Origin: Patescibacteria group bacterium
GTDB lineage: Bacteria; Patescibacteriota; Minisyncoccia; Phycocordibacterales; UBA918
Assembly (NCBI GenBank): GCA_040386275.1
Contig: JAZKFU010000009.1
Span: 22,367 to 86,366 of the forward strand
DNA: 64,000 nucleotides
Direction: 5' to 3'
In this document: positions 1 to 64,000 of the stretch, piece by piece
Layout of the letters: each line of letters opens with the position of its first letter
How positions within the stretch are numbered: position 1 is the first letter of the stretch
Translations under genes and position numbers: made by a program
Notes under the pieces: model-generated
Database searches by the model: none
Told to the model about the DNA's origin: nothing
The model's input: the letters and a program-made list of their open reading frames with translations, nothing else

Positions 1-41
1 AGATAATTCCATGCCCGTATCATACCAGAAAGATGCCTATT

Positions 42-296
42 TTAAACATTAAATTTTTGGCGACGAGAACTGACTTTTGAGAGCGCCTCATGTTTGCTTC
101 GGTCACCATTTCTACTTTCTACCCGTTTTCGCCAGCGAATATATGTTTTGGGAGATTGGTTGGTACGCATGAATGCAATGACTTGGTTTTCAGTTAGTCC
201 AAATTCTCGCGTAATGGTTTCAAAAGAAATCGTGTCACCCCAGGCCATGAGGATAATTTGTTCCGTTTCTTCGGGATTGAAAGTAGTTAGTTTCAT
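42..296 (-). CDS. TIGR03643/DUF2805 family small protein
   Basis: 84 aa; the motif MAWGD..SFE.I...FGLTE..VIAFMR....WRKRV matches the conserved DUF2805 core as I remember it. Confidence 0.5.
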   Translation of the reverse strand: MKLTTFNPEETEQIILMAWGDTISFETITREFGLTENQVIAFMRTNQSPKTYIRWRKRVESRNGDRSKHEALSKVSSRRQKFNV

Positions 297-425
297 ACCA
301 ATGTATTAATAATAATTATAATATCCCTAGTAACTCTCGCCTAATACGCAAAATACCCACGGTTTGACAGTTTTTTCGAGCGTTTTAAAATAATAGAGAG
401 GCTTAGTACCTTAAGTCATGTATCT

Positions 426-1646
426 ATGAATCCAGAATCAAATCTTTCTCGTTTTGTAACTATTGTAGTCACCAGTGTGGTGACGGTGATTATTACTTTG
501 GGTGTAATGGTGTTGGCGCCCCGATATCTACCACAGCAAATTTCTGATAAAAATCAATTAACCACTACCCAGGCTGATGCCGGGATAGGGGGTAATGCTG
601 AAGCAATTCCTGATATGGTAGATCGCGTGTCAGATGCCGTGGTGTCCGTGATAGCAACAGCCGATGTGCCGGTCGTGGAGGAATACTTTGAAGAATATAA
701 CCCCTGGGGTAGATTTTTTGGTGATGGGTTTGGCCTATCAATTCCTCGCCAGCGACAAATTGGAACGGAAAAACAAGAGGTGGGAGGCGGAACTGGATTT
801 TTTGTATCCAATGACGGCTACATCGTAACCAATCGACATGTAGTCGATGCGGAAAATGTAGAATATTCTGTAGTGACCAATGACGGCGAAACCTTTCCGG
901 TAACGGTTATCGCTAAAGATTCAGCTTTGGATATTGGAATCCTAAAAGTTGATGCCGACCAACAATTTCCGTTTCTAGCGTTTGGTGACAGTAAAGATGT
1001 TCGCTTGGGAGAAACAGCCGTAGCCATTGGTAATGTACTCGCGCAGTTTCCTAATAGTGTCTCGGTGGGAGTAATTTCAGGACTTTCCCGCGATATTGTA
1101 GCGGGTGATAATGCCGGATCAGTTGAGTCACTCGAAGGCGTAATTCAAACCGATGCTGCCATCAACCGGGGTAATTCAGGTGGGCCGTTATTAAATCTCG
1201 CGGGAGAAGTCATTGGGGTTAATGTGGCGGTAGCTGGTAACGGTGAAAATATTGGTTTTGCGTTACCAGCTTCATCGGTCGCGAGTGCCTATGAGAGTGT
1301 AAAAAAGCACGGTGCAATTATTCGACCGTTTATTGGCGTGCGTTATTTGCAACTTGATGAAACGATTGCGCGACGAAATAATGTTGACCGTAACTATGGG
1401 GTGCTCGTCGTACGCGGGTCCTCGCAGGAAGAATTAGCGGTCGTGCCTGGTTCACCGGCTGATAAAGCTGGGATTGTAGAAAACGATATTATATTAGAAA
1501 TTGAAAGTAAAAAATTAGATGGTGCTCAAAGTTTTGCCAGTATGATTCGGGACTACGCGGTAGGGGACACGATTACCCTAAAAGTCTTGCATGACGGTGA
1601 AGAAAAAGAGGTGGTTGTGAAATTAGAAAAAGCTCCAGCTGTGTAA
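426..1646 (+). CDS. htrA: HtrA/DegP-family trypsin-like serine protease with C-terminal PDZ domain
   Basis: N-terminal TM segment; catalytic His (GYIVTNRHVV), Asp region and Ser (GNSGGPLLNLAGEVIGVN); PDZ-like C-terminus. Confidence 0.85.
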   Translation: MNPESNLSRFVTIVVTSVVTVIITLGVMVLAPRYLPQQISDKNQLTTTQADAGIGGNAEAIPDMVDRVSDAVVSVIATADVPVVEEYFEEYNPWGRFFGDGFGLSIPRQRQIGTEKQEVGGGTGFFVSNDGYIVTNRHVVDAENVEYSVVTNDGETFPVTVIAKDSALDIGILKVDADQQFPFLAFGDSKDVRLGETAVAIGNVLAQFPNSVSVGVISGLSRDIVAGDNAGSVESLEGVIQTDAAINRGNSGGPLLNLAGEVIGVNVAVAGNGENIGFALPASSVASAYESVKKHGAIIRPFIGVRYLQLDETIARRNNVDRNYGVLVVRGSSQEELAVVPGSPADKAGIVENDIILEIESKKLDGAQSFASMIRDYAVGDTITLKVLHDGEEKEVVVKLEKAPAV

Positions 1647-1784
1647 ATTACGTGTGGTGTAAACCTTTAAAATATCTCGTTAATTCAACGGTATGAGGAC
1701 AACCTTGCTTGCAAATATTTTGTTATTAATCTATAGTAACATTATCTGATTATATAAAGGTCAGTAATTAAAATAAATAAAACT

Positions 1785-2045
1785 ATGACAAATATTTTAC
1801 TTTGGATTATATCTGGAGGAATAGCCGGATGGTTGGCGAGTCTTCTTATGGGGGATGATGCAGGCTTAGGAATTATCGGCAATGTAGTAGTTGGTATTAT
1901 TGGAGCCTTTATTGGAGGGTTTATCTTTGACAAAATTGGACACGGTCAAGCACCTGGTGCGGAACGTCCCACAGCAGTGATGCCTTTCATTGCAGCGGTA
2001 GTTGGGGCAGTGGTCTTATTATTTATTATAGACTTAGTGCTATAA
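1785..2045 (+). CDS. GlsB/YeaQ/YmgE-family stress-response membrane protein
   Basis: 86 aa; Gly-rich double TM segments (GGIAGWLASLLMG ... GNVVVGIIGAFIGGFIF) typical of the transglycosylase-associated protein family. Confidence 0.7.
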   Translation: MTNILLWIISGGIAGWLASLLMGDDAGLGIIGNVVVGIIGAFIGGFIFDKIGHGQAPGAERPTAVMPFIAAVVGAVVLLFIIDLVL

Positions 2046-2083
2046 AAATATAAATAATTATTTCTAAAACTACCTATAAAAAT

Positions 2084-2368
2084 ATGGAAAACAATAACGC
2101 AAGCACGGTTGCCTGGGTCGGTCTCATTACTGCAGTTCTAGCGCTTATCCTAGCGTGGACAGCGTTCAATCGAGCCGGTGCAGATTTGGAGGCGATGGTC
2201 GCAGCTCAAATCGAAGAAGCTGCAGAAGAAGCGGCTGTTGTTGCCGACGACGCAGCTGACGCAACCTTAGAGGTAACTGCAGATACTCTAGAAGTTAGTG
2301 CTGATGCGATGGATGCAGGTGCTGAAGCTTCTGATGCTGCAGCGGTAGATGTACGACAAGCTCAATAA
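2084..2368 (+). CDS. hypothetical small membrane protein with an Ala/Asp/Glu-rich acidic tail
   Basis: ORF with N-terminal TM helix followed by a low-complexity acidic region. Confidence 0.4.
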   Translation: MENNNASTVAWVGLITAVLALILAWTAFNRAGADLEAMVAAQIEEAAEEAAVVADDAADATLEVTADTLEVSADAMDAGAEASDAAAVDVRQAQ

Positions 2369-2404
2369 TAACTTTAGGAATTGTAATTAAATAATATACA
2401 CAAT

Positions 2405-2662
2405 ATGGACAATGATAACCCAAACTTAAATAATGCAGCCCATGATCGAAAGGAGTGGTTTGAGTCTAAAAAAGCTGAACATCAAGCCCGCGTCGAAAAA
2501 ATGGAAGCTTCAGAAAAAATGGAAGCAAATAACGGTTGGCAAAATTTTAGTGATGAGTTTGACGCTGCAACCGATTGGACAGATGCATCGTGGGACGAGT
2601 TCACTGCAAAGATAGGTAAATGGTGGAATGCAGGAGAAGTAAAAGTTGACGAGTCAATTTAA
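2405..2662 (+). CDS. hypothetical small acidic protein
   Basis: 85-aa ORF followed by a strong intrinsic terminator. Confidence 0.35.
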   Translation: MDNDNPNLNNAAHDRKEWFESKKAEHQARVEKMEASEKMEANNGWQNFSDEFDAATDWTDASWDEFTAKIGKWWNAGEVKVDESI

Positions 2663-2692
2663 TTGAAAAAATTAGTCGGGGTTGCTCGACAT

Positions 2693-2724
2693 AAAAACAC
2701 ACTTTCTTAAGAAAGTGTGTTTTT
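2693..2724. terminator. intrinsic terminator (perfect 14-bp stem, loop ttaa, flanked by A and T runs)
   Basis: aaaaacacactttc ttaa gaaagtgtgttttt. Confidence 0.8.
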
Positions 2725-2803
2725 ATGTTAGGTGAATTTTTAAACGAAAAAGCGTTCAGGCTTTTTCTCTTAGTGGACGTTGCTCACTTATTCGCCTATA
2801 CGC

Positions 2804-2827
2804 AAAAATCCCCGAAAGGGGATTTTG
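2804..2827. terminator. intrinsic terminator hairpin
   Basis: aaaaatcccc gaaa ggggattttg. Confidence 0.6.
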
Positions 2828-3017
2828 CTTCTGGGCGACGTCGTAGAGGATGTTAGAACTGTGTTTGAGAAATTGGGGGATACGAGTATTTATATTCCAG
2901 TACTTTCATACGCAAATTGAAAAAGCCCCGCACGAAGCAGGGCTTTTCTGGGGGCTCGCTATGTGACGGGTTCTAAGTTGACTCTGGGTGTCAAAATACC
3001 CGTCTTCGCCACTGTCG

Positions 3018-3398
3018 TCATTCCACCTGGCAACGATAGGGTCGGCCAAGTTCCAGGTTGACTTTGACGACAGTCTCCGGCGATTTGTCGATACTGCAAA
3101 GACGCAGCAGATGTTGTCCTGTAGCCCGCCCCAGAACGTTGACCATTTCCCGTTCTGCCGTATCCTTCGGAAGCTGGCCGGATTCAATGAGTAGCGACAG
3201 GCTGATGCGAAAGGCGATGGTTTCGTCGACACTCATGTCAGTCAGGTTTTTCCCAACCTCGATCAAGCCTTGTGCAATGCCGGCACCGTCTTCACTCGCC
3301 ACAACTTTGTTGAGGGCAGCATAGACGTTGTTTTCTTCAGCCTTCGCCATGCTGGCGAAGGACGATGCAGCAACAATAAGAACAAAGAGCGTACGCAT
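3018..3398 (-). CDS. hypothetical secreted protein (signal peptide), GC-richer than its surroundings
   Basis: Start moved to the internal Met (MRTLFVLIVAASSFASMAKA, a signal peptide) with an aaggaa RBS; the longer form in the ORF track lacks an RBS. Confidence 0.4.
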   Translation of the reverse strand: MRTLFVLIVAASSFASMAKAEENNVYAALNKVVASEDGAGIAQGLIEVGKNLTDMSVDETIAFRISLSLLIESGQLPKDTAEREMVNVLGRATGQHLLRLCSIDKSPETVVKVNLELGRPYRCQVE

Positions 3399-3778
3399 GT
3401 CATATTCCTTCTTTTTGAGATGACTCCAGCAAATTACCATATTTACTATAGAAATCAAGGTGAAGAGAAATGGGTCAGTCACTTCTGTATAAACAAATAG
3501 CTATCTTTGCTACGTAGGGCAGTTAACGGAAAAGGTTACGAATCACTAAGTATATTTGTCCTCTTTCAGCTCCAAATCTACTAAGTGTTCTCGACCCTGA
3601 CGCCGGCCCTAAAGGGGACCACGGCTTGCGTCTTTCAATTCCCGGTAGCTCGCTCCAAACGTCAACGACCCCAAAGCTAAACGCTTTGGGGTCGGACAAT
3701 TTGGGCACGTACTGTCCCTCGGGTGGAACCAATTCTAAGATTTATGCCTGGGGTGGCTGGATGAAGCGAGAGATGTAT

Positions 3779-4303
3779 TTATTCTGGATTTATTGGCTCG
3801 ATTTCGCTTTTGTATTTTTTATATAACGCAAGAGAACGATTAAAAGGAATCGCTTTTACGTAGAAAACATTTTTGCCATATGAAGCGGGGACATCCCATA
3901 ATTTATGTCTCACTAAAGGTCCCCATGCCCATTTAGAAATGATTTGGTCTTCATGTACAACACCAATGTGGGTTAGCCGTTCTGGGTAATTCTCCAAGTC
4001 TTGATAAACAACGTAGTCGCCGTTAATTGGAGCATCCGTACGTTCAATCTCATTGTTCTCCAAGAGTTTAATGAGGTACAAGTCATCAAATCCGTTCGTC
4101 TCTGCTATTAGCTCTAATTTGCCAGCAAAGCCGAGTGCGTAGGCGAAGTAGTTATGATTTTTAGTTTCCTCTGGTGGGTCTGCAAGTATCTCTAGCTCGC
4201 CAGGAAAAATCGGTTTTGTATTTTTTACAAATAGCTCTGGTATCCACCAGTCTTTCACATCATTTTTTAAGATTATTACATCTAACTGCTCTCGGTTCAC
4301 CAT
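3779..4303 (-). CDS. hypothetical protein
   Basis: 174-aa ORF; no family recognised. Confidence 0.45.
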   Translation of the reverse strand: MVNREQLDVIILKNDVKDWWIPELFVKNTKPIFPGELEILADPPEETKNHNYFAYALGFAGKLELIAETNGFDDLYLIKLLENNEIERTDAPINGDYVVYQDLENYPERLTHIGVVHEDQIISKWAWGPLVRHKLWDVPASYGKNVFYVKAIPFNRSLALYKKYKSEIEPINPE

Positions 4304-4389
4304 CAGAAAAGTATATCAGGTTCAACTACGGACAGTAGTCACACAAAAATACCTTCAAAATCCGTAGCAATATATACCTCTGAAAATTG

Positions 4390-4583
4390 GGCGGCTATCG
4401 GGGGTAATCTTTCCCTACGGGAACGGTACAGTTTTCGCACCTCACTAAATACCGGGAATATCGACCCTTACAGGGTCAGTACCCCAATTGGATATTTCTG
4501 TTCGCAAGCTCCAGAAATATCTCAATCGGGCTTCGATTCGCGCAACGCGTTTCTAAAGAAACGCTGCGCCCGATAGCCGCCCA
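4390..4583. ncRNA. candidate structured RNA or MITE-like element closed by a perfect 14-bp terminal inverted repeat
   Basis: gggcggctatcggg ... cccgatagccgccc; internal hairpins include gatatttctg/cagaaatatc (10 bp), gaccct/agggtc and gcgtttc/gaaacgc; no ORF. Confidence 0.35.
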
Positions 4584-4588
4584 CGAAA

Positions 4589-4612
4589 AAAGTCCCCGAA
4601 GGGACTCTTTCT
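4589..4612 (-). terminator. intrinsic terminator downstream of tRNA-His
   Basis: Minus strand reads agagtccc ttcg gggactttttt. Confidence 0.65.
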
Positions 4613-4615
4613 CGA

Positions 4616-4689
4616 GGGCGGCTACCGGGAATCGAACCCGAATTATCGGTACCACAAACCGATGCATTAACCGTTATACTATAGCCGCC
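4616..4689 (-). tRNA. tRNA-His (anticodon GTG)
   Basis: Reverse complement GGCGGCTATAGTATAACGGTTAATGCATCGGTTTGTGGTACCGATAATTCGGGTTCGATTCCCGGTAGCCGCC: cloverleaf with extra 5' G, anticodon loop TTGTGGT, T-loop GGTTCGATTCC. Confidence 0.85.
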
Positions 4690-4921
4690 ATTTGCCATTG
4701 AGCGTAGCTCTTTGGTGCACACTGTTATACCTATTTTTTGGGAAAAAGTCGAGCCCTTACTTTGGGCTCTTAAAATATAAGTTAGATATGGCTGTCTGCA
4801 GAAAATCTTGTATACTCTTATTATATGAATCAAGAAACTTTGTTGGTGGCGTTGTTTTTTCTGTTTATGATTGGGGCGGGGATTGGGTTTTATATTGCGC
4901 GGATGATTTTTTAATACGTGT

Positions 4922-6049
4922 ATGGCTAAGTACCTAGTATTGCTGGTAGGGGTCTTGTTTTTTGTTACAACCAGCTCCAGCGTGCTTGGTCAAGAGGTGC
5001 ATCAAGACTTGCAGGAAACGGTAAAAGCCAAGGTGCTTGAGGTGGTGGAGCAAAGTGACCGACTGATAATGGGAACAGATGCAACGACCACGGTGCAAAC
5101 GCTGCGTATTGAATTATTAGAGGGGGAGAAAAAGGGGGAAGTTGTGTCTTTAGATAACGACATCATGGTGTTGTTTGTGGGGGATACGATATTCGTTAAT
5201 CGGCTCGTTGCTATTGATGAAACAGAGTATTTTACCTTTAAAGATGTGGAGCGACGGCCACAATTATTTTGGATGGGTCTATTGATGGTGGGATTGGTGC
5301 TGTTGTTTGCGGGTTGGCAGGGGATGCGGGCACTAATGAGTTTGGGAATTAGTATTGCGGCGATTATATTTTTACTGGTGCCCGCTCTTTTAGCAGGATA
5401 TGAACCAGCACTCGCGAGCTTGGGAATTGCAGGAGTGATTTTGGCAGTATCTCTGTTTCTCACTCATGGGGTAAAGCCACGCGTGTTTATTGCGTTTATG
5501 GGAACCTTTGGAGCGGTCGGGGTTACTTGTTTGATTGCATGGTTGTCTGTGGATTGGTTGCGATTAACGGGCTTTGGTTCTGACGCGTCGGTGTATTTAA
5601 ATTTTTCTACTGGGGGCACGCTAGATATCGCGGGCTTGCTACTCGGTAGTATCATTATTGGACTGCTTGGGGTACTTGATGATGTTTCTATTACCCAGGC
5701 GTCGGTAGTGCAAGAACTCAGGGGGGCTAACCCCACACTCTCGAGTTTTGAACTCTATAAGCGCGCTATTAATGTTGGACGTGATCATGTGGGTTCGCTC
5801 GTTAATACGCTGGCGTTGGCATATTTGGGTACGGCGCTACCGCTCGTTATGTTTTACGCCCGCGCTAACGCTGATTTTTGGCAATCGATTAATCAAGAAA
5901 TTATCGCTTCAGAAATCCTGCGGATTATTATCGGCAGTATTGGCCTAATCTTGGCTGTACCATTTACGACCATGGTGGCAGCTTGGTACTTTGGTAACCG
6001 AGAAGTCCGGCCAGAAGACACCAGTGGACATGCGCATCACCACCATTAA
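4922..6049 (+). CDS. YibE/F-family polytopic membrane protein (putative), with C-terminal His-rich tail
   Basis: N-terminal TM helix, an approximately 90-aa soluble segment, then 7-8 TM helices; ends GHAHHHH. Confidence 0.5.
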
Positions 6050-6087
6050 TTAGCTATACTACATATATTATAAATAAGTACTACTCT

Positions 6088-6471
6088 ATGAAAGATTTTA
6101 TTGACGAATTCAAGGCGTTTGCGATGAAGGGAAATGTGATTGATCTCGCCGTGGCGGTGGTGATTGGAGCAGCCTTTGGAAAAATCGTAGCCTCACTTGT
6201 AGAAAATATCATTATGCCTACCATTGGTATATTGATGGGTGGTGTTGATTTTACCAACTGGTCACTACAGGTAGGGGAGGCAAATATTACCTACGGTGTG
6301 TTTATTCAAAGTATTTTTGACTTTACCATCATAGCCTTTGTTATCTTTATGGTGATGCGGGCTATTTCGCGCTTTAAAAAGAAGGAGGCGGTGTTGCCAA
6401 CGGTGACTCCCGAGCCGTCAGATGAGGTAAAGTTACTCATTGAGATTCGCGATAGTTTACGGCGGAATTAA
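6088..6471 (+). CDS. mscL: large-conductance mechanosensitive channel MscL
   Basis: [34 protein letters not shown]...IMPTIG signature, two TM helices and a charged C-terminus. Confidence 0.9.
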
Positions 6472-6489
6472 AGGTATACATAAAACTAA

Positions 6490-6516
6490 TGAGGCGACCA
6501 ATGTCGCCTCATTTTA
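6490..6516. terminator. bidirectional intrinsic terminator (mscL and the convergent 67-aa gene)
   Basis: tgaggcgac caat gtcgcctca tttta. Confidence 0.7.
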
Positions 6517-6521
6517 ATTGT

Positions 6522-6725
6522 CTAGGAAGCAACTGTCGGCACGTTCAGCTCATACCGACTGACCCCGTGCTCATCTTCCCAGAAGGCAAGGCGTGTTTCA
6601 AGGGGTTGAGTGCCTTGCCCTCGCTTTAGGTGGTAGTGATAGAGTTGTTTATCCGCCTCACACCAGATGCCAAAACTACCGTCGGTGAACACTTGAGTTA
6701 CCATACCTGACTTACTTTTATTCAT
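6522..6725 (-). CDS. hypothetical 67-aa protein, GC-rich
   Basis: Strong GGAGG RBS 8 nt upstream; shares a terminator with mscL. Confidence 0.45.
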   Translation of the reverse strand: MNKSKSGMVTQVFTDGSFGIWCEADKQLYHYHLKRGQGTQPLETRLAFWEDEHGVSRYELNVPTVAS

Positions 6726-7101
6726 ACTACTTTCCTCCGGCTCTGTACTATCGTTACAGTATATAAGTTGCTCATGAGTGTCAATAAATGCATTAGATAT
6801 TTCTCCCGGTCTTCACAAATGCTAAAACAATTTTAGAGTATGAAAGACCTGATTAGTTATCCCCATTCTTGTGCACTGTACTCAGGTAGCGGTCCTTACT
6901 TTAAGCCATATCTCCGTGCCGTAGCCGTTTTTTACATTTACTGCAAAACCCCTTATTATAGGTGTATCACCGCGTCTCCACCGCGATGTGTGTCGGAGGA
7001 CAAGACACGCAGCGTTATGTTTTTAAAACATACCCTGAGCCCAGTCACATAAACTGGGCAGTCTTTACCTCACCTTGTAGTCGCGCACATTATTTATTAA
7101 A

Positions 7102-8433
7102 ATGAAAGATACTACGACTATGGAAATTAAACACATTAAAAAGCGTGATGGATCACTACAGTCCTTCGATATTGTAAAAATCGAACACGCTATTTTAATG
7201 GCACTGAAAGAAACCAATGAAGGTGTTGAAGCTGACGCGAGTAAAGTGGCCACTCGAGTTCATCAAAACGCTGTTTCTATGTGTGTCCAAGCGGGCACCG
7301 CTACTGCAGAGGACCCGCAGTCCCAAAAATGTATCAACGGTTACCCAACGGTAGAAGAAATCCAGGACTTGGTGGAGGCGTCACTCATGGAATTGGGGTA
7401 TTTTGAAACGGCCAAAGCGTACATCATCTACCGAAACGAGCGCAAGAAAATGCGTGAACCGGATATTTTCCGCAAGCGACCCTACCTCAAGCCGTACGAG
7501 TACCCTGAACTCTATGAGTACGTTGATGCAGTACGACATTCATACTGGGTGCACACGGAATTTAACTTTACCGGTGACGTCCAAAATTTCCATGTGAACG
7601 TTAACGATGTTGAGCGTAGTGCTATTAAAAACACCATGCTTGCCATCGCGCAAATTGAAGTGGCGGTGAAAAGTTTCTGGGGAGATATTTACAAAAAAAT
7701 GCCTAAGGCAGAGATTGGGGCAGTGGGAGCGACTTTTGCTGAATCTGAAGTTCGTCACACTGACGCCTACTCACACTTGCTTGAAATTTTAGGTCTCAAC
7801 AATGAGTTCACTAAAATTAAAAATATCCCAGTCATTCAGTCACGAATGAATTATTTGGAGAAAGTAAGTGAGCTCTCAAAAACGAGTGAAAATAAAGAGT
7901 ACGCTCAAGCGGTTATGTTGTTCTCGTTGTTTGTGGAGCACGTCTCTTTGTTCTCACAGTTTTTGATTATGATGTCCTTCAATAAACATAAGAATTTATT
8001 TAAGGGAATCAGTAACGCCGTGGAGGCTACTTCAAAAGAAGAAAACCTGCACGGTATGTTTGGGATTGATGTGATTAACATCATTAAAAAAGAACATCCA
8101 GAGTGGTTTGACGCCGAAGCAAAAAATAAGATTATGACTGCTTGCGAAGAGGCGTTTGAAGCAGAAAGTAAGGTGATTGACTGGATTTTTGAAGCGGGGG
8201 AACTTGATTTCTTGCCCGCCAGTAACGTGAAGGAGTTTGTGAAGCATCGCTTTAACAATTCGCTTGCATCCATTGGTATGGAACGATTGTTTGATGTAAA
8301 TCCGGTGTTGCTTGAGGAAACTGATTGGTTTGATAATGAAGTTATTGCTACCAAGCACGTAGACTTCTTTGACAAACGATCAATTAACTACAACAAACGA
8401 TCGGCGAGCGTGACGAGTGAAGATTTGTTTTAA
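7102..8433 (+). CDS. nrdB: class I ribonucleotide reductase small (radical-generating) subunit NrdB with an N-terminal ATP-cone
   Basis: N-terminal IKRDGS..F...KI..AI ATP-cone; R2 iron ligands and the radical Tyr (ESEVRHTDAYSH, EENLHG). Confidence 0.85.
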   Translation: MKDTTTMEIKHIKKRDGSLQSFDIVKIEHAILMALKETNEGVEADASKVATRVHQNAVSMCVQAGTATAEDPQSQKCINGYPTVEEIQDLVEASLMELGYFETAKAYIIYRNERKKMREPDIFRKRPYLKPYEYPELYEYVDAVRHSYWVHTEFNFTGDVQNFHVNVNDVERSAIKNTMLAIAQIEVAVKSFWGDIYKKMPKAEIGAVGATFAESEVRHTDAYSHLLEILGLNNEFTKIKNIPVIQSRMNYLEKVSELSKTSENKEYAQAVMLFSLFVEHVSLFSQFLIMMSFNKHKNLFKGISNAVEATSKEENLHGMFGIDVINIIKKEHPEWFDAEAKNKIMTACEEAFEAESKVIDWIFEAGELDFLPASNVKEFVKHRFNNSLASIGMERLFDVNPVLLEETDWFDNEVIATKHVDFFDKRSINYNKRSASVTSEDLF

Positions 8434-8483
8434 CATGAGTAGAGTGTCGCACTCTTTATTATTCCGCATTAAGCATTGATTGT

Positions 8484-10184
8484 ATGGCTACAGAAAATAA
8501 ACCGTGGGACTGGGTAAATGATAATACACGCGCTTTTATGGCTCGTGGGTATTTGGTGGAAGGGCAGACAACCGAAGAACGCGTGCGGGCCATTGCAGAA
8601 TTTGCTGAAAGCATTCTCGGCCAAAAAGGCTTTGCGGAAAAATTTGAAAAATACATGAGTCTCGGGTGGATTTCACTTGCGACACCAGTGTGGGCCAACT
8701 TTGGACTTAAGCGGGGACTGCCGATTAGTTGCTTTGGTTCGTTTGTCGGAGATGATATGGCCAACATTTTGCATACGCAAAGTGAAGTAGGCATGATGAG
8801 TAAATACGGTGGTGGGTGTTCAGCGTACTTTGGCGCGTTGCGTCCTCGTGGAGCAGAGATTACCCAAAATGGCTACTCATCAGGGCCGGTGCATTTTATG
8901 CAGTTGTTTGAAAAGATTCTTGATGTCGTCAGTCAAGGAGCAACTCGTCGCGGCGTGTTTGCTGCGTACTTGCCGGTAGAACATCCAGATATTAATGAAT
9001 TCCTTGATATTGGTGCCGAAGGGAATCCAATTCAGAAAATCAATCACGCGGTTACGGTAACAGATGCCTGGATGCAAGCGATGATTGATGGCGATGAAGA
9101 GAAGCGAAAAGTGTGGGCTAAAATCATTCAACGTCGTGGTGAAATTGGGTATCCGTATATCATGTTTATTGATAACGCCAATAACGCTCGCCCACAGGTA
9201 TACAAAGACAAAGAACTACCAATTTACGCCAGTAACGTGTGTAGTGAAATCATGCTTCCGAGTAACAAAGAGTGGTCATTTGTGTGTTGTCTCTCATCAA
9301 TTAACCTCTTGCACTACGATGAGTGGAAAGACACTGACCTTGTTGAAACGATGACCTACTTCCTTGAAGCAGTCATGACAGACTTTGTGAATAAGCTCGA
9401 AGCGATGCGTGATTCCGAAGAAGAGGAAAAGCGTCTGGCGTTTAAATTTATGGAGCGACCATACAATTTTGCGAAAGCTAACCGAGCGCTCGGATTAGGG
9501 GTGCTTGGGTACCACTCGTTGTTACAAAGTAAGGGTCTGGCGTTTGAAAGTGATGAAGCCATAGCAATTAACAACGAAGTCTTTAAGTTAATGCAAGAAC
9601 GCTCATTTAAAGCGTCTGAAGCCATGGCCAAGGAATTTGGTGAACCAGAAGTACTCAAAGGCTACGGACGCCGTCACACGACGACTATGGCTATTGCGCC
9701 AACGACATCATCGGCCTTTATCTTGGGTCAGGTATCACAAGGTATCGAACCAATCTGGAGTAACTGCTACATCAAAGACGTAGCCAAGATGAAAGTCGTT
9801 ATCAAAAACCCGATGCTCATTACCTTGCTCGCTGAGAAGGGGAAGGACACTAAAGAAGTGTGGGACAGTATCCGCGACGCCGACGGATCAGTACAGCACC
9901 TAGATTTCTTAAGTGATGATGAAAAAGCGGTCTTCCGAACTTTCGCCGAAATTGATCAAAATAAAATCATTGAACAAGCTGCTGAACGACAAAAGTTTAT
10001 CGACCAAGGCCAGTCGCTCAACGTGATGGTAGCGCCCGATACACCAGTAAAAGACATCAACCGTCTCTACCTCCAAGCCTGGAAGCAAGGCTGTAAAGCG
10101 CTTTACTATCAACACAGTATGAATGCCGCGCAACAGCTTACTCGAAAGAAGATTGCGGAACGGAATGCTGTAAAAGGGGAGTAA
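8484..10184 (+). CDS. nrdA: class I ribonucleotide reductase catalytic subunit NrdA, short form lacking an ATP-cone
   Basis: Active-site motif SNVCSEIMLP (N-x-C-x-E); the 566-aa protein starts directly in the catalytic barrel. Confidence 0.85.
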   Translation: MATENKPWDWVNDNTRAFMARGYLVEGQTTEERVRAIAEFAESILGQKGFAEKFEKYMSLGWISLATPVWANFGLKRGLPISCFGSFVGDDMANILHTQSEVGMMSKYGGGCSAYFGALRPRGAEITQNGYSSGPVHFMQLFEKILDVVSQGATRRGVFAAYLPVEHPDINEFLDIGAEGNPIQKINHAVTVTDAWMQAMIDGDEEKRKVWAKIIQRRGEIGYPYIMFIDNANNARPQVYKDKELPIYASNVCSEIMLPSNKEWSFVCCLSSINLLHYDEWKDTDLVETMTYFLEAVMTDFVNKLEAMRDSEEEEKRLAFKFMERPYNFAKANRALGLGVLGYHSLLQSKGLAFESDEAIAINNEVFKLMQERSFKASEAMAKEFGEPEVLKGYGRRHTTTMAIAPTTSSAFILGQVSQGIEPIWSNCYIKDVAKMKVVIKNPMLITLLAEKGKDTKEVWDSIRDADGSVQHLDFLSDDEKAVFRTFAEIDQNKIIEQAAERQKFIDQGQSLNVMVAPDTPVKDINRLYLQAWKQGCKALYYQHSMNAAQQLTRKKIAERNAVKGE

Positions 10185-10203
10185 TTTTCCCAAAAAATGA
10201 TAA

Positions 10204-10232
10204 AAGAGTCCCGGTAACACCGGGCTCTTTTT
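10204..10232 (+). terminator. intrinsic terminator after nrdA
   Basis: gagtcccgg taaca ccgggctc tttttt. Confidence 0.7.
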
Positions 10233-10325
10233 TAAAAAAAGGTATTTTGACGAGTTACCCCCAAACCCCTGGTGATATGTGACTTTAGTCGCGGGGGTGG
10301 TCATGTATGATAGAGGTAAGAGAAA

Positions 10326-10390
10326 AAGCGGTCTTAAGCAGGGGCTACGTTTCGCGACGACATAGCCCCCGCTTAGTACCGCTTTTTTGT
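10326..10390 (+). terminator. second nested hairpin followed by a T-run, between nrdA and the metalloprotease gene
   Basis: gcggt...ggggcta...tagcccc...accgc tttttt. Confidence 0.5.
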
Positions 10391-10442
10391 TACTCGGTAT
10401 TTTGTAATACCGAATTAGTGGCTAATTTGGTAGAATACCTGT

Positions 10443-11393
10443 ATGCGTATCCCGTTCTTACTTGTACTCCTCACTACAATTATATTTTGTGGTTGGTATT
10501 TTTATAGTATCGCTGGCCCGTGTGTCGTACCGCAGACCTATGCGCTTGGGGCTATTGATCCGCGATTTAAGTTATCAAGTTCTACCATAGAAACCCTTTT
10601 GTCTGAGGCGACAGATGTGTGGGAGGCAAAAATTGGTCGAGAATTGTTTACCTACGACCCCGATTCAAACTTTAAAATTGAGTTTATTTATGATGAGCGG
10701 CAAGCCACCAGTGATAACGCTGAAACCCAAAAAGAAGTGCTGTCAGAGAAAGAGGCTATGAGTAAAAAAATTAGTGAAGAGTACACCAAATTGGTTAGTG
10801 AGTATGATGCCTTAAAAAAAGAGTATGACGCCGATGTAAGTGGGTATCAAAACCGGCTGGCTTCGTTTAACGCCACGGTGGAAAAATATAACAACGAGGG
10901 TGGGGCTCCTGCCGACGAGTATGCCCAGTTACAAAAAACTGAAAAGGCACTTAAAGCCCAAGAGCGAACTCTTGAAACTACTGCCGCAACATTATCTGGT
11001 ATTGCCAAGAACATTAATCGCCTCAGTGAAGAGGGGAATGCGGTTATTTCAGAATACAACCAAGGAGTAAATCGTTTTAACCAAAACTACACCGGAGGGG
11101 AAGAATTTACCCAGGGGGATTATACTGGTACGGCAATTCATATCTACCACTTTAAAGATACTAACGAACTCAAGAACGTATTAATTCATGAATTTGGTCA
11201 TGCGCTTGGGCTCCCGCACGTTGAAGGAAGTGAGTCCATCATGTATTATTTGATGGATAAGCAACCAGCAACTTCGGAGCTCTCCCCAGAAGATTTGGCT
11301 GCTTTAGAAGGTATATGTTTACCTCCTGATAGCATCGTTCAACGATTGCATCGGCAATTTAGTTCTTTATTTATCAAAGCCAAATTAATATAA
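10443..11393 (+). CDS. matrixin-like (M10 family) zinc metalloprotease with N-terminal TM anchor
   Basis: HEFGHALGLPH (HExxHxxGxxH) followed by the Met-turn SIMYY; coiled-coil Glu/Lys-rich middle. Confidence 0.7.
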   Translation: MRIPFLLVLLTTIIFCGWYFYSIAGPCVVPQTYALGAIDPRFKLSSSTIETLLSEATDVWEAKIGRELFTYDPDSNFKIEFIYDERQATSDNAETQKEVLSEKEAMSKKISEEYTKLVSEYDALKKEYDADVSGYQNRLASFNATVEKYNNEGGAPADEYAQLQKTEKALKAQERTLETTAATLSGIAKNINRLSEEGNAVISEYNQGVNRFNQNYTGGEEFTQGDYTGTAIHIYHFKDTNELKNVLIHEFGHALGLPHVEGSESIMYYLMDKQPATSELSPEDLAALEGICLPPDSIVQRLHRQFSSLFIKAKLI

Positions 11394-11396
11394 TGT

Positions 11397-12182
11397 ATGA
11401 ATTCAATATTTAACTCAAAGTTAAATCAGCTGCTTATTACGTTGGTACTCGCTGGAGCAACAATCGCCTTAATTGCGTTTGCCTACAGTACCATCAAGCA
11501 GCAAAACCAATGGGGAGGGCCCATGACCATTAATGTGACCGGAAAAGGTGAAGTGATGGCAAAGCCAGATATAGCCCAGTTTTCGTTTTCCGTACGAGCA
11601 GACGGTGCTGACGCCACTGAAGCCCAAAAGAAATCAGCTGATGCTATTAATGCCGTCACCGCGTACCTAAAAGAAAACGCGATTGAAGACAAAGATATCA
11701 AAACTGAAGGCTACAACATGAACCCAAAGTATAAGTATGAGCAAAAGCCATGCCTCTACGGTTCAATTTGTCCTCCGGGTGAACAAATACCTGACGGGTT
11801 TGAAGTATTTCAAACGGTGACGGTAAAAGTTCGGGATATTCAAAAAGCTGGCACACTCTTAGGCGGCGTAGGGGATAAGGGAGCCACTGATATTTCCGGT
11901 CTTAATTTCACCATTGATGATGAGGATGCCCTTAAAGCTCAAGCGCGCGAAATGGCGATAGCCGACGCTCAAGCCAATGCGGAAAAGCTAGCCGGTAACC
12001 TCAATGTTCGGATCGTAAAAATGATGAGTTACTACGAAGATTCTCCAGCCATGCCAATGTACGGCTACGGTGGCACCATGATGGATGCACAAGCTAAAAA
12101 TGCACCAATGGCTGCCCCAGAAATTTCAGTGGGGGAGAATAAGACTGTAAGCAACGTCACCATCACCTACGAAGTTAAGTAA
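11397..12182 (+). CDS. SIMPL-domain (DUF541) protein, membrane-anchored
   Basis: N-terminal TM; INVTGKGEV..KPD.A.FSFSV and the overall DUF541 pattern. Confidence 0.7.
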   Translation: MNSIFNSKLNQLLITLVLAGATIALIAFAYSTIKQQNQWGGPMTINVTGKGEVMAKPDIAQFSFSVRADGADATEAQKKSADAINAVTAYLKENAIEDKDIKTEGYNMNPKYKYEQKPCLYGSICPPGEQIPDGFEVFQTVTVKVRDIQKAGTLLGGVGDKGATDISGLNFTIDDEDALKAQAREMAIADAQANAEKLAGNLNVRIVKMMSYYEDSPAMPMYGYGGTMMDAQAKNAPMAAPEISVGENKTVSNVTITYEVK

Positions 12183-12183
12183 G

Positions 12184-12262
12184 CAAACGAGCGTAGCGAC
12201 TATTGCGAACTTAGTTCCGAATTTGCCCCTTCCCAGGGCAAATTCCTGGAACATGTTATCGT
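12184..12262. repeat. intergenic repeat family A, copy 1 (conserved 10-bp-stem hairpin)
   Basis: aaacgagcgtagcgactattgcgaac..ccGAATTTGCCCcttcccaGGGCAAATTCctggaac..atcgttg; two further copies at 44231 and 49213. Confidence 0.8.
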
Positions 12263-12436
12263 TGAAATAAGGTCATTTTCCTTGTACTTCTTACAGAAGC
12301 TGTCTACTCATTGGCTATTTTGCTTCGTAAGCTCACAAAATAACTCAATGAGTCTTGCGAAAGTGTTTAGACACTTTCTCACCTTGTATCTACAGCAAAA
12401 TTAAACTTTTTTGACAAAAAACCACTTTAAAGAAAG

Positions 12437-12466
12437 CACCCAAGGCTTTGCCTGGGGTGTTTTCTT
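12437..12466 (+). terminator. intrinsic terminator
   Basis: cacccaagg cttt gcctggggtg ttttctt. Confidence 0.7.
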
Positions 12467-12510
12467 ATGTTTTCTACTTTTCTCTATTCAATATTCCATT
12501 TTCTAAGGCT

Positions 12511-12539
12511 TTGACACTTGGGAAATGCAGGTGTATAGT
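12511..12539 (+). promoter_or_regulatory. sigma70-type promoter for secE-nusG
   Basis: TTGACA, 17-nt spacer, TATAGT. Confidence 0.6.
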
Positions 12540-12588
12540 TGACTGTAATCCGCCCCCGAGGCGTTTTTATTTTGGTTAATTATTTATC

Positions 12589-12777
12589 ATGCAACAATTC
12601 ACTCAATATCTCCGCGACACTGTAGCTGAGATGAAACAAGTAAAGTGGCCAACTCAAAATCAAGCGTTAATATATACCGCTTTGATTATTCTCGTGTGTA
12701 CCGTCATTGCGATTTTTGTCAGTATTTTCGACTTCATTTTTGCGTCAGGCATCGACTTTATTATTAATCGTTTCTAA
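12589..12777 (+). CDS. secE: preprotein translocase subunit SecE
   Basis: 62 aa; KQVKWPT motif and one C-terminal TM helix; directly upstream of nusG. Confidence 0.85.
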   Translation: MQQFTQYLRDTVAEMKQVKWPTQNQALIYTALIILVCTVIAIFVSIFDFIFASGIDFIINRF

Positions 12778-12783
12778 TACTCT

Positions 12784-13329
12784 ATGGCTAAACAACAATT
12801 CACCGGCGAACGACACTGGTACGCCATCCATACTTACTCTGGATACGAAAACGCCGTTGCGCGTAACCTGAAACAGCGTATTGAATCCCTCAACATGACG
12901 GAGAAAATTTTTAACGTGGTCGTGCCTTCAGAAAAGAAAATTCGCGTAAAAGGGGGAAAGCGAGTAACTGAAGAAGAGAACCTATTTCCGGGGTACGTGC
13001 TCGTTGAAATGGTAGTAGATGATGAGTCATGGTACGTTGTGCGAAACACACCGCGCGTAACGGGATTTGTGGGTAGTGGGACACAACCAGTACCGCTCTC
13101 AGAATCAGAATACAAAGCGCTCCTCAGTCAAATGAGTGATGACTCAGCTACACACAAGGTAGATCTTTCAGCGGGTGATCTCGTAATGATTACTGATGGT
13201 CCGTTTAAGGAGTTAGAAGGAAAGGTAAGTGACGTTGATGAAAAGACTGGAAAAGTGAAAGTATTAGTGGCGATGTTTGGGCGGGAGACTCCGGTCGAAC
13301 TCGACTTTCTCCAGATCAAAAAGGTATAA
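12784..13329 (+). CDS. nusG: transcription termination/antitermination factor NusG
   Basis: N-terminal WYAIHTYSGYENAV and C-terminal KOW (GDLVMITDGPFKELEGKV). Confidence 0.9.
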   Translation: MAKQQFTGERHWYAIHTYSGYENAVARNLKQRIESLNMTEKIFNVVVPSEKKIRVKGGKRVTEEENLFPGYVLVEMVVDDESWYVVRNTPRVTGFVGSGTQPVPLSESEYKALLSQMSDDSATHKVDLSAGDLVMITDGPFKELEGKVSDVDEKTGKVKVLVAMFGRETPVELDFLQIKKV

Positions 13330-13351
13330 ATCAAAACTCCTAAAATCGGCG

Positions 13352-13440
13352 ATTCGCGTTGTCGTTACGAAATTTTGTTCAGTCACCGTACAGTAGTACG
13401 GCTCCTTCTCAAAATTCCTAGACTCCTAGCGACTCATCCA
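13352..13440. repeat. intergenic repeat family B, copy 1 (ccgtac-loop-gtacgg hairpin element)
   Basis: gcgttg...tcaccgtac agta gtacggctc cttctcaaaattcc; further copies at 24815, 42762 and 43172. Confidence 0.75.
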
Positions 13441-13475
13441 ATTTAAGAAGTTTTAGGAAGTTGACTGAAATTAAG

Positions 13476-13509
13476 AAAACACCCCAGGCTACGCTTGGGG
13501 TGTTTTCTT
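13476..13509. terminator. bidirectional intrinsic terminator (nusG and the convergent small ORF)
   Basis: aaaacaccccaggc tacg cttggggtgttttctt. Confidence 0.75.
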
Positions 13510-13546
13510 AAATGAATATGACCCGCTGGATCATATCCATGTCGGG

Positions 13547-13717
13547 TCATTTTTTCACATCTTCTGGCTTGGGGTCTTCATCACCCGGAAACTTGAAGTG
13601 ATTTAGGATATCCATGGCCATTTTGGTACCTGCTTTGTTACGGCGTTCTGGTTTTTCTCGCCGTGCTTCCTGGTCACGAGCCAGCATTTCACGAATTTCT
13701 CTTTCGGTTGCAGCCAT
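13547..13717 (-). CDS. unannotated 56-aa basic/acidic protein (MAATEREIREMLARDQEARREKPERRNKAGTKMAMDILNHFKFPGDEDPKPEDVKK)
   Basis: Hand-translated; GGAGGT RBS 7 nt upstream of the ATG; ends at the bidirectional terminator; below the 60-aa cutoff of the ORF track. Confidence 0.4.
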   Translation of the reverse strand: MAATEREIREMLARDQEARREKPERRNKAGTKMAMDILNHFKFPGDEDPKPEDVKK

Positions 13718-13790
13718 TTTTACCTCCGTTGCATCTAGCTAATACTATAGCAACAATTATTTTAGCCGCAATGCTATTGGATTACTAGTA

Positions 13791-13826
13791 TTGACATGTA
13801 GCTACAAAAATATATAATGTAGCTAT
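13791..13826 (+). promoter_or_regulatory. promoter of the hicAB-like operon with paired palindromic operator boxes
   Basis: TTGACA, 16-nt spacer, TATAAT; the perfect 8-bp palindrome gtagctac at 13798-13805 and gtagctat at 13819-13826 flank the -10. Confidence 0.55.
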
Positions 13827-13845
13827 TACCATTTCGGTAATTTAC

Positions 13846-14091
13846 ATGACTCAAAAACAGAAATTAGTAGAAACTTTTCGGACCAATCCAGGCTCATTAA
13901 AGTTTAAACAGCTGGCAGCTGTACTTGAACATTATGGTTTTACCATGATTCAGGCTAAGGGCAGTCATGTAAAATTTAAACATCCAAAATTGTCTTCTGA
14001 TTTAATAATCCCAATTCATAACGGTGACTGCAAGGATTTTTATAAAAAAGAAGCATTAAAACGAGTTTCTGAAATCGAAAAAAATAAATAA
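13846..14091 (+). CDS. hicA: type II toxin HicA-family (YcfA-like mRNA interferase)
   Basis: 81 aa; LEHYGF...KGSHVKFKHP....IIPIHNG core typical of HicA. Confidence 0.7.
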   Translation: MTQKQKLVETFRTNPGSLKFKQLAAVLEHYGFTMIQAKGSHVKFKHPKLSSDLIIPIHNGDCKDFYKKEALKRVSEIEKNK

Positions 14092-14092
14092 T

Positions 14093-14407
14093 ATGGCTAC
14101 AACTTCAACTATCACCATTCAAAATAAAAAATATGAATATACTCTAAAACCTTCAAAGGAGAAGGGAGTTATTCGCTTTGTTTGCAAAGGAGCCAATATT
14201 GATCAAGACTTTCTTGCGGAAGATATTCCAACGTTAATTCTTGACTTGCCTAGACTCATTCTTGCTGAGCGAGCGTACCAGGACAATCAAACCGAAGTTG
14301 TTCGATTCCGTATCTCCTCAGAAGATAAGAAAAAAATTGAGAAAAAAGCGCTCGCTAGTGGTTTTGAGACCGTTTCTGATTATTTGCGTGCGCGAGCGCT
14401 AGCGTAG
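14093..14407 (+). CDS. hicB: cognate antitoxin (HicB-like) with a C-terminal ribbon-helix-helix
   Basis: Start 2 nt after the hicA stop; C-terminal RFRISSEDKKKIEKKALASGFETVSDYLRARAL resembles a CopG/RHH DNA-binding motif. Confidence 0.55.
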   Translation: MATTSTITIQNKKYEYTLKPSKEKGVIRFVCKGANIDQDFLAEDIPTLILDLPRLILAERAYQDNQTEVVRFRISSEDKKKIEKKALASGFETVSDYLRARALA

Positions 14408-14408
14408 G

Positions 14409-14436
14409 TTGCAAAAAGGCTGAATTCTTGTACAAT
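14409..14436 (+). promoter_or_regulatory. sigma70-type promoter for rplK
   Basis: TTGCAA, 16-nt spacer, TACAAT. Confidence 0.5.
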
Positions 14437-14516
14437 ACGCGAGCTTCAGGGATGGTGGTGGATATGGACATATATCACTTTCCCACACAACAAAAAGACT
14501 TTAATTAACAAACACT

Positions 14517-14939
14517 ATGGCTAAAAAACTCGTAAAGACAATCAAAGTACAGTCAAAAGGTGGTAAAGCTACACCAGCTCCACCGTTAGGACCGGTACTA
14601 GGACAAGCTGGTATTAATATCGGTGAATTCGTAAACCAATTTAACGAACAAACTCGTGACCGAATGGGGGAAGTAGTTCCAATCGTAATCTCTGTGTACG
14701 ATGACCGGACATTTACATTCGTAACTAAAACTTCACCAGCGTCACGACTTATCTTGAAAGCTATCGGAAAAGAAAAAGGTTCAAGTAAGAACAATCAATC
14801 AAAAGCGGGAAATATCACTAAAGCTCAAATCCGCGAAATCGCAGAAATCAAAGCCGTTGATATGACAGCCGCTTCAATTGAAACAGCGATGAAGAGTATT
14901 GAGGGAACTGCACGGTCAATGGGGGTTAATGTAATCTAA
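14517..14939 (+). CDS. rplK: 50S ribosomal protein L11
   Basis: MAKKLVKTIKVQSKGGKATPAPPLGPVLGQAGINI... is the canonical L11 N-terminus. Confidence 0.95.
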   Translation: MAKKLVKTIKVQSKGGKATPAPPLGPVLGQAGINIGEFVNQFNEQTRDRMGEVVPIVISVYDDRTFTFVTKTSPASRLILKAIGKEKGSSKNNQSKAGNITKAQIREIAEIKAVDMTAASIETAMKSIEGTARSMGVNVI

Positions 14940-14995
14940 ATTACATTAACCGACACTTTGAGATACTTTTGATTTTATGAAAAAAGTATCCAAAG

Positions 14996-15017
14996 GGTGT
15001 ACAGCTTCTGTAAGAAG
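14996..15017 (+). promoter_or_regulatory. conserved 22-nt motif ggtgtacAgcttctgtaagaag (copy 1, in the rplK 3' region)
   Basis: Near-identical copy at 58667-58688 downstream of rplL; both are preceded by ttgattt and contain a cttct-gta-agaag mini-hairpin. Confidence 0.5.
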
Positions 15018-15051
15018 TGAATGTAATTAATTAACATTTTAATTAATTTCA

Positions 15052-15077
15052 AAAAAGCGCCACAGGGCGTTTTTTTG
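15052..15077 (+). terminator. intrinsic terminator after rplK
   Basis: aaagcgcc acag ggcgtttt ttt. Confidence 0.65.
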
Positions 15078-15183
15078 TTGTGTTGTTCAAATAGAGTGCT
15101 CAGTGTAAGAAACGTCTCTTTACTGCGTCAAAGGGTTTAGAACCCTAGTATCGGGCAAATGTTCTATAACAAGAGGTGCAATC

Positions 15184-15549
15184 ATGAAGCCAGAAGTACG
15201 TCATACCACGTTCTTCAAGATGGGCGAATCCTTAGCAGTGTTTGCCCGCAAAGTAGTAGATGTTGATCAGGCAGAAGTGCTCGGTCACAAAGTGGTGCTC
15301 AAAGAAATACCGGTTGATGAGTCAGTGCAGGTGCAGGACATACAGCGACGGTTCTGGGCGGTAACTGAGTATCCGCCAGAATTGGTTAGTTGCCTCGGGC
15401 AGTTTACTCATGCGGTTCGTGGTACTTCAGACTATGAGGTTGGTCAGCCTAATGATGATGAGTCCCGCAAACTCTTTCGTTGGGCACAAGAAAAAGTAAA
15501 AGTTATCCTCTTTCCTGAACAAGAACAACCAGAAGCAACTCGGCTGTAA
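15184..15549 (+). CDS. hypothetical protein (island gene A), GC-rich
   Basis: 121-aa ORF; shares an upstream motif (ctgcgtcaaaggg) with island gene B. Confidence 0.45.
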   Translation: MKPEVRHTTFFKMGESLAVFARKVVDVDQAEVLGHKVVLKEIPVDESVQVQDIQRRFWAVTEYPPELVSCLGQFTHAVRGTSDYEVGQPNDDESRKLFRWAQEKVKVILFPEQEQPEATRL

Positions 15550-15719
15550 TGAGAATCCAGACTGGAGTTAGCCCCACTTTTTTGTGGGGTAATTTTTTTT
15601 ACTTAAGCAGAATCAGTAAAAAGTATCATTTTGTAAGAAAGAGGGAGTTGCTGCGTCAAAGGGAACAGACCGTACAAAATGTGCGTATCAAGCGCACAAA
15701 ATAGAGAAAGGGACAGAGA

Positions 15720-16187
15720 ATGATGGACGCAGTAGTAGACTATATCAACCGAACGTTACGGAAAGATAGTGTCGCAGTTATGATTCAAGCACACGATGGG
15801 TCCCAATACATCGTTGACAGGAATCATTTTGTGACCAGAGCGGGAAGAACCATTGCTCACAAAGGGCATGTGGAAACGATTGCCAAAGCAGCGATGCGGG
15901 TCATGCGGTACCTGGATAAAGAGGTAACTGAAAAAGATTTTGAGGTCTTTAAACCTCGCAACCTCGGCCCAAACCGAACCCACTTCGTTGTGTGGTTTCC
16001 TTCTTCTGACGTGTTTAAAGTTGATGATGTTGCCTGGAAGCAACATCTGTTTGCTGTTGAAGATGAGCATTTATTTACCCGCGCGCAACTGCGGGCGATA
16101 CACTTTGTTTCTAGTGAAGCTCGTAATCTTCATGAACAACGGCAACTTCCAGTCGCTGACTATCATCTCGTGATGAAAGCGGGCTAA
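15720..16187 (+). CDS. hypothetical protein (island gene B)
   Basis: 155-aa ORF; translation-initiation region gagaaagggacagagaATG resembles that of gene C. Confidence 0.45.
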   Translation: MMDAVVDYINRTLRKDSVAVMIQAHDGSQYIVDRNHFVTRAGRTIAHKGHVETIAKAAMRVMRYLDKEVTEKDFEVFKPRNLGPNRTHFVVWFPSSDVFKVDDVAWKQHLFAVEDEHLFTRAQLRAIHFVSSEARNLHEQRQLPVADYHLVMKAG

Positions 16188-16311
16188 CAACAACACGGCA
16201 TCCGAATAACTTCGGGTGCTGCTTTTTTTATACAGTCATTTTTCCGGACATAGAGAATAGTGTGCTATAACGTACTAAGCGGAAGAAGTTCATCATGGAG
16301 AGGGGACAGAG

Positions 16312-16863
16312 ATGAAAGCTATGCTGGCACCTATGATTGGGAATCCCGACCGACCACTACCGCGGAGTATGTTCGTTCAAGGAATTCGTAACACCGTTAT
16401 GGTGGGCGTAGTCAGTCAAGACAATGGCTTTGCGGTTATCAAACCCATGCGAGACCCAACTGGTCGTGTTTGGATTCCACCGCAGGGTCCCATTGGTCAC
16501 AAACGTTCTTTGTTTGCTGCCGGCCGTCACGTACTGCGGGAAGAGATTCCTTCATTAAAGCGACCACACCGTCATGCCATTCCCATCATTGATTGGGACA
16601 GCGCTTTCTACGCAGGCTCGGCCATTAACGAGCATGCTCGTAGTGGTTACTGCAAAATGGTGCATGTAGTGTTGTTCCGGACGAATACGGCACGCTTGCC
16701 GACACTGCGTAGTAATGGCTCGGACGCCAGTGCCGCCCAGTGGGTGTTCTCAAATGAAATGTTGCACCATGTGCTTAAAAGTACCCATGACACCAATCCT
16801 GTAAAAGCCCACCTGGTCATGGAGGCAGCCTGGGCCGCAAAAGAAAAAGGATGGCTCCACTAA
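16312..16863 (+). CDS. hypothetical protein (island gene C)
   Basis: 183-aa ORF; translation-initiation region gagaggggacagagATG. Confidence 0.45.
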   Translation: MKAMLAPMIGNPDRPLPRSMFVQGIRNTVMVGVVSQDNGFAVIKPMRDPTGRVWIPPQGPIGHKRSLFAAGRHVLREEIPSLKRPHRHAIPIIDWDSAFYAGSAINEHARSGYCKMVHVVLFRTNTARLPTLRSNGSDASAAQWVFSNEMLHHVLKSTHDTNPVKAHLVMEAAWAAKEKGWLH

Positions 16864-16988
16864 ATGAATCAAACCTAACGCCGGTTGCATTAATAGCAAC
16901 CGGCACCCAACTAAGTCCCTCATCAGGGGACTTTTGTTATTTTTTAATACTTTGCTATAGTGCATCCGGACTGGAACAAGAGGGATAT

Positions 16989-17414
16989 ATGATGACAGAA
17001 GTAACCATGTACGTGGGACAGGCACTAACCGACGCACCTGATTCGTTTCGAGTGGATTTCCAAAACGAGCTCAAGGTAGCATTGCGAAAGTTGCCGGAGG
17101 TAACAGTTCTTGATTTTGTGGGGCTTGAAAATGGTACGGCGCAGGATGTCTATCTTCATGATAGAAAATGTACCACCAGCGCCACATTGTGTGTTTTTAT
17201 TGTTGATTACGCCTCCATTGGGTTGGGTATGGAGATTATGATTCGACATCACGCGGGTGGACCTGTGTTATTTTTTGCCAAGACTGGCCGAAAGGTAACG
17301 CGGATGCTCACGGGGTACATTGAGTGTATGGATCAAACATTGACCCGGTATAACGAGGTCGAGGATATCATCGTTGTGGTGAAAGAATATCTTCAGCACA
17401 CTGAAACTCATTGA
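16989..17414 (+). CDS. hypothetical protein (island gene D), possibly nucleoside 2-deoxyribosyltransferase-like fold
   Basis: Start taken at the internal MMTEVTMYVGQ (the ORF track's 16851 start overlaps gene C); the pattern YVGQ...D...FIVDYASIGLGMEI...GGPVLFF resembles the NDT/LOG-like Rossmann signature. Confidence 0.35.
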   Translation: MMTEVTMYVGQALTDAPDSFRVDFQNELKVALRKLPEVTVLDFVGLENGTAQDVYLHDRKCTTSATLCVFIVDYASIGLGMEIMIRHHAGGPVLFFAKTGRKVTRMLTGYIECMDQTLTRYNEVEDIIVVVKEYLQHTETH

Positions 17415-17453
17415 ATTAAAAGAAGCGCCCCATACAGGGACGCTTCTTTCTTT

Positions 17454-17963
17454 TTATTTTCGAACGTAGTCTACCCACTGAAACGATAGTCCTGCGTGTT
17501 CTTGAATGGGGTGTTCGGTAGCAATTGTAAAATCACTTTCGAACTCGGGGAAGGTTGTGTCACCCTCAGCATCATCGTTATAGAGTGTTAGGTAAATTTT
17601 ATCGACATAGGGAAGCGCTTGTTCGTACATCTGCGCCCCTCCACCAATATGAATTTCACTCGGGTTTTCTTTGGAGGCTACGGTAAATGCTTCCTCAAGT
17701 GAGGTGGTCGTGGTAGCTCCTGGGTAGGAGTAGCTTGCGTCACGCGTCACAATGATATTGGTTCTGCCTGGTAATGGTTTGCCTAAAATAGCAATAATCG
17801 ATTCAAAGGTTTTTCTACCCATAATGATAGGGTGGCCCAGGGTCAGAGCTTTAAAGCGTCGCAAATCGGCAGGGACGTGCCAGAGGAGGTCATTTCCTTG
17901 GCCAATGGCTCGTGTATGGCGACCCATGCCAGCCACGATAATAACGGGTGTATTGTGAGTCAT
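17454..17963 (-). CDS. folA: dihydrofolate reductase
   Basis: IIVAGMGRH..IG....LLWHVP.DLRRFKALTLGHPIIMGRKTFESI and the GRTNIIVTRD motif. Confidence 0.85.
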   Translation of the reverse strand: MTHNTPVIIVAGMGRHTRAIGQGNDLLWHVPADLRRFKALTLGHPIIMGRKTFESIIAILGKPLPGRTNIIVTRDASYSYPGATTTTSLEEAFTVASKENPSEIHIGGGAQMYEQALPYVDKIYLTLYNDDAEGDTTFPEFESDFTIATEHPIQEHAGLSFQWVDYVRK

Positions 17964-18001
17964 ATTAGACTGCAGTATACTACGAGAAATAAAAAATCAA
18001 T

Positions 18002-18541
18002 ATGGCAATAAATGCAGGCATTTTTGGAGACAAGACCAGTTTTGACCACCGGTATATTCCTGACCACGACAAGCTTGAAACTTCAGTAAAGCTTTGGAAA
18101 CAACTGGGATTAAAAATTGTTCTTACCTCAGGTACCTTTGATTTATTTCATATTGGCCACGCGCAGTATTTAGAGAAAGCAAAAGAGCTCGGGGACGTCT
18201 TGATTGTGGGGGTAGACAGTGATGCTCGGGTAAAAAAGCGAAAAGGTCCTGATCGTCCGGTAGTACCAGACTCGGAACGAGTACTTATTTTATCGCACGT
18301 TCGGCATGTTGATGTAGTGACGATTAAAAATGTAGATGATCCGAGCAATCATTTAATTAAACTTATCAAGCCTGACGTACTTATTGTTTCTGAATCAACC
18401 AAACATGCTGATAATGAGGTGGATGAAAAAGCGCAATATTGTGGTGAAATAATAGTGCTTGAACCCCAAGCGACCACGAGTACGAGCGCCAAACTGCGTA
18501 TGATTCAAATTGGAAAAGAAGAAGGTCTCGCGCACGGTTAG
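18002..18541 (+). CDS. cytidylyltransferase-superfamily nucleotidyltransferase (RfaE domain II / HldE-like adenylyltransferase)
   Basis: TSGTFDLFHIGHAQYL (HxGH motif), GDVLIVGVDSD and KGPDRPVV..SERVLILSHVRHVDVV. Confidence 0.65.
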   Translation: MAINAGIFGDKTSFDHRYIPDHDKLETSVKLWKQLGLKIVLTSGTFDLFHIGHAQYLEKAKELGDVLIVGVDSDARVKKRKGPDRPVVPDSERVLILSHVRHVDVVTIKNVDDPSNHLIKLIKPDVLIVSESTKHADNEVDEKAQYCGEIIVLEPQATTSTSAKLRMIQIGKEEGLAHG

Positions 18542-18542
18542 T

Positions 18543-19388
18543 ATGATTGCAATTTGTCACATTCCGGTAGTTCATCGCGGGTACTTAGATTTTGTCCGAA
18601 CGTGCGAGGCGAAGGGAGTGACAAAATTGTTTTTGGTTGATTTACAATTTCTCTCACCCTATGATGAATTTGATTACTTGGTGCGAAAGAATAGTTTGCA
18701 TGCATTATCGGCGACTGATATTAAACAGGCGCTCGAACAGTACACTAATATCCCCGTAGTAATTTTAACTGACGAAACAGTAGCCGAAGTAGAAAACGGC
18801 GACGTCGAAATTTTGATGCCAAAGGAAGATATCAGTACGTTCTTGGCAGAAAAATATTTAGCTGGTCGAACCATACAGTTTGAAAATGTTTTCTTGCGGT
18901 GGAATCGCGAAAACTTGGGAGAAACAAAAGAACCAGATGTGCAAGCAAGTGATTTGCCAGAGTTTGTAACAACTGTTTTTCATCAAGTGCTTGAAGAGGC
19001 GACAAAAAGTGCGGATTGGTGGCGGAGTGTCGGTGCGGCCTTAGTCAAAAATGGGGAAGTGATAGCGCTTGCCCATAACGACCACATGCCGTTTGAACAG
19101 CTTCCTAATGTATTTGGCGATGCTCGGGCCTTATTTAAAAAAGGTATCAACATTAACTACGCTACTTCTGCCCATGCAGAGGTCGGGGTAATTGCCGAGG
19201 CGGCTCGCAAAGGCATTTCACCCCAAGGCGCGGAATTATTTTTAACGGATTTTCCGTGCCCGTACTGTGCTCGTTTGATAGCGAAAGCTGGTGTTAAAAA
19301 AATTTATTTCCTCAAGGGATACGCGGTGTTAGAAGGAGATGAGTTTTTAAAGGGGGAAGGGGTGGAGCTGATACAAGTTGGATTATAA
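18543..19388 (+). CDS. dCMP/cytidine deaminase-family protein with an approximately 140-aa N-terminal extension
   Basis: C-terminal zinc-deaminase motifs HAEVGVI and PCPYC; the start is placed at the ATG 2 nt after the upstream stop. Confidence 0.7.
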   Translation: MIAICHIPVVHRGYLDFVRTCEAKGVTKLFLVDLQFLSPYDEFDYLVRKNSLHALSATDIKQALEQYTNIPVVILTDETVAEVENGDVEILMPKEDISTFLAEKYLAGRTIQFENVFLRWNRENLGETKEPDVQASDLPEFVTTVFHQVLEEATKSADWWRSVGAALVKNGEVIALAHNDHMPFEQLPNVFGDARALFKKGININYATSAHAEVGVIAEAARKGISPQGAELFLTDFPCPYCARLIAKAGVKKIYFLKGYAVLEGDEFLKGEGVELIQVGL

Positions 19389-19430
19389 AAATAAGGACCG
19401 AGGCGGAATGTTCCGCCTCGGTCTGATTTT

Positions 19431-20108
19431 TTAAAACTGCTCATCATGATGCAGGGCGTGCGAACGGATATACTGTTCGCGAGTCATGTCTGGTTCGTAA
19501 GCTTTCAAGTACCCGAGCAGTCGCCCGTGGTCCTTTTTCCAGCCAGCCAAATTTTTGTACACAGCCGGCCTGATTTCATCGAGACCATTGGGCTCATCAA
19601 CATTTTCATGCAGGTGACCGATGACAGTGCCGCCGTTGAAGATTGCGGAACCCCAGCGAGTGTAGTTGGCCCCACCTGTTCCTTCTGCAAAGCAGCCAAA
19701 TTTCTCCATCAAGTATCTGCGACAGCGGTTCATACCGAGCGACTCAGCGTCAGTCAGAACAGGATTTGCAGTGTGACGCTTGAGTACAATCACAAACTTT
19801 TTCGCCAACGCGCCTTGGTGACGGTTGAATCCTCCTGGGGGAATGAATGCAAAACAGCTGGCGTTGTCGAAGATGATTTCTCCTTTGAGAAGGGCGGGGT
19901 TGCAAAAGACACACCGTTCCTTTGTATTCATTCCAGCGTGCAGCATGTCGTAGAATGCACCGGGCGTATTGGTGCGTCCCAGGGCAATGACATATTCGAG
20001 TGTCAGGCCGGGAATGGTCGGCCAGCCGAATCCTTCATGAATCATCAGGGTCGGTGTATCACCGCTTGGGGAGTCTATAGACAAGTCATTTCTCCTTGCT
20101 TTGGGCAA
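19431..20108 (-). CDS. HIT-like superfamily protein (putative nucleotide hydrolase/transferase)
   Basis: CVFCNP Cys pair and a GHLHENV histidine-triad-like motif; weak. Confidence 0.4.
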   Translation of the reverse strand: MPKARRNDLSIDSPSGDTPTLMIHEGFGWPTIPGLTLEYVIALGRTNTPGAFYDMLHAGMNTKERCVFCNPALLKGEIIFDNASCFAFIPPGGFNRHQGALAKKFVIVLKRHTANPVLTDAESLGMNRCRRYLMEKFGCFAEGTGGANYTRWGSAIFNGGTVIGHLHENVDEPNGLDEIRPAVYKNLAGWKKDHGRLLGYLKAYEPDMTREQYIRSHALHHDEQF

Positions 20109-20206
20109 TACTACCCAGTTTCAATCTGCCGCTACAATACAACAATTTGCGTAAAAAACAAGCTTACGGTACTCTACAAATGGAAGCTCAACTTGGAGGA
20201 ATAGTA

Positions 20207-20755
20207 ATGTCTGCACTGCCTAAATCTAAGCCGATGTCTGACACTGAAGTGGTGTTATACGAAGGCATTCACAACATTGTCACTGTTATCATCGGAGAAA
20301 ATTTGTACGACCGTCGTCAAGTTATTATGAAAAATACTGGCCTACAAAGTGCAGGTGCTACTTTGTGGGGTGTGTCGGCCGGTGTCGTCGATCCATCAAC
20401 GGGTCGCAAAATGTTGTGCAAGAGCAGTATTCCTATCATGCCAGCTGATGCGGAAGTGATGGGTACTCGTATTGCTGATCGTTTCTTCAGGGTCGCAGTC
20501 GATGATTATCTCGAGCACTTTCGTTTTGAAGCTTGGTGCGAGCACAATCCTTACAATGGGGCCATGACCATTGTGCGGATGATTTGCCCGCAGGGTCCTG
20601 ATAAATGGTTGATTGGTGGCGGTATGGACAATACCGTTGAATATCGAGGGGAATTTGCTCGGATGCCGCAGTGGGCAAAAGACATCGCCTACAAAAACTT
20701 TGGCGGTTGGATTGGTACTGTAGGGGCAAACCTCGGTCCGCTTGTGACTAAATGA
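20207..20755 (+). CDS. hypothetical protein
   Basis: Start moved to the Met preceded by a GGAGGA RBS (MSALPKSK...); the ORF-track start at 20096 lacks an RBS. Confidence 0.45.
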   Translation: MSALPKSKPMSDTEVVLYEGIHNIVTVIIGENLYDRRQVIMKNTGLQSAGATLWGVSAGVVDPSTGRKMLCKSSIPIMPADAEVMGTRIADRFFRVAVDDYLEHFRFEAWCEHNPYNGAMTIVRMICPQGPDKWLIGGGMDNTVEYRGEFARMPQWAKDIAYKNFGGWIGTVGANLGPLVTK

Positions 20756-20799
20756 AAATACATTGGCCGCTTCAATATGAAGCGGCCAATATTTTATTT

Positions 20800-21267
20800 T
20801 TACACAACTTTCTTATAACTCAACTTCACCTTCAGACCTTCGGTGTCTTCTGCTTTTCGTACACCAGTTATTAATTGTGCGTGGAGGTGTTCGACACTAC
20901 TGCCGTTGTAGCCTCCTTCACCAAACCGCATAAAGAAACCGCCACCCGGGATTTTATATTCGTTAATGACCCAGTCCACTAAATCAAATAGTTCGATGCG
21001 ACTTTCAGGAGTGAGGTCCGACGGAACGGTAATGTGCGCTGGTTTATACACAAAAATATAGTGTTGAGTTGTCCCTTCATAGGGGCTCATGTTTTCCGTT
21101 AAAAACCAAGATTCAGTTTCTTTAAGAATTGGTTTCGGGTGGTACTGTCTAAAATGTGCCTCACAAAACGGACAGACTCCATCGGCTTCAATTTGGGCCA
21201 TTAACTTTTTTTGCTCCTCAGTTCGAGCTTCCTTGTGGTCGAGGCCAGCGTCAGGAGTAAAAGACAT
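20800..21267 (-). CDS. HIT-family protein (HxHxQ variant) with a CxxC zinc motif
   Basis: GVCPFCE and VEHLHAQLI. Confidence 0.55.
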   Translation of the reverse strand: MSFTPDAGLDHKEARTEEQKKLMAQIEADGVCPFCEAHFRQYHPKPILKETESWFLTENMSPYEGTTQHYIFVYKPAHITVPSDLTPESRIELFDLVDWVINEYKIPGGGFFMRFGEGGYNGSSVEHLHAQLITGVRKAEDTEGLKVKLSYKKVV

Positions 21268-21270
21268 ACT

Positions 21271-22185
21271 TTATATAGCCACTGGAATATCCTTCATCGC
21301 CTCACCGGCATGATAATCATCTCCGAGGGTGAAGTCAGTGTTACGGAATTCGGTAAAGGTGGTGGTTGGATTATCGAGTGTCACCGTTGGGAATGGGAAG
21401 GTTTCGCGCTTAAGGAATTCCTCTACCTTTGGAATTTGGTCTACATAAATGTGGGCATCAGAAATAGTGTGGATGTACTCACCAACTTCATAGCCGGTTA
21501 CTTGCGCCAGCATCATGGTGAGGGCAGCATACTGAATCATGTTAGACGGTACTCCAATTGGTACGTCACCTGACCGTTGGAACATATGCAAGTTTAATTT
21601 TCCGTTTAAGATACGGATATGGAGCCAGCCGTGGCAGGGGCACACCACTACTTTCTGCTGACGACCTTCAACCCGCGCGGTGTACTGCGGAACCCAGGGA
21701 GAAATAAAGTGTGTCTTTAAATGAGGTCGTTCTTTAATTTGTTGGATAATGTGCTTGAATTGATCGTATGATTCACCTTCGGCGGTAGGGAAGTCGTGAA
21801 AGGCAGCACCATATGAACCCGGACCAAGGTCGCCTTCTTCGAGTCCACGCTTGGCACACTTTTCTTTAGTGACCCAGGCTGCCCAAAACTTGCATCCGTA
21901 TTCCTCGAGTTCTTTCTGTGTTCGAGCACCATTAGCGAAACCAATAATTTCACCCACTGCCTGTTTCCAAAATCCCTTTACACTTCGTTCAGTAATCATC
22001 GGAAAACCATTGCTTAAATCAAAACGCATTGGATTAGCTCCGAATAGCGTAATGCAGTCAGTTCCGTCAGGATTTTCGGCACTGGTACCAGCTTGGCTTT
22101 GTGAACGAATCCCTTTATCTAAAATAGTTTGTAAAAGTTGCTTGTATTGGAGGTCAGGTGTGCGCTCGTTATATGGTTTCATCAT
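21271..22185 (-). CDS. thyA: thymidylate synthase (ThyA)-family protein, divergent
   Basis: Catalytic Cys in CPCHGW, FQRSGDVPIGVPSNM (Q-R-S-D and N) and DAHIY; the start is set at MMKPY. Of the usual YGFQWR and SRR motifs, the two Arg-containing tails are replaced (YGAAFH, LKTHFISPW). Confidence 0.75.
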   Translation of the reverse strand: MMKPYNERTPDLQYKQLLQTILDKGIRSQSQAGTSAENPDGTDCITLFGANPMRFDLSNGFPMITERSVKGFWKQAVGEIIGFANGARTQKELEEYGCKFWAAWVTKEKCAKRGLEEGDLGPGSYGAAFHDFPTAEGESYDQFKHIIQQIKERPHLKTHFISPWVPQYTARVEGRQQKVVVCPCHGWLHIRILNGKLNLHMFQRSGDVPIGVPSNMIQYAALTMMLAQVTGYEVGEYIHTISDAHIYVDQIPKVEEFLKRETFPFPTVTLDNPTTTFTEFRNTDFTLGDDYHAGEAMKDIPVAI

Positions 22186-22252
22186 AGGACCTAATAATAC
22201 TGTATTTGTATATAAAGTGTAACTTTGGGAACCTGGTATACTATTTTGTAAT

Positions 22253-22678
22253 ATGCAGATACGCATAAAAAAACTAGCCCCCACCGCTATCATGCCTAGC
22301 TTTGCTCATACAAGTGATGCCGGGATGGACCTTTTTACTTTAGAGTCTATAGAAATAAGAGCGGGAACACGAATACTGATACCTACCGGTCTCTCTATGG
22401 CCATTCCGGAAGGATACGTAGGCTTAATTTGGGATAAAAGTGGTTTATCAAATAAAGGGGGATTAAAAGTTTTGGGGGGAGTTGTTGATGCGGGATATCG
22501 GGGGGAGATTTTAGTAGGGTTATTAAATACTTCAGATGCTGACTATATCTTTGAAGCTGGCCAAAAAATTGCCCAAATGATAATTCAAAAAGTTGAACAC
22601 CCAGAGTTTATAGAGGTTTCTGAGCTTGATAGCACAGAGAGGGGAAATGGGGCATTTGGAAGTACCGGTGTATACTAG
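22253..22678 (+). CDS. dut: dUTP diphosphatase
   Basis: AGMDL, GLIWDKSGLS, GVVDAGYRGEI and a C-terminal ERG..GFGSTG motif. Confidence 0.9.
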   Translation: MQIRIKKLAPTAIMPSFAHTSDAGMDLFTLESIEIRAGTRILIPTGLSMAIPEGYVGLIWDKSGLSNKGGLKVLGGVVDAGYRGEILVGLLNTSDADYIFEAGQKIAQMIIQKVEHPEFIEVSELDSTERGNGAFGSTGVY

Positions 22679-22696
22679 TGAGATAATATTTTTGAT

Positions 22697-23389
22697 ATGA
22701 GCACGGCAAAATTAATTGTGATTGACGGTGGAGCGAACGTGGGGAAAGCGACCCAGGCGGACATGTTAATGAATCGATTAATTGCAGAAGGGTACCAAGT
22801 CGGAAAAATTGATTTTCCACGGTACAGTCAAAACTCTATTGGGCACTTTATTCGAGAATGTTTAGACGGAGAAGAAGATAAGTTTGCTGAGCTTGATCCA
22901 CGGATTGTGGCGATGGTGTACGCGATTGATCGATTTGAATCTAAAAAACAAATTGAAGAATGGATGGAAGAAGGACGTATCATTATTTTTGACCGGTACG
23001 TGAGTTCCAACATGATGCACCAGGGTGCAAAAGTGCATGACGCCGATGCTCGTGAAGAATTCTTTTCGTGGGTGGAACATTTGGAATACGATATTTTAGG
23101 ATTGCCACGACCTGATATGACGATTTATTTGGATATTCCACCCCAGGATAGTCAAAAGTTACTAGAGTACATTGAAGACATTGGTGTGACTGTAGTTGAT
23201 CCCAAAGAAAAAGATAAACTCCACCAGGCAAAGGTTTCAAAATGTGCGAGTTATCTAGCAAACACGCACAACCAATGGGTAACAGTGCCTTGTGTGACTG
23301 ATGGGGCCTTACGTCTCCGGGAAGAAATTCACGAAGAAGTGTACACTGCGGTAAAGGCCAATATTCCAGCGCCTCACGCAACGGTATAA
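22697..23389 (+). CDS. tmk: thymidylate/deoxynucleotide kinase-family protein with an atypical P-loop
   Basis: IVIDGGANVGKATQ (Walker-A-like) and the DRY motif (IIFDRYVSSNMMHQG). Confidence 0.6.
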   Translation: MSTAKLIVIDGGANVGKATQADMLMNRLIAEGYQVGKIDFPRYSQNSIGHFIRECLDGEEDKFAELDPRIVAMVYAIDRFESKKQIEEWMEEGRIIIFDRYVSSNMMHQGAKVHDADAREEFFSWVEHLEYDILGLPRPDMTIYLDIPPQDSQKLLEYIEDIGVTVVDPKEKDKLHQAKVSKCASYLANTHNQWVTVPCVTDGALRLREEIHEEVYTAVKANIPAPHATV

Positions 23390-23540
23390 TTGAATTAAGG
23401 AGTAAAAGATGGAGAAAAAATTGCCCGGGTTTGAACCCGGGCAATTTTTTGATGGGGTGATATACTGTACTAAATATTTTTGCCTATGATTTAAGCTCCC
23501 GTACAATTTCTGAAGATTATATAAATTTTAAGTTTTAACT

Positions 23541-24809
23541 ATGCAAAATTACGATTTCATTAAAGCGCAGGATCCAGAATTGTACGCGACGTTAATTGGA
23601 GAAGAAGCTCGAGAAGCCCGGGGTATAGAATTAATCCCTAGTGAGAACTATGTTTCGCGCGCTGTCTTGGAGGCTAATGGTTCAGTATTCACGAATAAAT
23701 ATTCCGAGGGGTATCCTGGGAAGCGATACTACGGTGGGCAACAGTACACCGACATGATGGAGAGTATCACGATTGAACGTGCAAAAAAGTTATTTAAAGC
23801 AAACTATGCAAACGTGCAGCCATTAGGAGGAGCGGCCGCTAACGTAGCGATGTACTTTGCGCTTATGGAACCAGGAGACACCGTATTAGGTATGGACCTG
23901 AGTCACGGTGGACACCTTACCCACGGTCACCCTACGACAGCAATTAACAAAGTCTTTAACTTTGTCCGCTACAAAATGAAGGACGTTGATACGGGAGAAA
24001 TTGATTATGAAGCATTGCGACAGACTGCACTTGAACATAAGCCAAAAATTATTTTGGCAGGATTTTCTGCGTATTGTCGCGAGCTTGATTACCAAAAATT
24101 TGTTGATATCGCGCGTGAAGTAGGAGCGTACGCGGTAGCCGACGTAGCGCATATTACCGGACTGATTGCCGGAGGGGTAGCCAAGAACCCGTTTGATTAT
24201 GGGTTTGATGTAATGACGATGACCACACATAAATCTCTTCGTGGTCCACGAGGAGGAATGATTGTCGTGCGCGAGAGTGAAGAGATTGCTAAAAAAATTA
24301 ACAAGGCAGTATTCCCCGGAATGCAGGGTGGGCCACACATGCATATTATTGCGGCCAAAGGAGTTGCCTTTGGTGAAGCACTAACTCCACAATTTAAAGT
24401 GTACGCAGCCCAAATTCTAAAAAATGCTAAAGCCATGGAAGCGGTCTTTAAAGCGCACAACGTACGATTGCTTTGTGGAGGAACTGATAATCACATGTTA
24501 CTGGCGGACGTGTTTGGCAGTCTTGGTATAACCGGTCAAGAAGCAGAAACTGTTTTGGATAAGGTTGGGATTACGCTTAACAAAAATATGATTGCTGATG
24601 AAACTCGTACTGCTATGGATCCTTCAGGAATTCGCTTCGGCACGCCAGCCATGACCACACGCGGCATGATGGAAGGGGAAGCCACCAAGCTCGCTGAAAT
24701 TATGATTACCACCATGAAAGCTAAAGATGATTTGGTGAAGATTAATGAGTTGCAAAATGAGGTGCAGGCTCTTTGCGAAGCGCATCCCGTCCCCGAAAAG
24801 TTCGTCTAA
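23541..24809 (+). CDS. glyA: serine hydroxymethyltransferase
   Basis: LIPSENYVS.AVLEA.GS..TNKYSEGYPGKRYYGG and the PLP-lysine region THKSLRGPRGG. Confidence 0.95.
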   Translation: MQNYDFIKAQDPELYATLIGEEAREARGIELIPSENYVSRAVLEANGSVFTNKYSEGYPGKRYYGGQQYTDMMESITIERAKKLFKANYANVQPLGGAAANVAMYFALMEPGDTVLGMDLSHGGHLTHGHPTTAINKVFNFVRYKMKDVDTGEIDYEALRQTALEHKPKIILAGFSAYCRELDYQKFVDIAREVGAYAVADVAHITGLIAGGVAKNPFDYGFDVMTMTTHKSLRGPRGGMIVVRESEEIAKKINKAVFPGMQGGPHMHIIAAKGVAFGEALTPQFKVYAAQILKNAKAMEAVFKAHNVRLLCGGTDNHMLLADVFGSLGITGQEAETVLDKVGITLNKNMIADETRTAMDPSGIRFGTPAMTTRGMMEGEATKLAEIMITTMKAKDDLVKINELQNEVQALCEAHPVPEKFV

Positions 24810-24814
24810 AAATA

Positions 24815-24908
24815 GCGCATTTCTGCGTTGCAGCTGCGGCAAAACTTTACTCACCGTACAAGAAGTACGGCTCGCAAACTTTTCCTTGTGCGCCTTGAAC
24901 TGCATCTA
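24815..24908. repeat. intergenic repeat family B, copy 2
   Basis: ctgcgttgcagctgcggcaaaactttactcaccgtac aagaa gtacggctcgcaaacttttccttgtgcgccttgaactgcatc. Confidence 0.75.
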
Positions 24909-25113
24909 TTTTAAAACGAACTTCCACCCCACAACGAGTCGTGAGAAGTGACATTGAGTCACTTCTCACCTTGAACTTCATCTCGTTTAATGAATTCTAG
25001 GTCCTGTGTGATTAATGACGCCTAGGACTGTATCTATTTTTGACTCACACTGAGTTTCTGGGCAATTCTTGGAGTTTTAAATTGCTTTTATATTGGATGA
25101 TTCGGCTATGAAT

Positions 25114-25153
25114 AAAAGCCCAAAACCAGACCCAGGGCTAGTTTTGGGCTTTT
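25114..25153. terminator. bidirectional intrinsic terminator
   Basis: aaaagcccaaaac...gttttgggctttt. Confidence 0.7.
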
Positions 25154-25184
25154 ATCAAACCTTAGATTGAGATGGTAATAGGAC

Positions 25185-25212
25185 TTGGCAATTTTAAAAA
25201 ACATGCTATAAT
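25185..25212 (+). promoter_or_regulatory. sigma70-type promoter (TTGGCA, 16-nt spacer, extended TGc TATAAT) driving a roughly 185-nt structured leader
   Basis: The leader contains the hairpin gtgagggg...cctctcac and the terminator-like hairpin gcgtccag...ttggacgc followed by T9 at 25334-25380, immediately before the membrane-protein ORF. Confidence 0.5.
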
Positions 25213-25399
25213 ATAACCAAGTGAGGGGTTAGAACTCTTCCTCTCACGCGCTCTGCTCCTTGTTGTTCCCCAAGTGCCGAGCTACACTGTCCCTCGTTAA
25301 AAAAGTTCAAACTTGTGGCTAATCTATCCCACGGCGTCCAGCTTTGTAATTCGGCAGAGTTGGACGCTTTTTTTATTTTTCATACGTTATACTTACTGT

Positions 25400-26476
25400 A
25401 TGACCTTTCGGGAAATGTTTCAGCAGGTAAAACATCACTGGCTTACCGTGGCTTTTATTTTAGGATTCATCACTGATTACCTATTGCTTAATCGGATTGA
25501 TGATACGTTTGATAATGCACTCCTGTTTTTTTATGTGGTGTTAGCTTCGATTTCGATTGTATTATTGTACGGAAGTATTGCTCAAAAATTTGGCGAACGA
25601 CCCTCGGCCTTTTTTCGAAAAGTAGCTCCGATGTTAATGCAGTATTCGTTCGGAGGATTATTTTCGGGGATGCTCATTTTTTATAGTCGCAGTGGAGCGC
25701 TCTGGGCATCGTGGCCGTTTTTACTTTTATTTATTGCCGCTATTTATGGGAACGAGACGATGCGTAATCGCGGACAGCAACTGGTGTTTAACATCTTGTC
25801 TTATTTTGTGGGTTTGTTCTCGTACCTCGTGATGGTGGTGCCGGTGTTTCTCGGACGGATGGGTCCAGAAATATTTGTCGCCAGTGGATTGCTCGCACTC
25901 GTTATTGTGTATGCACTAGTGCAGCTTCTGACAAAAATTATTCCGAATTATATGTCGATGCAAACCAAGCCCATTGTCTATATGGTGTTTGGATTATTCG
26001 TGGGGTTAAATACGTTGTACTTTACGAATGTGATTCCACCGATTCCGCTCTCACTACAAGAAATACATATCGTGCACGAAGTTACGCGATTAAACGATTC
26101 AACCTACGAGCTTACCTATGAGCCTGTGGAATGGTATCGCTATGATAAAAAAATGAGTATGGTATTTCATCCATCCGAATCAGGCACTGTCGCTTGTTTT
26201 ACCAGGGTGTTTGCACCAGCAAAAATTGATACCGAGGTTTTCCATGTCTGGGAGTATCGAGATGCTGAAGGAAACTGGGTAGAGCATTATCGAAAATCAT
26301 ATGCCGTAACGGGGAAGGCAGTAAACGGCTACCGAGGTTGGACAGCACTTTCCTCAGCGCGCAATGGTGTATGGCGATGTAGTGTCGAGACTGCGCGCGG
26401 ACAAGTATTGGGTCAAAAAGAATTTACCATTGATACTTCAATACCGCCGAGTACCTTAGAAAAAAAAGTTGATTAA
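25400..26476 (+). CDS. polytopic membrane protein with a C-terminal soluble domain, function unknown
   Basis: Start set at MTFREMFQQ after the leader terminator; the ORF-track start at 25313 would run through the hairpin and T-run. Confidence 0.5.
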   Translation: MTFREMFQQVKHHWLTVAFILGFITDYLLLNRIDDTFDNALLFFYVVLASISIVLLYGSIAQKFGERPSAFFRKVAPMLMQYSFGGLFSGMLIFYSRSGALWASWPFLLLFIAAIYGNETMRNRGQQLVFNILSYFVGLFSYLVMVVPVFLGRMGPEIFVASGLLALVIVYALVQLLTKIIPNYMSMQTKPIVYMVFGLFVGLNTLYFTNVIPPIPLSLQEIHIVHEVTRLNDSTYELTYEPVEWYRYDKKMSMVFHPSESGTVACFTRVFAPAKIDTEVFHVWEYRDAEGNWVEHYRKSYAVTGKAVNGYRGWTALSSARNGVWRCSVETARGQVLGQKEFTIDTSIPPSTLEKKVD

Positions 26477-26505
26477 TTAGAATTTTTGCTATAGTCTCAA
26501 TATCT

Positions 26506-28191
26506 ATGGACTCTGTCATCCGAACCGCCGTTGCTGAAGCGTTAGAAACTCTCGGTTTACCTGAGGCAGATTTTTCTATTGAACACCCACATGAATTTAA
26601 TCATGGGGATTTTGCTTGTAACGTAGCTATGGTTGTCAGTAAAGAAGTGGGGCAGGCGCCACGAGTAATCGCCGAACAAATCGTTACGGAACTGTTTAAT
26701 CAAATTGAATATATAGATCGTATTGAAATTGCGGGTCCTGGATTTATAAATTTCTTTTTAAGTCGAGATTTTTTTGTTGCCGAAACCAACCGCATTATTA
26801 GTGCGGGAGAGAGTTGGGGACGAAACGATTCATGGGAAGGTAAAAAAGTAATTGTTGAATATACAGACGCTAACCCGTTTAAAGAATTTCATATCGGACA
26901 CTTATTTACCAACGCGGTCGGGGAAAGTATTGCGCGTTTATTTATGATGGCCGGAGCAGATGTTAAGCGTGTATGTTACCAGGGTGATGTTGGGTTACAC
27001 GTTGCGCATGCCATCTGGGGGATGCAAAAAAGCGGACTCACTGCTACCAGTGCTTTTACTGCCAAAGATCTAGGCAAAGCCTATGCAGTTGGAGCTACCG
27101 CCTACAAAAATGACGAGACCGCTAAAGCAGAAATTATTGCCTTAAATAAAATAATCTACGAACGTAGTGATGATTCCGTCACGGCACTGTATGATGCGGG
27201 ACGCACGGTGTCACTTGAGTACTTTGAATCAATATACAAACTAGTAGACACACAATTCTCAGAATACTTTTTTGAAAGCGAAGCAGCGGGTGAAGGGAAG
27301 TCGATTGTCTTAGCTCACCCAGAAGTATTTCCTCAAAGTGATGGGGCGTATATATTTGAAGGTGAAAAATACGGATTGCACACTCGCGTGTTTTTGAATA
27401 ATCAGGGACTGCCTACCTATGAAGCCAAAGAGCTAGCGCTGGCAAAACTAAAGGAAGAACGTCTCGGTGCGTATGACCACTCAGTGATCTCAACCGCGAA
27501 AGAAATTAATGAATACTTTAAAGTGCTCAAAACCGCTATGGGATTTGTGTATCCTGAGTTGGCCGCCAAAACCGAACACATCGGTCACGGGATGGTGCGG
27601 TTGGCTACCGGTAAAATGTCGTCACGTACGGGAGATGTTATTTCGGCGCTTGATTTTATTGAGGATGTCGCGCACTCCGCTAAAGAAAAAATGGTCGCCT
27701 CGGGCGTGGTAACTCCAAGTAGTGACTTGGCGCACGATATTGCTATGGCCGCGATTAAGTACGCTACGTTGCGGGGCAATATTTTACAGGATTCAATTTT
27801 TGATAAAGAGCGAGCGCTCAGTTTTGAAGGGGATTCGGGCCCGTACTTACAGTACACACACGCTCGAATTTGCAGTGTCCTTGATCGGGCCCGTTTGGCG
27901 GGAATTGAGCCGTCACGTAAACAGGTGCCCGATGAGACCTACCTGGTAGAAAAAACTTTGTACCGGTTTGAGGAAATAGTCATGCAAGCGCTTGATGAGC
28001 GAGCACCGCATAAAGTAGTGGGGTATTTAACTGAACTAGCAGCTGCCTTTAACACGTTTTACGCCCACGAAAAAATCGCTGATCCGAGTGATACCTACGC
28101 CGCCTATAAATGTCAGGTGGCCCAAGCTGTGGCGATTACCCTCAAAAACGGACTTTTTGTTTTGGCGATTAAAGCTCCTAATCGTTTGTAA
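26506..28191 (+). CDS. argS: arginyl-tRNA synthetase
   Basis: Class I HIGH (FHIGHL), the KMSSRTG variant of KMSKS, and a C-terminal DALR-like anticodon-binding domain. Confidence 0.9.
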   Translation: MDSVIRTAVAEALETLGLPEADFSIEHPHEFNHGDFACNVAMVVSKEVGQAPRVIAEQIVTELFNQIEYIDRIEIAGPGFINFFLSRDFFVAETNRIISAGESWGRNDSWEGKKVIVEYTDANPFKEFHIGHLFTNAVGESIARLFMMAGADVKRVCYQGDVGLHVAHAIWGMQKSGLTATSAFTAKDLGKAYAVGATAYKNDETAKAEIIALNKIIYERSDDSVTALYDAGRTVSLEYFESIYKLVDTQFSEYFFESEAAGEGKSIVLAHPEVFPQSDGAYIFEGEKYGLHTRVFLNNQGLPTYEAKELALAKLKEERLGAYDHSVISTAKEINEYFKVLKTAMGFVYPELAAKTEHIGHGMVRLATGKMSSRTGDVISALDFIEDVAHSAKEKMVASGVVTPSSDLAHDIAMAAIKYATLRGNILQDSIFDKERALSFEGDSGPYLQYTHARICSVLDRARLAGIEPSRKQVPDETYLVEKTLYRFEEIVMQALDERAPHKVVGYLTELAAAFNTFYAHEKIADPSDTYAAYKCQVAQAVAITLKNGLFVLAIKAPNRL

Positions 28192-28295
28192 CGAGATACC
28201 TAGGCAAGCTCCAATTTCGTGATACTATAAAAATGCTGGTCTGATACATCAGTTTTATTAGTATGTCTGATACACATACGTAACCTAGTATTTAT

Positions 28296-31200
28296 ATGAA
28301 TAAACAACATGGTCGGGAAAATGACTCAGTGGCCGTTGTGCCTGAGACCGAAAAAAGTGACGTAGCAACTCGTGAAGAATTGATGCAAGCATTTTGGCTT
28401 GAGCACGATATTTTTAATAAAAGTCTGGCTACTCCAGCTGGGGATACGCCCAAAGGTAGCTACACCTTTTATGACGGTCCACCGTTTGCGACGGGCACTC
28501 CTCACTACGGGCATATTTTAGCCAGTACCATCAAAGATGCGGTGCCCCGATTTTGGACCATGAACGGTATGCGGGTAGACCGAAAGTGGGGCTGGGATTG
28601 TCATGGACTACCACTAGAGAATTTAATTGAAAAGAAACTCGGACTGGCTACTAAACGGGATATTGAAGAGTACGGCGTAAAGAATTTTAACGAAGCTGCT
28701 CGTGGTGCGGTGATGGAATATGCTGACTACTGGAAAATGGCCATTCCCCGCATGGGACGATGGGCCGACATGGAGGACGATTACAAAACCATGGACAATA
28801 CCTACACCGAAAGTGTGTGGTGGGTTTTTTCTGAATTACATAAAAAAGGATTAGTGTTTGAAGGCTTTAAAACTATGCATCTCTGTCCACGCTGTGGGAC
28901 TACGTTGAGTAATTTTGAAGTGAATCAAGGCTATAAAGATATTAAAGATATTGCCGTTACGGTTAAGTTACCGTTACTTGATGATGCTGGTAACGTTACC
29001 GATACCTCACTGTTGGTCTGGACCACGACTCCGTGGACGTTGCCGGGGAATATGGCTGCTGCTGTTCACAATGATATTCAGTATGCAAAAGTAAAAGTAA
29101 CCACAGAAACCGGAGCTGAGTTTTTTATTCTCGCTAAAGAGCGCTTGTCACAATTAGGAGATGTATCCTATATGATAGAGGAAGAACTGAAAGGATCGAC
29201 ACTGGTCGGACGTTCCTACCAGTCACCATTTACTTTTTGGCAAAACCAAGATTTTGACAAAACCAATGCCTGGAAAATTTGGCACGCGGACTATGTCGAA
29301 GTCGGGACTGAAGGCACCGGGGCAGTGCATATCGCGCCAGCGTATGGAGATGATGATATGCAGTTAGCCAAAGCCAACAACGTGCCAATCATGCACCACG
29401 TTGATACGGCCGGGCACTTTATGCCGTTGGTGACAGAATTCGCGGGACGGTTGGTAAAACCAAAAGATGACGATGCTTCGGGGATTGATCACAAAGATAC
29501 TGATATTGAAATATTAAAGTCTTTGCAAACCGCAGGCAAAATTTTCAAAAAAGAAAACATCACTCACAGCTATCCGCACTGTTGGCGCTGTGATACACCG
29601 TTACTTAACTACGCGACCACCTCGTGGTTTGTGAATGTGCCGGCAATTAAAGATGCGCTTGTAGCAAATAACGCTCAAGTACACTGGGTGCCAGAGCATG
29701 TGGGCACTAATCGCTTTGGAAAATGGCTTGAAGGAGCGAGAGATTGGGCTGTCTCGCGACAGCGGTATTGGGGAGCACCCTTGCCAATTTGGAAAAATCC
29801 TAAAACCGGTGAGTACAAAGTTTTTGGTTCGCTCGCCGAGTTGCAACAGTATATTCCGCAAACCAATAACACCTTCTTTGTGATGCGTCATGCGCAAGCG
29901 CACAGTAATCTGGGCGATGCCGTAATTGATGCGATTCCGGATGAAGAAAATCCGTTAACTGATACCGGTCGCGAGCAATGTAAAGTAGCCGCCGAGCAAT
30001 TGAAAGACGCGGGCATTACTCGCATTGTGCACTCAGGGATGCAGCGCACGCGCGAGACGGCGCTCGCTGTGGCGGCTGAGCTTGGGTTACCAGAATCAGC
30101 GGTGACGGTAGATACTCGCATTACCGAATTACAAACTGGTAACGCCTTTGAAGGGAAAACCTGGGCAGAGTACAACGCCAACTACGCGAGTGAAGAAGAA
30201 AAGTTCACCAAAGTAATTCCCGGGGTAGAAAACCGCTACGACCTTATTAAACGGGCGGGAGCATTCTTGTATGACTTTAATGCGAGTCATCAAAATGAAA
30301 CTGTCTTAGTAGTGGCGCACGCCAGTTCAACGTTTGCGTTACGGTGCGTCGCTGAAGGCGCCGATCATACCCGTGTCATTGAACTTAAAAAGGAAGGGTA
30401 CTTTGGTAATGCTGAAGTCCGTCCGTTACCGTTTACTCCGGTACCGCATAATGATAATTACGCACTTGATTACCACCGGCCGTACATTGATGAGATTGAG
30501 CTTATTGATACTGACGGTACTAAGCTTGTGCGCGTGCCCGATGTATTTGACTGTTGGTTTGAAAGTGGTTCAATGCCGTATGCGCAACATCATTTCCTCG
30601 GGGAAGGACGAGCAGACTTTGAGGGAACAAAATTCCCGGCGCAGTTTATTGCTGAAGGTCTTGATCAGACGCGCGGGTGGTTCTATTCACTGATTGTGTT
30701 AGGCACAGCCTTATTTGGAAAATCACCGTTTGAGAATGTAATAGTAAACGGGTTAGTGCTCGCGGAAGATGGAAAAAAGATGTCTAAATCTCTCAAGAAC
30801 TATCCTGACCCAATGGAGTTAGTTGATCGTGTAGGAGCGGATGCTATTCGATACTACATGCTCACCTCACCATTGATGAAAGGGGAAGATCTAAACTTTT
30901 CGGAAAAAGAAGCACTTGAGTTACAACGAAAAAATATCGGCCGGTTGCATAACGTGCTTGCTATGTACGAGATGTTTGCCGACGGCACTAAAGCCAATGC
31001 AAGTTCCGACAACATACTTGATCGTTGGATTATTACCCGACTTAATCAAATCATTTCTGAAGCCACTGCCGGATACAAAACCTACGAACTAGATAAAGCC
31101 AACCGACCAATTGCTGATTTTATTGATGATGTATCGGTCTGGTATCTTCGCAGAAGTCGAGAACGCTTAAAGGCCGATGATGAAGCTGACAAAGCTTTAC

Positions 31201-31847
31201 CCATTGGAACACTCCGCTATATCTTGCGCGAACTTGCAAAAGTCATGGCTCCCGCTATGCCATTTTATGCTGAGTATTTATATCGTGCAGTAAAAGATGA
31301 GGGAGAAGCAGAAAGTGTACACCTAACTGCTTGGCCACAAGGTGGAGAAGTAAGTACTGATCTTATCGAGAAAATGAAAGAGGTACGTATGTTTGTGACG
31401 GCTGGTCTTGAAGCTCGCACCAAAGCCAATATCAAAGTTCGCCAACCATTGTCAGAATTATTTATTCGCACAACGATGCTTCCGGATACTGAGCTACTCG
31501 ATTTAATTAAAGATGAGCTCAATGTAAAGGAGGTGAGTCTCGACGGAGTTGGGGAAGACAACAGTCCCCGCATTAAACTCATGACTGACCTCAGTCCCGA
31601 GTTGCTCGCCGAAGGAGCCGTCCGGGAAGTTATGCGGGCTGTTCAAGATATGCGTAAAGATGCCGGCCTAGAACCAAGTGACCGTATCACGCTCACGATT
31701 GATACCGACGAAAAAGGCCAGCAAGCTATTGCTGTACATCAAGACATGCTCCTCAAAACCGTCGGAGCAACAGATGTTGTATTTGAAGTAACTTTTGGAA
31801 CGAGTGTCACGAGTGGTAACTATAGTTTTATTTGTTCAATTTCGTAA
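28296..31847 (+). CDS. ileS: isoleucyl-tRNA synthetase, eukaryote-like type 2, carrying an inserted histidine-phosphatase (PGM-like) domain
   Basis: YDGPPFATGTPHYGHIL (type-2 HIGH), WTTTPWTLPGN, RDWAVSRQRYWGAPLPIW and KMSKSLKN; residues 526-712 (nt 29871-30431) carry VMRHAQAHSN, SGMQRTRETA, ELQTGNAFEGKTW and LVVAHASS, the histidine phosphatase superfamily motifs. Confidence 0.9.
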   Translation: MNKQHGRENDSVAVVPETEKSDVATREELMQAFWLEHDIFNKSLATPAGDTPKGSYTFYDGPPFATGTPHYGHILASTIKDAVPRFWTMNGMRVDRKWGWDCHGLPLENLIEKKLGLATKRDIEEYGVKNFNEAARGAVMEYADYWKMAIPRMGRWADMEDDYKTMDNTYTESVWWVFSELHKKGLVFEGFKTMHLCPRCGTTLSNFEVNQGYKDIKDIAVTVKLPLLDDAGNVTDTSLLVWTTTPWTLPGNMAAAVHNDIQYAKVKVTTETGAEFFILAKERLSQLGDVSYMIEEELKGSTLVGRSYQSPFTFWQNQDFDKTNAWKIWHADYVEVGTEGTGAVHIAPAYGDDDMQLAKANNVPIMHHVDTAGHFMPLVTEFAGRLVKPKDDDASGIDHKDTDIEILKSLQTAGKIFKKENITHSYPHCWRCDTPLLNYATTSWFVNVPAIKDALVANNAQVHWVPEHVGTNRFGKWLEGARDWAVSRQRYWGAPLPIWKNPKTGEYKVFGSLAELQQYIPQTNNTFFVMRHAQAHSNLGDAVIDAIPDEENPLTDTGREQCKVAAEQLKDAGITRIVHSGMQRTRETALAVAAELGLPESAVTVDTRITELQTGNAFEGKTWAEYNANYASEEEKFTKVIPGVENRYDLIKRAGAFLYDFNASHQNETVLVVAHASSTFALRCVAEGADHTRVIELKKEGYFGNAEVRPLPFTPVPHNDNYALDYHRPYIDEIELIDTDGTKLVRVPDVFDCWFESGSMPYAQHHFLGEGRADFEGTKFPAQFIAEGLDQTRGWFYSLIVLGTALFGKSPFENVIVNGLVLAEDGKKMSKSLKNYPDPMELVDRVGADAIRYYMLTSPLMKGEDLNFSEKEALELQRKNIGRLHNVLAMYEMFADGTKANASSDNILDRWIITRLNQIISEATAGYKTYELDKANRPIADFIDDVSVWYLRRSRERLKADDEADKALPIGTLRYILRELAKVMAPAMPFYAEYLYRAVKDEGEAESVHLTAWPQGGEVSTDLIEKMKEVRMFVTAGLEARTKANIKVRQPLSELFIRTTMLPDTELLDLIKDELNVKEVSLDGVGEDNSPRIKLMTDLSPELLAEGAVREVMRAVQDMRKDAGLEPSDRITLTIDTDEKGQQAIAVHQDMLLKTVGATDVVFEVTFGTSVTSGNYSFICSIS

Positions 31848-32085
31848 TAATGTTTGCTTTCTATCCATCTAAGTAATTAATTAGTGTGATAAAAATAGAT
31901 GAAATACAAGGCGTCCAAGAAAAAAGTTTCGAGCCATATCGCGTATATGGTGAGGAATTTTTTGCGCAGTTGGTCCAGCGATTTTCCCAAGGGAAGAAAA
32001 AATCGGGACAGAAATTCAGAATTGTCGCTACGCTCTGTTCTTTATTCCACACAGTAGGTCGCTTGTTTTAGGAAACGTACCCAGC

Positions 32086-32670
32086 ATGTCATACAACACA
32101 TACATTACTGAGGCGCTCATCTGCGGCAGCTTCGATTCCAACACTGCTGATAAATCGTACCTCCTGTTTACCAAATCGGCGGGGATGATTTATGCGTCGG
32201 CGCGCAGTGTGCGCGAAGAGCGAAGTCGTCAACGGTTTGCCTTGCAAGATTTTGGAATAGTGACCGTGTCACTTATTAAAGGGAAGACGGGGTGGCGAAT
32301 TGGGAGTGTGCAATCGGAAGGAAACTTGTTTGCAAGCGCACCTAATCGGTTGGTGCGGGGAAGTGTGGTGCGAATGTTTAAATTTCTGCGACGTTTTGCC
32401 GGTGCCGAAGAACCAGAGCCTATTATCTATGACGAATTTTGTCTTGGGCTGTCGTATCTCACAAAACCTGAAGTAGAAAATCGAACCCTGATTGAGGAGG
32501 TGTTACAAGCCCGGATGTTGTATCATTTGGGGTATATTGCCGATACCGAAGATAGTAATTTTATCTTTGAACAACCACTTCTAGTGGTAATTACGTCTGA
32601 GTTGTTGCCTCCATTGCTTCCACGATTAAAAACAATCACCGGCAATGCAACTTCGGCCAGTCATTTATAA
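32086..32670 (+). CDS. recO: RecO-like DNA repair protein (short form)
   Basis: N-terminal OB-fold pattern ..LLFTKSAGMIYASARSVREERSRQRFALQDFG resembles the RecO N-terminus; the call is weak. Confidence 0.4.
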   Translation: MSYNTYITEALICGSFDSNTADKSYLLFTKSAGMIYASARSVREERSRQRFALQDFGIVTVSLIKGKTGWRIGSVQSEGNLFASAPNRLVRGSVVRMFKFLRRFAGAEEPEPIIYDEFCLGLSYLTKPEVENRTLIEEVLQARMLYHLGYIADTEDSNFIFEQPLLVVITSELLPPLLPRLKTITGNATSASHL

Positions 32671-32687
32671 AGATAAGTGATATACTG

Positions 32688-34661
32688 GTGGATATTAGTA
32701 TTATGTCACCGCTTAAAGATCAAGCTCAAATTGATGAAATTCGACGTCGTTTATACGAACGTGGAGCGCAACCGGGGGTCACACCCAGGCATAATTTATC
32801 AAAGGTAGCTGAAACTCCCCAAACGCGGTGGCCGGGACAAAAACCGTTACCGCAACCCGAAATCTATCCTGCTGATCAACGCGGAGAAGTACTTGATGAA
32901 CCAACTGTTGACGTCCATGAAGTTAAGGTGCCCAAAAAGCGATTTAGATTTACCTTCCGAACGATAATGCTAATCTTGGCGCTCGGTACTTTTTTAGCGG
33001 CGATTTTATTTTCAAGTTTCTACATGCTGTTTGGAAACAATCAAATTTCCAACAAAAATATTAGTATCAACATTAATGCTCCCTTAACTATTGGTGGAGG
33101 GGAAGTAATGGATATTCAGATATCGGTCACCAACCAAAATAAAGTCCCCATTGAATCTGCAGTGCTGATTGTGAATTATCCAGCCGGATCCAAATCAACG
33201 GATTTGCCCGCAAAAGATCTCTATGAAGAGCGCATTACCCTCAACCGGATAGAGGCTGGTGAAGCAATTAATATTCCTCTCAAGGCCGTCATGTTTGGCG
33301 AAGAAAACCAAGAGCGGCAAATTAAAGCCACCATTGAATATCGTTTGGTTGATTCAAACGGAACTTTCTACAAAGAGAGTGATCCGTTAACTTTTAAAAT
33401 CAGTTCTTCGCCGGTAGTGATTCGCGTTGAATCAATTAAAAAAGTATCAGCGGGACAGGATATTGAAGTAAAATTGACCATTCAATCAAACGCGTCGACG
33501 CCATTAAAAGACGTACTTGTCACCGCCAATTATCCAACCAATTTTGATTTTAGCAGTGCAGAACCGACTCCTGTTTTTCGAGAGAGCGCTTGGTTGATTA
33601 AAGAATTACTCCCCGAAACCTCCACTACCATTGTGATTAAAGGGGGAATTCTTGGTAAGCAAACGGAAGAATTTCAAATTCAGTTCTCAGCCGGAACCGC
33701 CCAGCAAGATAATCAATTTATGATTGGATCGGTTCTAGCAAATGCCATCGCTGACTTTGTGATTGAACAACCGTTTATTGATGTGGGGATTGGCGTTAAT
33801 AATTTAACGACTGAAGTAGTGACACTGCCAACCGGCCAAGACACGCAGGTTGAAGTATCAGTTCAAAACACGTTGGATCAGACCCTCTACGATATGGCAG
33901 TTGAAGTGGCGGTTAAAGGAAATATTTTGGTACGGGAAAATGTGCAGGTAAACAAAGGGTTCTATGACTCGGTGAAAGATGTGATACGTTTTGACCCCTC
34001 AGGAGATAAAACGTTAGGGGCGGTCGCTCCAGGAGCCACAAAAAAATTCATCTTCACTCTAAGGCCCGGTGATCAAAAATCAACCCCATCATACACCCTG
34101 ACTGCAAATGCGTACGCTCGGCGTGTAAACGAAACGAGTGCCACTGAACAATTAGTGGGTACCGCCAAAACAGAAGTTAAATTTACTTCCTCGGTAGCGA
34201 TAACCCGAACCATTGGCCGTAGAGTGCCTGGGTTTACTGATGTGGGACCAATTCCACCCGCACCTGATATCAAAACTTCGTACACCGTTACGTTAACGAC
34301 CAGTGCCGGAGGGAATGATGTGACCGGTGGAGTGCTTACTACTTCTTTGCCCCAGTACGTCAGTTGGGAGAACCTCAGTAGTGGTGATGGCACGCTGGCC
34401 TTTAACCCGATATCAAAAGAACTAACCTGGACGGTAGGGGAAATTAAAGCCGGAGCCAAGAAAACCACCACTTTCCAAATCGCCCTCTTGCCAAGTCAGA
34501 ACCAAATTGGTACAACTCCTGCAGTACTTGGTACGCAACGATTTAGAGCGACTGACCGATTTACCAACCAAGTAATACGTGCCGAAGGTCCGCCTGCTAG
34601 TTCAGAATTAGGTATTGAATCTGGTTTTGAGCAAAATAACGGTGAGGTGACTCGACCCTAA
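32688..34661 (+). CDS. membrane-anchored surface protein with repeated beta-sandwich (DUF11/CARDB-like) segments
   Basis: TM helix near residue 95 and a long Thr/Val-rich extracellular region. Confidence 0.5.
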   Translation: MDISIMSPLKDQAQIDEIRRRLYERGAQPGVTPRHNLSKVAETPQTRWPGQKPLPQPEIYPADQRGEVLDEPTVDVHEVKVPKKRFRFTFRTIMLILALGTFLAAILFSSFYMLFGNNQISNKNISININAPLTIGGGEVMDIQISVTNQNKVPIESAVLIVNYPAGSKSTDLPAKDLYEERITLNRIEAGEAINIPLKAVMFGEENQERQIKATIEYRLVDSNGTFYKESDPLTFKISSSPVVIRVESIKKVSAGQDIEVKLTIQSNASTPLKDVLVTANYPTNFDFSSAEPTPVFRESAWLIKELLPETSTTIVIKGGILGKQTEEFQIQFSAGTAQQDNQFMIGSVLANAIADFVIEQPFIDVGIGVNNLTTEVVTLPTGQDTQVEVSVQNTLDQTLYDMAVEVAVKGNILVRENVQVNKGFYDSVKDVIRFDPSGDKTLGAVAPGATKKFIFTLRPGDQKSTPSYTLTANAYARRVNETSATEQLVGTAKTEVKFTSSVAITRTIGRRVPGFTDVGPIPPAPDIKTSYTVTLTTSAGGNDVTGGVLTTSLPQYVSWENLSSGDGTLAFNPISKELTWTVGEIKAGAKKTTTFQIALLPSQNQIGTTPAVLGTQRFRATDRFTNQVIRAEGPPASSELGIESGFEQNNGEVTRP

Positions 34662-34690
34662 TACTTAACTTACAAACATTAAATTACGTT

Positions 34691-36079
34691 ATGACAAACC
34701 CCGACAGTACGACAAACAAAATGGAAAAAATCACCGCCCTATGTAAGCGTCGGGGATTTGTGTTTCAAGGTTCGGATATTTATGGGGGACTGCGAGGTAC
34801 CTGGGATTTAGGTCCGCTTGGGGTTGCTTTGAATAACAACATCAAACGTGAGTGGTGGAAGATGTTTGTTGATGGACGAGAGGATATGTATGGACTCGAT
34901 GCGTCTATATTAATGAACGCCAAAGTGTGGGAAGCAAGTGGCCACACTGGCGCTGGTTTTGCTGACCCGATGCTTGAGGATACCGTGACAGGTGAACGCT
35001 TCCGAGCTGACCATTTTCTAAAAGATAACGGGTACGATGCGGAGGGGCTGTCACTCGAAGCCATAGATGCACTAATTACAGAGAAGGGAATTAAAAGTCC
35101 TAAAGGAAATCCGCTGTCAAAAACTCGAACGTTTAACATGATGTTTGAAACTCGGATTGGCGCTACTGCCGGACCAGAAGGTTTGGTGTACTTGAGACCC
35201 GAAACAGCACAAGGAATTTTTGTGAACTTTAAAAATGTAGTTGACTCAATGGCGCCAAAGATGCCATTTGGAATTGGACAGATTGGGAAGGCGTTTCGAA
35301 ATGAAATTGCTCCTCGTGAATTTTTGTTTCGCGTGCGAGAGTTTGAGCAGATGGAAATTGAATACTTCGTAAAAGAGGAAGAGTGGAAAGAACGATTTGA
35401 AGAGTGGCGCTTGGCCATTTGGAATTGGTTTGACCATCTTGGACTTTCGAGAGAAAACGTACAGGAGCTCGAAGTAGCCGAAGGAGACCTTGCTCACTAC
35501 AGTAAACGGACTATTGATTTTGAGTACAATTTTCCTGGTAAAGGGTTTGATGAGTTGGCTGGGTTTGCGTACCGAACCGACCATGACTTAAAAGCGCACA
35601 TGAACGCGAGCGGGGTTTCAATGGAATATATTGAATCAGATGGGACGCGCTTCGTGCCTCACGTGCTTGAACCAAGTTTTGGTGTGGGTCGAGCAATAAC
35701 CGCAGTATTGTGTGAAGCGTATACGGAAGACGCAATGGGTGAGGATGGCCGAACGTTTCTTAAATTGCCAAAACACCTCGCGCCGTATGTAGCCTGTGTC
35801 TCACCGTTGCTTCGTAACAAACCAGAGTTGGTAGAAAAAGCTCGGGGAGTGTTTTCTATCCTTAAAAAAGAGTTTGGAAATGTCACCTGGGATGACAATG
35901 GAAATGTCGGAAAACGCTACCGACGCCAAGATGAAATTGGTACCCCATACTGTATCGTGATTGATTTTGACACTCTCGGAGAAAATCCAGAATTACTTGA
36001 TACGGTCACCGTCCGTAATCGTGATACGGGGGAGCAAGAACGAATGGCTATTACGGAACTTGTAAACTACTTAAAATAA
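34691..36079 (+). CDS. glyQS: glycyl-tRNA synthetase (alpha2 dimeric class II type)
   Basis: ITALCKRRGFVFQGSDIYGGLRGTWDLGPLGV.L..N.K..WW and FR.E..PREFLFRVREFEQMEIEYF (motif 2). Confidence 0.9.
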   Translation: MTNPDSTTNKMEKITALCKRRGFVFQGSDIYGGLRGTWDLGPLGVALNNNIKREWWKMFVDGREDMYGLDASILMNAKVWEASGHTGAGFADPMLEDTVTGERFRADHFLKDNGYDAEGLSLEAIDALITEKGIKSPKGNPLSKTRTFNMMFETRIGATAGPEGLVYLRPETAQGIFVNFKNVVDSMAPKMPFGIGQIGKAFRNEIAPREFLFRVREFEQMEIEYFVKEEEWKERFEEWRLAIWNWFDHLGLSRENVQELEVAEGDLAHYSKRTIDFEYNFPGKGFDELAGFAYRTDHDLKAHMNASGVSMEYIESDGTRFVPHVLEPSFGVGRAITAVLCEAYTEDAMGEDGRTFLKLPKHLAPYVACVSPLLRNKPELVEKARGVFSILKKEFGNVTWDDNGNVGKRYRRQDEIGTPYCIVIDFDTLGENPELLDTVTVRNRDTGEQERMAITELVNYLK

Positions 36080-36115
36080 GTATAGTCTAATTTATAGATA
36101 GAAAGGAGGTGTGCC

Positions 36116-36541
36116 ATGCAGTTGATTCTAGGTAAGGTCAATCAAGAATCTAAAAAATTGATATTCATGGCGCACATTCCTATAAGTGCACAACAACATG
36201 ATATCAAAACGGCAATTGAAAAAGTCCGATTTCTAAAAATCGCCGCTGAACGTTCCGGGTACATCGCATACTCCACTGATGTGGTCACATTATTTGAATC
36301 TCGCTTGCATGTGAGTAAGGAGCTACAACAAAAACGCGAACGGGATTGCCATTTACTGTCAGTGGGTACGTACGATGCCATCCAATATTCCGGAAGCGGT
36401 CTTTCCAGTGATCATTTGCAAGATATTGCTCGAGCGGCCTATTTTGGAGAAACGCCAGTCTACTTAGATATACCAAAAGAATCTCTACTGGCTCAGTATA
36501 TTATTAGGTTTAAATTTAATAGAGTGCAAAGGGATATTTAA
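36116..36541 (+). CDS. hypothetical protein
   Basis: Strong RBS aaggaggtgtgccATG. Confidence 0.45.
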   Translation: MQLILGKVNQESKKLIFMAHIPISAQQHDIKTAIEKVRFLKIAAERSGYIAYSTDVVTLFESRLHVSKELQQKRERDCHLLSVGTYDAIQYSGSGLSSDHLQDIARAAYFGETPVYLDIPKESLLAQYIIRFKFNRVQRDI

Positions 36542-36606
36542 AGCAGCTGATTCAAAAAGAATCGGCTGCTTTTTTATTTCCCACGCTGTGGTACAGTATT
36601 TTAACT

Positions 36607-38166
36607 ATGTCAGACAAAAAACCCCGTTATATCACCACCACCTTGCCGTATGTAAACGCTGAACCGCATATTGGGTTTGGGTATGAACTGGTGGTTGCCG
36701 ACACACTTGCACGCCACTGGCGCTTACAGGGGCACGAAGTATTCTTTACCACCGGTACCGACGAACACGGCCAAAAAATTGCTGAAAAAGCAGATAGTGA
36801 GAGTGTCCCGAGGCAACAGTATGTCGATACCTACGCCGCAAAGTTTGCGGAGCTAAAAGGAGCGCTCAATATTTCCAATGACAACTTTATCCGGACCACT
36901 GACGCAACGCATAAAGCCGCGGCTCAGGCTATCTGGAACAAATGTCTAGCTAAAGGTGATATCTATAAAAAAACCTACAAAGGTCTCTACTGCGTCGGGG
37001 ATGAGATGTTTTTACGTGATAGTGACTTAGTAAATGGACGGTGTCCGAATCATCCAAATGTAGACCCGGTAGAAATTGAAGAAGAAAATTACTTTTTTAA
37101 ACTCTCAGAATATCAAACTAAACTTACTAAATATTTATCCGATCCGACGCGGACTCTGTCTGAATCGTACCGCACCTGGGCCTTGCAGTTTGTGACGGCT
37201 GGACTTGAGGACTTGAGTATCTCCCGCAGTAAAAAGCGGATGGACTGGGGGATTGATGTGCCAGGGGATGATGAGCACGTCATGTACGTGTGGTTTGACG
37301 CGTTGACCAACTACATCAGTACGCTCGGCTGGCCTGAAGACGCAGCTGGTAATTTTAAAAAATTCTGGGTAGAGGGTGAGACGGTGCAGTTAGCGGGGAA
37401 AGATCAGGTTCGATTCCAATCTATTATTTTTCAGGCAATGTTGATGTCGGCTGATGTACCCACCACCGATACTATTTGTTATCACGGGTTTATTAATAGT
37501 GGGGGGCAGAAAATGAGTAAGAGTCTCGGCAATGTAATTTCGCCGTATGAACTTGTTGCACGCTACGGCACTGACGCTACGCGGTATTTACTGTTGCGCC
37601 ATGTGCACCCGTTTGATGATACTGATGTTACCTGGGACAGACTGGATGAATGGTACACCGCGGACTTGGTAAATGGGCTAGGGAATCTAGTAGCCCGGGT
37701 GATGAAAATGGCCGAGACTCATGTCGAGAAACCAGATTATTTAGATTATGATGAAGCATATAAGTTAGTTTCTCAGCAAGCGCAAATATTGGTACCAAGA
37801 CATGACAATCAAATATCAGTCCAATATAAAACTGAGATCGATAATTTTTTACTTCAAGATTCAATAGATTTAATTTGGGCACATATTCAACTTATTGACG
37901 AAGAGATTACAAAAAGTGAACCTTTTAAAGTCATTAAAACTAATCCTGAAGAAGCTAAAAAAATTATAATTAAGCTTAGAAGTGATCTCACAGAGGTTGC
38001 TTTGTTAGTACTGCCATTTATGCCTTATACTGCAAAAATTATTCTCGAAGCTATAGCTCAAAACAAAAAACCTGAAAACCTTTTTAATCGACTTCCACTC
38101 AAAACTGAGTCAATAGCTTTTAAAATTGACGGCGGTAATGCTAATCTTCAAATAGATGGAAAATAA
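36607..38166 (+). CDS. metG: methionyl-tRNA synthetase (short form without C-terminal dimerisation domain)
   Basis: TTTLPYVNAEPHIGFGYE (HIGH-like), the Zn knuckle CPNHPN, and KMSKSLGN. Confidence 0.9.
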   Translation: MSDKKPRYITTTLPYVNAEPHIGFGYELVVADTLARHWRLQGHEVFFTTGTDEHGQKIAEKADSESVPRQQYVDTYAAKFAELKGALNISNDNFIRTTDATHKAAAQAIWNKCLAKGDIYKKTYKGLYCVGDEMFLRDSDLVNGRCPNHPNVDPVEIEEENYFFKLSEYQTKLTKYLSDPTRTLSESYRTWALQFVTAGLEDLSISRSKKRMDWGIDVPGDDEHVMYVWFDALTNYISTLGWPEDAAGNFKKFWVEGETVQLAGKDQVRFQSIIFQAMLMSADVPTTDTICYHGFINSGGQKMSKSLGNVISPYELVARYGTDATRYLLLRHVHPFDDTDVTWDRLDEWYTADLVNGLGNLVARVMKMAETHVEKPDYLDYDEAYKLVSQQAQILVPRHDNQISVQYKTEIDNFLLQDSIDLIWAHIQLIDEEITKSEPFKVIKTNPEEAKKIIIKLRSDLTEVALLVLPFMPYTAKIILEAIAQNKKPENLFNRLPLKTESIAFKIDGGNANLQIDGK

Positions 38167-38761
38167 CAAAACTCAAATTGTTTTTATTCATGGTGGAGAC
38201 TCGTTTGATACCATCCAGGAATTCTATGAGGCGCTACGCACTTGGACCTACAATCCCTATAAAGAAGAGCGAAAACGCTGGCGTGATGCAATAATGCTCG
38301 CTACCGAATCAACCCATGATTTTATCGTTCCTTCTATGCCTAATAAACAAAACGCAGATTATATTGCGTGGGCTATTTGGTTTGAAAAAGTCATTCCTTT
38401 TTTGCGTGACGGCGTAATTCTAGTAGGTCATTCATTAGGTGGGGGCTTTCTCTTGCGGTACTTAAGTGAAAATAAATTACCTATAACAATTTCCCAACTG
38501 CATTTAATTGCCGGAGTGATTGATGATGTAGATTGCCCAGGAGTGGGGGAATTTGGTATTGCTGTTACTCAGTGGTCCGGGTTTATTTCTACAATAGAAG
38601 AAATCCATCTCTGGCATAGTTCGGATGATGAATATGTGCCATTACATCACACCGAGCGTCTCGCGAGTAAATGCCCACAGGCAATCACGCATTACTTTAC
38701 CGACAGAGGCCACTTTCTCCAGCCAGAATTTCCCGAGCTTTTACTTGAAATCCAAAAATAA
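38156..38761 (+). CDS. alpha/beta-hydrolase-fold serine hydrolase (YdeN/RBBP9-like)
   Basis: GHSLGG nucleophile elbow; overlaps the metG stop by 11 nt. Confidence 0.65.
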   Translation: MENNKTQIVFIHGGDSFDTIQEFYEALRTWTYNPYKEERKRWRDAIMLATESTHDFIVPSMPNKQNADYIAWAIWFEKVIPFLRDGVILVGHSLGGGFLLRYLSENKLPITISQLHLIAGVIDDVDCPGVGEFGIAVTQWSGFISTIEEIHLWHSSDDEYVPLHHTERLASKCPQAITHYFTDRGHFLQPEFPELLLEIQK

Positions 38762-38769
38762 TCATCCGT

Positions 38770-39627
38770 ATGAACGTTACCTATATTGATACTCACGCCC
38801 ATCTTAATCTCTCTGCTTTTTCGGAGGATGTTGAAGCGGTCATCGCTACATGTGATGCGCAAAGTGTGGGGGTGATAAATATTGGTACCAAGGAATCAAC
38901 CAGCACTAAAGCCGTTGCGCTCGCGCTTTCACACTCAAACCTCTATGCCATGGTGGGACTGCATCCGATTCAGACGGTGCCGCAAGCGCATGATGAAGAT
39001 GAAATTGGTTTAGGAGGCGCTCCATTTGTTTCAAAAGGAGAAACATTTAATACCGATTTTTACCGTAATTTAATTGCTACTAGTAACGGAAAAGTAGTGG
39101 GGATAGGTGAGTGTGGGTTTGATTATTATCATACCAATCCAGATACCTATATTACTCAAGAGATAGCGTTTATAGAGCAAATCAAGTTGGCTAATGAACT
39201 AAATTTGCCGCTTATGATTCATACCCGCGGACCCAAGCCAGGGGAGACTAGTCCTACCGGTCGCAGCGTCTATGCAGATGTTCAGGCAATTTTAAGTCAG
39301 TACTCCAAAGTTCCATTTAACGTGCATTTTTATGCCGGCACCTACGAAGAAGCCAAAGCATTTTTTGAGATTGGCGGCACCATTTCATTTACCGGCGTTA
39401 TCACCTTTGCCAAAGTCTATGAAGATATAGTAAAAGCGGTACCGCTTGATTTGATTCACGCCGAAACTGATTGTCCGTATGTAGCCCCGATACCACACCG
39501 CGGAAAGCGCTGTGAACCGTGGATGGTGCAGGCAGTCTATAAAAAAATTGCGCAGATACGCGGTGAGGATGAAGAAATGGTCCGGGAACAATTACTCCAA
39601 AACGCCCGTAGTTTGTATAAATTATAG
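38770..39627 (+). CDS. tatD: TatD-family metal-dependent hydrolase
   Basis: IDTHAHLN, GECGFDYY, MIHTR and the ETDCPY motif. Confidence 0.85.
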   Translation: MNVTYIDTHAHLNLSAFSEDVEAVIATCDAQSVGVINIGTKESTSTKAVALALSHSNLYAMVGLHPIQTVPQAHDEDEIGLGGAPFVSKGETFNTDFYRNLIATSNGKVVGIGECGFDYYHTNPDTYITQEIAFIEQIKLANELNLPLMIHTRGPKPGETSPTGRSVYADVQAILSQYSKVPFNVHFYAGTYEEAKAFFEIGGTISFTGVITFAKVYEDIVKAVPLDLIHAETDCPYVAPIPHRGKRCEPWMVQAVYKKIAQIRGEDEEMVREQLLQNARSLYKL

Positions 39628-39672
39628 ATTTTTGTATAGTAATGAAAGACCTATACTAGAGGAGCACGAACA

Positions 39673-39996
39673 ATGCTTATTGTTGTTGATGATAATCCGT
39701 TCTTTGATAGTGATTTACTGACCGAGGAAATCAAACAGTTATTTTTTGGTTTACGATTGGAAGTCAGGGGTCCCTTTGATGGTTTCTTTCCGGAGAAGTT
39801 TTACATGGTGACGTTACAAGAATTTTACACCAAGCTAAACGTTCCCTTGTACGAACGGGCGTTACTAATTTTTAGGACCCAAGTGTGCGTGTTCACTACG
39901 CTCGCTGAACAGCCATTTTTTGATGAAGTCGCTCAGTTAATTGAGATACCGATTCGGGCCTCAGCTTGTCTCGTTACCACTGGCGCAATCCACTAG
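39673..39996 (+). CDS. hypothetical protein
   Basis: 107-aa ORF. Confidence 0.4.
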   Translation: MLIVVDDNPFFDSDLLTEEIKQLFFGLRLEVRGPFDGFFPEKFYMVTLQEFYTKLNVPLYERALLIFRTQVCVFTTLAEQPFFDEVAQLIEIPIRASACLVTTGAIH

Positions 39997-40085
39997 ATTG
40001 TGCCAGTTTCTACTGTTGCTTATGTAAGTGCTTGCTTGTAAAAAATCTAAGCCTACGAATAGTAGCGTAAGAATAGGAGGGAGAA

Positions 40086-40391
40086 ATGACAGAAATCTGT
40101 GACTGGTCAACTGGACACTTTATGATTGCTCGAATTGATAGCTTGACTGCTCAAGCGGGTGAATCATGGTGGTGCGAATGCTTACGACCGTATGGTCATG
40201 CCGGCCCCCATCTTATCAAACGAGTTGAGAGGATTGGCGGTCAATATGTAATCTGGGAGCAAGACTGTTGTGAGCCAGGGACGTGTGAAGGTTGTGACGG
40301 AGAAGATCCCGAAGACTACTGTTTGACCTTTAGAGAAGTAGATGAAATGGTAGCAAGCAGACTTATTGCCGACGGTTCCCTAGAATCATAA
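40086..40391 (+). CDS. hypothetical Cys-rich small protein (8 Cys in 101 aa), GC-rich
   Basis: Strong RBS aggagggagaaATG; CEC...CCEPGTCEGCDGEDPEDYC. Confidence 0.45.
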   Translation: MTEICDWSTGHFMIARIDSLTAQAGESWWCECLRPYGHAGPHLIKRVERIGGQYVIWEQDCCEPGTCEGCDGEDPEDYCLTFREVDEMVASRLIADGSLES

Positions 40392-40417
40392 AGGCCAGCG
40401 AACAAACGCTGGCCTTT
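40390..40417. terminator. bidirectional intrinsic terminator
   Basis: aaaggccagcg aacaaa cgctggccttt. Confidence 0.7.
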
Positions 40418-40626
40418 CTATTATTTAAATATTCACAAAAGTTTTCGAGATACTAAAAACCCTTAAATCAGTTTAGTAGCCAGGCTCGCTCAATTAATCT
40501 AAATTATCTCAAAAATGAGATGAACGCGCGACGCGCGAGGAAAATTTCCCGAGCCTTACTTTCTGTAAGGTGAGGGGAATTTTGCCGAAGCGCAACAAAG
40601 CGGGCGCTCATTTTTGTGGTAATTTA

Positions 40627-41598
40627 TTAGTCGAAGATGGATATTAGATACTCATCAATCTTCCGCTGCTCCCAGTCATAAAAACTGGCATCTGCTTTAT
40701 CTAAATCCTTTGCTAAATCTTCACCGACAAAACGCCAGTGCCACGGTTCAAACACGTAATAAGCATTACCTTTTGGGTAGGAGAGGGTGAAGCCGTACTT
40801 GGAAGCATTTTCCAACATCCAGGTATAGGCTGGAGTGCCTTCGAACCCATCCAATCCGCCACCCAGTCCTTCGGTCGTAAAATCGAGCGTGGTACCGAGT
40901 TGGTGTTCGGAGTAGCCCTGGTCGGCGGAGAACGTGTTGGCGCCACTGCCGTAGGTTTGGGTGTAGGCACCTTTAAGACTGGCTTGTTCGTTAAAGGAAC
41001 GGTACGCTGACACCACCCAAATTTTAATACCATCTGCTAACGCAGCTTCTATCATATCATTAAGATACGGTTCGACTTTGCCGTGAATTGATTTGGAAAT
41101 GGCTTCGTTATACAGATATTTCTTCTCAATCGGGACAATTTTTTCCGGGATGTAGTGTTCGTTTAAGAAATAGACTTTAGAGTATTTTTGCAGTAACTCT
41201 TTGTCGGTTTTAGAGAGTTTATCGAGCACACCAACGGTACCAGAAATTTTCTTAATCTGGTCTTCAAATTCATCGTTTTTATTCTTTTCTTTTCGATAAT
41301 CGTCCTCGATGTCATCTAGTTCTTCCGCGGTGAGGGACAGTCGGCTGGAGAGTTCGGCGATCGTACTGCTCGCTAATTCCCGTTCTTCAAGCAGACTTTG
41401 GGTGCTAGAAGCGTTTTCCAAGAGGAAATAGTTACGTTCCGCCAACAGCATGTCGATTTTCTTTGCTTGTGACCAGGTAGAGTACGATAAATACCCGGTA
41501 CCAATCAGTAAGACCACAATTGCCCCCAAATAGAGGTATTTTGGATGAATTTTCCGACGAACAATAACTCGTGACATAGTTGCTCTTAAGTATATCAC
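40627..41598 (-). CDS. VanY/M15-family D-alanyl-D-alanine (LD/DD) carboxypeptidase with N-terminal TM and coiled coil
   Basis: SEHQLGTTLDF and the SAYRS..EQ motifs. Confidence 0.7.
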   Translation of the reverse strand: MIYLRATMSRVIVRRKIHPKYLYLGAIVVLLIGTGYLSYSTWSQAKKIDMLLAERNYFLLENASSTQSLLEERELASSTIAELSSRLSLTAEELDDIEDDYRKEKNKNDEFEDQIKKISGTVGVLDKLSKTDKELLQKYSKVYFLNEHYIPEKIVPIEKKYLYNEAISKSIHGKVEPYLNDMIEAALADGIKIWVVSAYRSFNEQASLKGAYTQTYGSGANTFSADQGYSEHQLGTTLDFTTEGLGGGLDGFEGTPAYTWMLENASKYGFTLSYPKGNAYYVFEPWHWRFVGEDLAKDLDKADASFYDWEQRKIDEYLISIFD

Positions 41599-41716
41599 GC
41601 ATGCTTGAAAGAGGGCACTAATTGTGGTACTGTACTAACATTATTAGAGTGGGGATTAGGGCGGGGTAACACTGGTTTGCCAGTTCCCGGACTAATTCAC
41701 ATAATAAAAAATAAGA

Positions 41717-42244
41717 ATGTCAGAAACAACAATGCCAGCTATCGAGGCAGAAATTCGTACTGATGAGCAAGAAATTGCCTCATACGAACTCGCCTACCAC
41801 ATACTTCCAACGGTAGCTGAAGGGGAAGTGATGGCAGTGACTCAGTCACTCAAAGACCTTATTACTAAAGCCGGTGGTCAAATTTTTGACACCGAAGACG
41901 CAGAACGCTTCGAACTAGCCTACGAGATTGATAAATATCTTGAAGGTAAGTACCGAAAGTTCAACAGTGCATACTTTGGATGGACACGTTTCAAACTTGC
42001 TCCATTAGCGCTTAATCAACTCACTGAACACGTGGATGAACACAAGCAACTCCTACGATTCCTCCTCGTTCGATTAACGAAAGTAGAAGAAGCTAATCCG
42101 TTCCGTTTCCACGAAGCGTTAGTAGACACAAAAGTACGAAACATTGATCTTGATGCTGAAGTTGCTGCCGACACCGAAGTGGTAGATACTGAGGGTATCG
42201 TCGATGAAGTGGTTGAAGGTGGAGACGATGTGAAGATTGCGTAG
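41717..42244 (+). CDS. rpsF: 30S ribosomal protein S6 with acidic C-terminal extension
   Basis: YELAYHILP.....GG.I...E..ERFELAYEI pattern; sits in the conserved rpsF-ssb-rpsR context. Confidence 0.8.
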   Translation: MSETTMPAIEAEIRTDEQEIASYELAYHILPTVAEGEVMAVTQSLKDLITKAGGQIFDTEDAERFELAYEIDKYLEGKYRKFNSAYFGWTRFKLAPLALNQLTEHVDEHKQLLRFLLVRLTKVEEANPFRFHEALVDTKVRNIDLDAEVAADTEVVDTEGIVDEVVEGGDDVKIA

Positions 42245-42276
42245 TACCTTATTTCGTAATTTGTAACTAAAACTAT

Positions 42277-42741
42277 ATGTACCTTAACAAAGCCATGATT
42301 TACGGAAATCTCACCCGAGACCCGGAAATGAAATCCCTTCCGAGCGGCATGCAAGTATGCTCGTTCTCAGTTGCTACCAACCGTTCATACAATGACCGTG
42401 ATGGTAAGCGCCAAGAAGCAGTTGAATACCACAATATTACTGCCTTTGGTAAACAAGCCGAAGTTATCTCTAAGTATTTAACAAAAGGTAGTGGTGTGTA
42501 CGTTGAAGGACGTTTACAAACCAACAGCTGGGAAAAAGACGGAGTCAAACAATATCGTACCGAAATTGTCGTCGATAAATTTGAATTTGGTCCGAAAGGT
42601 GGCGGCGCAGGAGGCAGTAGTACAAGTAACGCAGGAAACGCAGGCAGTAATGCCACTAGTACCGGGGGTAATAACAATAGTGCACCGGTGCTACCTGAGT
42701 ATCCAACGGAAGACATCAATCCCGAAGACATCCCTTTCTAA
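42277..42741 (+). CDS. ssb: single-stranded DNA-binding protein
   Basis: OB-fold N-terminus (MYLNKAMIYGNLTRDPE...), Gly/Asn-rich linker and the C-terminal DIPF. Confidence 0.9.
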   Translation: MYLNKAMIYGNLTRDPEMKSLPSGMQVCSFSVATNRSYNDRDGKRQEAVEYHNITAFGKQAEVISKYLTKGSGVYVEGRLQTNSWEKDGVKQYRTEIVVDKFEFGPKGGGAGGSSTSNAGNAGSNATSTGGNNNSAPVLPEYPTEDINPEDIPF

Positions 42742-42761
42742 CGAACGAATATACCCAATCT

Positions 42762-42855
42762 ACTGCGTTGCAATGACTGTTTGTTCGGTTACCGTACCGA
42801 CGTACGGCTCTCTCTCAAACAATCATCGCGCCTTGTATCTCGGGCATCTCGTTCA
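42762..42855. repeat. intergenic repeat family B, copy 3 (between ssb and rpsR)
   Basis: ctgcgttgcaatgactg...ttaccgtac cgac gtacggctctctctcaaac...cgcgccttgtatc. Confidence 0.7.
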
Positions 42856-42949
42856 TTAGAAAATAGTTTAGAAAGTGCATCTGCATCATCTTTAAACTTT
42901 AAAACACCTCGTAACGTAAATTTGAAAACTTATTAGTTAAAATACCAAC

Positions 42950-43153
42950 ATGGAACAACATAATCTTCACAAAAAGGCGGCTTTGGAGCATATTGATTAC
43001 AAAGACATCACTAGTCTCGCAAACAATATCAACCCACACGCACGTATGAACAGTCGACGTCGAACTGGCTTCTCAGCCAAGGCACAACGTGACTTTTCTC
43101 GAGCGATTAAGCGGGCGCGGTTTATGGCCCTAATGCCATACATCGCCCGCTAA
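42950..43153 (+). CDS. rpsR: 30S ribosomal protein S18
   Basis: IDYKD...L..........R...GFSAKAQR....AIKRAR..ALMPY. Confidence 0.9.
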   Translation: MEQHNLHKKAALEHIDYKDITSLANNINPHARMNSRRRTGFSAKAQRDFSRAIKRARFMALMPYIAR

Positions 43154-43171
43154 AGCTTCCATAGCAAGCCA

Positions 43172-43265
43172 TCTGCTGCGTTGGGACTGCGGTAAAATTT
43201 TACTCACCGTACAAAAGGTACGGCTCGCAAAATTTTCCTTGCCCACCTTGCATATGACTCACTCT
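43172..43265. repeat. intergenic repeat family B, copy 4
   Basis: ctgcgttgggactgcggtaaaattttactcaccgtac aaaag gtacggctcgcaaaattttccttgcccaccttgcat. Confidence 0.75.
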
Positions 43266-43330
43266 GAAAACTTTAGTAGAAATCTGCTTAACTAATTCAG
43301 TGGAAAAAGAAAAAACACCCGGTGGGGTGT

Positions 43331-43358
43331 TTTTTTTGAAATTGAGGTATATACTAAT
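43331..43358 (+). terminator. intrinsic terminator
   Basis: aaaaacaccc ggtg gggtgttttttttg. Confidence 0.75.
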
Positions 43359-43368
43359 TGCGGAATGA

Positions 43369-43584
43369 GTGGCTCTGGAGGGAAAGGATATATCCATGGG
43401 ATTAGCTGTTCTCGCTGGTGTGTGTGGTTACAGTTGGTTGGTAGCGCTGCTTTTTGCTGGCTTTCCAGTCTTGATTGCGGTGGGTCAAGGATGGTTGGTA
43501 GCTATGTTGGTTATGGGACTGCCCATTGCCTTTGGGTACATTGAAAGCATGCCCAATCGCTTTGCTAAGCATGCTTCAAAATGA
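43369..43584 (+). CDS. small two-TM membrane protein (possibly DUF307/YccF-like)
   Basis: 71-aa ORF with two hydrophobic helices. Confidence 0.4.
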   Translation: MALEGKDISMGLAVLAGVCGYSWLVALLFAGFPVLIAVGQGWLVAMLVMGLPIAFGYIESMPNRFAKHASK

Positions 43585-43592
43585 GACGAGAA

Positions 43593-43617
43593 AGGCCCCG
43601 CACTTGTGTGGGGCCTT
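43593..43617. terminator. bidirectional terminator hairpin (efp and the upstream small ORF)
   Basis: aggcccc gcacttgtgt ggggcct. Confidence 0.6.
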
Positions 43618-43646
43618 ACTGTGTATGGGGCAGTTCTAATTCCTGG

Positions 43647-44222
43647 CTACGCTTTCTCGATTCGTTCTGAGTAGTCGCCTGACTCGGTGTTAATTGAAAT
43701 CACGTCTCCTTCATTGATAAACATTGGTACCATGACGGTGGCGCCAGTTTCTACGGTTACTTGTTTAAGGGCACTACTTGAAGTGTTACCTTTAACCGCA
43801 GGCATGGCTTCGGTTACCTTAAGCTCTACTTTAATAGGAAACTTGATACCAATAATCTCTTCTTCAAATACTAACGCTTGTACGTCACTGCGTTCCTTAA
43901 GGAATTTACCGGGGTCTCCAATAAAGTCTTCGGTGAGGGCAAAGCGTTCTGCTGGCTTGCCAGCGTTATGGAACCAGTATTCACTTCCTTTGCGATAAAT
44001 GAATGTTACGTTTTTGTTTTCAAGATCAGCCTCGTCTGCTGTTTCGCTTACGTGGAAGGTTTGTTCGTACTGACGACCAGACTTCAAACCTTTAAGTTTA
44101 GTAATGTTTACCGGCTTACGTTGTTGCTTCCGAAACACGTGAGTAGCGAGCACTAAACAAGGCTCATCGTTAAAGATGATTACTTTCTTGAGGGTTATTT
44201 CGTTGTATGAGAGGACAGCCAT
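43647..44222 (-). CDS. efp: elongation factor P
   Basis: KOW-like N-terminus plus two OB domains; central ..EADLENKNVTFIYRKGSEYWFHN pattern. Confidence 0.85.
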   Translation of the reverse strand: MAVLSYNEITLKKVIIFNDEPCLVLATHVFRKQQRKPVNITKLKGLKSGRQYEQTFHVSETADEADLENKNVTFIYRKGSEYWFHNAGKPAERFALTEDFIGDPGKFLKERSDVQALVFEEEIIGIKFPIKVELKVTEAMPAVKGNTSSSALKQVTVETGATVMVPMFINEGDVISINTESGDYSERIEKA

Positions 44223-44230
44223 GAAGTGAG

Positions 44231-44320
44231 AAAACGAGCGTAGCGACTATTACGAACTTCCTTCCGAATTTGTCCCTTTCCTAGGACAAATTCCTGGAAT
44301 ATGTAATCGTTGCGTACTGC
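44231..44320. repeat. intergenic repeat family A, copy 2 (abuts the efp start codon)
   Basis: aaacgagcgtagcgactattacgaac..ccGAATTTGTCCctttcctaGGACAAATTCctggaat..atcgttg. Confidence 0.8.
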
Positions 44321-44425
44321 TCAATTAAAATGAATAATAGCGTCACATTTATACCAAAATTACCCATTAAAAGCAACGCGTGTACAGCAACCAAAGCGTT
44401 AGTTTGGTGGTATTATTAAAGAATT

Positions 44426-45016
44426 ATGCAATTGTTTGGCAATTCAGAAAACATGAGCGAACTATCTGATGAAGATATTTTACTGCGTTCCCGCGCTCAC
44501 CCCTGGCTGTTTTCAATGATTCTCGAACGCTACCAAGACGCTTTTTTCCGTAAAGCCATGGGAATTATCCATACTAAAGAGGATGCCGAAGAAATAGTAC
44601 AAGACACGTTTACCAAAATTTACCTGCATGCTGATTCCTTTAGCCCGGTTGAAGGCGCCAAATTTTCTTCGTGGGCGTACCGAATTTTAATGAACACCGC
44701 CTTTACCGCCTACCAAAAGCGCATCAAGCAAGGTGCACGCTTTCAAAATATTGATCCGGAGTTTGAACAGTTTGTGGCCGATAAATCAGGTGGGGTAGCG
44801 GCTACGGAAATTCATGACGGGGTAGAGCGCATTTTAGCTCGATTGCCGGGCCATTTCTCGAGCGTATTGCGGTTGCACTACATTGAACGCTGGAGTCACC
44901 AAGATATAGCCACCGAAACGGGTGAGGCCGTAGGGACCATAAAAGCCCGTATCCACCGAGCCAAGGCCGCCTTTCGAAAGGAAAGTACCGAACTGGAACA
45001 GCAACAATTACTGTAA
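44426..45016 (+). CDS. ECF-type RNA polymerase sigma factor (sigma-70 regions 2 and 4)
   Basis: Region 2 (EEIVQDTFTKIYLHADSF, SSWAYRILMNTAF) and region 4 HTH (IERWSHQDIATETGEAVGTIKARIHRAKAAFRK). Confidence 0.8.
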   Translation: MQLFGNSENMSELSDEDILLRSRAHPWLFSMILERYQDAFFRKAMGIIHTKEDAEEIVQDTFTKIYLHADSFSPVEGAKFSSWAYRILMNTAFTAYQKRIKQGARFQNIDPEFEQFVADKSGGVAATEIHDGVERILARLPGHFSSVLRLHYIERWSHQDIATETGEAVGTIKARIHRAKAAFRKESTELEQQQLL

Positions 45017-45049
45017 CTATTATTTACTACCTGCTGTTATATACCATAT

Positions 45050-45403
45050 ATGAATAACCATGCTACTCATCCATCATCCGTTACGCTCAGACGCGCTATT
45101 ATGCGTCGCGTGTGGTACACGTATATGTTCAGTCTTATCTTGCGGGAAAGTACTGTGTGGGGACTGGCGTTTGGGGGGAGTGTAATTGGGTTTTGGAAAT
45201 TAGTGTCTATCACCAGTATCGTGCAGAATTTCCTGAATGTCCCAGTCGGTCATGTGCCGATGTATGTGCTTAATTCGCTCCTGCAGGCCGAAACCCTCGC
45301 GTTGATTGCCTTTGGCATAATTGTATTTACGGTGTTGTCAGTAGGATTTAAAATTAGTGTGCCAGTTTTTACCCCACGTGCTCAGAAATTCAGTTCGGTC
45401 TAA
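45050..45403 (+). CDS. membrane protein downstream of the ECF sigma (candidate anti-sigma factor)
   Basis: Cytoplasmic N-terminus followed by 2-3 TM helices; the anti-sigma assignment rests on position only. Confidence 0.35.
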   Translation: MNNHATHPSSVTLRRAIMRRVWYTYMFSLILRESTVWGLAFGGSVIGFWKLVSITSIVQNFLNVPVGHVPMYVLNSLLQAETLALIAFGIIVFTVLSVGFKISVPVFTPRAQKFSSV

Positions 45404-45420
45404 TACCTTATACATAACTA

Positions 45421-45454
45421 TAAAAAATCAGCCGGTAGTAGCCGGCTGATTTTT
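45421..45454. terminator. bidirectional intrinsic terminator
   Basis: aaaaaatcagccgg tagt agccggctgattttttaa. Confidence 0.8.
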
Positions 45455-45476
45455 TAATTGGATAGCGGAGTTAGAG

Positions 45477-46559
45477 TTATTTGGTTTCAGCGTGTTCAGC
45501 TTTTAGCGCTGCGCGCACGTGTTTAAGCATCTCATCTTTGAGTTTCGTATTTTCTCTAAGGAATGTTCGGGCAGCATCATAGCCTCGACCCAATTTTTCA
45601 GTAGTTGATTCATCTCCGCCGGGGGGAGTGTATGAGTATGAAGAGCCTGATTTGGTAACAAATTTATACTTTTCCCCGAGAGCAAGAATCTCACCTTCAA
45701 TCGAGATACCTTCATTATAAATAAGGTCAAACTCAGTACTCTTAAATGGAGAAGCTACTTTGTTCTTCACGACCTTAACGCGGTGGCGACCGCCGACAAT
45801 TTCTTCACCCTTTTTAATTTGGGCAATACGACGGATATCGAGACGCACTGAAGTGTAGAACTTAAGCGCCTTTCCACCGGGGGTTGTTTCAGGGTTACCA
45901 AACATAACACCAATCTGCATACGGATTTGGTTAATAAAGATAACTACCGTTTTTGATTTGGCAACAATACTCGTCAGTTTACGTAACGCCTGACTCATCA
46001 ATCGCGCCTGCTTACCCACGTGGTGGGCACCCATTTCACCCTCAATTTCATCGCGGGGAGTAAGGGCAGCTACGGAGTCGATAACAATCACGTCAATTTT
46101 ACCGGTTCTTACGAGAGACTCCACGATTTCAAGCGCTTGTTCACCGTTATCAGGTTGTGAGATTAAGAGTTCATCGAGTTTAACACCGAGGTTCTTGGCG
46201 TACTCTGGGTCCATAGCATGCTCAGCATCGATAAAGGCACAGATACCACCTAACTTTTGTGCTTCAGCAATCGCGTGTAGGGAAAGGGTAGTCTTACCAG
46301 AAGATTCTGGACCATAAATTTCAATAATACGACCGCGGGGGAATCCGCCAATTCCTAACGCTTCATCAAGACCAATCGAGCCAGTCGGGACGACATCAAT
46401 ATCAACCTTACGACTCTCGGACAAGGTCATAATCGCTTCATCACCAAATTTAGTTTTCAGTGCCCGGAGAGTTTCCGCAATATCAGCAATGCCGCCTTCT
46501 TTACTAGTAGCGGCTTCACCAACAACTTTTTTTTCTTTGGCAGCTTTTTTTGGTTTCAT
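45477..46559 (-). CDS. recA: recombinase RecA
   Basis: Walker [24 protein letters not shown] and the overall RecA core. Confidence 0.95.
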
Positions 46560-46576
46560 AGTATAGTTATTTGTAT

Positions 46577-46960
46577 TTACAGAGGAATAATAGAAGTCGG
46601 GGTGTACACAAATTGTTTTACAATACGTTGCGTTCGACCGTAGCGGTCCGTTGCTTGTATGGTAGCTACATTATACCCGTTTTCGAGCACAAGTGCCTCA
46701 TCAAAGTACCCAGTGCGATCGGTAAATATCTGCCGACCATTTAAATTAATGGTACTGATATTACTCGCTTTACCGCGCAAATGAACCACCTGACTATTTT
46801 GGACACTCTCCGGTTCATTAATTAGGGAAAGCTTCGGTCCTTCGAGTAAAAACCGCGCCTGGTACATGACATAGAGCACAATCAGGGTACAGGCCATCAT
46901 AATAATGACAGCGTAGACAATTGAGCGAAATTGGATGTGGGAGCGAAAGATACCGGTCAT
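46577..46960 (-). CDS. hypothetical membrane-anchored protein
   Basis: 127-aa ORF with an N-terminal TM helix. Confidence 0.4.
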
Positions 46961-46973
46961 TATTAATCACTAA

Positions 46974-49196
46974 TTACATCCGATTCGTCGTATCAATGTC
47001 ATCTTCCGTATCGTCACTACCACCACCATCACTGCCGAGAATTTCCCGTGGTTTTGAACCGTCAGCCGCACCAATGACGCCGCGATCTTCAAGTAAATCA
47101 ATTAATCGAGCCGCACGCGAGTAGCCGACACGCAACTTTCGTTGAATGTATGAGGTAGAGGCCTTACCCGCTTCAATGACGGCCTGTTTAGCGTCTTCAT
47201 AGAGCTCGTCATCGTCATCACTATCGTCATCGTTAATCATGCCAATAAAGCTGTCTCCCGAACCGCCTGATTTTTCATCAAGGTTAATTGAATCAAGAGA
47301 GTGGGCACTATCTTGCATCTTGAGGTACGACACCACGTTCTTAATTTCATCTTCAGAAATAAAGGCCGCTTGCAACCGCACTGGCTTGGGGGAATCACTC
47401 GAGAGATACAACATGTCACCCTTACCAAGCAATTTTTCTGCTCCCACACCATCTAAAATGGTCCGCGAGTCAATCTGAGAGGCAACATTTAAGGCGATAC
47501 GAGTCGGGATGTTGGCTTTAATGGTACCGGTAATAACGTTTACCGATGGGCGTTGGGTCGCAAGGATAAGGTGAATACCCACCGCGCGGGACATTTGAGC
47601 CAAACGCACGATAGCCGCTTCTAGTTCCCGAGGGTAGGCATGCATAAGGTCCGCCAGCTCGTCCATCAAAATCACAATGTACGGAAGGGGTTCAGGAAGA
47701 TTAACTAATTCTTCTTCGGGTGAACCTTTAGCTTCCCACGCTTTTTTCGCTGGTTTGTATACGTTGGCGTGGTACGAGTCGAGATTCTGGATTTTTTCGG
47801 TCTGGAGAATGTCGTACCGGCGTTCCATTTCCTTGATAGCCCACTTAAGCATCATCAAGGCTTTTTTAGCTTCTACAATTACGGGCGCAAGCAAGTGTGG
47901 GATACCCTCATATAATGTAAGTTCTACGCGCTTTGGGTCCACCATAAAAAATCGCAGCTGGTCCGGTGAATTGCGGAACAAAAGAGAAATCACCAAGTTG
48001 TGCATGGTAATAGATTTTCCAGACCCAGTGGTACCGGCAACCAAGGCATGGGGCATCCGGGCAATGTTCGCAAAGTGCGCATTGCCCGTTACATCTTTCC
48101 CTAACGCTACATACAGTGGATGTGGGGAATCGGTGTATTCCGGTGTCTTAAGTAGTGACGCAAGACCAATCGTAGAACGGGTGAGGTTTGGAATTTCGAT
48201 ACCCACCAGTGACTTCCCAGGAATCGGTGCTTCGATACGTAATGTACCTGATGAGAGGTTCAACTGGAGTTCTTGTTGCAACCCGACGATACGCGCAATC
48301 TTTACCCCTTGAGCGGGCTTCAATGCATAGCGACTGATAGTCGGTCCAATCTCCACCGCATCCATTTCTACGTGAATGCCAAATTCCTTGAGGGTTCGTT
48401 TAATAATATTAGCGTTAGCTTTTACGTCACCGGTTTGTGGTTTCCCCTGATCCTTCTTTAAGAGTGAAAGTGACGGGGGAGCGTACGTTCCTGAAAACGT
48501 CGACACCACAAAATCTGCCCTCGGTGCATTCCCGAGACCGAGCTTATCGGATACTTTTTGCATGGTTGGTCGTTTTGCCACCGCTGTGGCATCGGGAGCA
48601 TTTTCCTCTTCGAGCAACTCGTCAAAATCTTCTTCAGACTCCGGACCAGTTTGCAGGACCAAGTTCTCGATATCTGATTCGTCGTCGAGAGTCTGTTCGC
48701 GTCCCATCTGTGGAAGTCGTAACCCAGTATTAAAAATGAGGAACCCAGAAATTAATATTAACCCTCCCAAAATCACTCCCGCTACCGACGCCCCAAATAA
48801 ATACGATAGGGGAGCCAAGAGCACCCACCCGACCATCCCACCCCACTCGGTTACCGAGATTTCCAAAATCCCCAAGAGTGAAATAAACAATAATCCAATA
48901 CCAGTGATCTTCGACATACTCACCTCCTCGTTATCTTTAGGATTTAACAACGCGTACACGTAAAAGGCACAGACCATGGGAGCAAGATAAGCTCCGGTTC
49001 CAAATAGCCAGTAGAGGGAAATCTGAGTCCATGACCCCACCACCCCGCCATACTCAAACAGGGCAGCTGCAAAGAAAATACCGACGGTCGTAAGTAACAC
49101 CGCCCCGATCGCTTGCCGAGCTTGGGGACTGAGGTCCTCAAAAAACGGCTTCGATTCTTTTACCTTCTCAACTTTTTTCGGTCCTCGTTTGCCCAT
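46974..49196 (-). CDS. ftsK: DNA translocase FtsK/SpoIIIE
   Basis: Four N-terminal TM helices, an acidic linker, a motor domain with Walker A GTTGSGKS, and a C-terminal gamma wHTH. Confidence 0.9.
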   Translation of the reverse strand: MGKRGPKKVEKVKESKPFFEDLSPQARQAIGAVLLTTVGIFFAAALFEYGGVVGSWTQISLYWLFGTGAYLAPMVCAFYVYALLNPKDNEEVSMSKITGIGLLFISLLGILEISVTEWGGMVGWVLLAPLSYLFGASVAGVILGGLILISGFLIFNTGLRLPQMGREQTLDDESDIENLVLQTGPESEEDFDELLEEENAPDATAVAKRPTMQKVSDKLGLGNAPRADFVVSTFSGTYAPPSLSLLKKDQGKPQTGDVKANANIIKRTLKEFGIHVEMDAVEIGPTISRYALKPAQGVKIARIVGLQQELQLNLSSGTLRIEAPIPGKSLVGIEIPNLTRSTIGLASLLKTPEYTDSPHPLYVALGKDVTGNAHFANIARMPHALVAGTTGSGKSITMHNLVISLLFRNSPDQLRFFMVDPKRVELTLYEGIPHLLAPVIVEAKKALMMLKWAIKEMERRYDILQTEKIQNLDSYHANVYKPAKKAWEAKGSPEEELVNLPEPLPYIVILMDELADLMHAYPRELEAAIVRLAQMSRAVGIHLILATQRPSVNVITGTIKANIPTRIALNVASQIDSRTILDGVGAEKLLGKGDMLYLSSDSPKPVRLQAAFISEDEIKNVVSYLKMQDSAHSLDSINLDEKSGGSGDSFIGMINDDDSDDDDELYEDAKQAVIEAGKASTSYIQRKLRVGYSRAARLIDLLEDRGVIGAADGSKPREILGSDGGGSDDTEDDIDTTNRM

Positions 49197-49212
49197 GTAG
49201 TGAAATGAAGAA

Positions 49213-49310
49213 ATGAGCGCCAGCGATTATTCTGAATTTCGTTCCGAGTTTGCCCCTTTCCCTAGGGCAAACTCCTTGAACTTGTAATCGTTGCTAGCGA
49301 CTCATTTTGT
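49213..49310. repeat. intergenic repeat family A, copy 3 (abuts the ftsK start codon)
   Basis: aaatgagcgccagcgattattctgaa..ccGAGTTTGCCCctttccctaGGGCAAACTCcttgaac..atcgttg. Confidence 0.8.
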
Positions 49311-49545
49311 ACTAATGCTAATAAATTTTCTGCCTAATATATGCGCGCATTATATCACTAAATATGACTATTATCTGTGTATATAATGAGGCGCGTAAGC
49401 ACTCAAAGACACTTGTCATCTTCACTATTCCATATCCAATTTTCTAACTCCCACCCGTGTCCTTTTCTTGCTTTTTGTCTAAAATGTCCTTATAATACAA
49501 GTGTCTTTAATCTATTAGACAGAGCAAAATCTTATAAGACATATC

Positions 49546-50268
49546 ATGACTATGAATACGTATAACCCAAACGACAGTCTCATATCACTCAAACGTTTGT
49601 CTGCAAATGATGACTATTATAATATCGTTTTCAAAAAGACAGAGCGTGTCGCATCTGCAGTCTTTTATATTTTGGCTCATGTTGATTTAAATGATCGGAC
49701 CAAAGTCCATTACTCAAATCTAAGCGACAAAGCGATGGCCCTTCACGAAGCAGTAATTGCTTCCCTCAACTTATATGAGTACGAAGCCAGGGACAAAATC
49801 TACACCGTCCAACAAGCTCTCGTTGTACTCCAAAGTGCTCTCCATCTTGCAGCGGCTTCTCAACTCATTACTCCTGATATGGAAGGAGTCGTCGCCGAGG
49901 AAACAGACGTCGTGTTACGGTATATCCGCAACCACTACATTAACCCCGCTGCCAGTCCGGTCTCGATTGCTCCACAAGCACCCAAACCTAAAGCGACACC
50001 TAAAGCTTCTCGTCGCGCTCGACCCAATATCCCATCCAATGACTTTAGTTCAGATGCTGTCCTTGTCTACAGTGATTTGTCCGATAGAACATCTCGTATC
50101 AAAACTGTCCTTGATGCCAAACCAGAAGCTACTATCAAAGACCTATCTGAAATTATCACCGACGTGAGTACAAAGACAATTCAAAGAGACTTAAACAGTC
50201 TCATAGAAAGTGGAGAAGTAATAAGGCAAGGTGAACGACGTTGGTCGAAGTACTCAATCAATAAATAA
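49546..50268 (+). CDS. hypothetical protein with C-terminal winged-HTH (DeoR-like) DNA-binding domain
   Basis: C-terminus TIKDLSEIITDVSTKTIQRDLNSLIESGEVIRQG. Confidence 0.45.
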   Translation: MTMNTYNPNDSLISLKRLSANDDYYNIVFKKTERVASAVFYILAHVDLNDRTKVHYSNLSDKAMALHEAVIASLNLYEYEARDKIYTVQQALVVLQSALHLAAASQLITPDMEGVVAEETDVVLRYIRNHYINPAASPVSIAPQAPKPKATPKASRRARPNIPSNDFSSDAVLVYSDLSDRTSRIKTVLDAKPEATIKDLSEIITDVSTKTIQRDLNSLIESGEVIRQGERRWSKYSINK

Positions 50269-50855
50269 AAGACAAAGTCGTGACTGCGCTAACAGTCACG
50301 TCTTTGTTTGTCTTTAATCTTCATATGATGCAATTGTGGCTACTAGTAGTGAGAGTAGGGTCGTCTCATAGAAGTGCCCTTTGCTTTCTCCGTACGTTTT
50401 CATTATGTGAATGTGACAGATATATGTATACGCACTCTCAACTGTGTATAGAGAAATAGTCAGTAGTACTTGGTAAGACTACTCATCTTCACTCGTCATA
50501 GATACCAGAGCAAGAATTTTGTATGGCCAATTGAGCGTTAGAAGTAACGCTTTCCCCAGACTAAAAACTCGCTATTTTCCAATTAGTTGCTATACTATTT
50601 GGTATGCGCTTAGGCGCTTTTTTCCTAGCCTGACTAAGCGTCACCGTTAGAGAATAAAGCACCAACCAAGGCGTTCTATGATCTTTGACAACTAGAGAGT
50701 TCGAATGCCCTCTACACATATCAAATACAAAATCCAACCTAGTGTTGGTAATTTCCGCATTACCTTATCCCGCCCTGTCTGCCTATCTGCCGCACCCTTT
50801 CATTACAGCTAACCTCTCAGTATGGGCGTAATACACCTATATATGAGAGTTAGTG

Positions 50856-50898
50856 ATATTACATAACGAGGTGACTCGTTATGAATATGAATTAATTC
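50856..50898. promoter_or_regulatory. two adjacent perfect palindromes upstream of the surface-protein gene
   Basis: cataacgag gtga ctcgttatg (9-bp arms) and atatgaatt|aattcatat (18-bp palindrome). Confidence 0.4.
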
Positions 50899-50977
50899 AT
50901 ATTATCAGTATTAGCCGGTCCCGCTAATGGGACATAACCGCGTTGTTAACAAACGCACAAAACAAAAAATTATAATT

Positions 50978-52936
50978 ATGACGAATACAAAAACTGTAGC
51001 ATCAAAGGCTTTCGTAGCCATTGTTGCTGCTGCTATGGTGTTCTCTCTGATTGCTCCAGCTGCTAAGGCTGCAACAGCAGAAGAACTACAAGCACAAATC
51101 GCTGCTTTGATGGCACAGATTGCTGCGCTACAAGGTGGAACAACTACAACAACTACTACTACAACTAGTACTTGCGTAGCTATTCCTGCACCACTTACAA
51201 TGAACGCTTCAGGCGCTAGTGTAACTGCGTTGCAAAACTTTCTTATCGGCGCTGGACAATCAATTCCAGCAGGAGCTACCGGATACTTCGGAGCACAAAC
51301 TCGTTCAGCTCTTGCCGCTTGGCAATCAGCTAACGGGGTTATGCCAGCTGTAGGGTACTATGGTCCAATCACAGCTGCAGCAGTTGCTGCTAAGTGTGTA
51401 CCAACAACACCTACAACTCCAACAACACCTACAACTCCAACAACACCAGGTGGATCAACTGATCTACAAGGTGAAGCTTCACTTGATAACTTCGAACTCG
51501 AAGATGGTGAATCTACAATTGAAGAAGGTGATGAAGAACAAGTAGTTGGTGAACTCACAGTTGAGTTTGCTGATGGAGACGCTGAAATTTCACGTCTTGA
51601 CTTCACTATTGAGTCAGATGATGCAGGCGCAAGTCCATGGGATGCCTTTGAAACTCTATCACTTTGGGTAGATGGTGACATGGTAGCCGAATTTGACGCT
51701 GCTGATGAAGACAATTACCTAGATGAAGATACAGGCGAATTCCGATTCTCAGATCTTGATATCGTAGCTATGGAAGACGAAGAAATGGAAATTTCTATCG
51801 GCGCTACAGTTATGAACAATCTTGACGCTGAAGAACTTAGTGAATGGACAATTACCCCAACAGCAATGCGATTCTTCGACGCTGATGGTGTAGCTTCTAC
51901 AGAAACTTCAGGTCTTGACGGAACAGCAGTATTCGATGTTGAAGTAGCTGGAGCTGACGAAGAAATCAAGGTATCTCTTGGTTCAGCAAACCCAGATGCA
52001 ACAGATATCGTTGTTGACACAGATTCAGACACAAGTGATGTAACAATCATGGTTGCTGATATCGAAGCTGAAGACAATGATATTGAACTCAGTAAGGTAG
52101 TAGTTCGAATCGACACTGGTTCAGCTTCTACATCTGATGTTATCGATGAAGTTCGAGCTATTATCGATGGTGAAGAATTCACAGCAGAAGCAGTAAACGG
52201 AACTGGAGCTCCAACAGGTTTGGACTCAAAGAACGTTACTTCAGCTGGAACTTCAACATGGTATGTGTTTGATATCGATGGTGACATCACTATTGATGCA
52301 GATTCAGAAGTTGAAATGGAAGTAGTTGTTGACTTTAACGACACAGATGACGGTGTTCGTTACGCTAACGGTACTACTATCAAAGCTTCTGTTACACAAA
52401 CAGAACGAGAACTTTGGGAAGGAGAAGGTGCTGATGATCTTGCAGCTGGTCAGTTCACTGGTTCAGCAGTAGGAGATGAACACACTCTAGTTGCCGAAGG
52501 TATTCTTGTACCAGTAGATGGTTTCACTTCAGAAACTGATACACAAGGACAAGATGATACAACAGGTGTATTTACACTTGAGTTCGAAGTAACAGCTGTT
52601 GAAGGTGATTTCTACATCACAGACAACGCTACTACTTCAACTGCCGTAACTAACGGAGTTGTATACTCAGTAACTGGTGGAACTGCTGCTACTTTGACAC
52701 AAAGTCTTACATCAACAGCTGATGAAGATTCAGTTGGAGTATTCACAGTACGTGAAGGAGAAACAGAAACATTCACTCTTGTAGTAAATGCAACTGTAGC
52801 TGCTTCAGCATCACTACGAGTACAGCTTGACGAAATCTGGTTCTCAGCTAACGCTGACGGTACAACTTCTAGCGAAGCATACTTGCCAACACCAGTTTCA
52901 GATTACCGATCTTCACCACAATCAATCAACAGTTAA
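50978..52936 (+). CDS. secreted acidic surface protein with peptidoglycan-binding (PG_binding_1-like) domain and Thr-Pro linker repeats
   Basis: Signal peptide; SGASVTALQNFLIGAG....GATGYFGAQTRSALAAWQSANGV; (TTP)n; a long Asp/Glu-rich region. Confidence 0.6.
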   Translation: MTNTKTVASKAFVAIVAAAMVFSLIAPAAKAATAEELQAQIAALMAQIAALQGGTTTTTTTTTSTCVAIPAPLTMNASGASVTALQNFLIGAGQSIPAGATGYFGAQTRSALAAWQSANGVMPAVGYYGPITAAAVAAKCVPTTPTTPTTPTTPTTPGGSTDLQGEASLDNFELEDGESTIEEGDEEQVVGELTVEFADGDAEISRLDFTIESDDAGASPWDAFETLSLWVDGDMVAEFDAADEDNYLDEDTGEFRFSDLDIVAMEDEEMEISIGATVMNNLDAEELSEWTITPTAMRFFDADGVASTETSGLDGTAVFDVEVAGADEEIKVSLGSANPDATDIVVDTDSDTSDVTIMVADIEAEDNDIELSKVVVRIDTGSASTSDVIDEVRAIIDGEEFTAEAVNGTGAPTGLDSKNVTSAGTSTWYVFDIDGDITIDADSEVEMEVVVDFNDTDDGVRYANGTTIKASVTQTERELWEGEGADDLAAGQFTGSAVGDEHTLVAEGILVPVDGFTSETDTQGQDDTTGVFTLEFEVTAVEGDFYITDNATTSTAVTNGVVYSVTGGTAATLTQSLTSTADEDSVGVFTVREGETETFTLVVNATVAASASLRVQLDEIWFSANADGTTSSEAYLPTPVSDYRSSPQSINS

Positions 52937-52988
52937 TCTCTGATTAACTACTTGATTTGAATGTGAAAGTTCATAATCAAAGCTAAAC

Positions 52989-53016
52989 AAAAGCCCCCGC
53001 AAGGGGGCTTTTGTTG
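52989..53016 (+). terminator. intrinsic terminator
   Basis: aaaagccccc gcaa gggggcttttgttg. Confidence 0.8.
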
Positions 53017-53316
53017 TGTCTGGAGAATTGAAGGAGGGAAGTAGGGTGCAATAATAAACTCAAAAACCAACCTACCAGGGTTGGTTTTTGTTATTTATAT
53101 ACAGTAATATCCAGTATTTATACAAAAGTTATGCACAATGTTATACACATAGTTATAAAATAGGCATATATTCTAACGTAAGCTAAGCCTCCCTTAGATG
53201 CTCATAAATCCCGGGTGATCCCCCGCTGTAATCTTTTAGGAGTCAAAATAAGTTATAGAGAACAACATCGACAATTACATAAAGCAGGAATATACTTTAA
53301 TCATCTTAAAGGCAGT

Positions 53317-55881
53317 ATGAAGAAATATCTCTTCACAACACGAGCCCTTCATATTTTCTCATATTTCTCCGTTCCTTTGTTTTTATTTGGACTCACATTC
53401 ATTGTGAGCTTTTTTATACCGTTTGAATCAGTGCAGGCAAAAGTTCTATTTGAACAAAGTAAAACGGGAACCGCGTATGATATTTTTAAAGCTGAAGGGC
53501 ATAATACTGCTTTAGCACAAAGGTTACCTCAATACAGTGGCACACCGCCGGTATTGAATTCAAGCGGAACAATATCATATCGAGGTACTGCAGAGTGGGT
53601 GAGATTAAAAAGAATTTCTGGCGTAGAGTGCGACACACGCGTCTGGCTCACTCTGAGTGAACCCGATGGTGTAACTCGTATTGGCGATGATGTTTTATAC
53701 GGCAGACAAAATGGTGAATTCTGTGATTTTAAAATCACTGGTCCAAATCGAACAGATGGGAAAGTTGGCATTATACACATTTGTTATAACGGTCAATGTA
53801 GTTTTTCTGACAATTTTATCTTGGATGGTTCAAGAGAGAATGAAGGGTATGTATCTGACGGTTATTACAACTCTCCTGAATCAGGAGGTTGGGCGTTTCA
53901 AATATGCGACATAGACGGCTGTGAAGGCGGGTTTGAACCCGTAGCGACTACCACAGCCACCAGCACCGGCGCCAGTAGCGTACTGTTCTTGCCAGGTATT
54001 CAAGCCAGCCGGTTGTATACGGATGGTGGTTCAGGTACTGAGGATCAAATATGGGTGCCAAATATTGATGCCGATGTTGAAAAGCTCAGGATGACATCAT
54101 CGGGGTTGAGTTTAAATGACATTTACACTAGAGATGTTTTAGACGAACTAGCGTTACCTTATGCGGGTATTAACGTATATAAGGGGTTCATGAGTCTTAT
54201 GGATGAATTAAAGGAGACAGAAGTAATAAAAGACTGGGAGCCTTTTGCGTATGATTGGCGATACGATGTAGAGGAAATAGCAAAAAATGGAACAAAATAT
54301 CAAAATGAAGTAAAAAGTCTCGTTGCAGAAGTGGAGCGACTCGCCTCAAGTTCTTATTCTGGTAAAGTAACTATCATAGGACATTCTAATGGGGGATTGG
54401 TAGGAAAGATGCTTATTTCAGAGTTAGAACGTCAAGGGCAGGAGGAATTAGTGGATAAGCTGGTTATGATTGGAACCCCGCAATTAGGCGCCCCTAAAGC
54501 AGCTTTGGTAATGCTCCATGGGTATGATCAAAAAGCAGTATTTGGATTAGTAGTAAATGATACTACTGCAAGAGATGTGATGAAAAATTTACCGGGCACT
54601 TATGGTTTATTGCCCTCAAATGAATATTTTATAAAAAGTGGTGACACTCTAATTTCTTCTGATAATTCAGTTACAACTGCAAGTATTGGAGCGTATGGAC
54701 CAATTAATTCATATACTTCGATGAACTACTTACTTACGGATTCATTAAATAACCGAAATGACGAGGTGCCAATTAATGAGCCTAGCACCTTAAATAATAA
54801 TCTTTTGCAATATTCTATTAGCTTAAAACAAAACCTCGATTCTTGGTTACCTCCAGATAATGTAGAAATATATGAAGTTGTAGGGACGGGCAATCCCACA
54901 ATTAGAGGTGTGCAATATCAAAGTTTCCCATGCAGGCTAGGTTTTCTTACCTGCGAGACAGGAAGTTATATGAAAGCCGTACCTATTTTTACAAGTAGTG
55001 GTGATGAGACTGTACCAATTGTTTCAGCATCGGGACAAGATGGAAATAAAGTGACAGGGATAATAGATTTAATTGCAGAAGCGCCAAACACCTTAATACG
55101 ACCCTATAAACATATGAATCTTACCGAAAGTCCAACCGTACAATCTTTTATTGAATCAATCGTTAAGTTTCCATATTTGAGTCAGACTTTAGAAATACCA
55201 GAATATGCAAATGTGGCACGCAATTTTAAAATCATTGGAGTACATTCGCCTGTCTCATTAGTGATTACAGATAGTTTGGGTGAAAAAGTCGGCAAAATTG
55301 GAAATGAAGTAAAAGAAGAAATTGTTGGTTCTCAATATCTTGATTTAGGGGATAGCTCCTATGTAATTATCCCAGACGATATTTTATTTGAAGCAGAGAT
55401 TAAGGGACAAGCAACAGGTACATATTCAATTACAGTTGATACTTTAAAAAATCATAATCAAACACAAACATTCCGATATATTGGCGCTAGTTCTACTCCA
55501 GAAATGAAGGCTGCTTTTAGCTTTGCCACTTCAGGATACACAAACATTAAGACAGATATTAATAATGATGGTCTAACAGATTTAGAGCAGACTTTAAACG
55601 GACAAGTTATTTTACCTCCAGCTTTATACTCTTATCCGCTTTTGAAAACTAACATAAAAGCTTTAAAGTTATCAAAAGTATTAGAAACCGTACTTTTAGT
55701 ACAAGTTGATGCGGCTTTGTATTGGGATACGCTCACTCCTGCAAAACCAGCTTATCAGAAACCAGAATTTGCAGCACTAGATACACTTAAGGCTACGTTG
55801 TTAGTTTATAAACAGAAAAAATATATTACACCAATGCAGTACAGTGCTTTAGAAATAATAGTTTATAATTTAAGAAAATAA
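53317..55881 (+). CDS. secreted alpha/beta-hydrolase (LCAT/PGAP1-like lipase/esterase domain) protein
   Basis: Signal/TM; GHSNGG nucleophile elbow in VTIIGHSNGGLVGKML; a large C-terminal extension. Confidence 0.55.
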   Translation: MKKYLFTTRALHIFSYFSVPLFLFGLTFIVSFFIPFESVQAKVLFEQSKTGTAYDIFKAEGHNTALAQRLPQYSGTPPVLNSSGTISYRGTAEWVRLKRISGVECDTRVWLTLSEPDGVTRIGDDVLYGRQNGEFCDFKITGPNRTDGKVGIIHICYNGQCSFSDNFILDGSRENEGYVSDGYYNSPESGGWAFQICDIDGCEGGFEPVATTTATSTGASSVLFLPGIQASRLYTDGGSGTEDQIWVPNIDADVEKLRMTSSGLSLNDIYTRDVLDELALPYAGINVYKGFMSLMDELKETEVIKDWEPFAYDWRYDVEEIAKNGTKYQNEVKSLVAEVERLASSSYSGKVTIIGHSNGGLVGKMLISELERQGQEELVDKLVMIGTPQLGAPKAALVMLHGYDQKAVFGLVVNDTTARDVMKNLPGTYGLLPSNEYFIKSGDTLISSDNSVTTASIGAYGPINSYTSMNYLLTDSLNNRNDEVPINEPSTLNNNLLQYSISLKQNLDSWLPPDNVEIYEVVGTGNPTIRGVQYQSFPCRLGFLTCETGSYMKAVPIFTSSGDETVPIVSASGQDGNKVTGIIDLIAEAPNTLIRPYKHMNLTESPTVQSFIESIVKFPYLSQTLEIPEYANVARNFKIIGVHSPVSLVITDSLGEKVGKIGNEVKEEIVGSQYLDLGDSSYVIIPDDILFEAEIKGQATGTYSITVDTLKNHNQTQTFRYIGASSTPEMKAAFSFATSGYTNIKTDINNDGLTDLEQTLNGQVILPPALYSYPLLKTNIKALKLSKVLETVLLVQVDAALYWDTLTPAKPAYQKPEFAALDTLKATLLVYKQKKYITPMQYSALEIIVYNLRK

Positions 55882-55883
55882 AT

Positions 55884-56276
55884 ATGCGCTTAATAACAAA
55901 TAAAAAATTCTTTTTAAGTTCAGTATTACTCGTTCTGTGTCTTTTTGTATACGATTATTTAGTTATAGAATCTATATCAGATAGTATAAAAAAATATTAT
56001 TATGAAGAGTATTTACGAATATTATTATATTTTTCAATTTCGGTAGCCGTTTCTTCAGGAGTTTTAATTTTCTTCAATAACGTGATTTTTGAAAAATGGT
56101 TAAAAAAAATCATTAGTTGGTATTTGCCTTTTGCAGCTATAATAACTTCAACAGGTAGTGAAGGTTCGTTTATTAATCCAGGAAAAGACGATCTCGCATT
56201 GTTTTTTAGTTGGCTACTATTGGGAGTAACATTACTTTTTATTCTCGTTCAAAAGTTTTATTTTAAGGTTAAATAA
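55884..56276 (+). CDS. hypothetical membrane protein (very AT-rich)
   Basis: 130-aa ORF with 3-4 TM helices. Confidence 0.4.
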   Translation: MRLITNKKFFLSSVLLVLCLFVYDYLVIESISDSIKKYYYEEYLRILLYFSISVAVSSGVLIFFNNVIFEKWLKKIISWYLPFAAIITSTGSEGSFINPGKDDLALFFSWLLLGVTLLFILVQKFYFKVK

Positions 56277-56314
56277 CTTTTAAAAAACACAATCCATACG
56301 TTATACTTATCCGA

Positions 56315-56419
56315 ATGTTTAACAAGTCGTTCTATCAATTCCTGTTTAGCTTTATTGCGGTGATTGCGGGTGTGTTATTATTTATATTAATTGTCGGCAT
56401 GGGGGCGACAGGTACTTAA
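56315..56419 (+). CDS. possible 34-aa single-TM micro-protein (MFNKSFYQFLFSFIAVIAGVLLFILIVGMGATGT)
   Basis: The stop is 2 nt before the next gene's ATG; hand-translated; not in the ORF track. Confidence 0.2.
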   Translation: MFNKSFYQFLFSFIAVIAGVLLFILIVGMGATGT

Positions 56420-56421
56420 TT

Positions 56422-56904
56422 ATGATTCGTATCACCGATCAATACTTTTGGAATTTTGTCTTTGGCTTATTCTTTTTACTCCTGGTTGTAATGGGGGCTA
56501 TCATTCTCGAAACCGAAACCCGTATTCCGTTTACTGACCTCACACTCGTGGACTACACCTTAATTACACTTGCTACCTGGCGGGTCATTCGTTTGTTTGT
56601 CTATGACGCTATTACCAAATTCATCCGTGAGCAATTTTATGATGTGCAGAAAGTAGGGAAGAGCTTTCGTTTGGTAAAGCCGGCAACGGGACCACGTCGT
56701 ACCGTAGCTGACTTATTATCGTGTGCCTGGTGTTTTGGTGTGTGGTCTGCTGCTTCCGTTACATTCTTTTACTTACTATTTCCCATCTTTCAGTACTTTG
56801 CTATTTTCCTCGCCATTTCTGCAGTTGCTACGTTCCTACAAATCCTCACAAACATGATTGGCTGGCAAGCTGAGAAGTTGAAAAATGAAGTTGAGGGGAG
56901 TTAA
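56422..56904 (+). CDS. DUF1360-like membrane protein
   Basis: TM helices with the CAWCFGVW motif. Confidence 0.45.
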   Translation: MIRITDQYFWNFVFGLFFLLLVVMGAIILETETRIPFTDLTLVDYTLITLATWRVIRLFVYDAITKFIREQFYDVQKVGKSFRLVKPATGPRRTVADLLSCAWCFGVWSAASVTFFYLLFPIFQYFAIFLAISAVATFLQILTNMIGWQAEKLKNEVEGS

Positions 56905-56940
56905 AAAAGAAAAGCGAGCATGAAGCTCGCTTTTCTTTTT
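56905..56940. terminator. bidirectional intrinsic terminator (upstream gene and tRNA-Pro)
   Basis: aaagcgagc atgaa gctcgctttt cttttt. Confidence 0.75.
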
Positions 56941-56944
56941 AATG

Positions 56945-57015
56945 TCGGGAAGCCGGGAATCGAACCCGGGCAGTACGCACCCCATGCGCACACACTACCA
57001 CTATGATACATCCCG
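56945..57015 (-). tRNA. tRNA-Pro (anticodon GGG), with non-canonical acceptor and D-arm features
   Basis: Reverse complement CGGGATGTATCATAGTGGTAGTGTGTGCGCATGGGGTGCGTACTGCCCGGGTTCGATTCCCGGCTTCCCGA: T-arm CCGGG-TTCGATT-CCCGG, anticodon loop ATGGGGT, and one T:T mismatch in the acceptor stem. Confidence 0.65.
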
Positions 57016-57098
57016 AATCGCTACTAGTATACCGTATGCTATGATTTTTGGAATAGTGTGGTATAGTTCTGCGGGTTCAGATAGGAAAGGAAGACCTT

Positions 57099-57386
57099 GT
57101 GGATATCAGAGCGCACTTTGAGGCTATCTACGACAAGCAGGAATTCAATCCCGGCAATCTGCTTCAAAATGAAGTGGTGGTGCTGCGGAGCTGCCTGGTC
57201 CTGGATAGTCAGGACTCTTTGGGGGAAGTGATGCAGAAGGAGGCGAACAAGATCTTTGCTGCCGACCCCATGGCCAGTCGTGGCTATCGCCACCGGATCA
57301 GGATATTCGGTATGGAGCTTGACGGCGGCGGGTTCAGCGCGAATCAGAACATGAATATCGCGGTGAAGATGAACCAGACTGCGTAA
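57099..57386 (+). CDS. hypothetical 95-aa protein, GC-rich, GTG start
   Basis: RBS aggaaaggaag; its own terminator (ggggtggcatc...gatgccgcccc ttt) at 57393-57423. Confidence 0.35.
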   Translation: MDIRAHFEAIYDKQEFNPGNLLQNEVVVLRSCLVLDSQDSLGEVMQKEANKIFAADPMASRGYRHRIRIFGMELDGGGFSANQNMNIAVKMNQTA

Positions 57387-57429
57387 ACCAAGGGGTGGCA
57401 TCACATACGATGCCGCCCCTTTACCATTT

Positions 57430-57628
57430 GTATACTCTATAGTATTGTACTGGGCATCAGGCTCAAGACAGCTGGTGGTAGGGGGTCACTCTACCGTAAT
57501 GTATACACAGCCGTGTATATGCCCGCCGAGGTCCAATTTCTTAGATTTTGGGGTCGAAGCCTAGGGTTATAAAAATTAATTTTGTAACCGTGGGCCTGTA
57601 TTTATAAGATCGTAATCACACAAATTTC
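57430..57628 (+). promoter_or_regulatory. structured 5' leader of rplJ (candidate L10-leader autoregulatory RNA)
   Basis: About 200 nt of GC-richer, hairpin-rich non-coding sequence immediately upstream of rplJ; assignment by position only. Confidence 0.3.
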
Positions 57629-58114
57629 GTGGCCATTACAAAAGCAAAGAAGGTAGATATCCTCAGTAAGTTGACTGAAGTAAAAGATACTGCAGACTCA
57701 ATTGTGTTCGTTCACTATAAAGGTCTTTCAGTAGCTGCTACTACAGCAATGCGCAAGGAACTACGAGAAAAAGGCGTCGGCATGTTCGTAGCCAAAAAGA
57801 CTCTTATGGGTCGCGCATTTGATGGAGCATTCACCGGCACTATGCCAACACTCGACGGCGAAATCGCTGTTGCATACAGTGTTGACGCAATGGCGCCAGC
57901 TCAGAATATGAAGGAGTTTTCAACCAAGTTCAAAGACAAGATTACTATTGTTGGCGGTGTCTTCCAAGGTGCCTACAAGAATAAAGAAGAAATGATTGAA
58001 ATTGCTTCGATTCCATCACTTGATGTACTCCGAGGAATGTTTGCTCAACTCATCAACTCACCACGTCAGCGTTTCGCTGTGGTATTGGATGCAGTATCAG
58101 GAACAAAGAGTTAA
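57629..58114 (+). CDS. rplJ: 50S ribosomal protein L10
   Basis: KKVDILSKLTEVKDTADSIVFVHYKGLSVAATTAMRKELREKGVGMFVAKKTLM. Confidence 0.9.
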   Translation: MAITKAKKVDILSKLTEVKDTADSIVFVHYKGLSVAATTAMRKELREKGVGMFVAKKTLMGRAFDGAFTGTMPTLDGEIAVAYSVDAMAPAQNMKEFSTKFKDKITIVGGVFQGAYKNKEEMIEIASIPSLDVLRGMFAQLINSPRQRFAVVLDAVSGTKS

Positions 58115-58139
58115 TTACTAATACATTACACATATACAT

Positions 58140-58502
58140 ATGACTAACGATCAAATTATCGAAGCCGTTGAAAAAATGACTGTTCTTGAACTCAACACTC
58201 TCGTAAAGACAATTGAAGAGAAGTGGGGAGTATCTGCTACAGCAGTAGCAGTAGCTGGTCCAGCTGCAGCAGCTGGTGGAGCTGATGAACAATCAGAATT
58301 CACTGTTGAACTTACAGAAGCTGGTGCGCAAAAAATTGCTGTTATCAAGGTAATCAAGGAAGTACTTGGTCTTGGACTCAAGGAAGCCAAGGACCTCGTT
58401 GACGCTGCGCCTTCAGTTGTAAAGGAAAACATGAAGAAAGAAGATGCTGATGCCCTTAAAGCTAAGCTTGAAGAGGCTGGAGCAAAAATTACATTAAAAT
58501 AA
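58140..58502 (+). CDS. rplL: 50S ribosomal protein L7/L12
   Basis: N-terminal dimerisation helix, an Ala-rich hinge, and the C-terminal domain [26 protein letters not shown]. Confidence 0.95.
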
Positions 58503-58516
58503 TTTTACAGCATAAT

Positions 58517-58545
58517 AAAACACCCCCTGGTTGGGGGTGTTTTAT
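58517..58545 (+). terminator. intrinsic terminator after rplL
   Basis: aaaacaccccc tggtt gggggtgtttt. Confidence 0.8.
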
Positions 58546-58666
58546 TATGTAAAAATTTTTTAATGTAATTTTTGAACCGGAAGCGCGCATCAGACAAAAC
58601 AGTCTGGGTGAGAAGTGACTAAATGTCACTTTGCAAGACCTTTTGATAAATCTTTGATTTACAAAA

Positions 58667-58688
58667 GGTGTACCGCTTCTGTAAGAAG
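58667..58688 (+). promoter_or_regulatory. conserved 22-nt motif ggtgtacCgcttctgtaagaag (copy 2)
   Basis: 21/22 identity with 14996-15017; lies between the rplL terminator and a second terminator at 58813-58843. Confidence 0.5.
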
Positions 58689-58812
58689 ACTGTTTTGTCG
58701 CAAGCGCTGAGGTGGGGTCGAGAGCACTTGGCTGATTTGTGAGCTTGCGAGCAAATCTGCGTAGTGACTCGTGACAAGATTACCCTTAAATAATTTAAAA
58801 CGAAAGTATTTC

Positions 58813-58843
58813 AAAAAACACTCCCACCTGGGAGTGTTTTTTG
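58813..58843 (+). terminator. intrinsic terminator upstream of the surface-protein gene start
   Basis: aaaaaacactccc acct gggagtgttttttg. Confidence 0.75.
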
Positions 58844-58920
58844 TACTTTTAGACTCGTTTACCAGGATTTTGTCCCCAGAGTCTTCTTCGTCGGTATCTA
58901 TAAATGCTACTATTTTAGAT

Positions 58921-61900
58921 ATGACAGAAAAATTAACAGAAATAGTCGCTTTATTACAAATATTACTTTCGCTTGTGATGACGCAAGGTCAGACACTAGC
59001 TACCAATAATAATAACGGTGCTCTTTTAGGATCTACTTCAGTTGTGACTGCGACGACTACTGCGTGGACCCAAATTGCCAAAGAAGGTCAAAGGTTCACT
59101 GTTTCAGGCACACAAACGGTCCGGTATGGATATGGAACGTCATGGGTCCAAAAAACAGTGACTAATTCAGGTACTTGCTCTAATCGTTTTTTTGGAAAGG
59201 ATCCGATTGTAAATCAAGTAAAGGTGTGTCAGGTTTCTTCTACAGTTACCCCGTCAACTCCCACACCAGTAACTATCGCCACTCCGTTTAAGATTGGTGA
59301 CCGGGTGAGTATGACCGCAAACGTTAATGTTCGAACATCAGGTCTAATTTCAGCCACTACACTTATTGGTGTTAATCCACTTGGGAGTGTGGGAACGCTT
59401 ATTGCTGGTCCCACCCGATCTGCTGACGGCCTTGTTTGGTTTAACGTCAACTTCGACGCTGGCTTTGATGGGTGGGTTGGTTCAAATAACTACCGTTTAG
59501 TTACTACCTCGGTCACTCCGTTACCAACCCCAGCACCAACGCCAACCTTCACCACCACCGTCTCTGGTCTCACAGCTACTGCAGCTTTCACGTTAAGTAA
59601 TGGGTGTGAAGGGTACACCATCCTCTGGGGTGACGGTACTCAATCAGCTAAAGCAGCTTCACCATCGGGCAGTTCGTGTACCATGGCGATTGTAAATGTG
59701 TCCCAAGTCCATGCCTATGCTACCGCGGGAACCTATACGGTCACCGTTCAACGGTACAGTAGTGGTACGACTTTAAAAGATACCAGTACCCGAACGGTTA
59801 CTGTTGCTGGCTCAACTCCAGCCCCAACTCCATTGCCCGTAACTATCAACACTCCTTTTAAAATTAATGACCGGGTGAGTATGACCGCAAACGTTAACGT
59901 GCGCTCTACTGGGCTGGTATCTGCAACTACATTACTTGGAGTTAATCCTCTAGGAAGTATGGGAACCCTCGTGGCAGGTCCAACCCAATCTGCTGACGGT
60001 CTCATTTGGTTTAACGTGAATTTTGACACTGGCTTTGATGGTTGGGTGGGAGCAAATAACTACCGTTTAGTTACTACCGTTACTCCATTGCCGTCTCCAA
60101 CACCAACGCCAATTCCTGTACCAGCGCCAACACTTGTTGTGAACGCTAACCCTACGAGCGTTACTACTGGTAACACTGCTGTAATTTCTTGGTCAAGTAC
60201 TAACGCCACCGCGTGTACAGCGAGCGGCGCCTGGAGCGGTTCTCGAGCGGTGACTGGTTCATTCACGACGAGTGCTCTTAATACCACGGGCACCCAAACA
60301 TACTCCATGACCTGTACCGGTTCAGGCGGCAGTGTGACCCGTTCTGGTAGTGTGGCAGTAACCGCGGCGGCAACAGTAACTCCAACCCCAGCTCCAACTA
60401 CGCCAACAGTATTTGGTCCGCGAACCCCAAGTCCACTTTCGGTACGACAAATCCACAGTGGCCACAGCCTCACCGACGGCGGTACGTTCCAAGGTACCTA
60501 CCCGGGGCACTTCCGGAATATGATTAATAGTATCCAAGCCAATAGTGCCAATGTCGCTCAAAGTACCATTCCGGGTTCTCCGCTCCATTGGCGCTGGAAC
60601 AACGTACCGGGCTATGGTCAGCCTGATGCCCGCGGTGATATCGGTAACTATCAGTTACTTGTTATTACCGAAGGCGTGCCATTCATCTTCTCTGCCTCCA
60701 ACCCCGAGTGGACCCTTGAACACCGCACCTGGCTGCGCACCTGGGCCGAACACGCCTGGCGCAACGGTAATGGCGGCGCGGGTGCACCAACCATCTTATA
60801 CGCCACCTGGACCAACATCGATGATGCGGACGGACCGTTCCGCCAAAACCTCGATACCTACCAACCTATCTGGGAGGATATGGCTGACTACGCGTCTGCT
60901 AACCTACCTGCTCAAGCCAAGGTATACATTATTCCGGCGAACCTTTTAATGAAACGCTTCTACGATGACATTCAAGCCGGACGAGTACCGGGTATCAATA
61001 ACATTAGTGGTTTCTTCTCTGATGCCATTCACCCTAATGGCTTAGGAAGTTACGCGGTAGCGCTTCAACACCTTCTCGTGATTCACCACATTGACCCGCG
61101 CGGACTGCGGTCCACTGGTTTTGGCTTAAGTCCTGAACCTTCAGCGGCTCTGGCTAAGTACATTCAAGATACCGTGTGGGATGTGACGACGAAGTATCCA
61201 CGTAGTGGGGTGACGGCGGGGAATACAACCACCTCAACGCAAACCCCAAGTACAGTTCCAACCCCAACCCTGTCTCTGAGTGCTAACCCAACCAGTCTTA
61301 CCGCTGGTAACGCCGCTACACTGAACTGGTCAAGTACCAACGCCACCGCATGTTCTGCTGGTGGTGCATGGAGTGGATCGCGGGCGGTAAACGGTTCATT
61401 TACTACGGGTGCACTTAGTACTGTGGGTACACAAATTTTCAACCTTACGTGTACGGGAAGTGGAGGAAGTGTGAGTCGTTCTGCAAGTGTGGGTGTGACA
61501 GCGTCTACAGTAACCTCTGCGCCTACCGTTACCTCGTGTACGGTACCAACCCTGACCTTTAATCCGGCTGACTTCGACCGCGTGATTGATGGCACAGAAA
61601 TCACCAGTACATTGACCCTGGATGGATCTGCTTGGAATAATACGCTGATTAGAAATTGTCGCGTGCGTAACACCGCTGGGGATGGAATTCTTCTCCGTAA
61701 TGTGAGCAACGTGGTAATTACCGGTTGTACGTTTGAAAATATGGGCGGAAATGCGGCGGTCCGAGGGAGTTCAAGTGGCGGGACGTCAAACGTGACGCTT
61801 TATAGAAATACTGTGAATGGAACTGCTTCAAACGGTTTCCATTTTGCAGAACGAATTGCTTCGGGAGTGGATCACGTAAACTTGCGTATTATTGGCAATA

Positions 61901-62349
61901 CACTCAGTAATACGGGTCGAGCTTCGTCAGATGGTTCAACCCACGCTTTGTATATCCAAGCGCATGATTCTCTGATTACCCATAACACTATTAATGGTTC
62001 GCGCAATGGAAACGGTATCTCCGTTCGCAGTTCAGGGGAAGTGTCGTGTAATACCGTATCAGGCACTTCATCAAATGGTAAGCCAGGTATTCGCTATTAC
62101 TCAGACCATAATACTGGTTTGACCAATACCCTTATTATCAATAGAAATACCGTAAGCGGAGCAACTGAAGGAATAAATATCTATCAACCAGTCGTCAGGT
62201 ATGATGGCCAGACTGGATTAGATCACGTGGTGAAAAACTTTGTGATTACCAACAACGATGTCCGGAATAACACCAATGGTATTGGTATTGCCAGTCAGTA
62301 CAATCAATCACCGTTTACCGTGACGCAGTCAGGAAATATGACTAATTAA
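58921..62349 (+). CDS. large secreted multidomain surface protein (two SH3-like repeats, two Ig/PKD-like repeats, a central hydrolase-like domain, and a C-terminal right-handed parallel beta-helix)
   Basis: Start set at MTEKLTEIVALLQILLSLV after the terminator; internal direct DNA repeats 59281-59507/59851-60077 and 60143-60366/61280-61505; beta-helix repeats NCRVRNTAGDGILLRNVSNVVITGC... Confidence 0.55.
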   Translation: MTEKLTEIVALLQILLSLVMTQGQTLATNNNNGALLGSTSVVTATTTAWTQIAKEGQRFTVSGTQTVRYGYGTSWVQKTVTNSGTCSNRFFGKDPIVNQVKVCQVSSTVTPSTPTPVTIATPFKIGDRVSMTANVNVRTSGLISATTLIGVNPLGSVGTLIAGPTRSADGLVWFNVNFDAGFDGWVGSNNYRLVTTSVTPLPTPAPTPTFTTTVSGLTATAAFTLSNGCEGYTILWGDGTQSAKAASPSGSSCTMAIVNVSQVHAYATAGTYTVTVQRYSSGTTLKDTSTRTVTVAGSTPAPTPLPVTINTPFKINDRVSMTANVNVRSTGLVSATTLLGVNPLGSMGTLVAGPTQSADGLIWFNVNFDTGFDGWVGANNYRLVTTVTPLPSPTPTPIPVPAPTLVVNANPTSVTTGNTAVISWSSTNATACTASGAWSGSRAVTGSFTTSALNTTGTQTYSMTCTGSGGSVTRSGSVAVTAAATVTPTPAPTTPTVFGPRTPSPLSVRQIHSGHSLTDGGTFQGTYPGHFRNMINSIQANSANVAQSTIPGSPLHWRWNNVPGYGQPDARGDIGNYQLLVITEGVPFIFSASNPEWTLEHRTWLRTWAEHAWRNGNGGAGAPTILYATWTNIDDADGPFRQNLDTYQPIWEDMADYASANLPAQAKVYIIPANLLMKRFYDDIQAGRVPGINNISGFFSDAIHPNGLGSYAVALQHLLVIHHIDPRGLRSTGFGLSPEPSAALAKYIQDTVWDVTTKYPRSGVTAGNTTTSTQTPSTVPTPTLSLSANPTSLTAGNAATLNWSSTNATACSAGGAWSGSRAVNGSFTTGALSTVGTQIFNLTCTGSGGSVSRSASVGVTASTVTSAPTVTSCTVPTLTFNPADFDRVIDGTEITSTLTLDGSAWNNTLIRNCRVRNTAGDGILLRNVSNVVITGCTFENMGGNAAVRGSSSGGTSNVTLYRNTVNGTASNGFHFAERIASGVDHVNLRIIGNTLSNTGRASSDGSTHALYIQAHDSLITHNTINGSRNGNGISVRSSGEVSCNTVSGTSSNGKPGIRYYSDHNTGLTNTLIINRNTVSGATEGINIYQPVVRYDGQTGLDHVVKNFVITNNDVRNNTNGIGIASQYNQSPFTVTQSGNMTN

Positions 62350-62372
62350 GTTCAGAAAATTTATATCCAATT

Positions 62373-62399
62373 ACAGCCCTACGTGTAAGGGCTGTTTTT
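62373..62399 (+). terminator. intrinsic terminator
   Basis: acagccct acgtgta agggctgt tttt. Confidence 0.75.
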
Positions 62400-62462
62400 G
62401 TTATTTGACAGGATACAAAACTCGTATTATTGTTCTTGTCCAATCAAAGTAAGGGAGTGAAC

Positions 62463-62708
62463 ATGGCCGAAGTGATCCTACACGCTGAGATGGCGTACAT
62501 CAAATATGCCAAAGATAGGGGAGTGAAAACCCTGGTTGCATGGTTCCGAGCCGAATTGGTCAGTCGAGACGACGCAACGAAAGAACGGTTGGGCGCTCTC
62601 TCTGACTCTCGTCTGGAGGAGCGTGAGCACGAGCACGAGACCGAAGATTTGGCGCAACGATGGCGCGCGGCACGGCTGGCACGGTCGCAGGTTAGTTCGG
62701 TCGCGTAA
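62463..62708 (+). CDS. hypothetical GC-rich small protein
   Basis: ORF followed by a terminator at 62733-62766. Confidence 0.3.
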   Translation: MAEVILHAEMAYIKYAKDRGVKTLVAWFRAELVSRDDATKERLGALSDSRLEEREHEHETEDLAQRWRAARLARSQVSSVA

Positions 62709-62863
62709 GCCGACTATCTTATAAGATGAAACAGGGCCCTCATTTTATTGTGAGGGCTTTTTCTTTTGTGAGGACAAATCTCGTGGGTGGGCATCATGCA
62801 GAGAATACCGTCAAGACTGTGGAGAGCTTCTTTGGTGTTAAAATACTCGTACAAGATTCTGAT

Positions 62864-63499
62864 ATGGCTGATCCACTTTCCATTCTGTTTGGTAGCACTG
62901 CCCGGGTAAAACTCCTTCGGTTTTTTCTATTCAACCCGTCAAAAGAATTTACCTTTGATGAAATAAGTAAACGAGCCCGGTTGGTACGTCGCACAGCCCG
63001 GACTGAAATTTCTGCTCTGGAAAAAGCGGGCGTGATTGTGAAGCGGTCAATGTATGTACTGATTGATGGCAAGAAAAAAAAGATGAAGGTGCTAGGGTTT
63101 GCGTTAAATAAAGATTTCCAAGAACTTCAAGCCCTACAAACATTTTTATTTGAAACGGCCCCGATTGATGGAAAGAATCTCATTACTCACTTACGAAAGG
63201 CTGGGGTCATTGATTTCTTGGTGATTGCGGGCGTCTTTGTGCGGGAGTTTGAGCAGTCGCTTGATGTATTAATTGCTATGAAGAAAATATCTCAAGCTAA
63301 AGTAGAGACCGCCATAAGAGCACTCGAGTCAGAAATTGGGATGGAGATTCGTTTTGCGTTGATGTCTGATGAAGACTTATTGTATCGGGTAGGAATGAAT
63401 GACAAATTGACGCGTGAGCTATTTGATTACAAACACCAGATTTTGGTAGATAAAATCGGCGTGCGAGACGAACTCCATAGAGGATCGTTTAGGAGCTAA
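62864..63499 (+). CDS. hypothetical protein with N-terminal winged-HTH (putative transcriptional regulator)
   Basis: Start set after the terminator hairpin that lies inside the ORF-track N-terminus; GSTARVKLLRFFLFNP..FTFDEISKRARL.RRTARTEISALEKAGVI. Confidence 0.45.
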   Translation: MADPLSILFGSTARVKLLRFFLFNPSKEFTFDEISKRARLVRRTARTEISALEKAGVIVKRSMYVLIDGKKKKMKVLGFALNKDFQELQALQTFLFETAPIDGKNLITHLRKAGVIDFLVIAGVFVREFEQSLDVLIAMKKISQAKVETAIRALESEIGMEIRFALMSDEDLLYRVGMNDKLTRELFDYKHQILVDKIGVRDELHRGSFRS

Positions 63500-63538
63500 C
63501 AAAAAACCACCGCACGAAGACCGGAGTCTTGTGGGTGG

Positions 63539-63572
63539 GGAGGAGGTGCCGTGGAAACGGCACCTCCTTTGT
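63539..63572. terminator. bidirectional GC-rich terminator between convergent genes
   Basis: ggaggtgccg tggaaa cggcacctcc tttgtgttt. Confidence 0.75.
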
Positions 63573-63574
63573 GT

Positions 63575-63985
63575 TTATTTAGACCAACCTAACGGGTGGG
63601 CCATACACGGAACCGTGTTGGGGGTTCCAGGTTCAGCTAGTTTGCTGATGGCCCAGGTGTACCCTTTTTCATCGCGGCCAGCAAAGGCAGGGGAGCCTGT
63701 CATTTCTTGGTGGTGAGCAGCTGTCCAGATAAAGTCGAGCAACCCTCCCTTGAAGGTGTTTTCGGGGCTCCAGACCATCGGCGGTTCATTGCGAAACTGA
63801 ATGGTCATAGTGTCGTGCGGCGCACTCCACTTTCCATCGACCAGCTCTGGCCCCGACAGAGTGAATTTCTCAGAAATCTCGAGCTGCAGGTCATCTACCG
63901 CCCACTGCAGACAGAACATATTGTCCTGAGCCTGGGCTATGTTTGCGCCAGCAAGTAGCGTGACGACGGCTAGAGTGCGAAGCAT
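63575..63985 (-). CDS. hypothetical secreted protein (signal peptide), GC-rich (about 58%)
   Basis: Start set at ATG (MLRTLAVVTLLAGANIAQAQ) with an aaagga RBS; the ORF-track extension to the window edge begins on a TTG. Confidence 0.45.
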   Translation of the reverse strand: MLRTLAVVTLLAGANIAQAQDNMFCLQWAVDDLQLEISEKFTLSGPELVDGKWSAPHDTMTIQFRNEPPMVWSPENTFKGGLLDFIWTAAHHQEMTGSPAFAGRDEKGYTWAISKLAEPGTPNTVPCMAHPLGWSK

Positions 63986-64000
63986 TTCAAATCCTTTCAA

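Follow-up and report, generated by a model that had tools for sequence, protein, structure and literature searches.

We consider it very likely that the 64-kb stretch of DNA analysed here (the window) contains a Patescibacteria chromosomal operon for a class Id RNR (NrdAi/NrdBi), the overall activity of which is controlled as in Leeuwenhoekiella blandensis, through an ATP-cone on NrdB. Three features of the locus and its relatives look new: an insertion in the cone with two invariant cysteines, tracked by the loss of the NrdA tail cysteine pair; a class I NrdA that, in nearly all of the clade, is without a C-terminal CxxC; and, before nrdB, a covarying leader RNA without an Rfam match together with a conserved putative DnaA box.

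The open reading frames of the window include two at this locus, both on the plus strand, at 7102..8433 (443 aa) and 8484..10184 (566 aa). Since all but two of the 120 best NrdB homologues have a length of 437 aa and begin MEIK.. (118 of 120), the nrdB start codon is likely at 7120 and not at 7102 (Table 1). The two genes form one operon, which is chromosomal and belongs to a Patescibacteria (Kaiserbacteria-like) host. All 227 operons compared (151/151 and 76/76) have the order nrdB→nrdA, with spacers of 16-303 nt in the relatives, and the order YibE/F-mscL-nrdB-nrdA-metalloprotease-SIMPL is common to 48-82 of 89 clade loci. The sequence-only reading had described the order of the two genes correctly and had called it uncommon; it is the rule for the subclass, and the association of cones on the beta subunit with the nrdB-nrdA order has been published (PMC9669993, 2022). 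Housekeeping genes are present in the window. A 67-aa minus-strand ORF at 6522-6725 was set aside, having no Pfam family and not being kept in relatives.

Table 1. Features of the nrdB-nrdA locus, in window coordinates (residue numbers of NrdB follow the 443-aa frame).
Feature	Position	Strand	Remarks
DnaA-box-like 9-mer TTATCCCCA	6857..6865	+	one mismatch from TTATCCACA; ~70 nt upstream of the -35 hexamer
Sigma-70-like promoter of nrdBA, TTTACA-17 nt-TATTAT	6931..6959	+	consensus match 10/12, best in region
Structured 5′ leader RNA, 130 nt	6966..7095	+	covariation
Leader H1	6971-6974/6982-6985	+	loop UCUCCAC
Leader P1	6986-6995/7082-7090	+
Leader P1b	6996-7000/7067-7071	+	GGAGG:CCUC
Leader P1c	7002-7006/7061-7065	+
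Leader hairpins P2 and P3	7010-7037 (P2), 7039-7059 (P3)	+
nrdB (NrdBi, class Id beta subunit)	7120..8433	+	437 aa from the conserved start; longest ORF from 7102
ATP-cone domain of NrdB	7132..7449	+	residues 11-116; PF03477
Clade-specific insertion MCVQAGTATAEDPQSQKCINGY	7279..7344	+	alpha2-alpha3 loop of the cone, between invariant Cys61 and Cys77
R2 metal-binding core, class Id ligands	7483..8298	+	PF00268; E186, E216, H219, E279, E314, H317, K190, W193, Y223, T310
Disordered NrdB C-terminal tail, ending ..SINYNKRSASVTSEDLF	8299..8430	+	aligned to the L. blandensis tail
nrdB-nrdA spacer, 50 nt	8434..8483	+	small hairpin 8441-8455, then T-rich run
nrdA (NrdAi, class Id alpha subunit)	8484..10184	+	566 aa, without ATP-cone; TIGR02510
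NrdA C-terminal tail QHSMNAAQQLTRKKIAERNAVKGE, no Cys	10110..10181	+	non-clade relatives: C-x-x-C-E-[GA]
Intrinsic-terminator-like hairpin CCCGGTAACACCGGG, then T-run	10210..10234	+	operon end

Phages, too, often carry a cone-bearing NrdB followed by a short NrdA (70 GenBank records with full-length matches, and at least 581 matching stretches in IMG/VR), as would be expected if the operon were phage cargo, brought in by a prophage or a recent horizontal transfer, and not the host's own RNR. However, the viral copies are 53-61% identical and are without the insertion, the synteny with mscL and YibE/F extends to up to 82 of the 89 clade loci, the GC content of the operon equals that of its surroundings, no phage genes lie near it, and the leader RNA was not found in any of the 82 viral loci searched. 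A phage origin is thus highly improbable, and we take the operon to be the host's own.

We then assigned the two proteins to a subclass. The TIGR02510 model (NrdE-prime) matches NrdA residues 5-556 with 762.6 bits against a curated cut-off of 602.25 (NCBIfam), and among solved structures NrdA is best matched by 6DQX and 6DQW, both class Id alpha subunits (E 1e-211 to 6DQX). NrdA has the active-site residues C83, N251, C253, E255 and C268 as well as the Y541/Y542 dyad, all those cysteines being invariant. NrdB residues 5-443 align to L. blandensis NrdB (5OLK, E 4.3e-167), with 67% identity in the core, and the Pfam scores of both its cone (PF03477, residues 11-116, E 3.5e-20, 72.8 bits against a cut-off of 25.8) and its core (Ribonuc_red_sm, PF00268, residues 128-399, E 3.5e-58) are far beyond chance. 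In NrdA, the Pfam matches are to the RNR all-alpha and barrel domains only, with none to PF03477. A longer N-terminus concealing a cone is ruled out by an in-frame stop 15 codons upstream of the ATG, with no alternative start; in the 81 relatives drawn from the first locus sets, no more than 29 open codons precede the corresponding start. These results bear out the sequence-only reading, which had seen an ATP-cone fused to an R2 core in NrdB and a 566-aa NrdA starting without a cone, and had likened the system to the NrdBi type of Leeuwenhoekiella.

The same reading had, however, spoken of iron ligands and a radical Tyr, as in a class Ia-like diiron-tyrosyl enzyme. With the ligand equivalences taken from PMC6754362, the ten core residues listed in Table 1 are invariant in 76/76 sequences and form a class Id metal site (Glu186, Lys190, Trp193, Tyr223/Thr310); in L. 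blandensis, Lys174 points inward, next to Trp177 and a Tyr207 that is hydrogen-bonded to Thr294 (PMC6754362). Both terms are misnomers, because the class Id site of characterised homologues holds Mn2(IV,III) without a tyrosyl radical (PMC6754362). Tyr223, four residues past His219 within RHTDAYSH (residues 218-225), does occupy the canonical radical position, as a diiron-tyrosyl enzyme would require. But the first ligand is Glu and not Asp, NrdB has both Lys190, a hallmark of class Id, and Thr310 as the partner of Tyr223, the core is close to that of L. blandensis, the Tyr of characterised class Id homologues is ~6-7.6 Å from the metal site, the Facklamia ignava enzyme showed no tyrosyl radical (PMC5794259, PMC6754362), and NrdB scores only 20.2 bits with the class Ia NrdB model NF006576 (PRK09101), the cut-off of which is 346. 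The diiron-tyrosyl assignment therefore has a very slim chance of being right. By homology, the window NrdB probably carries Mn2(IV,III) in place of iron and a tyrosyl radical, and it is in this form that the dimanganese core would store the oxidising equivalent. Activation would be by superoxide, as for class Id. In the structure model of NrdB (mean pLDDT 71.7, a moderate confidence overall), residues 405-437 fall below 50. By analogy with class I RNRs in general, the tail would serve as the peptide that binds NrdA, and its Tyr430 would lie on the radical-transfer path.

The cone begins with IKHIKKRDGSLQSFDIVKIEHAI (residues 9-31) and is 41% identical to that of L. blandensis NrdB. K14, R15, D16, F22 and K26, as well as the VEExQDxVE and AKxYIxYR helices, are invariant in 59 clusters and in 13 divergent sequences. 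The beta4 interface residues D89, E92, M96, K105, I108, I109 and R111 are kept, each column in 68 or more of the 76 sequences; their equivalents, taken from PMC5794259, are Asp73, residue 76, Met80, Lys89, Ile92, Ile93 and Arg95 of L. blandensis, which make the dATP-dependent cone-cone contact in 5OLK. There is a small mismatch at residue 76, which is Glu in our numbering and Asp in the text of PMC5794259. Since the radical subunit carries the cone and the short NrdA has none, activity control would operate via NrdB, as the sequence-only reading had proposed. Following the mechanism described for the homologue (PMC5794259, PMC8350387), NrdB would stay a dimer with ATP and form an active alpha2beta2 complex with NrdA. 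On binding to the cone, probably as two molecules per cone, dATP would link two dimers of NrdB via cone helices alpha3 and alpha4, producing a beta4 tetramer. NrdA would still bind beta4, giving alpha2beta4 or alpha4beta4, in which the cones would sterically block the asymmetric complex required for radical transfer.

We also considered whether the cone could be a decayed or neutral remnant, in an enzyme without overall activity regulation, given that the subclass is mostly cone-less and that the cone here is interrupted by 13 inserted residues and shares only 41% identity with that of L. blandensis. This is most unlikely in view of a score far above the Pfam cut-off, the invariant cone residues and helices, the kept interface residues and the constant length of the cone across hundreds of genomes. 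A cone on NrdB is common and not exotic, being standard in Patescibacteria and in many phages. In GTDB, with one genome per species, there are 254 matching stretches, nearly all in Patescibacteria; a metagenome scan and a viral scan returned at least 600 rows each. Cone and core are both present in all of the best 120 database clusters, and genomes, metagenome contigs and viral contigs with this operon number in the hundreds. The architecture is therefore not confined to a small set of bacteria, for which alone the sequence-only reading had it described.

We next turned to the insertion and to the C-terminus of NrdA. Both Cys61 and Cys77 are present in 90/90 NrdBs of the insertion clade, including one locus (L148) with a shorter loop, C-x10-C; the pair was not found in the L. 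blandensis, Flavobacteria-type, phage or viral NrdB sequences compared. The 13 inserted residues sit directly before helix alpha3 and are predicted to be ordered (pLDDT 82-90), extending helix alpha2. As alpha3 is part of the nucleotide pocket and of the tetramer interface, the nucleotide response could differ from that of L. blandensis. In NrdA, the C-terminal redox cysteine pair, described as universal in class I NrdA (PMC6187632) and found as CXXC in 1737 of 2022 class I sequences (PMC9531940), is absent from the window protein and from 87/90 clade relatives. Outside the clade, 101/102 operons have it (35/36 non-insertion and 66/66 viral; CxxC, with one Cx4C). At least five tail-less clades were recovered in every one of 200 bootstraps, a single ancestral loss was found in 0/200 trees, and the three tail-keepers (L061, L083, L087) were never monophyletic. 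Judging from these trees, the pair was lost several times within the clade.

Several substitutes for the missing pair were examined and rejected. A pair in another frame, or a frameshift at the nrdA 3′ end, would leave a C-x2-4-C motif outside the nrdA frame, which only 8 of 86 tail-less genes have, all of them close relatives or unrelated motifs; the other frame of the window gene reads ..EDCGTECC... Cys428 is not a clade-specific replacement, as it also occurs in 19 tail-bearing NrdAs without the cone insertion, and only 77% of the clade has Cys112. A tblastn search of the 64-kb window with E. coli NrdR, TrxA, NrdH, Grx1 and TrxB (approximate queries) gave nothing significant, and synteny with the operon was seen for no redoxin gene. 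Since NrdA is without the tail pair of the L. blandensis-type enzyme, its turnover cycle must differ from the one there.

These observations raise the alternative that the cone has been repurposed, its Cys-bracketed insertion being a redox module instead of, or besides, a dATP switch, either as a shuttle replacing the NrdA CxxC or as a disulfide/metal switch. The constancy of the two cysteines, even in the C-x10-C variant, the near-complete absence of the tail pair from partner NrdAs compared with its presence in other operons, and the repeated loss of the tail all fit with this. So does a sister lineage (L078, L121, L125) in which a GC[DK]GYC pair is already in the cone insertion while the NrdA tail pair is still kept, and there is a precedent in the Grx-cone-NrdB fusion of F. 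ignava, a redox add-on at the NrdB N-terminus (PMC6187632). However, the co-occurrence is confined to one clade, so that its numbers are inflated by shared ancestry. The insertion is predicted to be ordered, unlike flexible shuttle tails, C-x15-C is not a redoxin-type motif, and the active site could be reduced by free thioredoxin without an intermediary. As the cone keeps its nucleotide-binding and interface residues invariant, the dATP switch is probably retained. We therefore regard a repurposed cone as rather unlikely and keep to dATP control through NrdB.

The region upstream of nrdB was then examined for regulatory elements. A perfect TTATCCACA within 450 nt upstream of nrdB was found in 75/152 loci (shuffle expectation 0.3% per locus), and a DnaA box with at most one mismatch in 119/152 (expectation 12.8%); most of the predicted boxes are on the plus strand, 250-360 nt before the start codon. 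Downstream of the putative box, transcription probably starts from the sigma-70-like promoter, as suggested by its consensus match; both of its hexamers are kept in close relatives. Transcription from it would run through the structured leader. RNAalifold on a MAFFT alignment of ten leader sequences gave 8 compensatory pairs. A covariance model found 67 matches, every one on the plus strand and upstream of nrdB, with compensatory changes in 39/42 pairs and with 86.9% of cells paired, where shuffles gave 63% and slid controls 31-51%. A known riboswitch was rejected after negative gathering-score and E-value scans: with Rfam 15, only two tRNAs in the window pass the gathering score, the leader having no match, and the best matches on 6460-7140 have E values of at least 1 and lie outside or across the leader. 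A leader peptide was also rejected, as the ATG at 7017 is not conserved (ACG in L093 and L050). No NrdR gene was found in the 64-kb window. A speculative proposal, to which we give a modest minority chance, is that the cysteine pair of the cone replaces the NrdA C-terminal shuttle, delivering or gating reducing equivalents and so coupling dATP sensing to redox turnover and that, separately, the leader RNA governs the operon, possibly as a metabolite- or protein-sensing switch.

The mechanism of an NrdB-borne cone was described in 2018, and our finding of a cone on NrdB adds a further member, from a new phylum. With a class I RNR that is without the NrdA tail pair, one has to ask how these bacteria with reduced genomes re-reduce the active-site disulfide; from the sequence data, Cys61 and Cys77 of the cone insertion are candidates for this role. 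For deoxynucleotide synthesis, the leader RNA would represent a new element of cis-regulation. In Escherichia coli, a DnaA box also lies upstream of the nrdAB promoter (PMC8203912), as predicted here, whereas the present locus has only one evident box, a candidate that lies farther upstream. In Pseudomonas aeruginosa NrdA, the cone binds two dATP and pairs through alpha3/alpha4 like the NrdB cone of the L. blandensis family (PMC5794259), and these helices are conserved in the window protein; there, however, it is the catalytic subunit that carries the cone, and alpha4, not beta4, is the inactive oligomer. Phages such as Staphylococcus phage Romulus and Sporosarcina phage Lietuvens, and many IMG/VR contigs, share the architecture and gene order, but have no insertion and no leader RNA, and retain the NrdA CxxC tail. 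The class Id enzymes from Flavobacterium johnsoniae and from Actinobacillus ureae (6CWO, 6DQW, 6DQX) have the same minimal NrdAi and dimanganese NrdBi core; as their solved NrdB chains are core-length only (about 344 aa), they appear to be without the ATP-cone and its switch. F. ignava (PMC6187632) belongs to the same NrdBi subclass, with nrdA 46 nt downstream of nrdB, an NrdB cone that leads to dATP-induced NrdB tetramers, and redox-active cysteines at the NrdB N-terminus; these belong to a complete glutaredoxin domain (CPWC) before the cone, whereas the window NrdB has no redoxin fold and carries its two cysteines inside the cone. L. blandensis NrdAi/NrdBi (5OLK, 6SF4; PMC5794259, PMC6754362, PMC8350387) has the same cone-bearing NrdB, cone-less NrdA and gene order, with the Mn ligands, Lys174, Trp177, Tyr207, Thr294 and the beta4 interface residues all conserved. 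In contrast to L. blandensis, the window operon comes from a Patescibacteria host, has a structured leader RNA before nrdB, and encodes an NrdA of 566 aa compared to about 596, without the C-terminal CxxC (Flavobacteria-type NrdAs end ..KKDC[VA]SCEA), and a cone with a 13-residue insertion flanked by two cysteines.

Pfam profiles place two domains on the 443-aa NrdB: an ATP-cone at residues 11-116 (PF03477, 72.8 bits where the cut-off is 25.8, E 3.5e-20) and, C-terminal to it, the small-chain core of RNRs at residues 128-399 (PF00268, E 3.5e-58). The Pfam search detected only RNR all-alpha and barrel domains in NrdA, and no ATP-cone. NrdA cannot be extended at its N-terminus, since an in-frame stop lies 15 codons upstream of its ATG with no start codon in between; the corresponding start codons of 81 relatives, taken from the first locus sets, are preceded by no more than 29 open codons. 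Hence, the cone on NrdB, the short cone-less NrdA and the nrdB-nrdA order described in the sequence-only reading are all borne out. The true nrdB start is probably the ATG at 7120, because a length of 437 aa and an N-terminus reading MEIK are shared by nearly all of the top-scoring NrdB homologues; residues are numbered here on the longer ORF. The two genes are separated by 50 nt. This spacer has a small hairpin (8441-8455) followed by a T-rich run, which could act as a partial terminator setting the beta:alpha ratio.

Features of the nrdB-nrdA locus, in window positions
Feature	Position	Strand	Description
DnaA-box-like 9-mer TTATCCCCA	6857-6865		upstream of the nrdB promoter
Sigma-70-like promoter, TTTACA-17-TATTAT	6931-6959		upstream of nrdB
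Structured leader RNA	6966-7095	+	130 nt, between promoter and start codon; conserved, covarying
nrdB	7102..8433	+	443-aa ORF
Cone insertion	7279-7344 (NrdB residues 60-81)	+	clade-specific, bracketed by Cys61 and Cys77
nrdA	8484..10184	+	566-aa ORF
NrdA C-terminal tail	10110-10181 (residues 543-566)	+	no cysteine

The enzyme is a member of the known family of class Id RNRs typified by Leeuwenhoekiella blandensis. NrdB aligned from residue 5 to its last residue with the L. blandensis NrdB crystal structure (5OLK, E 4.3e-167); the two proteins are 67% identical over the core and 41% over the cone. The core further matched the L. blandensis structure from which the cone had been deleted, as well as other NrdB core chains of class Id type, 6CWO among them. 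NrdA scored 762.6 bits against the NCBI short-NrdA equivalog TIGR02510 (cut-off 602), with 6DQX and 6DQW, both alpha subunits of class Id enzymes, as its closest solved structures. We then transferred the L. blandensis metal ligands and second-sphere residues (PMC6754362, PMC5794259) to the window NrdB. The Mn ligands Glu170, Glu200, His203, Glu263, Glu298 and His301 correspond to E186, E216, H219, E279, E314 and H317, and the second-sphere residues Lys174, Trp177, Tyr207 and Thr294 to K190, W193, Y223 and T310; none of these positions varies among 76 related sequences. The residues first taken for iron ligands thus occupy the positions of Mn ligands, and the metal of the window NrdB is probably manganese. 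Since the class Id ligands and second sphere are conserved, Y223, the tyrosine of RHTDAYSH that had been called the radical Tyr, is instead the class Id tyrosine. In L. blandensis this residue lies 6-7.6 Å from the metal, and in the Facklamia ignava homologue no tyrosyl radical was seen, the oxidant being Mn2(IV,III) (PMC6754362).

In L. blandensis, NrdB is dimeric with ATP and the enzyme is active as alpha2beta2, whereas with dATP each cone binds two dATP and NrdB dimers are joined into beta4 via cone helices alpha3 and alpha4; NrdA is still bound in the inhibited enzyme (alpha2beta4 or alpha4beta4), where the cones stand in the way of the asymmetric active complex (PMC5794259, PMC8350387). 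The beta4 interface residues Asp73, residue 76, Met80, Lys89, Ile92, Ile93 and Arg95 (PMC5794259) correspond to D89, E92, M96, K105, I108, I109 and R111 in the window, and these are kept across the insertion clade, that is, the Patescibacteria operons with a Cys-bracketed insertion in the NrdB cone. The KRDG hairpin of the cone and its VEExQDxVE and AKxYIxYR helices are invariant even in the most divergent members. Because interface, hairpin and helices are conserved, an L. blandensis-type switch is the best-supported mechanism by analogy. ATP would leave NrdB as a dimer in an active alpha2beta2 enzyme, and dATP binding to the cone would drive beta4 formation through alpha3/alpha4, with NrdA bound but the asymmetric active complex blocked. 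Taken together, the sequence-only interpretation is right in its essentials, but its cofactor chemistry, the rarity it claimed and the significance it gave to gene order are wrong.

The cone on NrdB is not confined to a small set of bacteria, as had been supposed. Scanning GTDB with a single genome per species gave 254 matching stretches, the best 80 of which are almost all from Patescibacteria MAGs (Kaiserbacteria, Nomurabacteria, Paceibacteria and Parcubacteria labels), including one 100% identical 3.3-kb contig and several Kaiserbacteria at 94-97%. Metagenome and viral scans gave at least 585 and at least 581 confirmed relatives, and 70 GenBank phage records held full-length matches. In the protein database there were at least 8000 matches at E ≤1e-20, with cone and core in all of the best 120 clusters, and 50% clustering gave at least nine further representatives matching from cone to C-terminus. 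Many NrdB representatives of 550-1000 aa (P0122-P0153 and others; L081 at 7915-9251) aligned as two separate segments, suggesting inteins or other insertions. Nor is the gene order uncommon: among the matches listed, nrdB precedes nrdA in all 151 cellular or metagenomic and all 76 viral operons with both genes on the contig, as well as in the annotated phages Romulus and Lietuvens. In Romulus, homing endonucleases and a second alpha-subunit fragment lie beside the RNR genes. A 2018 paper had counted 93 RefSeq NrdBi proteins with cones in viruses and several phyla (PMC5794259), and Burnim et al. 2022 reported that cones on beta are nearly confined to operons in beta-alpha order, which 70 of 104 NrdAi operons have (PMC9669993). 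Since the literature already covers both features, the finding as first written is the correct identification of a known system.

The window is ordinary chromosome. The operon is flanked by YibE/F and MscL upstream and by an M10 peptidase and a SIMPL protein downstream, an order common to 48-82 of 89 clade loci, and aminoacyl-tRNA synthetases, FtsK and HtrA are encoded in other parts of the window. One synthetase (class I, IleRS/ValRS-like, 1183 aa, 28296-31847) has its catalytic domain split by a PF00300 histidine-phosphatase domain (residues 528-694). Against a window mean of about 0.44, GC is 0.354 at 54001-56000 (an LCAT-like 888-aa gene) and 0.517 at 60001-62000 (a 1192-aa beta-helix protein).

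Almost every clade locus has a long mscL-nrdB spacer (median about 450 nt). The greater length of this spacer in the window (648 nt) is accounted for by a 67-aa ORF (6522-6725, minus strand), which matches no Pfam family and is not conserved among relatives. A perfect DnaA box, TTATCCACA, is strongly enriched upstream of nrdB (75 of 152 loci, against 0.3% expected; 119 of 152 with at most one mismatch, against 12.8%), and DnaA is an established regulator of E. coli nrdAB (PMC8203912). The leader RNA folds into a hairpin and a long stem closing a three-way junction. We first trained a covariance model on ten close relatives and then retrained it on 19; it gave 67 matches, every one of them in the insertion clade, ahead of nrdB and on the plus strand, with none in 82 viral loci. 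The element is also absent from Flavobacteria-type loci and matches no Rfam family. The model-fitted alignment covers 61 distinct sequences; compensatory change is seen at 39 of its 42 pairs, and 86.9% of cells pair, compared to 63% in shuffles and 31-51% with slid partners. Without fitting to the model, MAFFT/RNAalifold recovered the same structure from ten sequences, with eight compensatory pairs. The invariant core, GUGUCGGAGGUAAGACAC, could also fold as a local hairpin, and its GGAGG can pair either with a conserved upstream UCUCC loop or with a downstream CCUC; these alternative partners suggest a switch. Depending on the locus, 25 to about 480 nt separate the element from the start codon, so the leader is unlikely to act by directly occluding the ribosome-binding site as a general rule. 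One subclade (L006, L007, L009, L089, L091 and L102) has a second conserved segment, ACCACCACAGATTGTGTTTGGATGAGA, downstream of the element and about 60-110 nt before nrdB; the window lacks this segment.

A C-terminal CxxC pair is regarded as universal among class I RNRs, and CXXC is present in 1737 of 2022 class I sequences (PMC9531940). The window NrdA lacks such a pair, ending in YYQHSMNAAQQLTRKKIAERNAVKGE with no Cys beyond the Tyr dyad. Compared to L. blandensis, the NrdB cone has 13 additional residues between alpha2 and alpha3, reading MCVQAGTATAEDPQSQKCINGY, with Cys61 and Cys77 invariant. Cone insertion and tail loss track together across 126 complete and 66 viral operons. The insertion with both cysteines accompanies an NrdA without the Cys pair in 87 operons (a single Cys in one) and a retained ..ICRACE(G) tail in three; operons without the Cys-pair insertion have a CxxC tail in 35 cases (Cx4C in one) and a single-Cys tail in one, and all 66 viral operons combine no insertion with a CxxC tail. 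Hence, 87 of 90 clade relatives lack the pair, whereas 101 of 102 operons from outside the clade have it. In a neighbour-joining tree (937 columns, insertion and tail left out, 200 bootstraps), the three tail-keepers were never monophyletic, and every bootstrap contained at least five tail-less clades, one being a lone outlier outside the clade. A single tail loss was rejected, its topology appearing in 0 of 200 bootstraps.

A divergent clade member has a shorter loop but keeps both cysteines (C-x10-C). The sister lineage L078, L121 and L125, with an insertion of similar length ending in GC[DK]GYC (C-x3-C) and a retained CxxC tail, may represent an intermediate state. AlphaFold2, from a shallow alignment, predicts order in the insertion (pLDDT 82-90; overall mean 71.7), which prolongs alpha2 and adds short helices. 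Our reading of these sequences is that the NrdA tail may have become dispensable once the cone had gained its cysteine pair. The cone cysteines could form an electron shuttle or a redox or metal switch, or could only correlate with tail loss; that they directly replace the function of the tail seems to us improbable. In summary, the base family is known, but the loss of the NrdA cysteine tail, the Cys-bracketed cone insertion and the new leader RNA mark the Patescibacteria version of the class Id RNR as new and deserving of bench work.

Follow-up and report, generated by a model that had tools for sequence, protein, structure and literature searches.

A multi-copy family of structured intergenic repeats with a co-varying, strand-asymmetric fold in a Patescibacteria genome and its relatives

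The stretch of Patescibacteria DNA analysed here (64,000 nucleotides, referred to below as the window) carries four copies of an intergenic element of about 85–110 nt. The element belongs to a multi-copy family whose members are oriented independently of transcription and replication. Each unit folds into two hairpins, and the fold is real and strand-asymmetric; conservation of the secondary structure at the level of the family is strongly supported. Three of the copies had been reported in a preliminary description of the window, and their places, common plus orientation and consensus sequence were all borne out, while a fourth, diverged copy on the minus strand (31966–32053) had been missed. 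By kind, the family is one of the bacterial structured intergenic repeats, closest to REP/REPIN elements and to MITEs of the Correia/ERIC type, though no GTAG palindrome of REP size, target-site duplication or parent IS was found, and it is absent from Rfam 15 and from the searchable literature. The reading preferred here, held with confidence that is about evenly balanced, is a REP/REPIN/MITE-like repeat, non-autonomous and folded as a single strand. Patescibacteria genomes are very small and streamlined, and an element of ~100 nt at such density is therefore unexpected. Its presence means either that a selfish element prospers in genomes regarded as almost devoid of mobile DNA or that these bacteria make use of an uncatalogued structured nucleic-acid signal. 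The copies, their parts and the genes that adjoin copies 1–3 are as follows.

11397–12182, plus strand: SIMPL-domain gene (Pfam PF04402)
12176–12264, plus strand: copy 1 (family covariance model, 99.2 bits)
12176–12213: P1 hairpin of copy 1
12214–12218 and 12248–12252: 5' and 3' strands of P2 of copy 1
12219–12245: P3 hairpin of copy 1, with the CT bulge at 12246–12247
12253–12264: tail of copy 1, ATGTTATCGTTG
31966–32053, minus strand: copy 4 (covariance model, 70.8 bits, E 9e-14)
43647–44222, minus strand: efp, start codon CAT at 44220–44222 (Pfam)
44223–44326, plus strand: copy 2 (family covariance model, 96.1 bits)
44223–44260, 44261–44300 and 44301–44326: P1, P2/P3 and tail of copy 2, the tail ending ...GCTCAATT
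44426–45016, plus strand: ECF-type sigma-70 gene (Pfam), 100 nt downstream of copy 2 on the same strand
46974–49196, minus strand: ftsK, start codon CAT at 49194–49196 (Pfam)
49202–49308, plus strand: copy 3 (family covariance model, 91.7 bits)
49202–49240, 49241–49281 and 49282–49308: P1, P2/P3 and tail of copy 3, the tail being TTGTAATCGTTGCTAGCGACTCATTTT

Copies 1–3 match the family covariance model with 92–99 bits and E values of about 1e-18 to 1e-20, and dinucleotide shuffles give an expectation of 0.00 for the degenerate stem pattern; on both grounds the copies are beyond chance. Genes were identified by Pfam (SIMPL, EF-P, ECF-type sigma factor, FtsK, SecE, RecA and IleRS). The ends of the copies needed correction. 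The real starts lie further 5' than had been described, at 12176, 44223 and 49202, and copies 2 and 3 reach 3' to about 44326 and 49308, respectively. Copy 1 had been placed directly after the SIMPL stop codon; since the conserved fold starts at 12176, the last SIMPL codons and the stop codon TAA (12180–12182) instead overlap the start of the element, within the 5' strand of P1. The reported abutment of copies 2 and 3 on the start codons of efp and ftsK, both on the opposite strand, holds with a gap of 1 nt at efp and of 5–6 nt at ftsK. Because the element overlaps start and stop codons, it also bears on gene calling and on how UTRs are interpreted in these MAGs.

Copy 4 lies between ileS, which ends at 31847, and a gene starting at 32086, and is antisense to both. 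It represents a diverged subfamily with P2 GTCC/GGAC and P3 CGATTTTTTC/GGGAAAATCG that is also found in loci L086, L083 and L068. The neighbouring IleRS-like protein (28296–31847, 1183 aa) has a His_Phos_1 domain (residues 528–694) inserted between synthetase segments.

On the plus strand of the window the two hairpins of the unit, P1 followed by P2–P3, abut without a spacer. The 10-bp hairpin on which the preliminary description was centred is real, but it is merely the inner part (P3) of this larger conserved fold. P1 is a long irregular hairpin of about 17 bp that carries two tandem G.A motifs, a bulged A and a G-N-A or GNNA apex. At its base w-AAAU pairs with AUUU-w', and the first pair (columns 6–45) co-varies (UA 41, GC 17, AU 12). 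The lower tandem G.A, with UGA opposite GAA, is present in 72 of 74 copies. Above it lie two freely co-varying pairs, AA/UU, the bulged A and a y.y or G-C pair, and then the second tandem G.A (GAG...CGA) followed by G-C and C-G pairs. The apex is most commonly a G-N-A triloop, with a GNNA tetraloop where a copy has an extra nucleotide. In copies found by the model only, the upper G.A is replaced by Watson-Crick pairs (UGCCC-AAA-GGGCA, CGUC-UGAAG-GACG, GGCC-GGAAC-GGCC and AUAUCC-AAA-GGAUAU), which shows that the apparent 20-nt loop is a helix.

P2–P3 comprises 15–17 bp with an invariant CT bulge on the 3' strand between P2 and P3, and it is a strong hairpin (fold z-scores of −3.6 to −5.3). P2, GUUCC/GGAAC, co-varies to CUUCC/GGAAG, GUCC/GGAC and GUUCU/AGAAC. 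The sequence of P3 is wholly different between subfamilies, and insertions of tens of nucleotides are tolerated. The three versions of this stem given for the window, GAATTTGCCC/GGGCAAATTC, GAATTTGTCC/GGACAAATTC and GAGTTTGCCC/GGGCAAACTC, are self-complementary, as claimed. A further small repeat, ..TTATGGTCGAG...CTCTTCCTAA.., occurs inside some element copies, at the P1/P2 junction of the efp-sigma copy of L103 and in the P3 loop of L040; apparently several small repeat families nest in these genomes.

The tail that follows P2 is lineage-specific and reads yTGTAATCGTTG in the lineage of the window. Its end, in copies 2 and 3, repeats the 5' part in inverted form. The tail of copy 3 is an inverted repeat of the P1 part AAATGAG...AGCGATTA, and copy 3 and copy L001b of a related MAG have AAATGAG...CTCATTT and AGCGATTA/TAATCGTT as terminal inverted repeats. 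Before testing, pairing of the tail with the P1 apex looked convincing in the window lineage and a few others, but over 101 copies the complementarity between the tail and the 5' part was not above that of control sequence. Neither a general tail/P1-apex pseudoknot nor a general terminal inverted repeat exceeded shuffled or upstream controls (43 and 101 copies), and copies 1–3 are without compensation in the pairing AGCGAyTA/TAATCGTT of the window lineage.

Several known motifs were considered and set aside. Inspection by eye gave no hammerhead core, K-turn or C/D box: UGA...GAA is a symmetric tandem G.A within a helix and has no 3-nt bulge, the CUGA part belongs to a co-varying stem, and Rfam supported none of these motifs. 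A mini-ORF, ATG-NNN-AAA-CGA-GCG-TAG, was rejected as well, as its second codon varies as a stem partner and its stop codon is lost or moved in many copies.

The evidence for the fold comes from covariation in two alignments. In a MAFFT alignment of 74 copies, 96.8% of the cells are paired, 13 of 23 pairs show double changes, and 247 cells are compensated. The covariation score of this alignment is 0.44, compared with 0.15 in shuffles (reached in 0 of 500) and 0.05–0.10 for slid partners. Columns 27–50 of this alignment were fixed by the search pattern, so their invariance is uninformative; their partners, all of P3 and the 3' strand of P2 were free to vary. In a model-fitted alignment of 67 copies, which includes unconditioned ones and leans towards the model, 26 of 30 pairs are doubly changed, including all 15 pairs of P2–P3. 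RNAalifold independently returned the same helices. Given covariation at 26 of the 30 pairs of its consensus structure, the family could enter RNA and repeat databases.

The proposal of a structured repeat family with preserved pairing is thus upheld, by compensated double changes in both alignments, and the stems vary with compensation. The proposal had been drawn from the base changes between the three window copies, and this part requires a different reading. Pairing is kept across the family by two-sided changes, but the differences between the window copies are not compensatory evolution in situ. Paralogous copies are closer to each other than orthologous ones and the efp copy is only ~78% identical to that of L001, hence the window copies are samples of variants that were already self-complementary.

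Two features identify the strand that folds. G.T outnumbers A.C by 41:11 in one count and by 53:25 (p=0.002) in another, and the terminal pair of P1 adds 21 G.T and 0 A.C. The G.A/G.A motifs are kept in 72 of 74 and in 54 of 66 copies, and on the opposite strand the two motifs read C.T/T.C. The G.T excess and the G.A motifs indicate that the plus strand of the window is the strand under structural selection. Nearest-neighbour energies gave no separation of the two strands.

The extent of the family was determined in three ways. A scan of species-representative genomes with a pattern conditioned on the flanks only gave the Patescibacteria MAG L001 and the two Kaiserbacteria MAGs L003 and L007, with copies at orthologous efp and ftsK sites. 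A second scan, of metagenome contigs, was conditioned only on the 5' half (AGCGAYTATTNNGAAYTTNNTTCC) and gave at least 120 loci, nearly all of which are true members. A covariance model, R1, was built from relatives and run over the listed loci; it found at least 161 copies in at least about 115 metagenome or MAG loci, many of them outside the search pattern. Besides the four copies in the 64-kb window, there are up to five in 14 kb (L057) and four in L046. Among the model matches in the listed loci, copies occur in mixed orientations, and some are tandem or truncated. Taxon labels met with are Patescibacteria, Kaiserbacteria and Paceibacteria; those of close protein homologues are Patescibacteria, Kaiserbacteria, Paceibacterota, Pacebacteria and Nomurabacteria, from which the family belongs to a Kaiserbacteria-like part of the class Paceibacteria. 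As judged by the sample names of the contigs, the habitats are groundwater, lake, saline and marine; L009 and L051 stem from assemblies of the Hainich aquifer.

Comparison with Rfam 15, which the preliminary description had proposed, gave no family at the gathering threshold or at E≤10. No match to the element was found in phage and plasmid records or in IMG/VR contigs, and a search of the accessible literature by sequence string and by topic found no description of the family.

Copies have been gained, lost and replaced between close relatives and homogenised within genomes, as comparison of the aligned loci shows. Copy 1 is absent from the SIMPL-secE spacer in three relatives with 83–86% SIMPL identity, in which another repeat sits there. 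As the relatives carry a different repeat at its site, the exact ends of copy 1 and any duplications cannot be read, and the spacer was rejected as a clean empty site. L030 and L122 have no element in the efp-sigma spacer, and a copy that L007 carries after recA is missing from the window and from L001.

Replacement is seen at efp. Between the window and L001, 4-fold sites are 82–88% identical and the spacer beside the element is identical at 92 of 93 positions, but the efp copy of the window differs from its L001 orthologue at about one position in five (about 78% identity). Such divergence beside a nearly identical spacer is as expected if the element was replaced by another copy. Identity is also higher between paralogues than between orthologues (L001a–L001b 92%, W_c1–W_c2 86%, W_c2–L001a 79%). 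Between the window and L007 the element is ~80% identical, while 4-fold sites are saturated at 34–49%.

The repeat that occupies the SIMPL-secE spacer of the three relatives belongs to a second, unrelated family, with the sequence CTGCGTTGC..CTGCGGyAAAAyTTTaCTCACCGTAC....GTACGGCTCGCAAA.TTTTCCTTG. The window has two copies of it (24823–24897 and 43176–43250, 85% identical), and others lie in L129 (3795–3900), L130, L132 and L020. It has no Rfam match at the gathering threshold.

At the L007 recA junction (L007 5790–6000, compared with window 45404–45510) the last ten recA codons occur twice, flanking the element copy, as a diverged duplicate of ~30 nt, with TTTAAA microhomology. The downstream recA remnant encodes the same peptide as the window recA, and the functional upstream copy is more diverged. 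The junction suggests that foreign DNA was imported, with homology as the anchor on one side and the TTTAAA microhomology on the other.

With respect to the flanking genes, copies with ORFs within 400 nt on both sides in the listed loci are sense-tandem in 28 cases, antisense-tandem in 22, divergent in 20 and convergent in 5. Relative to the majority gene strand, the orientations of the element in the listed loci split 31:34. Copy quality does not differ between sense and antisense copies (p=0.85). Of the listed loci, 39 have a positive and 39 a negative GC skew on the element strand, and a replication-linked function of the element as ssDNA was rejected on this basis.

The element frequently begins flush with a gene end: in at least 11 cases column 7 immediately follows a same-strand stop codon, and in at least 12 an opposite-strand start codon lies 1 nt away. 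Genes whose start codons adjoin the 5' end of the element are efp, ftsK, recR, rpsS and map. Among the spacers, efp<-[element]->sigma holds a copy most often, in 11 of 13 listed loci, with EF-P identity down to 37%. More than one locus has a copy at each of the ftsK, recR, rpsS, rpsR, rplL, glyS and thrS sites, and the recR site holds both orientations of the element in different lineages. In L057, a 14-kb ribosomal-protein/secY/adk/map cluster has five copies in both orientations, one abutting the start codon of rpsS and one directly following the stop codon of secY; evidently, as judged from this arrangement, the element does not block expression of the essential cluster.

At efp, a −10-like motif, TGGTATAAAT (efp strand, by eye), is conserved with and without the element and lies beyond it. 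Thus the element appears to have entered between promoter and start codon of efp, where it presumably lies antisense in the 5' UTR and is transcribed. A block of ~50 nt between copy 2 and the sigma gene (44340–44395; CATTTATACCAAAATTACCCATTAAAAGCAACGCGTGTACAGCAAC) is nearly unchanged in L007, and its part ATTTATACC occurs also in lineages without the element. This block is probably the efp promoter, perhaps together with regulatory sequence of the sigma gene.

Of the three functions that the preliminary description had offered, a 5'-UTR or terminator module finds no support in these data. The position of copy 1 after a gene, that of copies 2 and 3 in leader regions and the low z-scores of P2–P3 would suit a 5'-UTR element that acts in cis or an intrinsic terminator of adjacent genes. 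However, no T-run follows the hairpin on either strand; CTGGAAC and the variable tail are found there instead, and canonical terminators occur elsewhere in the window (e.g. 12430–12467). Orientation is random, without a constant sense position upstream of regulated genes, antisense copies are equally preserved, and the five copies of the ribosomal-protein cluster point both ways. Together, the random orientation, the intact antisense copies and the missing T-run leave such a role unsupported, and it is considered most improbable.

A regulatory module at the level of DNA, either an outward-facing promoter or a site for a host DNA-binding protein, is suggested by the start codons (efp, ftsK, recR, rpsS and map) that adjoin the 5' end of the element and by divergent spacers being occupied four times as often as convergent ones (20 versus 5). 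For a promoter in particular, the antisense of the P1 3' strand, AATAGT/AATAAT, resembles a −10 box 23–30 nt upstream of the abutting starts, and most genes here have −10-like TATACT/TATAGT boxes 0–25 nt from the ATG. The AATAGT box, however, was fixed by the search pattern and varies in model-only copies (e.g. ACAATT in copy 4), and the conserved promoter-like motif of efp lies beyond the element. Many copies follow stop codons or lie between convergent genes, and neither stem covariation nor the G.T/G.A asymmetry is expected of a double-stranded site or promoter. This explanation is regarded as quite improbable. An ECF-type promoter for the adjacent sigma factor, GGAAC-N16-CGT, was also rejected, as the spacing is not constant and GGAAC forms part of the co-varying P2 stem.

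The element may alternatively be a functional structured RNA of the plus strand. It could be a family of independently transcribed small RNAs, or a module for protein binding, processing or stabilisation that acts wherever it is read in sense, with the antisense copies as tolerated by-products. The stems co-vary while the two tandem G.A, the bulged A and the CT bulge stay conserved, some copies have GNRA-type apex loops, and the long extensions of P3 resemble those of RNA families. Conservation of the element is well above neutral, and deeply diverged lineages still carry it at the efp-sigma, rpsS, recR and ftsK spacers. Against this, there is no orientation preference relative to the flanking genes, antisense copies are equally intact, and the promoter suggested for efp would put the element antisense in the mRNA. 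In ~14 of 74 copies an opposite-strand start codon abuts the 5' end, so that a plus-strand promoter would fall inside coding sequence; an upstream promoter motif was not seen, no motif being conserved beyond about 6 nt upstream of the element. The commonest apex, the G-N-A triloop, is more typical of stable DNA mini-hairpins, and no Rfam family matches. On balance, a plus-strand RNA function is thought fairly unlikely, though far from negligible.

A bolder reading, judged unlikely, sees in the element a new class of functional single-stranded nucleic-acid element in Paceibacteria rather than a passive repeat, either an independent structured RNA with dozens of copies per streamlined genome or an RNA-mobilised, SINE-like retroelement. 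The RNA could be a protein-recruiting or processing module. The irregular rod with its two G.A motifs would be the surface that is recognised. Truncation of copies at the 5' end, tandem arrays and a strand-specific fold combined with random insertion orientation are compatible with this reading but are not proof of it. A SINE-like polarity of truncation was looked for; ~12 distinct copies are 5'-truncated and ~6 are 3'-truncated, a difference that is suggestive only. Breakpoints of the truncated copies in the listed loci cluster near hairpin apexes.

The REP-like structured repeat is the best fit among the three functions offered earlier. Gain, loss, conversion and homogenisation of copies, combined with a strand-specific fold, point to a non-autonomous, structure-dependent repeat. 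In this reading, the fold would be needed for the propagation or maintenance of the element itself as a single-stranded intermediate, either ssDNA or RNA, and would be recognised by a putative structure-specific enzyme. Copies would land in, or convert, permissive spacers beside gene ends, and from then on would be passive passengers of UTRs and intercistronic transcripts, whichever way they point, as in the antisense case at efp. The prevalence of G-N-A triloops and tandem sheared G.A would fit DNA mini-hairpins of the d(GCGNAGC) type, which are very stable.

REP/REPIN/BIME elements are mobilised by RAYT, a Y1 HUH transposase. Like them, the element is extragenic and multi-copy, is an imperfect palindrome defined by structure and working as a single strand, lacks a target duplication, forms a population of variants within a genome and persists for long in a lineage. 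REPs differ in being single palindromes of 20–40 nt with a 5' GTAG, often in inverted pairs, whereas the element consists of two dissimilar hairpins with tandem G.A over 85–110 nt. The GTAG in the element is incidental, lying within GCGTAGCG (a GCG-T-AGC apex variant), and many copies have GCAAG, GTCAG and others instead. There is no sequence similarity to REPs and no RAYT gene among the 50 window ORFs.

The MITEs Correia/NEMIS of Neisseria, ERIC/IRU of enterobacteria, RUP/BOX of Streptococcus and RPE of Rickettsia are likewise non-coding long-hairpin repeats of ~100 nt that occupy gene-adjacent spacers in either orientation, are co-transcribed with their neighbours and are present or absent between strains. 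In contrast to these, a target-site duplication was not found for the element, terminal inverted repeats are confined to some lineages (that of the window has AAATGAG...CTCATTT), and no parent IS was found, long versions holding only extended hairpins or other small repeats. The stem covariation is also far richer than expected of recent copies.

With the PATEs derived from IS200/IS605 and with integron attC sites the element shares a folded single strand, structure that prevails over sequence and conserved extrahelical or mismatched bases. It differs from IS200/IS605 in having no replication-orientation bias (GC skew 39:39). By eye it has no R''(RYYYAAC)/R'(GTTRRRY) core sites of attC, its ends being wAAATGA... 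and ...CTGGAAC; there are no cassette arrays and no integrase, and single copies are dispersed among core housekeeping genes. Co-varying helices, conserved non-canonical positions and stems of variable length are shared with the cis-regulatory and small RNAs of Rfam, from which the element is set apart by the lack of a family match and of a consistent position or orientation relative to a regulated gene.

Several points weigh against a non-autonomous repeat. No transposase, integrase, RT or HUH domain was found in the 50 ORFs of the window, all of which are housekeeping, and no recurrent cluster of mobilising proteins was evident by eye among 883 neighbouring ORFs, few clusters of which are annotated. 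The possibility that the element is a fragment of an IS terminal repeat, which the preliminary description had named as one that would count against it, found no support, as no IS terminal repeat or transposase was detected. No consistent flanking direct repeat indicative of target-site duplication was found, and the sole clean presence/absence case, that of recA in L007, shows the diverged duplication of ~30 nt and not a short one. Moreover, the same spacers (efp-sigma, ftsK, recR and rpsS) are occupied across lineages in which EF-P is 37% identical. This occupancy, and ~80% identity of the element at neutral saturation, could reflect a host function rather than selfish persistence.

Other features of the window were noted in the course of the analysis. 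Most genes are without a Shine-Dalgarno sequence and have a −10-like TATACT/TATAGT/TACAGT box 0–25 nt before the start codon (e.g. at 22697, 22253, 18002, 26506, 36607 and 45477–46559), which suggests very short or absent leaders in this organism. The palindrome AAGAAAnCACCCnAGGCT..GCyTGGGGTGTTTTCTTA occurs at 12430–12467 and 13473–13510 (87% identical), where it flanks secE-nusG; the two palindromes look like bidirectional intrinsic terminators. The nusG-rplK interval (13846–14407) holds a HicA-like ORF (13846–14091, by eye) and a NikA-like ORF (14093–14407, Pfam), and in relatives it holds a Zeta-toxin gene with a NikA-like one. Finally, direct repeats of 254–269 nt that are 70–80% identical lie at 59255–61503, inside the gene for a 1192-aa beta-helix protein (58771–62349).

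Follow-up and report, generated by a model that had tools for sequence, protein, structure and literature searches.

The element and its copies in the window

The window, by which we mean the entire 64,000-nucleotide (nt) stretch of Patescibacterial DNA analyzed here, contains the genes nusG, glyA (SHMT), ssb and rpsR (S18), each followed by one copy of a repeated element designated family B. The identities of glyA, ssb, rpsR and the ribosomal protein S6 gene upstream of ssb were assigned by Pfam, while those of nusG and of the SecE gene preceding it were taken from the Pfam families listed for a matching contig. A preliminary description of the sequence had placed four copies just after the stop codons of these four genes, and all of them are present: the pattern CCGTAC-N4/5-GTACGGCTC has exactly four matches in the window (13386, 24854, 42792 and 43207, all on the plus strand), against none in 100 shuffled sequences. 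The blocks of sequence listed there as shared are confirmed by the sequences themselves and by an alignment of the four copies.

Each copy is a long imperfect hairpin of 145–161 nt with its flanks, rather than a 6-bp stem embedded in flanking sequence. The element is thus longer than the roughly 90 bp originally proposed, comprising a conserved unit of about 100 nt within a hairpin that reaches back across the stop codon into the final codons of the gene. Its parts are named here on the best-folding strand, which for copies 1–4 is the minus strand of the window. The conserved unit begins with a basal helix (AGAUGC/GCAGAU) holding a tandem G.A, next to which lies an internal loop (UAGGC/AACAAC). 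Two variable, covarying stems separate this loop from an apical stem of 7 bp (GCCGUAC/GUACGGU), which is closed by a G.U pair and flanked by GA...GA. The apical loop, correctly described before as variable, is 4–5 nt long and free of sequence conservation. The outer stem, P1, is specific to each locus: the last codons and the stop codon pair with a sequence farther downstream, so that the gene end is repeated in inverted form in the distal arm. P1 is rich in A and U and terminates in AUUUU on either strand.

Copy 1 (13312–13467, minus strand) follows nusG, whose stop codon occupies 13327–13329. Its conserved unit spans 13344–13443, its apical stem-loop 13386–13404 and its tight outer stem about 13334–13455, and its folding energy is −50.7 kcal/mol on the minus strand versus −31.7 kcal/mol on the plus strand. 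Copy 2 (24781–24941, minus strand) lies after glyA (stop codon 24807–24809), with its conserved unit at 24810–24911 and apical stem-loop at 24854–24873; here the final glyA codons and the TAA pair with an inverted copy at about 24912–24941, and the folding energies are −62.9 (minus) versus −37.3 kcal/mol. Copy 3 (42720–42873, minus strand; conserved unit 42751–42847, apical stem-loop 42792–42810) is situated between ssb, with its stop codon at 42739–42741, and rpsR, and folds with −65.3 (minus) versus −38.8 kcal/mol. It sits inside the rpsF-ssb-rpsR operon, as first noted, and elsewhere copies occur within rpsL-rpsG-fusA. Copy 4 (43135–43292, minus strand) comes after rpsR (stop codon 43151–43153), has its conserved unit at 43166–43261 and its apical stem-loop at 43207–43226, and reaches −65.7 (minus) versus −33.2 kcal/mol.

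A new and diverged fifth copy was recovered by profile search (nhmmer E-value 5.5e-10) on the plus strand at 40490–40634, where it abuts the stop codon (40627–40629) of a minus-strand VanY-like gene (40627–41598). Its conserved unit covers 40513–40603 around the core GAGCCTTAC-tttct-GTAAGGTGA, and its stem CCTTAC/GTAAGG represents a compensatory G>T/C>A change relative to copies 1–4; the folding energies are −64.4 versus −43.2 kcal/mol. Because this copy flips its orientation along with its minus-strand gene, the rule is that the element follows a stop codon irrespective of the strand of the gene, and that its orientation with respect to the gene is always the same. The earlier restriction to plus-strand stops, accurate for the four copies then known, was accordingly incomplete. 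The five copies correspond to a density of about one per 13 kb.

Several further features of the window were recorded. Between nusG and rplK, HicA-toxin-like and NikA-like genes (13846–14407, from the Pfam families listed for the matching contig) break the usual nusG-rplK-rplA order. The S6 gene (41717–42244) encodes 175 amino acids, of which the Pfam S6 domain covers residues 23–119 only, leaving extensions at both ends. Within an open reading frame (ORF) of 1192 amino acids at 58771–62349, long stretches of DNA are repeated, one of 254 nt with 80% identity and another of 269 nt with 70%.

Covariation and distribution in Patescibacteria

Covariation was measured on 108 aligned copies. Compensatory double changes were found in 19 of 26 predicted pairs; a standard pair occupied 89.3% of cells, against 66.2% in shuffles, and 670 cells were changed on both sides, against 222. 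The covariation score of 0.555 compares with 0.158 in shuffles, none of 500 of which reached it, and it fell to 0.124 or less when partners were slid by 1–3 columns. The lack of variation in the seven apical pairs of this set reflects only their inclusion in the search pattern. In copies recovered by profile, the apical stem does carry compensatory changes (GTCGTAC/GTACGAT, CCGTAT/ATACGG and GATGTAC/GTACATT) with the flanking GA...GA unchanged, and CGGTAG/CTACCG is a further variant among relatives. The invariance first ascribed to the 6-bp stem therefore holds among the four original copies, whereas the stem covaries beyond them. The family B structure is real, conserved and under selection.

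The distribution of the family was surveyed with a 19-base version of the core in 596 Gb of sequence comprising one genome per species. At least 110 loci in about 65 genome assemblies matched, nearly all from Patescibacteria, with about nine matches expected by chance. Taxa among the matches listed include Saccharibacteria, Kaiserbacteria, Paceibacterota, Nomurabacteria, Zambryskibacteria, Gracilibacteria, Uhrbacteria and the unclassified "Patescibacteria group", and a 28-nt core is kept across classes. Three or four of the matches listed bear non-Patescibacterial labels; these lie on short contigs from metagenome bins, and all motifs of the family are present in at least one (L027). Several matches share one assembly, showing that family B is multi-copy within genomes, and in the JAZKIJ01 assembly window copies 1 and 4 have identical or almost identical counterparts, which assigns the window to that species or to a close relative. 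Among 2.9 million viral contigs, none matched the core pattern. Family B belongs to a class of extended palindromes, anchored at stop codons, that is spread across the Patescibacteria, and its core motif offers a practical marker for Patescibacterial contigs.

The comparison with Rfam that had been suggested at the outset matched no family to the element: across the whole window, Rfam 15 at gathering thresholds returned two tRNAs only, and around copy 2, at E-values up to 10, it gave only a chance miRNA match on a neighboring hairpin. The full-text literature searched on hairpins, repeats, terminators and MITEs of Patescibacteria, Saccharibacteria and Parcubacteria, or by motif text, yielded no description of family B; a group II intron paper found in this search used TM7x only as an outgroup. 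A large part of bacterial diversity belongs to the Patescibacteria, whose genomes measure about 1 Mb and are considered nearly devoid of repeats and regulatory RNA. Family B adjoins genes for ribosomal proteins, translation factors and replication, and would imply a conserved partner and a process without prior description.

Gene-end context and the folding strand

The position of the element relative to genes is highly regular. Of 98 intergenic copies with a called neighbor 3′ of the folding strand, 82 have that neighbor in convergent orientation, and the stop codon of this abutting gene lies a median of 45 nt from the core, that is, at the foot of the hairpin. The ends of 99 non-redundant flanking ORFs, each 50 codons or longer, fall between 30 nt before and 15 nt after the gene-proximal end extrapolated from the profile. 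Copies are intergenic and fixed in orientation, as opposed to lying inside coding regions in random orientation, a pattern that the preliminary description had associated with a simple mobile repeat. The genes abutted recurrently across assemblies are rpsL, rpsG, fusA, ssb, nusG, ftsA, ribonucleotide reductase and an xerC-like gene, which places the element between cistrons of the str and rpsF-ssb-rpsR operons. The adjoining stop codons are TAA in 48 cases, TAG in 28 and TGA in two, against a background of 293, 142 and 80 (p = 0.006); the use of TAA or TAG in 76 of 78 stops hints weakly at a junction that contains TA.

About a third of the listed copies, judged by eye, have a classical hairpin with A and T tracts on their gene-distal side. 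The order is then stop codon, element and terminator, as in window copies 1 and 4; classical terminators behind two of the copies had already been noted. Downstream of copy 1 and outside the element, a G+C hairpin with an A tract and a T tract (13473–13510, identified by eye) has the shape of a bidirectional terminator and was left unflagged by a simple terminator scan; downstream of copy 4, the terminator hairpin AAAAAACACCCC-ACCG-GGGTGTTTTTT (43310–43335) is common to a convergent efp-like gene. As a separate observation, the terminator-like hairpins at 12430–12467 and 13473–13510 share 87% identity, loop region included, at a distance of 1043 bp.

It follows from this order that the element is transcribed in the sense of the gene and is not itself the terminator, in agreement with the earlier view that it is not simply a terminator; it is necessarily co-transcribed with the upstream gene as a 3′ untranslated region (UTR) or intercistronic RNA. 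A non-canonical intrinsic terminator of the upstream gene, which a hairpin right behind the stop codon and the A/U-rich outer stem ending in AUUUU on both strands might suggest, is a most improbable explanation. The element stands between co-transcribed essential genes, canonical terminators come after it, and it has no G+C-rich stem beside a free U tract. A terminator scan of the three stretches holding copies 1–4 gave no match spanning a copy, the single match inside one being a weak hairpin of 7 pairs within the 5′ arm of copy 4 (43174–43194).

Co-transcription lends weight to a role in the mRNA, as anticipated in the preliminary description. The hairpin would act in the 3′ UTR or between cistrons as a signal resembling REP and ERIC elements or as "punctuation". 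Such a hairpin might block 3′–5′ exonucleases, or be processed or bound by a protein so as to determine how stable the segments of an operon are relative to one another; a coupling to translation termination is also conceivable, since ribosomes at the stop codon must melt P1. Transcription in the sense direction is certain, and the element is positioned between stop codon and terminator or between cistrons, with its orientation and distance tied to a stop codon that lies within P1. It shows a preference for the highly expressed rpsL, rpsG, fusA, ssb and nusG, is subject to purifying selection in place, and retains a mean folding energy of −42.6 kcal/mol in the sense RNA. This explanation fits the context best, but it contradicts the statistics of strand described below, and many orthologous sites are without the element. 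We regard it as a serious rival that is possible yet somewhat doubtful; if true, family B would be the main 3′ UTR or operon-punctuation signal of the whole superphylum.

The strand asymmetry is pronounced. Over 116 copies, the mean folding energy with RNA parameters is −56.8 kcal/mol for the antisense strand versus −42.6 kcal/mol for the gene-sense strand, and with DNA parameters −28.2 versus −23.5 kcal/mol; both parameter sets give the antisense strand the lower energy in 113 of the 116. Window copies 1–5 range from −50.7 to −65.7 kcal/mol on the antisense strand versus −31.7 to −43.2 kcal/mol on the sense strand, and the folding z-scores of the window copies from −3.4 to −5.8 versus −0.9 to −2.3. 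A strand-neutral mismatch test was also applied, in which only Watson–Crick pairs were allowed in folding each copy, and single mismatches with a pair on either side were tallied. On the antisense strand, mismatches of the G.U type outnumbered those of the A.C type by 115:8 in P1, by 25:1 in P3/P4 and by 44:7 in the locus-specific flank outside the profile, and G.A exceeded C.U by 31:6 in P1. The two conserved tandem G.A motifs likewise exist only on the antisense strand. Mismatches and tandem motifs together favor the strand opposite to the mRNA 6- to 25-fold, and in the mRNA the conserved motifs turn into U.C/C.U and A.C internal loops. The structure-dependent function first proposed thus stands as far as the structure is concerned, whereas the RNA roles attached to it presume an mRNA-sense fold that the strand tests oppose.

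Mutational bias was considered as a cause of the asymmetry and ruled out by reasoning. The deamination biases of transcription and replication are opposite in sign to the observed asymmetry and far weaker, and the asymmetry is therefore taken to reflect selection acting on the bottom strand. Another possible cause is selection for a sense strand poor in G and rich in pyrimidines, which would mimic the mismatch statistics; the gene-sense strand does show such a composition (C 27.4%, G 18.0%).

We read the fold as being under selection on the complementary (template or bottom) strand, despite its co-transcription with the upstream gene. Beyond the observed extent, breadth, covariation, context and strand bias of the family, we infer an acting molecule and its partner. 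Our preferred explanation, held tentatively and with less than even confidence, is that family B is a structured repeat like REP, ERIC and attC whose working form would be the bottom-strand hairpin, bound by a conserved Patescibacterial factor. The hairpin would most likely act as single-stranded DNA (ssDNA) recognized by a conserved protein and, less likely, as a rare antisense transcript, while the weakened mRNA-sense hairpin would allow the element to be tolerated within essential operons. Points that weigh against a bottom-strand function are that the sense RNA is certainly made and still folds strongly, and that the template strand of co-directionally replicated, highly expressed genes is not known to become exposed as ssDNA. 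An antisense transcript of the element's own is disfavored by the region upstream of the hairpin. No positionally conserved promoter was detected in the 100 nt upstream of 115 copies on the folding strand, local scans gave one match at chance level only, and a bidirectional terminator is often present there instead; an own promoter for an antisense small RNA was rejected on these grounds.

A polar insulator against antisense transcription would use the same strand differently. The strong hairpin would form only in RNA read toward the 3′ end of the gene, where it would stop or mark antisense transcripts at the gene boundary, while sense polymerases would pass a weaker hairpin. Fixed orientation, position at and overlap with the gene end, strand asymmetry and tolerance inside operons would all be accounted for. 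We nevertheless consider an insulator quite unlikely: in the relevant direction the hairpin has no U tract after it, a bidirectional terminator often already lies upstream of it, and the phylum-wide conservation of the core sequence would be left unexplained. Convergent gene pairs, moreover, show no enrichment, making up 26 of 75 pairs with the element and 240 of 677 without it (p = 1).

Extending the preferred bottom-strand explanation to the whole group gives a more speculative proposal, which we consider possible though on balance improbable. The elements may constitute a genome-wide, superphylum-conserved Patescibacterial system of stop-codon-anchored, template-strand hairpins, and hence a new class of strand-specific cis elements with a putative conserved reader protein. 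Possible roles would include an attC- or REP-like DNA transaction on core genes, or a device policing antisense transcription or the traffic between replication and transcription. If the bottom strand is indeed the working form, family B would be a second case, besides attC, of gene-end hairpins that work as folded single strands, here on essential genes. This explanation and the mRNA alternative are both testable in the few cultivated, naturally transformable Saccharibacteria.

Relation to known repeats, turnover and neighboring elements

Family B behaves like a structured extragenic palindrome of the REP/BIME/REPIN, ERIC or attC kind, yet it departs from the defining features of each. REP/BIME elements and REPINs, which in proteobacteria are associated with RAYTs (Y1 transposases), are likewise multi-copy, imperfect extragenic palindromes that are co-transcribed and located mostly just behind gene ends or between cistrons; their strand-specific hairpin recognition and their copy turnover provide further parallels. 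REPs differ in being about 35 nt long (REPINs, with two REPs, about 100 nt), genus-specific, marked by a 5′ GTAG and present in both orientations. Family B is a single hairpin of 100–160 nt with a conserved center, variable ends, one orientation and a superphylum-wide core, and its unit of about 100 nt occurs as single copies rather than as the alternating clusters of 35–40-nt palindromes typical of REP/BIME. ERIC/IRU, a 127-bp enterobacterial element, resembles family B in being a long imperfect hairpin of similar size whose intergenic sites, some of them within operons, are transcribed. Unlike family B, ERIC is found in either orientation, and only in Enterobacteriaceae and Vibrio; we know of no anchoring of ERIC on stop codons, and the two share no sequence similarity.

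Integron attC sites are hairpins of 57–141 nt placed directly after ORF stop codons in arrays of genes and hairpins, with one orientation and an active bottom strand; their stem sequence varies while internal or extrahelical bases are conserved. Family B has the bottom-strand fold, the position directly after an ORF and the single orientation in common with them. The R″/R′ boxes of attC (RYYYAAC ... GTTRRRY) are absent: the base of family B consists of AGAUGC/GCAGAU with the tandem G.A, followed by the unpaired UAGGC/AACAAC, and the order of motifs misfits on both strands. Family B also differs in the conservation of its central part and in having core genes in conserved synteny as neighbors. 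The conserved synteny of the str and rpsF operons argues against attC-like cassette shuffling at those sites.

The motif GAGCCGUA...UACGGU, with its G.U beside AGC, may resemble the lower helix of group II intron domain V, a likeness that a text search of the literature did not confirm. Domain V, a hairpin of 34 nt that precedes domain VI, is capped by a GNRA loop and contains a bulge of 2 nt; family B has a 7-bp stem with a free loop of 4–5 nt, and lacks the bulge, the upper helix, the GNRA loop and the other intron domains. Around copy 2, Rfam RF00029 gave no match at E-values up to 10.

Occupancy of orthologous sites by family B varies. The element is present at 8 of 13 rpsG sites, three of the other five holding a displaced or diverged copy (sequences read), at 7 of 10 rpsL sites and at 2 of 5 rpsR sites; among eight fusA sites it occurs at one, the others having a plain terminator at the stop codon. 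After nusG, contigs in which the encoded protein is identical in spite of many synonymous differences have a different copy, an extra hairpin and the relic of an additional copy. Insertions of other element families occur between the stop codon and family B, and chimeras of family B with such families exist. At locus L017 (2520–3244), rpsL lies between two inverted family B copies that share an identical 85-nt unit, while their P1 stems differ and are each self-complementary.

These features would be expected of a purely selfish, non-autonomous mobile palindrome of the MITE or REPIN type without a host role, in which the structure would be needed for transposition and the placement would reflect tolerated insertions. 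The multiplicity of copies, the variation in presence or absence between orthologous sites, the elements stacked between stop codon and family B (once with an 18-nt gene-end duplication), the chimeras and the inverted twins around rpsL all fit this explanation, which we nonetheless judge unlikely. MITEs have conserved termini with terminal inverted repeats and target-site duplications. Family B shows the reverse arrangement, with an outer stem that differs at each locus and a conserved center, and no direct repeat was seen flanking the family B copies read. The same strand bias extends into the locus-specific flank, and viral contigs hold no copies. Furthermore, the variant located after rpsG maintains about 80% or more nucleotide identity (estimated by eye), with compensatory changes in P1, across assemblies whose S7 proteins are only 80–90% identical, which points to constraint at the locus beyond selfish spread. 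We infer that copies have been gained, lost and replaced over time and that some are kept at their sites by purifying selection.

Individual loci provided additional observations. The orientation rule has a rare exception at L017, where the rpsL 5′ UTR contains one of the two copies in its strongly folding orientation. The ORFs between this inverted pair and beside it were inspected for a RAYT-like gene and proved to be rpsL and rpsG. Downstream of rpsG in L054, an insert of about 67 nt carries an 18-nt direct duplication of the rpsG end (gcacac TTCGCCTGG TAG), and an older family B copy is displaced downstream; the duplication is possibly a footprint of how such elements insert. An apparent cassette replacement at the ssb locus of L041 is better explained by divergence or recombination of the whole 3′ region.

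A neighboring family of about 100 nt, family A, occurs in the window at 12177–12278, 44224–44326 and 49204–49307, always in plus orientation, and also in L044, L072, L109 and L004. It is characterized by the motif GAGCG-N2-3-AGCGA and an apical hairpin GAATTTGCCC...GGGCAAATTC, and begins at a gene boundary, with a stop codon at 12180 and minus-strand start codons beside it at 44222 and 49196. Family A is found in Kaiserbacteria and Saccharibacteria as well, sometimes fused to the 5′ half of family B or located between the rpsG stop codon and family B. It shows no folding asymmetry between strands of the kind seen in family B and has a different architecture, and the idea that it is a flipped family B was unsupported.

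Shorter hairpins of the form GGTGAGAAGTGAC-loop-GTCACTTCTCAC were noted in the window at about 24930–24975 and about 12340–12400, in L109 at about 6710–6750 and in the upstream flank of L071. They seem to share the basal framework of family B (AAGTTCAAGGTG ... CACGAC), and a "mini" form consisting of the framework only is present in L071. The shared framework and the mini form suggest that the basal motif may be the common functional part, with exchangeable apical modules. After rpsR in L022 and after rpsG in L082, the outer framework of family B (aatCTGCTTTGTC ... CGCGCATCTcggg) is combined with another apical module, CTCCCTGGAC-acaa-GTCCCAGTCGG.

The motif CAAA(G/A)GGTGTAC(A/C)GCTTCTGTAAGAAG lies at 14991–15017 and 58662–58688 of the window and recurs in other Patescibacterial assemblies. 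It follows the fusA terminator in L103, L050 and L035, is fused to family B in L111 and L041, and takes the place of the 5′ basal motif in some family B copies. Finally, a small conserved palindrome, TAGTCTATA-TTCGC-TATAGAT, is located between a family B copy and the rpsG start in L016, L033, L112, L082, L063, L017 and L004, and could represent an S7 translational operator or a promoter.

Follow-up and report, generated by a model that had tools for sequence, protein, structure and literature searches.

Downstream of rplK (ribosomal protein L11, 14517-14939; Pfam Ribosomal_L11_N and Ribosomal_L11), the window analysed here, a stretch of 64,000 nucleotides from a Patescibacteria group bacterium, contains four open reading frames on the same strand: A (15184-15549), B (15720-16187), C (16312-16863) and D (16989-17414). 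All coordinates are given on the plus strand unless stated otherwise. The question raised by this locus is whether the four genes represent an imported defence island, as first proposed from the sequence, or a set that belongs to the lineage in which they are found. The best explanation, which we consider to have a probability of roughly 60%, is that they are accessory genes, each transcribed separately, that have been inherited vertically as an array specific to the clade. The array would occupy a fixed but variable slot in a deoxynucleotide-synthesis neighbourhood and encode a DNPH1-like glycosidase (D), a degenerate Nudix protein (C) and two orphans (A and B), and would not be an imported defence island. 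The host would be an L1-less Paceibacterota (Kaiserbacteria-like) bacterium. The region is mostly ordinary, with some regulatory features that lack an explanation, and current understanding is not overturned by any result obtained for it.

The original prediction held that the four proteins have no recognisable housekeeping homologues. This holds for single-sequence scans against Pfam, PHROGs, PADLOC and NCBIfam, none of which gave a significant match to any of the four, and exact-sequence look-ups returned no record for C or for P0001; it no longer holds once family profiles are used. One such case is D, which is assigned a start at the ATGATG at 16989 (giving 141 amino acids, in agreement with its homologues) and not at 16851. 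By itself, the D sequence from the window falls below every Pfam threshold. A profile of the D family, built from 27 sequences and compared with the PDB, matches DNPH1/Rcl best (PDB 2KHZ, 4FYH and 8OS9; E = 7e-9), followed by the CMP N-glycosidases (1e-4) and nucleoside 2-deoxyribosyltransferase (NDT, 5e-3), and PF05014 is matched by 12 of the 27 family members, with a best value of 4e-7. The proposed NDT-type assignment of D is therefore borne out at the level of the superfamily, with DNPH1/Rcl as the closest branch.

The catalytic and phosphate-binding residues expected of such an enzyme are conserved. D contains the motifs S76-I-G-L-G-M-E82 and T104-R-M106, and G78, L79, G80 and E82 are invariant in all 27 sequences; within the Paceibacterota subfamily S76 does not vary either, whereas several of the Saccharibacteria sequences in the larger family have an alanine at this position. 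The S-x-G-x-G-x-E block shared by D and DNPH1 aligns with Ser87 to Glu93 of rat DNPH1, bringing E82 onto the catalytic nucleophile Glu93, and T104-R-M106 aligns with the S-A-M of Rcl, that is, with the partner-subunit serine and Met119' of the rat enzyme. The roles of these rat DNPH1 residues (nucleophilic Glu, phosphate-binding Ser, Ser-x-Met from the partner subunit) have been described (PMC3834327). The profile match and the catalytic glutamate argue for membership of D in the NDT/DNPH1 superfamily, and the phosphate-binding serine together with the Ser/Thr-x-Met pair points to a DNPH1-type protein with a nucleotide, rather than a nucleoside, as its probable substrate. The proteins are also similar in size, at about 140-150 amino acids. 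However, identity between D and DNPH1 is very low and only profile residues 44-118 align; the N-terminal phosphate loop, Y-x-x-G-S-I-R-G-G in DNPH1 and Y-V-G-Q-A-L-T-D-A-P in D, lies outside the HMM alignments. Unlike DNPH1, the D family is found in bacteria, and among these in Patescibacteria only, and its N-hydrolase activity is a predicted one.

Comparison with the lower-ranking matches is consistent with this assignment. The G-L-G-M-E core around the putative catalytic glutamate of D aligns with solved NDT chains (PF05014; PDB 1F8X) and is, we presume, identical residue for residue to the motif of the Lactobacillus NDT. At the position of Ser76 in D, NDT has an aspartate, the change by which nucleoside-using and nucleotide-using enzymes differ, and NDT ranks below both DNPH1 and the CMP N-glycosidases as a match to the D family. 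The CMP N-glycosidases MilB, BcmB and BlsM (PDB 4JEM, 4JEN and 5VTO), which belong to the same superfamily, act on nucleoside monophosphates and are the second-best matches (1e-4 to 3e-3), are found in actinomycete antibiotic biosynthetic clusters, whereas D is found in a neighbourhood of primary deoxynucleotide metabolism. By analogy with DNPH1, D would release the base from a (deoxy)nucleoside 5'-monophosphate via a covalent Glu82-deoxyribosyl intermediate, with S76 and T104 gripping the 5'-phosphate and with deoxyribose 5-phosphate and the free base as the products. Its role may be in dNMP salvage or in clearing non-canonical dNMPs beside the thymidylate pathway. Bacteria of the candidate phyla radiation rely on scavenged nucleotides; if these roles are correct, D and C would form part of the processing or cleaning of salvaged deoxynucleotides in the thymidylate neighbourhood.

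A Nudix fold had been suggested as worth testing in the original prediction, and for C the result is positive. C, at 183 amino acids, is itself under the Pfam threshold, and is 36% identical (E = 2e-29) to the product of the gene at 9345-9902 of L002, which scores 29.9 bits against a Pfam NUDIX cutoff of 21.1. The C-family profile matches about 40 Nudix structures in the PDB, with a best value of 3e-5. The canonical Nudix box (GX5EX7REUXEEXGU; Pfam PF00293, including RppH, NudB and MutT) is altered in the C subfamily, which has G-PVGHK-R-SLFAAGR-H-V-L-R-E-E-I-P-S, or G59...R65...H73-V74-L75-R76-E77-E78 in the C of the window: the changes are E7 to R, R15 to H, E16 to V and G22 to P, with only G59 and the EE pair (E77 and E78) kept. 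In L002 and L007 the corresponding locus has canonical members homologous to C, and by sequence comparison C is derived from a canonical Nudix gene of this kind, which relatives have in this position. We class C as Nudix-derived rather than as a canonical Nudix hydrolase because the Nudix box is not intact; with the loss of these residues, it probably still binds a nucleotide, and its chemistry would be altered or lost.

The remaining two genes are orphans. A encodes 121 amino acids behind a Shine-Dalgarno (SD)-like AAGAGG and has five homologues among 1.84 billion representative proteins; homologues of A are likewise encoded directly after rplK. B encodes 155 amino acids behind an SD-like AGGGA and has eight homologues at 52-99% identity, all of which directly follow rplK in the contexts read. 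Both evolve quickly: identities of A and B are 37-56% where nusG identity is 90-95%, whereas the divergence of C and of D roughly matches that of DHFR. Foldseek searches of the PDB and BFVD with the AF2 models of A and B (pLDDT 72 and 64, respectively) gave nothing below E = 0.01. Nudix-fold proteins recur among these non-significant matches, and are the best ones for B; we treat them as a lead and not as a result since none falls below that value and the models have the pLDDT values given above. Neither a comparison of the B-family profile with the PDB nor a Pfam scan of its individual members (E <= 10) returned anything, and no mutual homology among A, A', B and C was detected by hhalign; B and C align only over the helix of the Nudix box (E = 0.08).

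The original prediction asked whether the genes co-occur elsewhere, and a collinear block does recur in other genomes. In relatives, which are Patescibacteria of the Paceibacterota/Kaiserbacteria type, the same families are found in the same order and slot as a mosaic of presence and absence. The slot is bordered on one side by secE-nusG-rplK, with rplK as the anchor that is also seen in the L001-L031 loci, and on the other by a folA/dcd/thyA/tmk/glyA cluster, whose first gene in the window, and the conserved anchor on this side, is folA (DHFR, 17454-17963 on the minus strand; Pfam DHFR_1, 5e-45). The neighbouring genes encode NrdB and NrdA (RNR), DHFR, a cytidylyltransferase-like protein, dCMP deaminase, ThyA, dUTPase, Tmk and SHMT. 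The A/A'-B-C-D order is kept in window/L004, L005 and L023, and partial sets are found in L025 (B-C), L030 (A-B-C), L031 (A) and L002 and L007 (C-D); D directly follows rplK in L006, L008, L012 and L022. In all, 14 of 19 Patescibacteria genomes have a D homologue next to rplK, in agreement with vertical descent. Any one of the four genes can be missing, as D is from L025 and L030, which keep B and C, and yet the relative order is unscrambled in eight distinct genomes. Other genomes have a 219-aa protein of unknown function, DCD, an NlpC/P60-like protein or an F420-ligase-like protein in the slot. Adjacency of A to D in such a variable slot is no proof that the proteins work together.

The transcription signals do not support the proposal that all four genes are co-regulated. 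A terminator-like hairpin follows each of them, and a further intrinsic-terminator-like hairpin of 12 pairs and a T run (15050-15077) follows rplK. Those in the hairpin scan are at 15571-15590 after A, at 16196-16221 after B and, as the second of two stem-loops spanning 16877-16933, at 16913-16933 after C; between the convergent D and folA, an inverted repeat (I6, 17419-17449) resembles a bidirectional terminator. The promoter-like elements are of two types, one shared by A and B and the other, of the sigma-70 extended -10 type, by C and D. C is preceded by an extended -10 element, TGcTATAAC (16263-16271), located 40 nt upstream of the start codon, and a TATAAC or TATAAA box likewise precedes C in L005, L023, L025 and L030. 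D is preceded by a sigma-70-like promoter, TTGTTA-16-TATAGT with an upstream TG (16934-16961), and the same element is found in L023 and L005.

The promoters of A and B would be of a different kind. The shared block upstream of A and B reported earlier (15106-15140 and 15637-15668) is real, although its coordinates were a few nucleotides off: TGTAAGAAA-N10-CTGCGTCAAAGGG, which can be read as TGTAAG-N16-CGTC, occurs exactly twice, at 15104-15135 upstream of A and at 15632-15663 upstream of B, with no occurrence expected in shuffled sequences. Upstream of A, the hairpin GGGTTtagAACCC follows the element. The element is conserved in relatives; across 10 promoters from six genomes, TGTAAGAA and GCGTC.AA.G are invariant and the spacing is identical, while the sequence of the spacer is not conserved. 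The promoters of Bacillus subtilis sigma-X, -W, -M and -V (ECF group 4) have tGAAAC or TGTAAC at -35 and CGTC or CGTA at -10. The usual ECF pattern is AAC in the -35 element and CGT(C) in the -10 element (PMC5758882). The bipartite arrangement, the fixed-length non-conserved spacer and the CGTC at -10 agree with this pattern, and point to a putative ECF-sigma-dependent promoter. Unlike ECF promoters, however, the -35 block ends in AAG, and not in the usual AAC, in all 10 copies, and the motif may alternatively serve as a binding site for a transcription factor. An ECF-type sigma factor with regions 2 and 4 only is encoded in the window (44426-45016; Pfam Sigma70_r2 1e-12, Sigma70_r4_2 3e-11) and is a candidate regulator that we tentatively link to A and B; ECF sigma genes are usually autoregulated through their own motif, and no such copy was found upstream of this one. 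An exact-motif scan of metagenome contigs gave 10 unrelated, chance-like matches, none of them near a member of the A-D families. Rfam searches of the region and of the whole window gave two tRNAs elsewhere and nothing else, so the motif does not correspond to any known riboswitch or leader. If the ECF reading is correct, A and B would be fast-evolving orphans, each expressed from its own copy of this conserved element and conditionally (stress-) induced, and the element might offer an entry point to regulation in organisms whose promoters and translation initiation are essentially uncharacterised.

The likeness between the translation-initiation regions of B and C that was reported earlier is also confirmed, with the 9-mer GGGACAGAG occurring only twice when both strands of the 64 kb are counted, at 15710 and 16303, in each case just upstream of the start codon. 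SD-like sites are present on all four genes and are otherwise rare in the genome; their confinement to few genes of an SD-poor genome is a possible handle on translation initiation. A mostly leaderless genome was considered and is only weakly supported, with a strong -10 box 4-12 nt upstream of the start codon in seven of 52 genes; we do not build on it.

These signals bear on the strongest alternative, in which there is no functional module at all: the gap between rplK and folA would be a tolerated hotspot, D and C ordinary enzymes of nucleotide metabolism, and A and B members of an unrelated envelope or stress ECF regulon. This is a real possibility, though a clearly less probable one than a clade-inherited array. 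It is consistent with a separate promoter and terminator for every gene and with the two promoter classes, with the quite different genes that fill the slot elsewhere, with the absence of one or another of the four genes from it in some genomes, and with the lack of detectable mutual homology among A, A', B and C. It does not account for the unscrambled A/A'-B-C-D order or for SD-like initiation regions common to four neighbours in a genome where they are otherwise rare, and the weak, non-significant fold matches of A and B point to the Nudix fold of C. A bolder reading, which we regard as improbable, makes nucleotide binders of A, A', B and C alike, each with a Nudix fold that has diverged extremely and is altered in its catalysis; together with D they would form a Patescibacteria-specific module for nucleotide-pool surveillance or salvage, expressed conditionally via an ECF sigma factor (A and B) and SD-led translation (A to D). 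If true, this would be a separate transcription and translation class for a nucleotide-stress response against the background of an L1-less, SD-poor ribosome.

The original prediction, in which A to D were acquired horizontally as an accessory or defence island encoding an uncharacterised nucleotide-modifying anti-phage system inserted at the former rplA site, is now very unlikely. NDT-like and Nudix folds occur in nucleotide-targeting defence systems; the slot varies between close relatives, the sequences of A and B change quickly, a HicAB toxin-antitoxin pair is found a short way upstream of the region, and the translation signals of A to D are unlike those of the rest of the genome. However, PADLOC gave no significant match, its best E-values for the four proteins being 0.008-0.02 and covering only short segments of models for Cas6 and REase, PHROGs gave none and BFVD no fold match, and the surrounding genes are those of deoxynucleotide synthesis. 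The locus is unchanged, within one clade, in all of the more than 20 contexts read for genes of the A-D families, and D identity falls from 99% to about 30% in step with that of nusG and rplK. No integrase, transposase or flanking repeat was found around A to D in the ORF list or the repeat scan of the window.

Composition argues in the same direction. The island had been described as GC-richer, at about 50% against about 43%; A to D do lie above the window mean, at 47.1% against 44.0%, which places them in the top 8% of equal-sized windows (standard deviation 2.6%), and the difference was overstated. The values for single genes are 47.8% (A), 46.4% (B), 52.0% (C) and 46.0% (D), and against 49 other genes only C stands out (z = 2.2), with A, B and D within about one standard deviation; for comparison, the adjoining DHFR gene has 47.5% and rpoB 52.5%. 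GC3 lies inside the range of the same 49 genes, and codon-usage distances of 0.28-0.33 compare with a background of 0.28 +/- 0.05. In neither composition nor location, mobility or incongruence does the region appear to bear the marks of a horizontally acquired genomic island. Nor is the position telling: the window does lack an L1 gene, as the phrase "where rplA would be" implied, and this is not a sign of insertion because the loss is a known clade-wide trait. A preprint gives L1 as absent from a Parcubacteria subgroup (bioRxiv 10.1101/2022.01.07.475337, citing Brown et al. 2015), and one relative (L019) retains rplA between rplK and D.

That D could be a non-enzymatic, ribosome-associated protein replacing or compensating for L1, which would explain why it lies next to rplK, or where rplA would be, in those 14 of 19 genomes of a clade without L1, is rejected as scarcely credible because L019 encodes both proteins and the DNPH1 catalytic Glu and substrate-binding residues are kept invariant in D; moreover, neither L1 nor D is found in L025, L030 and L031, and the D of the window is separated from rplK by terminators and has a promoter to itself.

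With the false lead of a defence island removed, these recurrent hypothetical proteins of Paceibacterota/Kaiserbacteria-type genomes acquire a usable annotation. A minor feature remains in the predicted 5'UTR of B, where a small hairpin, TGTGCG-tatcaag-CGCACA (15680-15698), was listed by the terminator scan only as a minus-strand terminator-like site; in relatives, a hairpin of different sequence is found at the same place.

The four small genes that follow rplK (14517-14939, + strand, Pfam L11) on the same strand encode proteins of 121 aa (A, 15184-15549), 155 aa (B, 15720-16187), 183 aa (C, 16312-16863) and 141 aa (D). The D reading frame is open from 16851, but its true start is the ATGATG at 16989, as in all D homologues. 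These genes are best read as an accessory array that is conserved in the clade and lies among the deoxynucleotide/thymidylate genes of a CPR bacterium with a reduced genome. In this reading D represents a new subfamily of DNPH1-like N-glycosidases that Pfam does not recognise, C is a degenerate Nudix protein, and A and B are orphans with an ECF-like promoter. The array is no new kind of system; the result helps CPR genome annotation and offers an entry point to CPR regulation. Most observations behind the original prediction are real, but its view that A-D form a defence island, rich in GC and acquired horizontally, is unsupported.

Relatives of these proteins are few: 11 for D in a 5.8-billion-protein collection (one with PF05014 and one from Candidatus Kaiserbacteria), five for A among 1.84 billion representative proteins, and a handful each for B and C. 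The 19 D loci in GTDB species genomes are Patescibacteria without exception, and D adjoins secE-nusG-rplK in 14 of them (tblastn, window proteins as queries), while relatives of A, B and C occupy the same slot in every readable context. Arrangements between rplK and the downstream dTMP cluster were obtained by hmmsearch with five family profiles over all loci (handles beginning with L denote homologous loci of other Patescibacteria genomes). The order is A-B-C-D in the window and L004, A'-B-C-D in L005, A'-B-C-D-dcd in L023, B-C-folA in L025, A-B-C-(F420-ligase-like)-folA in L030, A-(F420-ligase-like)-folA in L031, C-D in L002 and L007, and a 219-aa unknown followed by D in L001; in L006, L008, L012 and L022, D directly follows rplK. 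The A' family (L005:8026-8478 and L023:7382-7828; 148-150 aa, 67% mutual identity) takes the A position and has the same upstream motif, though no homology to A or B is detectable. In L028-L031, which are without D, an F420-0:gamma-glutamyl-ligase-like protein (PF01996; e.g. L031:6503-7207) precedes folA, and its gene overlaps the convergent DHFR gene.

The families recur collinearly at one locus, and gene order is not scrambled in any case. Both flanks of the slot are constant, with nrdB-nrdA, an M10 peptidase, SIMPL and secE-nusG-rplK upstream and folA, dcd, thyA or thyX, tmk, mazG or dut, and glyA downstream. The identity of D drops in parallel with that of nusG/rplK, from 99% through 81/67%, ~55% and ~40% to ~30%. 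At nusG identities of at least 95%, C (75-80%) and D (67-81%) diverge like DHFR (74-78%); evolution is faster in B (26-56%) and A (37-39%). Because slot and order are fixed and D identity tracks nusG/rplK, horizontal acquisition is rejected: the genes have been inherited vertically and lost differentially within a slot of variable content.

Composition is likewise native. The GC content had been put at about 50% against 43%; A-D do lie above the window mean, but the values are 47.1% and 44.0%, with a standard deviation of 2.6% among equal-length windows, placing A-D in the top 8%. Only C is an outlier (52.0%, the richest of the four; z = 2.2 against 49 other genes), whereas A, B and D fall within ~1 standard deviation of those genes, and the adjoining folA has 47.5%. 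GC3 is ordinary in A and B and modestly raised in C and D, and codon-usage distances to the pooled genes (0.28-0.33) resemble those of similar-sized genes (0.28 +/- 0.05). Nothing in their composition marks A-D as foreign DNA. Of all stretches of the window, the ORF at 58771-62349 is richest in GC (52.5%). Between nusG and rplK lie the genes for a HicA toxin (PF07927) and for a partner of 104 aa that contains a NikA-like RHH domain (13846-14407); they look more insertion-like than A-D because of their low GC (32% and 40%), and a similar pair lies upstream of rplK in L030.

The array was also said to sit where rplA would be. The gene is indeed absent, as none was found in the window or any Paceibacterota locus, and in L019 (Saccharibacteria) rplA (PF00687) lies between rplK and D. 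However, loss of its product, L1, has already been described in a Parcubacteria subgroup (bioRxiv 10.1101/2022.01.07.475337, citing Brown et al. 2015), so the empty position is a clade trait and not an insertion scar. The classical rplKAJL-rpoBC cluster is split here, since rplJ (57629-58114), rplL (58140-58502) and, after it, the presumed rpoB (58771-62349, 1192 aa) lie ~43 kb from rplK.

The NDT-like fold guessed for D is supported by profile searches. A 12-sequence profile matched Rcl/DNPH1 in the PDB at 0.003, and a 27-sequence profile matched DNPH1/Rcl at 7e-9, the CMP N-glycosidases MilB/BcmB at 1e-4 to 3e-3 and nucleoside 2-deoxyribosyltransferases at 5e-3; 12 of the 27 members individually match PF05014. 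G78-L-G80-x-E82 is invariant across the 27-sequence alignment, and S76, E82 and T104-R-M106 align with rat DNPH1 Ser87, Glu93 and Ser-x-Met119', which bind the 5'-phosphate and deoxyribose (PMC3834327). Given these matches and aligned active-site residues, we read D as a predicted DNPH1-type nucleoside-5'-monophosphate N-glycosidase.

The Nudix test that had been suggested comes out positive for C, which is 36% identical (2e-29) to the same-position protein of L002; the L002 and L007 counterparts exceed the Pfam NUDIX cutoff, and the C-family profile matches ~40 Nudix structures (best 3e-5). The Nudix box of the C subfamily (183 aa, 69-98% identical) is G-PVGHK-R-SLFAAGR-H-V-L-R-E-E-I-P-S. With box residues replaced (E7->R, R15->H, E16->V, G22->P), C is predicted to descend from a Nudix protein without being a canonical hydrolase itself. 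A and B gave nothing significant in any library scanned, nor did Foldseek with their AF2 models (pLDDT 72 and 64); nearly all top non-significant matches are Nudix-fold proteins, which is a lead only to such a fold. No mutual relationship was detectable among A, B, A' (L005/L023) and C.

Co-regulation of all four genes had been proposed, and it applies to A and B only. TGTAAGAAA-N10-CTGCGTCAAAGGG matches exactly at 15104-15135 and 15632-15663 (0 expected by chance), and in L005, L023, L025, L030 and L031 the motif stands upstream of all A, A' and B genes; an exact-motif scan of metagenome contigs gave unrelated matches only. Across 10 aligned copies, TGTAAGAA and GCGTC.AA.G are invariant and the spacer is variable but constant in length, a pattern that suggests a putative promoter, TGTAAG-N16-CGTC, resembling ECF-sigma promoters. 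These have AAC at -35 and CGTC at -10 (PMC5758882); CGTC agrees, whereas AAG replaces AAC. C and D have putative sigma-70 extended -10 promoters, also conserved in relatives. Terminator-like hairpins after rplK (15050-15077), A (15571-15590), B (16196-16221) and C (16913-16933), and an inverted repeat between D and the convergent folA (17419-17449), argue for monocistronic units and no single operon.

A 196-aa ECF-type sigma factor (Sigma70_r2 and r4_2, regions 2 and 4 only) is encoded at 44426-45016, with no copy of the A/B motif found upstream. A 117-aa ORF without a Pfam match begins 34 nt after it (pair at 44426-45403) and is possibly an anti-sigma factor. Every B gene has a short hairpin in its predicted 5'UTR (window 15680-15698; ~50 nt before B in L023 and L025, ~45 nt in L005 and L030), constant in position; stems such as TGTGCG/CGCACA, GCGCT/AGCGC and CCGT/ACGG differ, and structure but not sequence seems conserved.

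The near-identical initiation regions of B and C are confirmed, the 9-mer GGGACAGAG occurring in the whole window only at 15710 and 16303. Relatives have varied purine runs at the equivalent positions (AGGGA, GAGGG, GGAG), so the common feature is a Shine-Dalgarno-like site and not a specific operator. Such sites are nearly lacking in the genome as a whole. Anti-Shine-Dalgarno duplex energies of A-D are -7.1, -5.0, -8.2 and -6.3 kcal/mol, all at or below -5, against 3 of 52 other window genes (hypergeometric p ~1e-4); the same contrast appears in L001, L023, L025 and L031. The anti-Shine-Dalgarno motif is often missing in L1-less Parcubacteria (bioRxiv 10.1101/2022.01.07.475337), and no 16S rRNA gene was found within the window. 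Highly expressed genes such as rplK, rplL, ssb and efp are without a Shine-Dalgarno-like site, but a 141-aa unknown ORF (36116-36541) does have one, AGGAGGTG (-12.9 kcal/mol).

Elsewhere in the neighbourhood, NrdB, the ribonucleotide reductase small subunit (7102-8433), has an ATP-cone domain at its N terminus (residues 11-116), a fusion also present in L002, L023 and L025. Two genes at 18002-19388 overlap by 32 nt: one is cytidylyltransferase-like, and the other encodes a 292-aa protein with a dCMP-deaminase domain (residues 155-268) preceded by ~150 residues without a Pfam match. This pair is conserved in L025. Three conserved ORFs within the dTMP cluster (19431-21267; 225 aa, -; 219 aa, +; 155 aa, -) have no Pfam match at 1e-3; two of the three contain HIT-like H-x-H-x-x motifs (GHLHENV, EHLHAQL), and the L031 counterpart is annotated as PF01230 HIT.
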